Virus record (IMG/VR): IMGVR_UViG_648276659_000002
Coordinates: 1-11,556 of that record
Source: a virus
Lineage: Duplodnaviria; Heunggongvirae; Uroviricota; Caudoviricetes
Length of the DNA: 11,556 bases
Strand: one strand, 5' to 3'
In this document: one piece after another, positions 1 through 11,556 of the stretch
Layout: every line of letters begins with the position of its first letter
Numbering within the stretch: the stretch's first letter is position 1
Notes under the pieces: model-generated
What the model saw: only the letters and a program-made list of their open reading frames with translations
Databases searched by the model: none
What the model was told of the DNA's origin: nothing
Position numbers and translations under genes: made by a program

Positions 1-28
1 AAAAAAACCCCCGGGCGGGGGGGCGGGG
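1..28 (-). terminator. Rho-independent terminator downstream of the 332-aa ORF
   Basis: Read on the minus strand: a 5-bp C/G stem (plus 8-12 pairing with 17-21) around a 4-nt loop, followed by T7 (complement of A1-7). It lies directly after the stop codon at 36-38. Confidence 0.6.
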
Positions 29-35
29 ATGAGGA

Positions 36-1034
36 TTATGTTATCTCTTTGACATAAAGTATTATCGCGGACTTTATTTCACCATCTAGTTCTTTTGCGT
101 TGATTGACAAATGAACTGGTTTTCTATCCCACTCAGCTTGCTGAAGAGCTTTTTTATGCTCGGATGCGTCGAGAAAAACATCTTGTACTATGCACGATAT
201 TCTTAGATCGGAGTCAACATTTCTCACTTGCACTTTGAAGCTCTCTGGATCAGTGGAGTCAACCTTTTCAATGCGATAATTTCCATCAAGGCGGATCTCC
301 ATTGATTTCCGCCTTGCATTTGTAGTGAGGGTTTTGGATAGATCTGCATCCAATACAACGCCATCAATCTGAGCTGTATCAGCCTTGACAAATGATTTAA
401 CTATGTCGGTTTTTGCGTCATGAGCAAGTCTTTCCATGTTGTCTAGCTTGGGTTTTTCGCTAATAATCTGAGTCAATAATTCACTTCGTTTTGTTTCCTG
501 CTCAGACATGAAGCGCATGGTCGCAAGGTGTTCACGCTCAGACTCGCTTTTTACTTCTGCCATGCGAATCTCTTTGCGGTCTTCTAGATATTTTTTGAAT
601 AGGACGACGCCGCCCCATATAAGAGCGACCCCTAAAACTGTAATAACGATCTCTTGAGGGCCCACTTTACTCACCGCAGTTTGTATAACCTCACCCATGA
701 ACCCATCCATATTAACTTCTATCAAGGACGAGCCATTCTCAACATTCACCTGAATTTCGATAGCTTCCTTCTCTTCTTTTGAAAGCTTTCTTGGGTCAGG
801 AACTCCGTACTTTAACAATGCATAAGCTCGGTTTATTTGGGCCTGCATTTCAACAAAACCCTTCATGACAGAAGGAGTCAAACTGCCATGAAATTTGTCA
901 CCAGTAAGACGGAAGGTTAAGTTAGGCCACCCTTCAAATGATATTCCATCAGGAAGATCTTGCCCAGCGATGTACATCTCAACAAAACGCAAAGCATCTT
1001 CTTCGGAATGAATAACCGCCGTGCTGATTTCCAA
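36..1034 (-). CDS. Hypothetical membrane-spanning protein in the rexAB-equivalent position (candidate superinfection-exclusion / abortive-infection factor)
   Basis: 332-codon ORF co-oriented with and 121 bp downstream of cI. The listed start is TTG at 1032-1034, preceded by AGAGG 7 nt upstream; an alternative ATG is at 975-977. One central hydrophobic helix (IVITVLGVALIWGGVVLF) is flanked by charged, coiled-coil-like stretches. GC is visibly lower than in neighbouring genes. No family recognised. Confidence 0.7.
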   Translation of the reverse strand: MEISTAVIHSEEDALRFVEMYIAGQDLPDGISFEGWPNLTFRLTGDKFHGSLTPSVMKGFVEMQAQINRAYALLKYGVPDPRKLSKEEKEAIEIQVNVENGSSLIEVNMDGFMGEVIQTAVSKVGPQEIVITVLGVALIWGGVVLFKKYLEDRKEIRMAEVKSESEREHLATMRFMSEQETKRSELLTQIISEKPKLDNMERLAHDAKTDIVKSFVKADTAQIDGVVLDADLSKTLTTNARRKSMEIRLDGNYRIEKVDSTDPESFKVQVRNVDSDLRISCIVQDVFLDASEHKKALQQAEWDRKPVHLSINAKELDGEIKSAIILYVKEIT

Positions 1035-1155
1035 GACTAAGCCTCTATAATTATTAATAATTTCAAATGATTGCTGTTTTTATTAGGAGACATTTAGCCA
1101 TTCATCACCCAAACGTCTCTTCAGGCCACTGGTTACCAGCTATGTGACGATGAAG

Positions 1156-1863
1156 TCACGAACTTTTCAGCCATTCCCTTGCCTCGATGTCATCCAGATG
1201 GCGAGACTGCTTCAGAATACCAGCAACATACTCCACCTTTGCTACTTGATGATAAGGCAACGTTATTGGCCTGTGGTCCTGGTTGATGCTTGTAAATTGG
1301 TATTCTCCATCTCTGTCATAGCCAAGAACCTTAATCATGTTGTGTCCTTCAACGGTTCTGACAAACACCTCATCACCCGGGAATACTTTGGTGTTAGGCT
1401 CAATGAGTACATATTCTCCTGATTTTATTCTGGGCCACATGCTGTCTCCTTTCACACGAAGACCAAAGGCATCTGGATCATCGCTATAAATCTTGAGCCA
1501 CCCATCGCGCTCTTCGGTCATCTCGATGGCACCATCAACACCAAGAATTGCCTCACCAACCACGCGCACTAACCCTTTTTTTAATTTGCCAACAAATGAA
1601 AGAGTATCTTCATCATTCGCTCCATTTAACGAAGTGCCGTGCTGAAGCCACACAACATCAACGTTTAGAAATTTCGCAAGCGCATTCATTTTTTCCTGAC
1701 GTGGTAAAGACTCAGCATTAAACCATTTGCTAACGCCTTTGGACGAAAGAGAAAGGGCGCGGGCTATGGCCATTCCCCTACCATGTTCATCAAGACCAGC
1801 TTCTTTACAGGCTTGCGCTAGCCGCTGGGCGAATTCTTTGCGCACTTTTTCATTCTGAACCAT
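1156..1863 (-). CDS. cI: CI-type prophage repressor (N-terminal HTH, C-terminal S24 LexA-like autopeptidase domain)
   Basis: 235 aa. HTH-like segment (GMAIARALSLSSKGVSKW) and C-terminal GDSMWP...K motif typical of the S24 Ser-Lys dyad. Divergent from cro across an operator region. ATG at 1861-1863. Confidence 0.9.
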   Translation of the reverse strand: MVQNEKVRKEFAQRLAQACKEAGLDEHGRGMAIARALSLSSKGVSKWFNAESLPRQEKMNALAKFLNVDVVWLQHGTSLNGANDEDTLSFVGKLKKGLVRVVGEAILGVDGAIEMTEERDGWLKIYSDDPDAFGLRVKGDSMWPRIKSGEYVLIEPNTKVFPGDEVFVRTVEGHNMIKVLGYDRDGEYQFTSINQDHRPITLPYHQVAKVEYVAGILKQSRHLDDIEAREWLKSS

Positions 1864-1941
1864 GAGTACGATACTAAAGCACTTGCAAAAACTTTCAGTT
1901 CAATCATAATGCGTACTGAAAGTACGAAAAAGGATATCCAC
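1864..1941. promoter_or_regulatory. OR-like tripartite operator with divergent pRM and pR
   Basis: Three dyad-symmetric sites about 24 bp apart: AGTACGATACT (1865-1875), ACTTTCAGT core (1891-1899) and CGTACTGAAAGTACG (1912-1926). Rightward pR: -35 TTGCAA 1883-1888, -10 CATAAT 1905-1910. Leftward pRM: -10 TAGTAT (complement of 1871-1876) about 7 nt from the cI ATG, implying a leaderless cI mRNA as in lambda. Confidence 0.65.
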
Positions 1942-2169
1942 ATGCAAAATCTTGATGAGCCGATTAAAGGTGTCGGCATCCCTGAAGTTGCGAAGGCTTG
2001 TGGAGTTAGCGAAAGGGCTGTCTATAAGTGGCTCAAAAACGGCTTCCTCCCTAAGACTGAGTTTTTTGGGAAAACGAAATATGCATCAAAAATCGAAGAG
2101 ATTTCTGGTGGCAAATATCAAGCAAGCGAAATGCTTGAAATAAGCAAAAAGAACCTTTTGGCAGCATAA
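1942..2169 (+). CDS. cro: Cro-like HTH regulator
   Basis: 75 aa, divergent from cI, with HTH segment IPEVAKACGVSERAVYKW. ATG at 1942 is preceded by AAAAAGGA. The upstream ATG at 1909 would lie at or before the predicted pR transcription start. Confidence 0.8.
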   Translation: MQNLDEPIKGVGIPEVAKACGVSERAVYKWLKNGFLPKTEFFGKTKYASKIEEISGGKYQASEMLEISKKNLLAA

Positions 2170-2176
2170 GTAACCC

Positions 2177-2222
2177 CGCTCTTTGTAACAACGGACATTC
2201 GTCCTACGTCGCTGAAAAGCGA
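2177..2222 (+). promoter_or_regulatory. nutR-like site (boxA plus boxB hairpin)
   Basis: CGCTCTTT (2177-2184) matches the boxA consensus. TCGCTGAAAAGCGA (2209-2222) forms a short stem with a purine-rich loop, resembling lambda/P22 boxB. A second small hairpin GGACATTCGTCC lies at 2192-2203. Located between cro and cII as in lambda. Confidence 0.45.
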
Positions 2223-2289
2223 ATCCCAGAATATCTGACCAACCAAGGCCATATGCGTTTCCACGCATACCTTTCAACTAACTATTCAC

Positions 2290-2330
2290 TATTGGAAAAT
2301 TAACAAATGACACAAGCAAGTTACAGCAAG
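2290..2330 (-). promoter_or_regulatory. pRE-like CII-activated promoter
   Basis: Minus strand reads TTGC-tgtaac-TTGC (plus 2316-2329), the TTGC-N6-TTGC CII recognition repeat, lying inside cII codons 4-8 as in lambda. Candidate -10 TAATTT is the complement of 2297-2302. Confidence 0.5.
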
Positions 2331-2603
2331 CCAACACAGCGTGACGTTGATCGCGCAGAAACAGATTTACTCATCAACCTGTCAACGCTTACCCAGCGCG
2401 GTCTGGCAAAGATGATTGGCTGTCATGAATCGAAGATAAGCAGAACGGACTGGAGATTTATTGCTTCGGTCTTGTGTGCTTTCGGAATGGCATCAGACAT
2501 CAGTCCGATTAGCAGGGCTTTTAAGTATGCGCTTGATGAAATCACAAAGAAAAAATCCCCGGCTGCCACCGAGGATTTTAAGCAAATTGATATGCAATTC
2601 TGA
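2307..2603 (+). CDS. cII: CII transcriptional activator
   Basis: 98 aa, collinear with lambda CII as recalled, including the C-terminal KKxPAATE...Q..M.F pattern. Position after cro/nutR. Confidence 0.85.
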
Positions 2604-2626
2604 GGGAATTACTGGATCAATCCACA
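2550..2626 (-). ncRNA. oop-like antisense RNA with its intrinsic terminator inside the cII 3' end
   Basis: Minus strand: stem TCCTCGG / CCGGGGA (one G-U pair) around loop TGGCAG, then T6 (plus 2550-2575). Candidate leftward -10 CATAAT is the complement of 2633-2638, giving a transcript of about 76 nt antisense to the cII 3' end. The -35 is weak. Confidence 0.4.
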
Positions 2627-2635
2627 GGAGTAATT

Positions 2636-2782
2636 ATGACAAAACAACTCAGTCCTTACCAGGACAAAATTCACAAACACATACTACGTGATCGCTTCCT
2701 GTCCAGCTTCAAGCAGCCTGGTCGATTCCGGGCTGAGTTGGAAAAAGTGAAGCTGATGCAGAAGGAGAAAGGTCATGAGTAA
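2636..2782 (+). CDS. Small hypothetical protein (48 aa) between cII and O
   Basis: ATG 2636 preceded by AGGAG with a 5-nt spacer. Its last codons overlap the start of O by 8 nt. Below the size cut-off of the supplied ORF track. Confidence 0.35.
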
Positions 2783-3635
2783 TCTTGCAACCGTAACACA
2801 TTTAAGGCCTTCACAACGGCCTGTGGAGCGTCGTGTGGCAGAAGTTGAAGATGGTTATACCCGTCTTGCAAATGCCCTGTATGAAGAGCTTATCGGCGCA
2901 GATTTAACAAAAAATCAGAGTAAGGTTGCCCACGCCATATGCCGTAAAACATACGGATACGGTAAAAAGATGGATCGCATCTCTGATAGTCAGTTAGCTC
3001 AAATTACCAGGCTGCCAAGACAGAAGGTAAACAAGGCCAAGAATGAGCTTATCGCGATGAAGGTAATCCTTCGCGAAGGCCAGCAAATCGGGCCTAACAA
3101 GAACATCGAGGAATGGCAAATCGAAGGGTGTCACTACTCTGGTGATAATGTCACTGCATTGGTGACAAAAAGTGTCACCAAAACGGTGACAGCGCTGTCA
3201 CCAAAACAGGGACACACAAAAGAAACTATTACAAAAGAAAAAAGAAATAATAAAAACACTATGTCCGAAAGTGTTCGGACGGAGTGTGAAAAAACTCCTG
3301 ACCGTCACGAAGAAACCGACAAGGCATTCGAGGAAATATTCTGGTGTGCAGGCATGCGGAAAGCCGGGAAGAAAAACGCAGCTTCAGCATTCAGAACACA
3401 GTTCAGGGAATGGCGTAAAACTACCAGGGGGACGGCAAGCGAGTTTGCCACGATGCTGGCAGAAGACATCGCATGCAGGAATGGTAAGCAGTTCGGATTC
3501 GACAGGTTGTTACCATCGAGCTACTTGAACGGTCAGCGCTGGAACGACGAAAAGCCAGAAACCATTCAACCACAATCCAAACCATCATCCGCAATCACCG
3601 TATCGAAAACTGGCTACGTGTTTTTCGACAGGTGA
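2775..3635 (+). CDS. O: Replication initiator protein O (iteron-binding)
   Basis: 286 aa. N-terminal domain matches lambda O as recalled (DDGY.RL...GADLTK.Q.KV...RKTYG..K.MDRI.DSQL..IT.LP). Strong RBS AAGGAGAAAGG. Origin iterons lie inside the gene. Confidence 0.9.
3128..3262. repeat. Replication origin: four about 20-bp iterons plus an AT-rich tract inside the O gene
   Basis: Iterons begin near 3128, 3149, 3172 and 3195, each TGTCAC(C)-N5/6-GGTGA(C/T)A, with the fourth arm degenerate. They are followed by an A-rich tract at 3219-3262, the lambda ori arrangement. Confidence 0.7.
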
Positions 3636-3638
3636 ACC

Positions 3639-3746
3639 ATGAAATCAAAAATCAAATCGCTACTGGTCGCTGGTTATAACCACGGCTGGTTAAGTATTTC
3701 GTTTGTCGATTTCTGGTTTAAAAATCTCAATCTGAGGGAATCATGA
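3639..3746 (+). CDS. Small hypothetical ORF (35 aa) coupled to the primase-helicase gene
   Basis: ATG 3639 preceded by AGGTG. Its stop overlaps the downstream start as ATGA at 3743-3746. Not in the ORF track because of size. Confidence 0.25.
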   Translation: MKSKIKSLLVAGYNHGWLSISFVDFWFKNLNLRES

Positions 3747-5623
3747 GGCCAAGTGAACTTAGCGACCTGCTTTGGGCGCAGGTTGACAGGGTGGCTCCGC
3801 ACCTGTTGCCAAATGGCAAGAAAGAGGGGCATGAGTGGGTTGCCGGTAACGTCAACGGTGACAAGGGAAACAGCCTTAAGGTCAACCTTAGCGGCAAGAA
3901 AAAATGGGCTGATTTCGCTGAGGGAGACGGCGGTGACATGCTTGATTTGTGGATGGCATGTCGTGGAATTAACCTGCATCAGGCTATGCAGGAAGCGAAA
4001 GCATTTCTCGGTATCAAGGATGACGATCACCATTTCGATGCCAGACGTGAGAAGAAATTCTCCAGACCTGATCGCAAGAAAATCGCCCGCTACGTTACCA
4101 GAACAGAATCCCATCTTGAGTACCTGCAATCGCGTGGCATATCGCCAGAAATCGTAAAGCGCTACGAGGTTGTCAGCGGCAAGGTGTGGAATGGAGAGCG
4201 GGAACTAGATGCTCTGGTGATTCCGTACAAACGCGATGGTGAGTTGTTGCAGGTCAAGCGAATCAGCACTGAGCGCCCGGACGGGAAGAAAGTCATTATG
4301 GCAGAAGGTGATTGCGAACCTTGCCTGTTCGGATGGCAGGCTCTGGACGCTGGCGTGAGGGCGGTTGTGCTTTGCGAAGGCGAAATTGATTGTATGAGCT
4401 ATGCGCAATACGGCATCTCGGCGTTATCCGTGCCGTTTGGTGGCGGGAAAGGCGCTAAGCAACAGTGGATTGAGTTTGAGTATCACAACCTCGACAGGTT
4501 TGAGGAAATATTCATCTCGATGGACGTTGATGATGTTGGTCGTGAAGCCGCAAGGGAAATCGCAAGCCGACTCGGTGAACATCGTTGCCGTCTTGTTACT
4601 CTGCCGTACAAAGACATCAACGAATGCCTGATGAACGGTGTTACCGAGGATGAAATCTGGCAGTACATCGGCACGGCATCCTACTTCGATCCTGAAGAAC
4701 TCTACAGCGCGCGAGAGTTTTACCAGGACACTATCAACGCTTTCTACGGCAAGCAGCAATATCTGTTTAATCCACCGTGGGAATCTCTGGCAGATAAATT
4801 CCAGTTCCGTGAGGCAGAGTTGACGCTGGTCAATGGTGTGAACGGTCACGGAAAAACGGAGGTTGTCGGGCATATGGCACTTGAGGCAATGCGTCAGGGT
4901 GTGAAGACGTGCATCGCGTCACTTGAGCTGAAGCCTGGTATTCTCCTTAAGCGCCTTACCCGTCAGGCGACGTGCTGCAAGATGCCGCCAGTGCTGGAAA
5001 TTGACTCTGCATTTAAATTTTATGACGAAAGACTTTGGGTGTTTGGCCTGACCGGAACGGCGAAAGCCGACAGGCTGATCGAAATATTCGACTACGCTCG
5101 CCGCCGATACGGGATCCAGTTATTCATCATCGACAGCCTGATGAAATGTGGCATAGGCGACGATGACTATAACGGGCAGAAGGCGTTTGTTGACTCGATT
5201 TGCGACTTCAAAAACAAAACAAACTCCCACGTCATTCTCGTTACTCACTCGCGAAAAGGAGACAGCGAAGAAAAACCAACCGGGAAAATGGACGTAAAAG
5301 GCTCTGGAGCGATAACAGACCTGACAGACAACCTTTTCATCATCTGGCGTAACAAGGCTCGCGAGAGAGCGTTACAGAGAGTTCAGAGTGGTGAAAAGAT
5401 GTCAGAGAAGGACGAACAGCTACTGGCGTCTCCTGCATCTGTTTTGATGCTTGAAAAACAACGTAACGGCGAAGGTTGGGAAGGTGGTGTCCCGTTGTTC
5501 CTTGACGAGCAATCGCACCAGTTCCTGCAACTTGAATCAGGATCGCCATATAGCTACATCGCCAATATGCCGAAATCGGAATATGACGAGGCGTGGCGAC
5601 AGGAAAACGTGACGGAGTATTAA
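3743..5623 (+). CDS. Bifunctional DNA primase / replicative helicase (zinc-binding N-terminus, TOPRIM, SF4 DnaB-like ATPase)
   Basis: 626 aa. N-terminal W.DFA.G.GGD..DL motif, TOPRIM-like acidic motifs (LCEGEIDC, SMDVDDVG), then Walker A GVNGHGKTE and Walker B-like FIIDSLM. RBS GAGGG. Confidence 0.88.
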   Translation: MRPSELSDLLWAQVDRVAPHLLPNGKKEGHEWVAGNVNGDKGNSLKVNLSGKKKWADFAEGDGGDMLDLWMACRGINLHQAMQEAKAFLGIKDDDHHFDARREKKFSRPDRKKIARYVTRTESHLEYLQSRGISPEIVKRYEVVSGKVWNGERELDALVIPYKRDGELLQVKRISTERPDGKKVIMAEGDCEPCLFGWQALDAGVRAVVLCEGEIDCMSYAQYGISALSVPFGGGKGAKQQWIEFEYHNLDRFEEIFISMDVDDVGREAAREIASRLGEHRCRLVTLPYKDINECLMNGVTEDEIWQYIGTASYFDPEELYSAREFYQDTINAFYGKQQYLFNPPWESLADKFQFREAELTLVNGVNGHGKTEVVGHMALEAMRQGVKTCIASLELKPGILLKRLTRQATCCKMPPVLEIDSAFKFYDERLWVFGLTGTAKADRLIEIFDYARRRYGIQLFIIDSLMKCGIGDDDYNGQKAFVDSICDFKNKTNSHVILVTHSRKGDSEEKPTGKMDVKGSGAITDLTDNLFIIWRNKARERALQRVQSGEKMSEKDEQLLASPASVLMLEKQRNGEGWEGGVPLFLDEQSHQFLQLESGSPYSYIANMPKSEYDEAWRQENVTEY

Positions 5624-5791
5624 ATGACCATCTACATCACTGAGCTAATAGCAGGGTTATCGTTACTAATGGTTCTTACTGTATATATTATTAAGTATAT
5701 TCTTTATGCGAATAAAAAAAACCAATTGATCACGATGAGCTTCTGTCAACATTATCATATGACTCAGAAACAGGAATATTTAAATGGCTAA
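5624..5791 (+). CDS. Possible small membrane peptide (55 aa); competes with the HNH N-terminal region
   Basis: ATG 5624 immediately after the helicase stop, with GGAG 6 nt upstream. Encodes one hydrophobic helix (IYITELIAGLSLLMVLTVYIIKYILY). Overlaps the frameshifted HNH reading frame in AT-rich DNA, so it may be spurious. Confidence 0.25.
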   Translation: MTIYITELIAGLSLLMVLTVYIIKYILYANKKNQLITMSFCQHYHMTQKQEYLNG

Positions 5792-6318
5792 AAACAAATT
5801 CAGTAGTAAGAGTAAAAGGTAGTATTGCTGGAGGTGTTAGTGGTGGTTATATATGCATTAGCATAAATAATGTTTTGTATTATGCGCATAGGCTTGCTTG
5901 GTTCTATGTATACAAAAAATGGCCTCCTAAGTTTATTGATCATGTAAATGGGAACAGACTTGACAATAGGATTTCAAATCTAAGACTGGCAACAGAGGAG
6001 CAGAATGCAAGAAACATTGTAGGTAATAGGTTAAACACATCCGGTGCGATTGGAGTGTCTTGGGATAAGACAACTGGCAGGTGGAAGTCTTATGTTGGTT
6101 ATAAAAATAAGACAATATCGTTAGGGTATTTCGATAGCAAAGAAGATGCAGCATTCATAGCAGCACTAGCAAGAAAGAAACTATATGGAACTTATGCGAG
6201 TAAAGCACTTAATTGCGAGCATGAGCTTTTATCTCAATTTAATAATGATGAGGATAAACTTGCGGAATATCTTAAGGAAAAATCTAAAAGGACTCGAAAG
6301 CGTGTTAAAAAAAGATAA
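5706..6318 (+). pseudogene. HNH-AP2 endonuclease, copy 1, disrupted by a frameshift in an A8 homopolymer
   Basis: The track ORF (5875-6318) starts at TTG and lacks the N-terminal region. The same frame is open back to 5716 and encodes the conserved N-terminal part (YDSETGIFKW...GGYICI). ATG 5706 is one base out of frame across the A8 run at 5714-5721; A7 would restore a full-length protein of about 200 aa. Motifs HRLAW...DH.NG...N...NLR are followed by an AP2-like segment. Confidence 0.55.
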
Positions 6319-6350
6319 AGGCCTGCTGGTAATCGCAGGCCTTTTTATTT
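6319..6350 (+). terminator. Rho-independent terminator after HNH copy 1
   Basis: AGGCCTGC (6319-6326) pairs with GCAGGCCT (6335-6342) around an 8-nt loop, followed by TTTTTATTT. Confidence 0.7.
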
Positions 6351-6365
6351 GGGGGAGAGTAAATC

Positions 6366-6572
6366 GTGGCTGAGTTTATGCTCGTCGCACTCAAATGCGT
6401 TGGCGTTGGATGGATTCTTCTGACGTTTTTTATTGTTCTGCATAGCTACATTCGTCTTGTGAATGACGGTAAAGACCCATGGTATACGTTGTTTGGCGCT
6501 GCATTTGTCTGGGTGATTATCGGTGTTATGCCTGTCGCTGTAGCAAAAATGGCGTGGCGTTTTGTTAGTTGA
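6366..6572 (+). CDS. Small hypothetical membrane protein (two predicted TM helices)
   Basis: 68 aa, GTG start preceded by GGGGGAGAG. Two hydrophobic stretches. Sits just upstream of ninB. Confidence 0.45.
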   Translation: MAEFMLVALKCVGVGWILLTFFIVLHSYIRLVNDGKDPWYTLFGAAFVWVIIGVMPVAVAKMAWRFVS

Positions 6573-6579
6573 GGTAACG

Positions 6580-7026
6580 ATGAAGCCAATATACATGCTT
6601 CGCAACGAAGCAATCAGAAACAACGCCATAGACGCAATACTCTCACTTCCGATCGACGACAAGTCACCTCACGAAGTCCACATTAAAGAACCAAAGCGGA
6701 GCAATCCTCAAAACCGCCTTATGTGGGCGTTATTGCAGGACGTATCGCGTCAGGTGCTCTGGCATGGAGAGAGACTTGCGCCGGAGGACTGGAAAGATCT
6801 GTTCACTGCCCTGTGGCTTAAGACCAAAAAACTGGAGCAACGAAGTGCGCCTGGTATCGACGGTGGCGTTGTTATGCTTGGCGTGCGTACCAGCAAAATG
6901 CGAAAGGCCAGCATGACTGAGCTTATCGAAATCATGTTCTGGTTCGGCTCAGAGCGCAACGTGCGGTGGAGTGATGACTCCCGGCGAGAGTATGAATGGT
7001 CACAACGAACAGGGAGGGCGGCATGA
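6580..7026 (+). CDS. ninB: NinB (Orf) recombination protein
   Basis: Collinear with lambda NinB as recalled (...QN..W..L.DVSRQV.WHG..L....WK..FTA...SD..R...EW..R.G.RAA). ATG 6580 with GAGG upstream; the track start at 6562 is TTG. Confidence 0.88.
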
Positions 7027-7205
7027 GGCGACAGCGACGAAGTTTCACCGACATAATCTGTGAAAACTGCAATTACCTTCCAACGAAACGTTCCAGAAAT
7101 AAACCCAGGCCAATCCCAAAAGAATCTGACGTTAAAACCTTCAATTACACGGCTCACCTGTGGGATATCCGGTGGCTAAGACATCGTGCGAGGAAAACAA
7201 GGTGA
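7023..7205 (+). CDS. ninE: NinE
   Basis: 60 aa starting MRRQRRS, matching the lambda NinE pattern as recalled. ATG overlaps the ninB stop (ATGA); RBS AGGGAGGG. Confidence 0.78.
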
Positions 7206-7372
7206 TTGACCAAAATCGAAGTTACGAACAAGAAAGCGTCGAGCGAGCTTTAACGTGCGCTAACTGCGGTCAGAAGCTGCATGTGCTGGAAGTTCACGTG
7301 TGTGAGCTCTGCTGTGCAGAACTGATGAGCGATCCGAATAGCTCAATGTACGAGGAAGAAGACGATGGCTAA
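7202..7372 (+). CDS. ninF: NinF (CxxC zinc-ribbon-like)
   Basis: GTG 7202 overlaps the ninE stop (GTGA) with AGGAAA upstream. Product [27 protein letters not shown]... matches lambda NinF as recalled. Confidence 0.78.

Positions 7373-11556: not shown

What the first reader, a model, noticed from the sequence alone, without database searches (positions are those of the whole stretch)
1..1155. Unrecognised 332-aa membrane protein in the rexAB slot downstream of cI, with its own terminator
The gene is co-oriented with cI and separated from it by only 121 bp. It has a plausible SD (AGAGG) before a TTG start and ends at a strong intrinsic terminator (1-28). Its GC is visibly lower than the surrounding backbone, consistent with acquired cargo. 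The product has one central TM helix flanked by charged, coiled-coil-like segments and matches nothing I recognise (not RexA, RexB or SieB). In lambdoid prophages this slot typically carries lysogen-expressed exclusion or abortive-infection genes, which makes this the best candidate in the window for an undescribed single-gene defense function.
Basis: partly seen in the sequence, partly recalled or inferred. Interest (0 to 1): 0.8.

Follow-up and report, generated by a model that had tools for sequence, protein, structure and literature searches.

The report
Orphan membrane gene replacing rexAB
A real, well-conserved but uncharacterised gene sits just after the prophage repressor where phage lambda keeps its rexAB exclusion genes; context and predicted structure make it a good, untested candidate for a new single-gene anti-phage protein.

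Summary
ORF 36..1034(-) is a 332-aa gene with a TTG start and an AGAGG Shine-Dalgarno. It lies 121 bp after a 933W-type cI and ends at an intrinsic terminator.

It matches nothing named in Pfam, NCBIfam, PADLOC or PDB. It belongs to PHROG 6191 (unknown function), a family of at least 1,557 50%-identity clusters, nearly all 320-350 aa.

AlphaFold (pLDDT 87) gives four parts:
- a conserved 19-residue hydrophobic helix;
- a charged helical stalk;

The near-identical gene follows at least five repressor types, including lambda cI itself, so it literally replaces rexAB. In 933W the same slot holds stk. More distant homologues sit antisense between Q and the holin. Others sit next to a Type ISP restriction enzyme, a type VI retron, and a KilA-N defence candidate.

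The window is a recombinant at a 26-bp stretch (1107-1132), a fossil of the lambda cI 3' end.

Best reading: a lysogen-expressed, membrane-anchored phage-exclusion protein that resembles AbiP/PdpSau in architecture but is not homologous to PdpSau. The function is inferred, not shown.

The parts
1..28 (-). Intrinsic terminator closing the cI-cargo transcription unit. The G+C-rich hairpin is at 7-24 and the T-run at 1-6. It is the positional equivalent of 933W tM.
   Evidence: The terminator scan finds two overlapping calls here. 933W annotates tM at the same relative place. Sister loci L001 and L002 carry the 933W tM sequence (cccggcctcagcgccgggttttc) after the same gene, whereas the window has a variant hairpin.
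36..1034 (-). CDS of 332 aa with a TTG start and TAA stop at 36-38. It is identical to WP_000406300.1 and a member of PHROG 6191 (unknown function).
   Evidence: E=1.1e-137; 1,557 cluster representatives at E<=1e-3.
660..1034 (-). N-terminal alpha/beta domain, residues 1-125. Near-invariant residues are E11, W36-P37, G45, T53-P54, Q64, L84, E88, V98 and G101-S102-S103. The domain is net acidic.
597..653 (-). Conserved hydrophobic helix, residues 128-146 (EIVITVLGVALIWGGVVLF; family motif LGxAxxWGG). It is a predicted membrane anchor.
   Evidence: Kyte-Doolittle mean 2.33 and crude Hessa sum 0.5 kcal/mol. It is helical with pLDDT around 90. 56 of 58 members have more K+R in the 15 aa after the helix than before it (mean 4.3 against 1.5).
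384..596 (-). Charged helical stalk, residues 147-217.
   Evidence: AF2 helices 143-160, 164-171, 178-193 and 195-217. This is the least conserved segment, with 2.04 bits of column entropy.
39..302 (-). C-terminal OB-fold domain, residues 245-332. Conserved residues are G251, Y253, E301-W302-x-R304 and N312.
1042..1046 (-). Shine-Dalgarno AGAGG, 7 nt upstream of the TTG start.
   Evidence: Read directly from the sequence.
1107..1132 (-). 26-bp recombination junction CCAGTGGCCTGAAGAGACGTTTGGGT. It is a fossil of the 3' end of a lambda-type cI (codons ...QWPEETFG). To its right the window follows 933W; to its left it follows the lambda-immunity locus that carries the same cargo.
   Evidence: Three-way alignment. 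The L002 sequence shows a lambda-type cI ending in this stretch. Megablast limits are 1107-2400 to Stx phages and 22-1131 to lambda-type loci.
1156..1863 (-). cI repressor of 933W type, 235 aa, with HTH_3 and Peptidase_S24 domains. It is the upstream gene of the presumed operon.
   Evidence: The region is 96.5-96.8% identical to 933W and other Stx phages.
1871..1898 (-). Presumed maintenance promoter pM (pRM equivalent) driving cI and, by inference, the cargo gene. Coordinates are transferred from the 933W annotation and are good to about 1 nt.
   Evidence: The 933W record annotates pM at L094 4265-4292(-), and L094 position 3501 corresponds to window 1107. No sigma-70-like site and no terminator-like site were found on the minus strand in 1035-1155.

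Best explanation
The ORF is a genuine accessory gene (a 'moron') of a lambdoid prophage. It is a ~1.1-kb single-gene cassette in the cI-to-tM slot, which holds rexA-rexB in lambda and L0084-L0083-stk-L0081 in 933W.

Inferred expression: it is transcribed with cI from the maintenance promoter in lysogens and stops being transcribed when the prophage is induced.

Predicted product, in order:
- a conserved acidic N-terminal alpha/beta domain of unassigned fold;
- one hydrophobic helix with small-residue packing motifs;
- a charged helical stalk;
- a C-terminal OB-fold.

Charge bias predicts that the stalk and OB-fold face the cytoplasm.

Proposed function (inferred): phage exclusion in the lysogen. 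The stalk/OB module recognises a component of an infecting phage at the inner face of the membrane. More likely this is a protein or nucleoprotein than naked nucleic acid, because the OB domain is slightly acidic. The membrane helix then either oligomerises to collapse membrane potential (abortive infection, like RexB or PdpSau) or obstructs genome entry (superinfection exclusion).

Shown here: gene reality, family size, domain architecture, slot, cassette mobility, and neighbourhood with defence genes.

Inferred only: co-transcription with cI, membrane topology, any anti-phage activity, and the trigger.
For: Gene and family:
- Real, conserved gene. 122 homologues down to 29% identity; 1,557 cluster representatives, nearly all full-length at 320-350 aa.
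- No known family: Pfam, NCBIfam, PADLOC and PDB are all empty; only PHROG 6191, unknown function, matches.
- Confident structure (pLDDT 87, pTM 0.79) with a C-terminal OB-fold and an unmatched N-domain.
- Hydrophobic helix conserved, with a positive-inside bias in 56 of 58 members.

Slot and mobility:
- The >=98% identical gene lies 71-148 bp downstream of, and co-oriented with, 933W-type cI, lambda cI, hybrid repressors with a lambda C-terminal domain, and a 155-aa Gifsy-like repressor.
- The 933W record annotates this slot as part of the pM transcript, ended by tM.
- No promoter-like or terminator-like site lies between cI and the ORF.
- The recombination junction is at 1107-1132.

Other contexts of homologues:
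- Right after an S24 repressor in Moraxella phage Mcat17.
- cI -> KilA-N protein (PADLOC candidate PDC-S22, 2e-124) -> homologue in a Pasteurellaceae prophage.
- Next to a complete type VI retron in Pasteurella phage Pmp14.
- Between a GmrSD fragment and a Type ISP restriction enzyme plus an AHH nuclease on an Oceanospirillaceae island.
- Antisense between Q and the holin in 21 non-redundant viral loci.

Literature:
- The cI-N region is a recognised hotspot that holds rexAB and bstA (PMC8585504).
- Membrane-anchored OB-like single-gene Abi proteins exist: AbiP and PdpSau (PMC13064643 and PMC10127798).
Against: - There are no experimental data of any kind.
- No hit to any PADLOC-DB v2 defence model. 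The accession is absent from the searched literature and from the DefensePredictor supplements.
- The predicted N-out topology would need a 127-aa N-terminal domain to cross the membrane without a signal peptide, which is unusual.
- AlphaFold's compact model (pTM 0.79) suggests the N- and C-terminal parts touch. So does the drop in N-domain confidence when it is modelled alone (about 88 to 78). Contact between them is incompatible with a membrane-spanning helix between them.
- The OB domain is net acidic, which is atypical for nucleic-acid binders.
- Some homologues sit in ordinary chromosomal surroundings (Caballeronia).
- Others lie co-oriented just upstream of lysis genes in Mu-like phages, which does not argue specifically for defence.
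Confidence: 0.5

Rival explanations
1. It is a lysogenic-conversion membrane protein that benefits the host in some way unrelated to phage exclusion, such as envelope or stress physiology or host interaction, as bor and lom do in lambda.
Against: There is no signal peptide, and the charge bias puts the OB domain in the cytoplasm. The family recurs next to restriction, retron and PDC-S22 genes. The cI-N slot is best known for exclusion genes.
Confidence: 0.2
2. It is a phage life-cycle factor rather than a host-protecting one. For example, it could be a membrane-tethered regulator of lysis timing, induction or lysogeny maintenance for the carrying phage.
For: In two unrelated Mu-like phages the homologue lies in an operon that starts with an HTH protein. 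In one of them it sits immediately upstream of holin and SLT endolysin genes. In Salmonella and Pectobacterium prophages it abuts Q and the holins.
Against: In the Q-holin slot it is on the opposite strand to the late operon. It is present in only 9 of 5,426 complete E. coli genomes, while hundreds carry the same 933W-type cI junction without it. The same gene is combined with unrelated repressors, replication modules and lysis modules. It also occurs outside prophages.
Confidence: 0.12
3. The hydrophobic helix is not a transmembrane segment. On this reading the protein is a soluble or peripheral, probably oligomeric, cytoplasmic protein whose helix is buried. It could still be a defence sensor, with the helix exposed only on activation.
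For: AF2 gives one compact, confident model (pTM 0.79). The N-domain loses confidence when modelled alone. DSSP breaks the helix at G141-G142. Many family members are only borderline hydrophobic, with Kyte-Doolittle means of 1.3-1.6. N-tail translocation of 127 aa without a signal peptide is unusual (general knowledge).
Against: 18 consecutive apolar or small residues with no amphipathic pattern are conserved across the family. The positive-inside bias is seen in 56 of 58 members.
Confidence: 0.15

Closest known systems
Lambda RexA/RexB (abortive infection, cI-rexA-rexB operon)
   Same: The genomic slot and orientation are identical. In E. coli prophages with lambda-type cI this gene directly follows cI where rexAB would be. 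It is presumed to be expressed from pRM in lysogens and has a membrane component.
   Different: One gene instead of two. There is no Pfam match of any kind at E<=1 apart from sub-threshold aRib. It has one hydrophobic helix, whereas RexB is polytopic (general knowledge).
933W Stk locus (L0084-L0083-stk-L0081-tM downstream of 933W cI)
   Same: Same repressor (about 97% identical) and same slot, closed by a terminator at the tM position.
   Different: The cargo is entirely different, with no kinase domain. Similarity to 933W stops at window position 1107.
BstA (Salmonella BTP1 and relatives; single-gene Abi downstream of cI)
   Same: Both are single genes downstream of, and co-oriented with, the prophage repressor. 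Both are widespread in Gram-negative prophages and also occur outside them (PMC8585504). In one Pasteurellaceae prophage a KilA-N protein (PDC-S22) and a homologue of this gene sit in tandem after cI.
   Different: This protein has no KilA-N domain. BstA is not described as membrane-anchored in the passages read. No aba-like self-immunity element was looked for.
AbiP (Lactococcus) / PdpSau (S. aureus prophage 53) membrane-anchored OB-like Abi proteins
   Same: Single-gene systems with one hydrophobic anchor helix plus an OB-type domain predicted to be cytoplasmic. PdpSau is prophage-encoded and linked to membrane depolarisation on infection.
   Different: The anchor is N-terminal in AbiP and PdpSau but central here, and this protein has an extra 125-aa N-terminal domain. 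hhalign of the family profile against PdpSau gives probability 0.15%. The OB domain here is slightly acidic. The hosts are Gram-negative.
PHROG 6191
   Same: Full-length match at E=1.1e-137. This is the family the gene belongs to.
   Different: The PHROG has no functional annotation, so membership explains nothing about function.

Membership tests
PHROG 6191 (unknown function) | Full-length match to the family profile | tested here: met
   E=1.1e-137, residues 4-331 against profile positions 6-334 of 338.
RexA / RexB / SieB | Sequence match to the Pfam families for these proteins | tested here: not met
   A Pfam scan at E<=1 returned only a sub-threshold aRib hit (17.9 bits against a cut-off of 27). 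PADLOC returned 0 families.
BstA | [quoted passage not shown] | tested here: not met
BstA | Location downstream of, and co-oriented with, the prophage repressor | tested here: met
   This is a shared context, not evidence of homology.
933W Stk | Eukaryotic-like Ser/Thr protein kinase domain | tested here: not met
   No kinase family in the Pfam scan.
AbiP / PdpSau | Detectable sequence or profile homology | tested here: not met
   hhalign of A1 against PdpSau (phage 53 ORF016): probability 0.15%, 12 aligned columns.
AbiP / PdpSau | Single membrane-anchoring helix at the N-terminus | tested here: not met
   There is a single hydrophobic helix, but it lies at residues 128-146, not at the N-terminus.
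AbiP / PdpSau | OB-type domain on the cytoplasmic side | tested here: inconclusive
AbiP / PdpSau | Nucleic-acid binding and abortive-infection phenotype | not testable with these tools
   This needs EMSA and infection assays. The OB domain's net charge of about -2 does not favour non-specific nucleic-acid binding.
Known or candidate defence systems in PADLOC-DB v2.0.0 | Match to any of the 5,027 models | tested here: not met
   0 families at E<=1 for the query. Also 0 for three homologues.
OB-fold superfamily (structural) | Five-stranded closed beta-barrel with a helix between strands 3 and 4 | tested here: met

The most novel reading that the evidence does not exclude
This is the first recognised member of a large family (at least 1,500 50%-identity clusters across Gamma- and Betaproteobacteria and their phages) that forms a new class of single-gene anti-phage protein. 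It combines a previously unseen N-terminal fold, a membrane-inserting helix and an OB-fold sensor. It is carried as an interchangeable cassette in three classical lysogen-expressed prophage slots: cI-N, antisense between Q and the holin, and the repressor operon of Mu-like phages.
Probability: 0.4. Interest if true: 0.7.

Novelty: new variant of a known kind. Interest (0 to 1): 0.55.

Why it matters
The cI-N slot has already yielded RexAB, Stk and BstA. A fourth, unrelated occupant would be a cheap and well-motivated target for discovering a new exclusion mechanism. This one belongs to a family of more than a thousand clusters, has a confidently predicted but unclassified architecture, and is absent from current defence catalogues.

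The gene is small and stands alone. It occurs naturally behind lambda cI itself, so it can be tested directly in the best-understood phage-host system. The 26-bp junction also gives a clean example of how immunity-region cargo is swapped between lambdoid phages.

Tried and rejected
Searches that found nothing:
- Pfam, NCBIfam, PADLOC and PDB sequence searches.
- Foldseek against PDB: no hit at E<=1e-3.
- Rfam and tRNA scans of the window.
- Pfam on the few longer family members (P0155, P0188, P0209 and others): no fused domains.

Tools that could not be used:
- AFDB Foldseek was not installed.

Literature checks:
- The accession is absent from the full-text library and from the DefensePredictor supplements.
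- HepS (a HEPN protein, different Gifsy slot), Tab (83 aa) and SNIPE (a membrane-bound nuclease; outline read only, no sequence comparison run) were considered and set aside as unrelated.
- PdpSau homology was tested and rejected.

Other ideas dropped:
- The ~196-aa upstream neighbours in the two Mu-like phages are not homologous to each other, so no conserved partner gene was found.
- A single-sequence phmmer search with the window's cI was too insensitive to find other repressor types. It was replaced by a Pfam scan of the neighbouring ORFs.
- An own promoter in the 121-bp leader: none met the scan criteria, and none was seen by eye.

Full report
**1. The observation**

The window is the early region of a lambdoid prophage. 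Its genes, in order, are cI (1156-1863, minus strand; HTH_3 plus Peptidase_S24), cro, cII, an O-type initiator, a Toprim/DnaB-like primase-helicase, NinB, NinG, a Ser/Thr phosphatase, Q, a holin and DUF1327.

The ORF at 36-1034 (minus strand) is 332 aa and starts at TTG. That TTG is the first possible start in the frame. Homologues conserve residues 8-11, so no downstream start is plausible. RefSeq annotates the identical CDS as WP_000406300.1, 'hypothetical protein'.

AGAGG lies 7 nt upstream of the TTG. The gap to cI is 121 bp. A G+C-rich hairpin with a T-run occupies 1-24. No promoter-like or terminator-like site was found on the minus strand between cI and the ORF.

The GC argument is weak. 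The ORF is 42-44% GC, against 43-46% for the immunity genes and 47-52% for the replication genes.

**2. What the protein is**

Pfam, NCBIfam, PADLOC-DB v2 and the PDB sequence search give no usable match. The only named hit is PHROG 6191, unknown function, at E=1e-137.

The family is nevertheless large and coherent:
- 122 homologues down to 29% identity, from Enterobacterales, Pseudomonas, Pasteurellaceae, Moraxella, Oceanospirillaceae and Caballeronia.
- A profile search of 1.8 billion cluster representatives found 1,557 at E<=1e-3 and 602 at E<=1e-30. Nearly all are 320-350 aa and match end to end.
- Conservation is spread evenly over the whole length.
- The few longer members carry no extra Pfam domains.

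**3. Predicted structure**

AlphaFold2 with a 58-sequence alignment gives pLDDT 87 and pTM 0.79. The architecture is:
- residues 1-125: an alpha/beta domain;
- residues 126-217: helices, whose first part is the hydrophobic stretch 128-146;
- residues 220-229: a small hairpin;
- residues 245-330: a five-stranded barrel with a helix between strands 3 and 4.

**4. Is it a membrane protein?**

Evidence for a membrane helix:
- Residues 128-146 (EIVITVLGVALIWGGVVLF) have a Kyte-Doolittle mean of 2.33.
- An equivalent apolar, small-residue-rich helix (LGxAxxWGG) is the top hydrophobic window in 56 of 58 members.
- The 15 residues after it carry on average 4.3 K+R, against 1.5 before it. This holds in 56 of 58 members.
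- The N-terminal part is net acidic in 57 of 58 members.
- By the positive-inside rule this predicts N-out/C-in, which would put the stalk and OB-fold in the cytoplasm.

Caveats:
- A 127-aa N-terminal domain would have to cross the membrane without a signal peptide.
- The compact AF2 model, and the loss of N-domain confidence when it is modelled alone, hint that the two halves touch.
- Many members are only borderline hydrophobic.

Membrane anchoring is likely but unproven.

**5. Context of the near-identical gene**

The gene is rare. Only 9 of 5,426 complete E. coli genomes carry it, although hundreds share the neighbouring cI junction. No sequenced phage in the INPHARED set has it at the DNA level.

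Wherever the >=98% identical gene occurs, it lies 71-148 bp downstream of a repressor and is co-oriented with it. The repressor type varies:
- 933W-type cI (window, L001, L022, L024);
- lambda cI itself (L002, L018, L019, L023, L025);
- hybrids with another N-terminal domain and the lambda C-terminal domain (L020, L021);
- a 155-aa Gifsy-like HTH repressor in Salmonella (L026, L082-L088).

More divergent copies (48-86% identical) follow four further S24 repressors (L028, L029, L073, L076).

In phage 933W the same cI is followed by L0084-L0083-stk-L0081 and then tM. The record annotates tM as the terminator of the pM transcript. The gene therefore literally occupies the rexAB/stk slot.

A three-way alignment shows the window is a recombinant. 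To the right of a 26-bp segment (1107-1132, CCAGTGGCCTGAAGAGACGTTTGGGT) it follows 933W. To the left it follows the lambda-immunity locus. That segment is the last eight codons of lambda-type cI, and 933W also retains it.

In sister loci the gene is followed by the 933W tM sequence. In the window a variant hairpin sits in the same place. The terminator therefore belongs to the operon backbone, not to the cargo.

**6. Context of more distant homologues**

Phage and island contexts:
- Moraxella phage Mcat17: directly after an S24 repressor.
- A Pasteurellaceae prophage: cI, then a 283-aa KilA-N protein matching PADLOC candidate PDC-S22 (2e-124), then the homologue.
- Pasteurella phage Pmp14: directly after a complete type VI retron (HTH_VI plus RT_VI), near cI and a toxin-antitoxin pair.
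- An Oceanospirillaceae integrative island: between a GmrSD fragment and a Type ISP restriction enzyme plus an AHH nuclease.
- Salmonella, Pectobacterium and many IMG/VR contigs (about 60% identity group): convergent with Q, 13-16 bp apart, and divergent from the holins. This is antisense in the classical Q-S moron slot.
- Two Mu-like phages: in an operon starting with an HTH protein. In one of them it lies just before holin and SLT genes.
- Caballeronia: a lone chromosomal copy.

Pfam on the 63 immediate neighbours of the non-redundant viral loci found:

| Neighbour family | Count |
|---|---|
| Q antiterminator | 21 |
| S24 repressor | 8 |
| Phage_CI_repr | 2 |
| Holin | 7 |
| N peptide | 3 |

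No conserved partner gene was found.

**7. Interpretation**

The variable position, sporadic distribution and recombination between unrelated backbones mark this as accessory cargo, not a core phage function.

Both main slots give expression that is on in the lysogen and off, or opposed, during lytic growth. One is behind cI on the pM transcript. The other is antisense to the Q-dependent late transcript. That pattern fits a product useful only in lysogens. The cI-N region is a recognised hotspot that houses rexAB and bstA (PMC8585504).

With three independent adjacencies to defence or defence-candidate genes, the best-supported reading is a single-gene phage-exclusion protein.

The nearest analogues by architecture are AbiP and PdpSau. 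Each has one anchor helix plus an OB-like cytoplasmic domain. PdpSau is prophage-encoded and associated with membrane depolarisation (PMC13064643 and PMC10127798). However, the family profile shows no homology to PdpSau. The anchor here is central rather than N-terminal. There is an additional conserved N-domain. The OB domain is slightly acidic, which favours a protein ligand over non-specific nucleic-acid binding.

I put about 0.5 on a phage-exclusion role. I put much less on any particular mechanism, whether depolarisation or an entry block.

**8. Rivals**

- A conversion factor unrelated to phages (0.2).
- A life-cycle regulator of the carrying phage (0.12).
- A non-membrane reading of the hydrophobic helix (0.15). 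This rival concerns structure rather than function and is compatible with the defence reading, so the confidences are not exclusive.

Each has a stated refuting experiment.

**9. Novelty**

The kind of thing, a lysogen-expressed exclusion cargo behind the repressor, is well known. The protein family, its N-terminal fold and its domain combination are not in any catalogue I could query. I rate it a new variant of a known kind. Interest is moderate because everything about function is still inference.

Noticed in passing
window 5875-6318, 7365-7931, 10064-10576 (all + strand): Three separate HNH_3 plus AP2-domain genes, which look like homing endonucleases. They are scattered through the replication/nin region and downstream of Q. 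The first sits in a 33-41% GC patch at about 5400-6000.
   Followed up: partly
window 3743-5623 (+): The replication module pairs a lambda-O-type initiator (2775-3635) with a 626-aa Toprim/DnaB-like primase-helicase instead of lambda P. Sister locus L001, with the same cI and cargo, has O plus P. The cargo therefore travels independently of the replication module.
   Followed up: partly
window 1-28 compared with L001 5985-6010, L002 5985-6010 and L094 1390-1411: The window's terminator (ccccgcccccccgcccggggg followed by T7) differs from the tM hairpin (cccggcctcagcgccggg followed by ttttc). 933W and both sister loci carry the tM hairpin at the same position. It is unclear whether the window's poly-C/G version is a natural allele or an assembly artefact at a homopolymer, because the window ends here.
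   Followed up: partly
L017 (Pasteurella phage Pmp14) 4668-7032: A complete type VI retron is annotated in the record only as 'transcriptional regulator' and 'polymerase'. PADLOC scores are HTH_VI 2e-32 and RT_VI 2e-88. It is immediately followed by a 341-aa homologue of the gene under study, and a tRNA lies at 3812-3885. Whether the homologue is a third retron component or just a neighbour is open.
   Followed up: partly
L093 (Pasteurellaceae prophage) 5367-8002: A tandem arrangement: cI (S24), then a KilA-N protein matching PADLOC candidate PDC-S22 (2e-124), then the family member. A second KilA-N protein and a DUF4145 protein lie nearby. The cI-downstream region here looks like a small defence-candidate island.
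   Followed up: partly
L003-L006 (Oceanospirillaceae island) 6591-7586: A conserved 331-340-aa ORF with no Pfam or PADLOC hit sits directly upstream of the family member and is co-oriented with it. This is seen on all four island variants. No equivalent exists in the E. coli loci.
   Followed up: no
window 7846-8508 and 7365-7931: The mechanically called NinG ORF overlaps the preceding HNH-AP2 gene by 86 bp. The true NinG start is probably the internal Met ([11 protein letters not shown]...), since the Pfam match begins at residue 24.
   Followed up: no

Follow-up and report, generated by a model that had tools for sequence, protein, structure and literature searches.

A probable homolog of the lambda oop RNA and its terminator at the 3' end of cII in a lambdoid prophage of Escherichia coli

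Introduction

In phage lambda the OOP RNA lowers cII expression through RNase III, according to the work of Krinke and Wulff (1987/1990) and Krinke et al. (1991) as it is cited in PMC3349717, PMC2327240, PMC5869508 and PMC3985674. The lambda promoter pO also affects replication through interference with transcription from pR (PMC3985674). In lambda pO/oop mutants CII activity was not restored after SOS induction, and under some conditions OOP has a modest physiological role (PMC2327240). The question raised by the locus described here is whether an RNA of this kind is encoded opposite the end of cII in a stretch of viral DNA of 11,556 nucleotides (IMG/VR record IMGVR_UViG_648276659_000002, positions 1 to 11,556), which we call the window. 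An earlier note, made from the sequence of the window, had placed there a leftward RNA resembling oop in size and position, together with a terminator overlapping the 3' end of cII. Here we examine this locus by alignment, by a covariance model and by a survey of related loci, and we weigh the other functions that it may have.

Results

Genomic setting and mosaic joint

The window is part of a lambdoid E. coli prophage, namely, its immunity and replication region, and has the following genes on both sides of the locus.

1156-1863, minus strand: cI, matching the Peptidase_S24 and HTH domains
About 1942-2169, plus strand: cro
2307-2603, plus strand: cII, the oop target gene (Pfam Phage_CII, E = 1.9e-32)
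2636-2782, plus strand: 48-aa ORF, counterpart of P22 orf48 (Pfam DUF2740, E = 8.9e-29)
2775-3635, plus strand: O-like initiator gene (Phage_rep_O match)
3743-5623, plus strand: Toprim/DnaB-like primase-helicase gene

The order is that of lambda, namely, cII, the oop unit (2549-2661, minus strand) and the O-like gene, and in lambda, too, OOP (NC_001416, 38675-38599) runs leftward with cII on one side and the replication genes on the other. To the left of 2646 the window shares about 96% identity with the immunity region of phage 933W, and to the right of 2611 it shares 98% identity with Shigella phage Sf101. The mosaic joint is at 2611-2646, where the 933W-type and the Sf101-type similarity overlap, and this overlap is the conserved pO/oop boundary sequence. 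As read from these similarities, the putative oop unit is chimeric: a 933W/Stx1-type immunity module supplies the body and terminator, and the -35 region is that of a P22/Sf101-type replication module. The chromosome of E. coli strain MS 196-1 is 100% identical over 2300-2800, and the full cII/orf48 arrangement is found in at least 196 of 5,426 complete E. coli genomes, with up to five matching places per genome. In the RefSeq/PGAP annotation the identical E. coli region has no RNA gene and the flanking proteins alone are given.

The target circuit was also read from the sequence. The cII gene is full length, and TTGC-TGTAAC-TTGC at 2316-2329 on the minus strand, within the first cII codons, is the CII-binding consensus TTGC-N6-TTGC at the position where pRE sits in lambda and P22; with this putative pRE site the circuit looks intact. 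Between cro and cII there are a boxA-like CGCTCTTT at 2177-2184 and a boxB-like hairpin TCGCTGAAAAGCGA at 2209-2222, and the region 2177-2222 coincides with the nutR feature in the annotation of 933W. Inside the O-like gene, four iteron-like repeats TGTCAC-N7-GGTGACA (3129-3214), spaced at 20-24 bp and followed by an A-rich stretch, are likely the replication origin; two of them were mistaken for terminators by our terminator scan. Several RefSeq and GenBank records, those of Sf101 (ACQ51_gp43; locus L130, 426-572), phi419 and Stx2 phage 86, call the 48-aa DUF2740 protein, whose gene lies between cII and O, a 'tail protein', and this label is very likely a propagated misannotation.

Anatomy of the oop unit

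The elements of the oop unit are as follows.

2549-2625, minus strand: predicted oop RNA of 76-77 nt, with its 5' end at G2625 by homology with lambda 38675
2550-2555, minus strand: terminator T6 run, read on the plus strand as the cII codons AAA AAA for Lys-Lys
2552-2579, minus strand: terminator hairpin tO, 12 pairs and loop GGCA, inside cII codons 82-91
2611-2643: conserved 33-bp boundary sequence ACTGGATCAATCCACAGGAGTAATTATGACAAA, equal to the pO/oop sequence printed in PMC3349717
2633-2641, minus strand: extended -10 of pO, TG-t-CATAAT, identical in lambda and with an equal arrangement in P22
2656-2661, minus strand: candidate -35 of pO, TGGTAA, with a 17-nt spacer, read from the sequence

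Across the unit the minus strand reads ...TTTTGTCATAATTACTCCTGTGGATTGATCCAGTAATTCCCTCAGAATTGCATATCAATTTGCTTAAAATCCTCGGTGGCAGCCGGGGATTTTTTCTTTG... The strong minus-strand terminator that had been claimed inside the last cII codons is indeed there, as a 12-pair hairpin (2579-2552) followed by T6 (2555-2550). On the minus strand it reads AAAATCCTCGGT-GGCA-GCCGGGGATTTT, then TTCTTTG; its pairs include one internal U.G and one U.G that closes the loop, and the core TCCTCGG/CCGGGGA has one U.G. This hairpin is the longest of eight terminator-like sites between 1700 and 3700, where 2.7 ± 1.7 sites are expected from shuffled sequences. It also has a strand bias, because the folding energy is -16.6 kcal/mol on the oop strand versus -11.1 kcal/mol on the cII strand, where a C.A mismatch replaces the U.G pair and the T run is T4 versus T6. 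The 83-nt oop strand as a whole folds at -30.2 kcal/mol versus -16.9 ± 3.2 kcal/mol for shuffled sequences (z = -4.2), and none of 200 shuffles was as good.

The 3' end of the predicted RNA lies in or just past the T run. The figure of about 76 nt in the earlier note is thus right as the length of the RNA, which counts 76-77 nt from G2625 through the last T of the run, and wrong as the distance of the -10 from the end of the T run, which is 83-88 nt. The predicted RNA is perfectly complementary to the last 54-55 nt of cII (17 codons and the stop codon) and to the 22-nt spacer that follows, and the pairing region ends just before the AGGAG of the next gene.

A hairpin is also predicted for the 5' part of the RNA (2582-2625, minus strand), in which the conserved 5' end GUGGAUUGAU would pair with AUCAAUUUGC, encoded by the cII tail codons QID. 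Its register differs from that in lambda because cII of the window ends in ...KQIDMQF and not in ...EQIQMEF. The predicted 5' hairpins, of which none shows covariation, differ by class, being AUCCAG/CUGGAU in the lambda-type and GUGGA/UCUAC in the P22-type. In a joint alignment no compensatory change was found in the 5' hairpin, either in the minimum free energy form of the window or in the lambda version, and each form fits its own class only. Therefore, supported structure is claimed for the terminator helix alone.

Homology to lambda oop

The proposal that this is an oop-like RNA by size and position was borne out, and there is true sequence homology to the pO-oop-tO unit of lambda. Positions 2548-2625 of the minus strand align base for base with lambda pO/oop/tO, with the start, the -10 and the terminator in equal order and at equal spacing, and in blastn lambda and phage 434 are each 79% identical to the window over 102 nt. 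The start base G2625 corresponds to lambda G38675, and the two RNAs have the common opening GU(G/U)GAU(U/A)GAUCCAGUAAU. In lambda, too, oop is 76-77 nt long and overlaps cII by 54-55 nt (a figure of 55 nt is taken from PMC3349717), and the extended -10 TGtCATAAT overlaps the rightward gene at its start codon. The two tO terminators are alike in the core CUCGG...CCGGG, the U.G pair and the T6 run, but two outer pairs are exchanged between lambda and the window, CG to UA and GC to CG. The units also differ in that the rightward gene is O in lambda but the 48-aa DUF2740 ORF in the window, and in that the -35 is TTGAGT in lambda but TGGTAA in the window.

The whole window was searched against Rfam 15 at the gathering score and no match was obtained, to oop or to any other family; at a permissive E-value the search returned only chance-level terminator look-alikes, namely, Ref55, BSnc120 and His_leader. 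Since no Rfam 15 family was matched as oop, this null result says nothing against membership in the oop family. Because the Rfam search gave no oop family, we built a covariance model of our own, R1, from 15 distinct lambda-type oop sequences, none of them window-type; it has 78 positions and 23 pairs. A search with an oop covariance model had been suggested in the earlier note as a check, and R1 matches 2548-2625 on the minus strand over positions 1-78 of 78 with 58 bits (E = 1.3e-14). With E < 0.1 as the limit, R1 has one further match in the window, to the complementary strand of the hairpin, with 13.8 bits. R1 cleanly separates lambda- and 933W-type oop from background, and it does not match the oop bodies of the P22- and Sf6-type. 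Thus, the link of the window to these two types runs through the common promoter and 5' end alone.

Existing records agree with this placement. The phage 434 record has an ncRNA 'oop RNA' at the position homologous to the window unit, the HK629 record has a misc_feature 'similar to lambda oop RNA', and the curated P22 record has an 'oop; similar to phage lambda' promoter and terminator, the promoter overlapping the start of orf48. Phage 933W and the Stx1 phage of AP005153 were listed by Hayes et al. 2012 (PMC3349717) among the lambdoid carriers of the conserved pO/oop, and oop-like sequences in Stx phages are reported in PMC5488031. The records AF125520 and AP005153 themselves carry no oop RNA annotation.

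The promoter pO

The CATAAT -10 at 2638-2633 on the minus strand was found as the earlier note had claimed, overlapping the ATG (2636-2638) of the 48-aa ORF. It is preceded by TG at 2641-2640, which makes it an extended -10, and for lambda pO the promoter scan likewise reports 'TG before second hexamer: yes'. The CATAAT hexamer is identical across all tabulated loci. [quoted passage not shown]

The candidate -35, which lies in the Tyr-Gln-Asp codons of the 48-aa ORF, matches the consensus at 3/6 positions and is at the same position as TTGAGT in lambda and TGGTCA in P22. A simple promoter scan did not call pO of the window because of this 3/6 match, whereas the lambda and P22 equivalents, used as controls, were called by the same scan. 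TGGTAA has one consensus match fewer than the TGGTCA of P22/BTP1, the experimentally supported variants, and this counts against the oop reading. The extended -10 may compensate for the weak -35. TGGTAA is also the -35 in 20 collected loci, with four terminator classes, and in Sf101 and AP005153. A hybrid lambda/P22 pO with the lambda -10 and the P22 -35 was described by Hayes et al. 2012 (PMC3349717).

A side observation concerns CTGT-GGATTGAT-CCAG at 2612-2627 on the minus strand, which spans the predicted oop start and resembles the LexA box CTGT-N8-ACAG; the lambda counterpart at the same place is CTGT-TGATAGAT-CCAG. PMC5869508 cites a LexA site that lies within lambda oop-pO; its exact position was looked for in the literature, where the citation of Lewis et al. 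1994 was all that was found. Taking CTGT-N8-CCAG at 2627-2612 as a LexA site is thus a guess.

Survey of related loci

IMG/VR was scanned for TCATAATNACTCCTGTNGAT; together with the reference loci, 125 loci were usable, and 49 different sequences were seen downstream. A hairpin followed by a T run is present 62-79 nt behind the promoter in 47/49 distinct sequences, that is, in 123/125 loci. The terminators fall into five classes: lambda-type, window/933W-type, a larger-loop variant, Sf6-type and P22-type. The hairpins of the Sf6- and P22-type are unrelated in sequence, and they lie in genes that encode the unrelated C-terminal peptides ...EKPQDCGNSFEA and ...EKAPKNGEFFEA. In the gap-free alignment of the lambda-type and window-type terminator helix, 98.8% of the cells are paired versus 42-62% in slid controls, and two pairs are changed on both sides between the lambda-type and the window-type, CG/UA and GC/CG. 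These exchanges are essentially one event between two classes, and therefore the replacement of one hairpin by another from class to class is the stronger argument. Between the window and 933W there are six base differences in and around the hairpin, which change the peptide (from PAATEDF in the window to PVAAGDS), and the helix is kept. Two single loci were noted in passing: in IMGVR_UViG_3300044231_000804 (L052) the promoter motif at 875-894 stands without the conserved oop body or terminator, and in a lambda-type locus (L119) the T run is interrupted (TTTATTT).

The -35 follows the rightward gene, being TTGAGT with lambda-type O, TGGTAT with the HK97 gp53-type, TGGTAA with Sf101-type orf48 and TGGTCA with P22/BTP1. 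Among the 125 loci TTGAGT, TGGTAT and TGGTAA are each paired with several of the five terminator classes, and TGGTCA was seen once among the collected loci, with the P22-type terminator. Since each of the three -35 types occurs with several terminator classes, recombination has reassorted the -35 and the terminators at 2611-2646.

Comparison with Stx phages and with P22 and BTP1

The Stx1-converting phage of AP005153 has the cII type, the oop body and the orf48-type -35 of the window and is 99.1% identical to it over 2540-2650. Phage 933W (AF125520) shares the cII type and the oop body (93% identity), but its -35 is TTGAGT because lambda-type O directly follows cII. The 933W hairpin TCCCCGG/CCGGGGA is perfect on both strands and has a 6-nt loop, whereas the loop in the window is GGCA.

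P22 and BTP1 are like the window on the promoter side, where the -10 lies over the start of orf48, the identity is 97.5% over 2611-2650 and the first ~14 nt of the RNA are equal, and they differ on the other side, where the body and the terminator are unrelated to those of the window and the RNA is shorter (62-63 nt, with a 38-nt c1 overlap). The -35 is TGGTCA in P22/BTP1 and TGGTAA in the window. The P22 oop was detected as a 63-nt RNA, 5'-GAUUGAUCCAG..., and P22 small-RNA reads begin at the equivalent of window position 2622 (PMC13397905). OOP-BTP1 appears in the BTP1 transcriptome (PMC7067206), and the supplements of PMC7067206 were searched for BTP1 oop coordinates without finding them.

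Discussion

Proposed function and alternatives

Based on these comparisons, we propose that 2549-2625 on the minus strand is a homolog of lambda oop, within the pO-oop-tO unit of a lambdoid E. coli prophage, and we put the probability of this at roughly 0.85. Sequence homology to lambda oop, the anatomy of the unit, the strand bias of its hairpin and the conservation of a terminator behind the promoter across phages are established for the window. By analogy with lambda, sigma-70 RNA polymerase would start at about G2625, at the extended -10 set within the ribosome-binding site and the start codon of the 48-aa ORF, would transcribe 76-77 nt leftward and would stop at about 2550, where the last codons of cII hold the intrinsic terminator. 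Pairing of the RNA with the pR transcript would span 54-55 nt at the end of cII and the 22-nt spacer, RNase III would cut the duplex, and with less CII made, the activation of pRE and lysogeny would be disfavoured and lytic growth favoured. We infer from the relatives that this RNA would be made from the chimeric pO and would lower CII.

Some of the evidence could also be read in other ways. It may be that the promoter matters more than the RNA, with collision of pO and pR transcription tuning transcription into the origin and the replication genes and the RNA being mainly a by-product, which could coexist with an antisense function. This is in line with lambda, where inactivation of pO alters plasmid replication and raises pR read-through and where stabilisation of oop RNA barely changes copy number (PMC3985674); the origin-like iterons of the window are about 500 bp downstream of pO, and the -10 and start region are the most conserved part of the oop unit. 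However, a promoter that served interference alone would need no precisely placed terminator, yet five classes keep one, and the antisense effect of lambda OOP on cII is independently documented (PMC3349717, PMC5869508). The replication module of the window, moreover, is P22/Sf101-like and not lambda O-P, and repP22 phages escaped oop/ori-lambda-dependent inhibition (PMC3349717). We regard this account as possible but rather doubtful. It is less likely still that the unit is an inactive relic, in which recombination between a 933W-type cII end and a P22/Sf101-type orf48 produced a poor -35 and in which linkage and coding constraints keep the rest. The 3/6 match of TGGTAA, the failure of the scan to call the promoter, and the constraint that the Shine-Dalgarno and ATG of orf48 also place on the -10 region would all fit a relic. 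On the other hand, the extended -10 (TGn) reduces the need for a -35, TGGTAA recurs in the 20 loci with four terminator classes as well as in Sf101 and AP005153, and the full arrangement is kept in the 196 or more complete E. coli genomes. The terminator of the window also retains its bias for the oop strand.

Two further explanations leave out the leftward RNA, and we consider both of them very improbable. In one, the hairpin would be a terminator or pause site for the rightward pR transcript at the end of cII, to which the hairpin and TTTT formed by the plus strand and its weak R1 match of 13.8 bits could be attributed. This was rejected on the C.A mismatch in the plus-strand stem, the weaker energy (-11.1 versus -16.6 kcal/mol) and the run of only four T; the plus-strand hairpin is also unlisted by the terminator scan, the plus-strand tail in lambda has no T run, and a terminator placed before the replication genes would do harm unless there were antitermination. 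In the other, the hairpin and T run would be a by-product of coding for the C-terminal tail of CII (KKSPAATED...) with no function at the RNA level, as might be thought from the AAAAAA that encodes Lys-Lys and from the 'KK(R/S)PAATE' tail, which is similar in lambda and the window. A pure coding by-product was rejected because the helix is kept in 933W, where the tail peptide is altered, and because in the P22- and Sf6-type, where both the peptide and the hairpin of the C1 tail are unrelated, a hairpin still stands equally far from this promoter. In addition, the last 17 residues of lambda CII are dispensable for CII activity and required for OOP regulation (PMC3349717).

Significance for the lysis-lysogeny circuit

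The oop unit of the window is an ordinary copy of the long-known lambda oop, near-identical sequences are already in print as carriers, and no open question in phage biology is altered by it. Its practical value is mostly in annotation, because oop is widespread yet left out by automatic pipelines; it goes unannotated by them because Rfam 15 returned no oop match, and a small covariance model like R1 could seed a public family. The oop unit is split across the recombination joint. We suggest, as a tentative and rather speculative extension, that its output may therefore be set by the replication module that a phage carries and that the shuffling of modules may retune the lysis-lysogeny bias, the -35 of the window being the weakest variant, and that in polylysogens oop may act in trans on cII mRNAs with the same tail, from co-resident or incoming phages. 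Recognition of oop completes the lysis-lysogeny circuit of the prophage, namely, cI, cro, nutR, cII with its putative pRE site, and oop.

What the first reader, a model, noticed from the sequence alone, without database searches (positions are those of the whole stretch)
3639..5623. Replication module pairs an O-type initiator with a fused primase-helicase instead of a P-type helicase loader
Lambda O recruits host DnaB through P. Here the gene after O encodes a 626-aa zinc-binding / TOPRIM primase fused to an SF4 helicase, implying replication that does not depend on host DnaB and DnaG. A 35-aa ORF is coupled to its start by an ATGA overlap.
Basis: partly seen in the sequence, partly recalled or inferred. 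Interest (0 to 1): 0.4.

Follow-up and report, generated by a model that had tools for sequence, protein, structure and literature searches.

The report
Lambdoid O initiator plus T7-like primase-helicase
This E. coli prophage replaces lambda's P helicase loader with its own T7 gene-4-like primase-helicase next to an O-type origin-binding protein; the arrangement is real but has been annotated in phages ES18, epsilon34, mEp043 and Stx phage 24B for years, and nobody has tested it experimentally.

Summary
ORF 3743-5623 (626 aa) is a T7 gp4/Twinkle-type primase-helicase. It follows a lambda-O-type initiator (2775-3635) that carries four iterons and an A-rich tract inside its own gene. A 35-codon ORF (3639-3746) ends in an ATGA overlap with the primase-helicase start.

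"Zinc-binding" is not supported. The N-terminal domain is homologous to the DnaG zinc-binding domain, but all four zinc ligands are replaced, here and across the family.

The module is already known. It is 98.5% identical to the one in viable phage mEp043. It is annotated in ES18 as "putative primase/helicase; similar to T7 gene 4", and published as O2/P2 of Stx phage 24B and as replication type Eru5. Independence from host DnaB and DnaG is a sound inference: all catalytic residues are conserved, and no P, DnaC or DnaB gene is annotated in this prophage stretch or in the mEp043 genome. It has never been tested.

I add three points:
- The primase-helicase travels as a cassette with the 35-aa gene, which is under purifying selection.
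- The cassette includes a conserved initiator C-terminal tail ([13 protein letters not shown]).
- The tail persists on initiators with unrelated N- and C-domains, so it is a candidate docking peptide.

Interest is low to moderate.

The parts
2775..3635 (+). O-type replication initiator, 286 aa: winged-helix origin-binding N-domain, disordered linker, helical C-domain and conserved tail
   Evidence: Phage_rep_O 1.1e-37; TIGR01610 1.7e-30; 49% identity to lambda O residues 1-157 and no similarity beyond that. AlphaFold model: wHTH at aa 21-107, disordered aa 119-175, helices aa 179-252.
3129..3214 (.). Origin iterons: four 19-bp copies of TGTCAC-N7-GGTGACA, each an internal palindrome (3129, 3149, 3173, 3196)
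   Evidence: the repeat finder families D1/D2 and inverted repeats I1-I5. Same position as the lambda ori iterons inside gene O. The ES18 record annotates the homologous site as 'similar to lambda ori'.
3216..3287 (.). A-rich tract (3216-3255), the likely unwinding element, followed by an inverted repeat (3256-3269 / 3274-3287)
   Evidence: Sequence read directly; repeats D3 and I6. The layout matches lambda ori: iterons, AT-rich region, palindrome (my own knowledge).
3309..3530 (+). Initiator C-terminal helical domain (aa 179-252; motifs [15 protein letters not shown] and [18 protein letters not shown]). It is not homologous to the lambda O C-domain.
   Evidence: PHROG 33384, 7.6e-88; no Pfam hit at E<=10; hhalign against the lambda O C-terminus gives probability 0.2%; pLDDT 82-91; conserved in 22 loci.
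3594..3632 (+). Initiator C-terminal tail [13 protein letters not shown], a candidate docking peptide for the primase-helicase or the 35-aa protein
   Evidence: The tail is conserved on initiators with three different C-domain types upstream of this primase-helicase. Over 10 codons in 21 loci, pS is 0.74 and pN 0.21. It is absent from Vibrio-phage homologues of the C-domain that are followed by a P-like loader.
3639..3746 (+). Conserved 35-aa micro-gene (MKSKIKSLLVAGYNHGWLSISFVDFWFKNLNLRES). It starts 3 nt after the O stop codon, and its own stop overlaps the primase-helicase start (ATGA).
   Evidence: PHROG 21848, 4.4e-26. It is open with exactly 35 codons from a conserved ATG in 23 of 23 diverse loci, and its stop overlaps or lies just upstream of the primase-helicase start. 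Mean pS is 0.69 and pN 0.24; dN/dS is mostly 0.1-0.3, up to 0.58. The alternative frames mostly contain stops. It is annotated as ES18 gp60 and in phage LMessi, but not by PGAP in the E. coli genome.
3743..5623 (+). T7 gp4/Twinkle-type bifunctional primase-helicase, 626 aa
   Evidence: PHROG 239, 2e-171; PDB hits T7 gp4 2.7e-23 and Twinkle 6.5e-14; Foldseek hits Twinkle 1.3e-22, T7 gp4 4.9e-22 and Aquifex DnaG 2.3e-12.
3809..4012 (+). Cysteine-less homologue of the DnaG/gp4 zinc-binding domain (aa 23-90)
   Evidence: TIGR01391 dnaG model positions 27-155, 2e-9. DnaG ligands C40/H43/C61/C64 align to G35/N38/D57/E60. The family consensus has no Cys/His at those positions, yet the motif is strongly conserved. 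Modelled as a small beta sheet plus helices, with 10-residue block mean pLDDT 80-87.
4367..4630 (+). TOPRIM fold of the primase catalytic domain (aa 209-296; E212/E214/D216, D261/D263, D291)
   Evidence: Toprim_2, 3.1e-12. T7 residues E157/D207/D209/D237 and K122/K128 are conserved in the window protein. The acidic residues are kept in at least 125 of 127 representatives, K122 in 116 and K128 in 96.
4805..5524 (+). SF4 (DnaB/gp4-type) RecA-fold helicase domain (aa 355-594): Walker A G365-T372, E395, Walker B D464, H502, R536, Arg finger R574
   Evidence: AAA_25 2.1e-6 and DnaB_C 3.3e-5. All T7 gp4 helicase catalytic positions are conserved, in 120-127 of 127 representatives.

Best explanation
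This is the replication module of a lambdoid prophage of the ES18 / mEp043 / 'Eru5' type.

Proposed mechanism:
1. After derepression, rightward transcription expresses the initiator, the 35-aa protein and the primase-helicase as a tightly coupled unit. The gaps are 3 nt and an ATGA overlap.
2. The winged-helix N-domain of the O-like initiator binds the four iterons inside its own gene and destabilises the adjacent A-rich tract, as lambda O does.
3. Lambda O recruits a P-DnaB complex at this point. This initiator instead recruits the phage's own hexameric SF4 helicase, which is fused to a DnaG-type primase. Recruitment most likely goes through the initiator's C-terminal domain and/or its conserved terminal peptide [13 protein letters not shown], possibly with help from the 35-aa protein.
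4. The enzyme then unwinds DNA 5'-3' and lays down RNA primers. It thereby substitutes for host DnaB, its loader DnaC, and DnaG.
5. Elongation uses host DNA polymerase III, because the phage encodes no polymerase.

Shown here: gene order and coupling; domain homologies; conservation of every catalytic residue; the origin anatomy; absence of annotated P, DnaC or DnaB genes; and co-inheritance and purifying selection of the tail, micro-gene and primase-helicase cassette.

Inferred: every biochemical activity, the recruitment contacts, independence from host DnaB and DnaG, and coupling to Pol III.
For: - Domain and fold homology to T7 gp4 and Twinkle covers both halves of the protein.
- All primase and helicase catalytic residues are conserved in the window protein and in 96-127 of 127 family representatives, depending on the position.
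- The initiator has an O-type N-domain, and four iterons, an A-rich tract and a palindrome lie inside the gene.
- No P, DnaC or DnaB homologue is annotated in the surrounding 20.8 kb of prophage.
- None is annotated in the whole genome of mEp043, a phage that grows on E. coli K-12 and carries a 98.5% identical module.
- The same module is the only annotated replication region in the early-right regions I examined of ES18 and 24B, and it is present in epsilon34 and Sf101.
- The primase-helicase sits behind at least five different origin-binding N-domain types, and the junction-proximal initiator tail and the 35-aa gene stay with it.
- Purifying selection acts on the tail (pS 0.74, pN 0.21) and on the micro-gene (pS 0.69, pN 0.24).
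- P22 and phage L provide precedent. There an O-like initiator works with a phage DnaB-type helicase, and the two genes can only be exchanged as a pair (PMC8022706).
Against: - No experiment exists for any member of this module (PMC8951638 says so for the Stx version).
- The zinc-binding domain has lost all four zinc ligands. In T7 gp4 that domain is required for template-directed primer synthesis, and animal Twinkle proteins with a degenerate domain lack primase activity (my own knowledge). Primase function is therefore less certain than helicase function.
- The helicase half of the AlphaFold model has low confidence (pLDDT 31-83).
- How a phage helicase would couple to host Pol III is unknown.
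- The 35-aa gene is missing in some Xenorhabdus and Providencia loci, so it cannot be universally essential.
- The tail is not found on the initiator of Pseudomonas phage AF, whose primase-helicase is 41% identical.
- A more distant homologue of the initiator C-domain occurs with P-like loaders in Vibrio phages, so that domain is not specific for this helicase.
Confidence: 0.75

Rival explanations
1. Helicase only. The protein replaces DnaB, but its primase half is catalytically silent or acts only as a structural or recruiting domain, as in animal Twinkle. Priming would then still depend on host DnaG.
For: All four zinc ligands of the zinc-binding domain are replaced. Twinkle is the top structural match. 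P22 gp12 helicase works with host DnaG (Wickner 1984, cited in PMC8022706), which shows that a lambdoid phage helicase can use DnaG.
Against: The TOPRIM acidic residues and the two primase lysines are conserved in the window protein. The acidic residues are kept in at least 125 of 127 representatives at 35-62% identity, and the lysines in 116 and 96. The Cys-less domain itself is strongly conserved in sequence. That pattern is not expected for a decaying domain.
Confidence: 0.2
2. The 35-codon ORF is only a translational-coupling device that passes ribosomes from O to the primase-helicase gene. Its peptide would have no function of its own.
For: It starts 3 nt after the O stop codon, and its own stop overlaps or lies just upstream of the primase-helicase start in the 23 loci that have it. 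It is absent in some lineages where the initiator gene ends 10-21 nt before the primase-helicase gene.
Against: The amino-acid sequence is conserved. The length is a constant 35 codons, the motif is MK..IK.LLIAGYNHG(L/W)LS..FV..WF..L.LR, and pN is 0.24 against pS 0.69. It is recognisable at 52% identity in phages LMessi and Fraca.
Confidence: 0.25
3. The TOPRIM-ATPase protein is not a replication enzyme but a prophage-encoded defence or exclusion nuclease of the OLD, Gabija or PARIS kind.
For: TOPRIM plus a P-loop ATPase is also the domain content of several defence nucleases (my own knowledge). There are weak PADLOC hits to a DnaG-like domain of a DRT system (6e-11) and to mad8 (7.5e-5).
Against: The domain order and full-length homology match T7 gp4 and Twinkle. 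The PADLOC hits cover single domains only. The gene sits immediately after the origin-bearing initiator in the early-right operon, and no other replication genes are annotated in the mEp043 genome.
Confidence: 0.02

Closest known systems
Replication module of Salmonella phage ES18 (gp59 O-like, gp60, gp61 'putative primase/helicase; similar to phage T7 gene 4'). Also in epsilon34 (genes 50-52), mEp043, Sf101, SEN22 and Anderson typing phages STMP5/17.
   Same: The three-gene order is the same and the origin lies inside the initiator gene. DNA identity is 88% to ES18 from the initiator C-domain onward, and 98.5% to mEp043 over the whole module. At the protein level ES18 is 95% (C-domain), 97% (35-aa) and 94% (primase-helicase) identical. 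The literature describes it as an O relative plus a primase-helicase in place of a DnaB-like helicase (PMC10307801, PMC2629481).
   Different: The origin-binding N-domain here is only 49% identical to the ES18/lambda type, so the iteron specificity is probably different. Otherwise this is a member of the same module type.
Stx-phage replication type 'O2/P2' (phage 24B, Min27), also called 'Eru5' (Stx2a_F403)
   Same: The initiator C-domain (97%), the 35-aa ORF (71%) and the primase-helicase (about 98% outside the insertion) are shared. TOPRIM and gp4-type helicase domains were already reported for 24B 'P' (PMC3430580).
   Different: The Stx version has an HTH_36-type N-domain instead of Phage_rep_O. 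It also carries a Hint + LAGLIDADG intein inserted in the Walker A loop between K371 and T372 (PMC3430580). The window copy has no intein.
Bacteriophage T7 gene 4 primase-helicase, and mitochondrial Twinkle
   Same: The domain order is the same: zinc-binding-domain-like region, TOPRIM primase, linker, SF4 helicase. All catalytic residues are conserved. The C-terminal tail is acidic and ends in an aromatic residue (...ENVTEY here...DTDF in T7).
   Different: Identity is only about 22-26%. The zinc-binding domain has no zinc ligands, which resembles animal Twinkle rather than T7. The gene sits in a temperate phage with no DNA polymerase of its own, so it must work with host Pol III. It is recruited to a lambda-type origin by an initiator, whereas T7 initiates from transcription-primed origins.
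Lambda O/P module
   Same: The initiator has an O-type N-domain. Four iterons, an AT-rich tract and a palindrome lie inside the initiator gene, at the same place in the early-right operon after cII.
   Different: There is no P gene. The initiator C-terminal half is unrelated to the lambda O C-terminal half that binds P. The next genes are the 35-aa ORF and a primase-helicase.
P22 gene 18 / gene 12 module (O-like initiator plus phage DnaB-type helicase)
   Same: The logic is the same: an origin-binding initiator paired with a phage-encoded SF4 helicase and no loader. The initiator and helicase are exchangeable only as a pair (PMC8022706).
   Different: P22 gp12 is a DnaB-type helicase without a primase and uses host DnaG. 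Here a primase is fused to the helicase. PMC10307801 calls the two helicases 'nonhomologous'.

Membership tests
T7 gp4-type bifunctional primase-helicase | N-terminal Cys4 zinc ribbon (zinc-binding domain) | tested here: not met
   The domain is homologous (TIGR01391, 2e-9), but the ligand positions are G35/N38/D57/E60. C73 is the only Cys in aa 1-190. The loss is family-wide.
T7 gp4-type bifunctional primase-helicase | DnaG-type RNA-polymerase/TOPRIM domain with conserved acidic metal ligands | tested here: met
   Toprim_2, 3.1e-12. E212/D261/D263/D291 and K172/K183 align to T7 E157/D207/D209/D237 and K122/K128.
T7 gp4-type bifunctional primase-helicase | C-terminal SF4 RecA-fold helicase with Walker A/B, catalytic Glu, His sensor and Arg finger | tested here: met
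   K371, E395, D464, H502, R536 and R574 align to T7 K318, E343, D424, H465, R504 and R522. AAA_25 is above its cut-off; DnaB_C scores 23.8 bits against a 27-bit cut-off.
T7 gp4-type bifunctional primase-helicase | Ring hexamer, 5'-3' unwinding and oligoribonucleotide synthesis | not testable with these tools
   These are biochemical properties. Only a monomer model was made.
Lambda O-type initiator | Phage_rep_O winged-helix N-domain | tested here: met
   PF04492 1.1e-37 and TIGR01610 1.7e-30. 49% identity to lambda O residues 1-157. The Foldseek hits fall on wHTH proteins.
Lambda O-type initiator | Origin (iterons plus AT-rich tract) inside the initiator gene | tested here: met
   Four 19-bp iterons at 3129-3214, an A-rich tract at 3216-3255 and an inverted repeat at 3256-3287.
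Lambda O-type initiator | C-terminal domain homologous to the P-binding half of lambda O | tested here: not met
   BLASTP finds no similarity beyond residue 157. hhalign of a 22-sequence C-domain profile against the lambda O C-terminus gives probability 0.2%.
Lambda P-type helicase loader | A P-like (or DnaC-like) gene next to the initiator | tested here: not met
   The ORFs after O are the 35-aa ORF (PHROG 21848; no P hit) and the primase-helicase. The RefSeq annotation of the 20.8 kb examined and the mEp043 genome annotation show none.
ES18 / mEp043 / Eru5-type lambdoid replication module | Initiator C-domain of PHROG 33384 type, 35-aa ORF and primase-helicase of PHROG 239 type, in this order | tested here: met
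   The module is 98.5% identical to mEp043 in DNA. ES18 proteins are 94-97% identical.
Anti-phage defence TOPRIM-ATPases (OLD, Gabija, PARIS) | Match to a defence-system protein model and partner genes | tested here: not met
   PADLOC gives only single-domain hits (DRT DnaG-like 6e-11; mad8 7.5e-5) and no partner genes.

The most novel reading that the evidence does not exclude
The primase-helicase may travel with its own portable recruitment kit. The kit would be a ~13-residue C-terminal peptide ([13 protein letters not shown]) that can be grafted onto unrelated origin-binding proteins, plus a 35-aa micro-protein that acts as adaptor or ring-loader. Together they would let a self-contained, zinc-independent primase-helicase plug into any lambdoid origin and take over host Pol III without DnaB, DnaC or DnaG. 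This would be a minimal, loader-free solution to helicase loading at a duplex origin, and a natural system for asking how a foreign helicase couples to Pol III.
Probability: 0.3. Interest if true: 0.55.

Novelty: already known. Interest (0 to 1): 0.25.

Why it matters
The finding as stated adds nothing to the record. The same module is annotated in GenBank (ES18, 2005) and discussed in several genome papers.

What remains open is mechanistic:
- No member of this very common module has been tested for host-factor independence. It occurs in 298 of 5,426 complete E. coli genomes, including Stx2a phages of O157:H7.
- It is not known how the ring helicase is loaded at the origin.
- It is not known how it couples to host Pol III.

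Phage replication drives Shiga-toxin gene dosage (my own knowledge), and the module type varies among Stx phages (PMC8951638). Knowing which host factors the Eru5-type module needs therefore has some applied interest. The Cys-less zinc-binding domain combined with intact catalytic residues is a natural test of whether zinc is needed for DnaG-type priming.

Tried and rejected
1. Homology between this initiator's C-domain and the P-binding C-half of lambda O: none was found by BLASTP or by profile comparison (probability 0.2%).
2. Fold assignment of the initiator C-domain: the AlphaFold model is confident for aa 179-252. Foldseek against the PDB returned only winged-helix hits to the N-domain, at E about 0.1, so the C-domain fold stays unassigned.
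3. Pfam search of primase-helicase residues 1-200 and of the initiator C-half at E<=10: nothing useful.
4. Defence-system reading: rejected.
5. The idea that the PHROG 33384 C-domain is the specific partner of the primase-helicase was weakened. More distant homologues (36-44% identity) in Vibrio phages PVA1 and D65 are followed by weak P-like loaders. Several primase-helicase loci have initiators with other C-domains. The terminal tail fits the co-occurrence pattern better.
6. A homologue search with the C-domain alone returned mostly partial or frameshifted fragments and was not used for modelling.
7. From memory I first placed the T7 Arg finger in the DLRGSG motif, which would have made it a Lys here. 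The family alignment places R522 opposite R574, so it is conserved.
8. The ES18 genome paper (PMC545730) is not held. I relied on its GenBank annotation and on later papers that cite it.
9. A literature search found no replication experiments on mEp043, Sf101 or 24B.
Full report
**What is in the sequence**

The window is the immunity, replication and nin region of a lambdoid prophage. Positions 2775-5623 are 100% identical to the chromosome of E. coli MS 196-1, and related copies occur in 298 of 5,426 complete E. coli genomes.

Reading rightward from a LexA-type cI repressor (1156-1863, minus strand), the genes are:
- cro and cII;
- a DUF2740 gene;
- an O-type initiator (2775-3635);
- a 35-codon ORF (3639-3746);
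- a 626-codon ORF (3743-5623).

The ATG of the long ORF (3743-3745) overlaps the TGA of the short one (3744-3746). The short ORF starts 3 nt after the initiator's stop codon.

**The initiator and the origin**

- The N-terminal 114 residues match Phage_rep_O (1.1e-37) and TIGR01610 (1.7e-30).
- Residues 1-157 are 49% identical to lambda O.
- Inside the gene lie four 19-bp iterons (TGTCAC-N7-GGTGACA; 3129-3214), a 40-bp A-rich tract (3216-3255) and an inverted repeat (3256-3287). This is the lambda ori layout, at the same place as the annotated lambda iterons.
- Beyond residue 157 there is no similarity to lambda O by BLASTP or by profile comparison (probability 0.2%).
- An AlphaFold model shows a winged-helix N-domain, a disordered linker encoded by the iteron and A-rich DNA, a confident four-helix C-domain (aa 179-252) and a low-confidence tail. 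Foldseek could not assign a fold to the C-domain.

**The 626-aa protein**

- Pfam finds Toprim_2 (3.1e-12), AAA_25, and DnaB_C just under its cut-off. PHROG 239 'DNA primase/helicase' scores 2e-171.
- The best solved relatives by sequence are T7 gp4 (2.7e-23) and Twinkle (6.5e-14).
- By structure they are Twinkle (1.3e-22), T7 gp4 (4.9e-22) and Aquifex DnaG (2.3e-12).
- I aligned the protein with T7 gp4 and 127 family representatives at 35-62% identity. Every catalytic residue I checked is conserved:
  - TOPRIM E212/D261/D263/D291;
  - primase lysines K172/K183;
  - Walker A K371, catalytic E395, Walker B D464, sensor H502, R536 and Arg finger R574.
- The family is large, with 854 clusters at 50% identity scoring E<=1e-30.

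The fused primase-helicase assignment is therefore solid.

**The zinc claim fails**

- Residues 26-143 match the DnaG model over its zinc-binding region (2e-9).
- The model folds this region as a small beta sheet plus helices at pLDDT of about 80-87.
- The only cysteine in residues 1-190 is C73.
- A family profile aligned to E. coli DnaG puts the ligands C40/H43/C61/C64 opposite G35/N38/D57/E60.
- Across 127 representatives these columns are G, D/S/N, D and T/S. The surrounding motif (GS..GE.G.SLKV...W.DFA.G..GDLLDLW) is strongly conserved.

This is a conserved, cysteine-less version of the zinc-binding domain, not a zinc-binding one.

**It is a known module**

- The same three genes are annotated in Salmonella phage ES18. 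gp59 is 'similar to lambda gpO' with a rep_origin 'similar to lambda ori'. gp60 is 'function unknown'. gp61 is 'putative primase/helicase; similar to phage T7 gene 4'.
- The module is 98.5% identical in mEp043, 98.3% in Sf101 and 91% in SEN22. From the initiator C-domain onward it is 88% identical in ES18 and epsilon34 and 97-98% in Stx2 phages 24B, Min27 and Stx2a_F403.
- Published descriptions:
[quoted passage not shown] - 24B 'O2/P2', with TOPRIM, gp4-type helicase and an intein (PMC3430580).
  - Replication type Eru5 (PMC8951638).
- None of these papers reports an experiment on host-factor dependence. PMC8951638 says explicitly that nothing is known about replication proteins of Eru phages. 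Searches for work on mEp043, Sf101 and 24B found none.

**Does it replace P, DnaB and DnaG?**

- No P-, DnaC- or DnaB-like gene is annotated in the 20.8 kb of this prophage that I examined. None is annotated in the complete genome of mEp043, which is propagated on E. coli K-12 and encodes no polymerase.
- With intact helicase motifs, substitution for DnaB and its loader is the natural reading. P22 and phage L provide precedent: an O-like initiator works with a phage helicase, and the pair is exchangeable only together (PMC8022706).
- Substitution for DnaG is plausible from the intact primase catalytic residues. It is less secure because of the ligand-less zinc-binding domain.
- All of this is inference. 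Temperature-sensitive host tests on mEp043 would settle it.

**What travels with the primase-helicase**

The BLAST matches to ES18, epsilon34 and the Stx phages begin at window position ~3200-3250, just after the origin. The initiator C-half, the 35-aa ORF and the primase-helicase are therefore inherited together while the origin-binding N-domain is swapped.

I examined about 30 loci from phages and from one genome per species. The primase-helicase (61-99% identical) sits behind at least five N-domain types:
- two Phage_rep_O specificities;
- HTH_36;
- a DnaD-like PHROG 1701 type in phages LMessi and Fraca;
- others.

The 35-aa ORF:
- It is present with exactly 35 codons from a conserved ATG in 23 loci, and its stop overlaps or lies just upstream of the primase-helicase start.
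- It evolves under purifying selection (pS 0.69, pN 0.24; dN/dS mostly 0.1-0.3). The alternative frames mostly contain stops.
- It is a real micro-gene that PGAP does not annotate.
- It is absent in some Xenorhabdus and Providencia loci.

The initiator C-domain and tail:
- The PHROG 33384 C-domain is not strictly tied to this helicase. More distant homologues in Vibrio phages precede weak P-like loaders. Several primase-helicase loci have initiators with other C-domains.
- What does persist on those other initiators is the extreme C-terminal peptide: [38 protein letters not shown], with looser variants such as IQKYGNYYYIER.
- Over 10 codons in 21 loci it shows pS 0.74 against pN 0.21. The residues just upstream of it are variable.
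- The Vibrio homologues lack it, and so does the initiator of Pseudomonas phage AF, whose primase-helicase is 41% identical.

I therefore propose the tail as the docking element for the primase-helicase, or for the micro-protein. This is an inference from co-occurrence and selection only.

**Verdict**

Its interpretation is reasonable but untested, and the arrangement is already described. I score interest low. The residual value lies in the untested mechanism and in three details I could not find in the papers I read: the family-wide Cys-less zinc-binding domain, the selected 35-aa micro-gene, and the conserved initiator tail.

Noticed in passing
L003:3496-6402 (Stx2 phage 24B 'P'); also L031 and L033 (Shigella flexneri and E. 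coli chromosomes): The Stx-phage copy of the primase-helicase is 968 aa. A Hint + LAGLIDADG intein is inserted in the Walker A loop between K371 and T372. This was already reported for 24B (PMC3430580). The window copy has no intein.
   Followed up: yes
window 5624-6400: A low-GC stretch (0.34-0.39, against about 0.49 in the flanks) lies directly after the primase-helicase gene. It holds a 55-aa hydrophobic ORF and an HNH_3 + AP2 homing-endonuclease ORF (5875-6318). The endonuclease reading frame is open from 5716 but has no start codon before 5875. RefSeq calls part of it a pseudogene. mEp043 has NinB directly after the primase-helicase, so this looks like a decaying homing-endonuclease insertion.
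   Followed up: partly
window 5875-6318, 7365-7931, 10064-10576: Three separate HNH endonuclease genes lie within 11.5 kb of the early-right and nin region. The second coincides with another GC dip at 7201-8000.
   Followed up: no
window 36-1034 (-): A 332-aa ORF of unknown function (PHROG 6191, 1e-137; no Pfam hit above cut-off and no PADLOC hit) sits just left of the cI repressor. This is the position where lambda carries rexAB-type accessory genes (my own knowledge). It is a possible moron or defence candidate.
   Followed up: no
window 2636-2782 (+): The DUF2740 gene overlaps the initiator start by 8 nt. PHROG 1913 and RefSeq phage records label it 'tail protein' although it lies in the early-right operon between cII and O. 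This is probably a propagated misannotation.
   Followed up: no
window 5543-5620 (primase-helicase aa 601-626): The C-terminus ...MPKSEYDEAWRQENVTEY is acidic and ends in an aromatic residue, like the T7 gp4 tail (...DTDF) that binds T7 polymerase (my own knowledge). Y614, W618, N622 and V623 are conserved among close relatives, and some distant relatives also end in acidic-aromatic tails. It might contact a host replisome subunit.
   Followed up: partly
L035-L040 (Burkholderiales genomes): Helicase-only relatives (about 310-320 aa, no primase half, 30-41% identical to the helicase domain) occur in these loci. In three of the six (L036, L037, L040) the upstream replication protein carries the same '...YLN.GRW.(D/G).E' type of C-terminal motif but lacks the [10 protein letters not shown] tail.
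   Followed up: partly
L006:3096-4395 (Vibrio phage PVA1) and L007:3129-4365 (Vibrio phage D65): These initiators have a C-domain 36-44% identical to the one here. They are followed by small proteins with weak PHROG 109 'P-like helicase loader' matches (about 2-3e-4), not by a primase-helicase. The PVA1 ORF is not annotated in its record.
   Followed up: partly

Follow-up and report, generated by a model that had tools for sequence, protein, structure and literature searches.

In the window analysed here, a stretch of 11,556 nucleotides, a free-standing gene for an HNH-AP2 homing endonuclease is very probably present as a heritable null allele, a young pseudogene of an ordinary kind rather than a device for regulation. 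A frameshift of one base in an A tract close to the start of the gene has disrupted it, as the first-pass annotation of this DNA had proposed: alleles with seven A (A7) are intact, and the allele with eight (A8) found in the window stops after seven codons.

The window matches a lambdoid prophage in E. coli MS 196-1 (NZ_CP146681.1) almost exactly, departing from it by one mismatch and a divergent start. The first 21-28 bases (window 1-28, AAAAAAACCCCCGGGCGGGGGGGCGGGG) are unmatched in NZ_CP146681.1 and resemble contig-end junk; given this mismatch at its start, the window represents a different assembly. From the left, the gene order is a cI-like repressor, cro, cII, an O-like replication protein, a 626-aa toprim/DnaB-type primase-helicase and the locus under study; to the right of it come a 68-aa protein, ninB, ninE, ninF, a second HNH copy, ninG and ninH, and the end is taken up by a phosphatase gene, Q, a third HNH copy and the lysis genes. 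The 68-aa protein (6366-6572, GTG start) is hydrophobic, belongs to phrog_1165 (unknown function) and lies behind a terminator; it is found in HK022 and in the window prophage but not in MS 21-1, where ninB comes directly.

Read from the window sequence, the A run at 5714-5721 (plus strand, as are all features described here) is exactly eight bases long. The original endonuclease start is the ATG at 5706, since the annotated 612-nt HNH gene of A7 alleles begins at the equivalent ATG. In the window this frame reads ATG CGA ATA AAA AAA ACC AAT TGA and is now a seven-codon ORF (MRIKKTN, 5706-5729) with its TGA stop at 5727-5729. The body of the endonuclease, which corresponds to residues 4-203 of the intact protein, occupies another frame at 5716-6318 that opens right behind a TAA (5713-5715), lacks a start codon and closes with a TAA at 6316-6318. 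It comprises the HNH_3 domain (about 5878-6012), the codon of the catalytic His79 (5941-5943) and the AP2 domain (about 6046-6189). Copy 1 in the window thus has no single ORF from the family start codon to the stop, the ATG-5706 frame ending at 5727-5729, and what remains after the frameshift amounts to 198 codons without a start. The first-pass annotation had placed the ATG at 5706 out of frame with the body across the A8 run, and its coordinates and frames were as described.

Within the body, gene finders call a 147-aa remnant ORF from a TTG (5875-6318, WP_000291032.1), upstream of which no Shine-Dalgarno sequence is visible. The conserved N-terminal region of the family had been said to lie in frame upstream of this ORF, and it does: the peptide encoded from 5716, KKPIDHDELLSTLSYDSETGIFKW..., aligns with the N-termini of both intact paralogues in the window, and in the alignment with these two paralogues the invariant residues G23, F25 and W27 all fall before the TTG. 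In NZ_CP146681.1, PGAP annotates at the locus a pseudogene fragment, 'HNH endonuclease, incomplete', and an 87-aa 'AP2 domain-containing protein'.

When one A is removed, the frames join into a protein of 203 aa (about 200 aa had been predicted), identical to the protein of A7 alleles and, over its full length, to the catalogued protein P0016, present on 167 contigs. The repaired protein matches phrog_99 'HNH endonuclease' over residues 2-200 (E 3.8e-72). This full-length match requires the removal of one A; as encoded in the window, it is split over two frames. Pfam HNH_3 (PF13392) was recognised at residues 58-102 with 57.8 bits (cut-off 24.8), and AP2 (PF00847) at residues 114-161 with 32.6 bits (E 1e-7), a score just below the curated cut-off of 33.3. 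A D-H...N...N motif, FIDHVNGNRLDNRISNL, is common to the repaired protein and both window paralogues, with which it aligns end to end (34% identity with the paralogue at 7365-7931, 41% with that at 10064-10576). A sequence search of the PDB returned a single, weak match, to the AP2 domain of plant WRI1 (E 0.0015), and our search of the literature on an HNH-AP2 protein in lambdoid phages found nothing specific. Judged by these alignments, the predicted protein resembles the HNH endonuclease family far beyond chance.

The same prophage holds three paralogous HNH_3+AP2 genes (5706-6318, 7365-7931 and 10064-10576) that share 34-41% identity. They form low-GC islands in separate slots, behind the primase, at ninF/ninG and at Q/holin, and copy 1 alone is broken.

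A census of the tract across four collections marks A7 with an intact ORF as the ancestral and dominant state. Among 125 complete E. coli genomes that carry the segment, A8 was found in MS 196-1 only (this census used an 80-nt probe; all 59 other matches listed span 79 nt, hence A7). The tract was A7 in 19 of 19 phage records, in 28 of 28 IMG/VR contigs and, with a pattern that left tract length free, in 13 of 13 metagenome contigs, A8 being found in none of these; the GTDB species-representative genomes likewise gave no A8 match. The 203-codon ORF was intact in all but one of the 37 complete copies from IMG/VR and metagenomes. HK022, PA28, several Stx phages and many E. coli carry DNA 98-99.8% identical to the cassette of the window, with A7 and the annotated 612-nt gene, which bears the name 'HNH endonuclease' or 'homing endonuclease'. 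Comparison with homologous prophages, proposed earlier as a check and run here, therefore gave A7 and an intact ORF as the norm, the sole difference in the tract being a one-base gap (at 5721 against loci L002 and L003).

The HK022 gp57 type (HK022_57; WP_001220570.1; the 'homing endonuclease' of PA28; phrog_99) resembles the window also in its surroundings: the gene is preceded by the replication genes and followed by the terminator and ninB, and it is overlapped by a 34-aa upstream ORF (HK022_56). It differs by A7 in place of A8, whereas in the window the native ORF is cut to seven codons and the upstream ORF has 55 aa instead of 34.

The A8 allele recurs as four prophage variants distinct in sequence. 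The exact 55-aa product of the upstream ORF, which is specific to A8, was found on six contigs at four places (L004-L007) in read-based assemblies of several public runs, and all are A8. Compared with the flanks of the window, these four differ by 0, 4, 16 and 25 substitutions, and in two of them the primase is interrupted by an intein-like insertion. These two (L005 and L006) are different prophages, as their primase-helicase (94-3000) has 968 aa instead of 626 aa, with a LAGLIDADG-type insertion in the helicase part at about window position 4855. The insertion itself, with a weak LAGLIDADG_3 match, resembles an intein that carries a homing endonuclease. Over window positions 5648-8352 the four A8 variants do not differ and show no second lesion, which fits a young pseudogene. 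That the endonuclease body has no second lesion in any A8 haplotype could also be read as continued constraint; the missing lesion is uninformative, however, because the identity of the four window-type variants over 5648-8352 left no time for decay.

A second A8 allele occurs in another cassette haplotype, which has 13 substitutions relative to the window, CTAATTG behind the tract and an upstream ORF of 33 aa. Its contigs number at least 24, an additional 92-aa ORF is part of its surroundings, and it was absent from complete E. coli genomes. Since A8 also stands in this distinct cassette haplotype, the change from A7 to A8 arose at least twice.

Further lesions came to light when the 147-aa remnant ORF was looked up. 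In two loci (L011, L016) the A5 run at 5789-5793 of the window has gained an A, which causes an A5-to-A6 frameshift. IS100 (IS21 family) is inserted at 5757-5761, with a target duplication ATATG, in L014, L015, L018, L025, L026 and the IMG/VR contig L050; the complete genomes CP024240 and CP023349, two ETEC from Bangladesh, are among the carriers. In L019 the end of an IS element, which from its terminal sequence we take to be IS1, is joined at 5806. These lesions indicate that loss of the endonuclease gene is tolerated and recurrent. Many intact copies thus coexist with five or more inactivations that arose independently (A8 twice, A5 to A6, IS100 and the presumed IS1). This is the pattern of a decaying pseudogene, one of three readings offered by the first-pass annotation: A8 is rare, derived and recurrent, and the same gene carries other null lesions elsewhere.

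The intact gene is the content of an inserted cassette, whose edges we derived from the cassette-free sites of lambda, Sf101 and ES18. Aligned to these empty sites, the low-GC HNH cassette spans 5656-6321, which is 666 nt here and 665 nt with A7; its GC content is 0.34-0.37, while the flanks have about 0.5. At its borders stands an AGG / ATAA(C)AGG repeat, so that each junction can be placed only to within about 3 nt. In the cassette-free phages the site is occupied by ninA, a gene of 26 aa (phrog_5907) directly behind the last replication gene. The left half of the interrupted gene lies at 5624-5655 and is common to phages without the cassette. The right half, at 6317-6350, contains a terminator hairpin and U tract with the sequence of the lambda ninA/ninB intergenic hairpin, the lambda tR2 terminator; the hairpin proper covers 6317-6344, and the endonuclease stop (6316-6318) adjoins it. 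The empty site of lambda reads ATGACCATCTACATTACTGAGCTAATAACAGG followed directly by CCTGCTGGTAATCGCAGGCCTTTTTATTTGGGGG..., and the cassette sits exactly between the two (empty sites at 368-450 of L024 for lambda and 1265-1345 of L008 for Sf101; window counterparts 5624-5655 and 6319-6373).

The upstream neighbour of the cassette varies by phage and may be a toprim primase, a DnaB-type helicase, ren or a 92-aa ORF, and in these different phages the left edge of homology always falls at the ninA ATG. A single target site in otherwise different genomes and the existence of cassette-free sites, the two marks of a mobile cassette, were both found. This insertion pattern is characteristic of a site-specific homing-endonuclease element, and we infer from it that the cassette is mobile and has ninA as its target. 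Other cargo also occurs in the ninA slot: Min27 has an 89-aa ORF32 before an intact ninA, and a 92-aa ORF is present in L021-L023.

The locus resembles free-standing phage homing endonuclease genes (Goddard and Burt model; T4 seg/mob) in being a low-GC cassette with precise edges at one target site, with varied upstream genes, cassette-free sites and several independent null alleles. Its fit to the homing-gene cycle is drawn from population data, and homing, cleavage and specificity are putative here. Under the pseudogene reading, the extra A was most likely gained at codons 3-5, where the A7 run is prone to slipped-strand mispairing during replication (replication slippage); a prophage would have no need of the endonuclease, so that null alleles would be tolerated; and the A8 allele would represent an early stage in the cycle of homing-endonuclease invasion, degeneration and loss.

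The insertion also explains the ORF that starts at 5624, which is the ninA start joined to cassette sequence (hereafter ninA', 5624-5791). Its residues 1-12 match phrog_5907, its ATG abuts the primase stop and a GGAG lies at 5614-5617. It encodes 55 aa in the window and 34 aa with A7, because the same extra A shifts the ninA' frame. The 34-aa form, annotated in HK022, is found on at least 1000 contigs, and in intact alleles it overlaps the endonuclease start by 23 nt, ending 20 nt past the endonuclease ATG. The first-pass annotation had held that the 55-aa ORF and the endonuclease could not easily both be real. The ORF is indeed present at 5624-5791, but the mutual exclusion does not stand: the two ORFs normally overlap over a short stretch, and the mutation has incidentally made this overlap long. 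In an A6 allele of the tract (P0024, eight contigs), ninA' is fused in frame with the endonuclease into a 230-aa ORF named 'HNH endonuclease', with a hydrophobic segment at its N-terminus.

No recognisable Shine-Dalgarno sequence precedes the endonuclease ATG (window 5690-5708). Together with the ninA' stop 20 nt past that ATG in intact alleles, this suggests that endonuclease expression is weak, or coupled to ninA' translation. A promoter scan of 5400-6600 found promoter-like sites no commoner than in shuffled sequence and no plus-strand site upstream of the endonuclease gene, and a tRNA scan of the window found none.

It is improbable, though the least so among the alternatives, that the A8 allele still makes the endonuclease through recoding, as a design for low expression of a toxic nuclease. 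Such a product could arise by RNA polymerase slippage that yields A7 transcripts (a one-base deletion in the mRNA), by ribosomes that start at ATG 5706 and shift +1 on AAA AAA A, or by a -1 shift, on A_AAA_AAC, of ribosomes in the well-initiated ninA' frame, which would give a NinA'-HNH fusion of about 231 aa. The idea draws on the intrinsic slipperiness of A runs and tRNA-Lys, on the good GGAG of ninA' and its junction with the primase stop, and on the heptamer A_AAA_AAC (5716-5722, ninA' frame) that the extra A itself creates and from which a -1 shift would enter the endonuclease body frame. In one IS cluster this heptamer is a proven -1 motif for which no known stimulator is needed (PMC4066793). 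Runs of eight A are productive for slippage in some bacteria (PMC1088944). Against recoding, A8 is a rare derived state that is not conserved, and IS elements and another frameshift have also destroyed the gene, whose loss is thus tolerated. We found no RNA structure 3' of the tract (5700-5800; MFE -8.4 kcal/mol, z +0.53). Compared with a slippage site, the two-frame state is unconserved, no stimulator was found and the tract has eight bases, fewer than the nine or so from which slippage usually counts in bacteria (PMC1088944). With GFP reporters, deletion-type rescue by E. coli RNA polymerase was undetectable on all poly(A) runs assayed, those of up to eight included, and A runs shorter than eight showed no activity; lambda N antitermination further lowers deletion slippage (PMC6260861). 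The position of the gene is that of the N-antiterminated early right operon in the lambda-type layout, which also counts against the transcriptional route. As to a +1 shift, known +1 sites are stimulated by stop codons, and in the frame of ATG 5706 a sense codon, ACC, follows the tract.

The known poly(A) frameshifts that are rescued by slippage (IS transposases with A9/T9, Thermus dnaX with A9, IS1 with A_AAA_AAC) resemble the window in having a homopolymer at a frame junction, and the likeness to the IS1 site extends to the heptamer that the extra A makes in the upstream ORF frame; we take IS1 to be the IS cluster mentioned above. The window differs from these systems in that its tract has eight bases of unconserved length and no stimulator, a single-frame arrangement is the norm, and rescue would need a deletion-type slip. 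Slippage-based expression control, also raised by the first reading of this DNA, is therefore unsupported, there being no structure at the site and no deletion-type slippage in the published reporters. The A8 allele may nevertheless have a trace leakiness, with some residual full-length product made by rare slippage.

Phase variation is less probable still. Here the A tract would be a reversible ON/OFF switch (A6 and A8 off, A7 on), selected for the endonuclease or for the length of the NinA' membrane peptide. A6, A7 and A8 do all exist, A8 arose at least twice, and the tract lies at an ORF overlap where one indel alters both products. However, off variants make up a few percent at most, seven bases are short for a contingency locus, and the IS insertions are irreversible nulls of the same gene; the compared alleles are 98-100% identical, too alike to speak for conservation of the tract. 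We give the same slight chance to a mutational switch among A6, A7 and A8 in which the A8 heptamer would yield traces of a membrane-anchored NinA'-HNH fusion and A6 would encode the fusion directly; if true, the switch would be a tunable, low-toxicity expression mode for a selfish element.

Least credible of all is a homopolymer sequencing or assembly error hiding a true A7 and an intact gene, the remaining reading that had been offered: homopolymers are error-prone on some platforms, A8 is confined to one of the 125 complete genomes, the first 21 bases of the window resemble contig-end junk and a neighbouring gene in NZ_CP146681.1 is likewise flagged as frameshifted, but the window and NZ_CP146681.1, which are different assemblies, both have A8, as do independent assemblies from reads with four distinct flanking haplotypes, two of them with a differently built primase, and the second gene haplotype shows it again on its 24 or more contigs.

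We therefore return to the young pseudogene as the reading of this locus. Its proper annotation is a single pseudogene, that of a 203-aa HNH endonuclease with a frameshift, together with a ninA remnant. The 147-aa 'HNH endonuclease', the 87-aa 'AP2 domain protein' and the 55-aa hypothetical membrane protein are a wrong split of this one locus. The endonuclease cassette and its intact gene are already known, and the importance of the allele beyond annotation is slight. As the empty target sites of lambda, Sf101 and ES18 are known, homing by the putative enzyme is directly testable.
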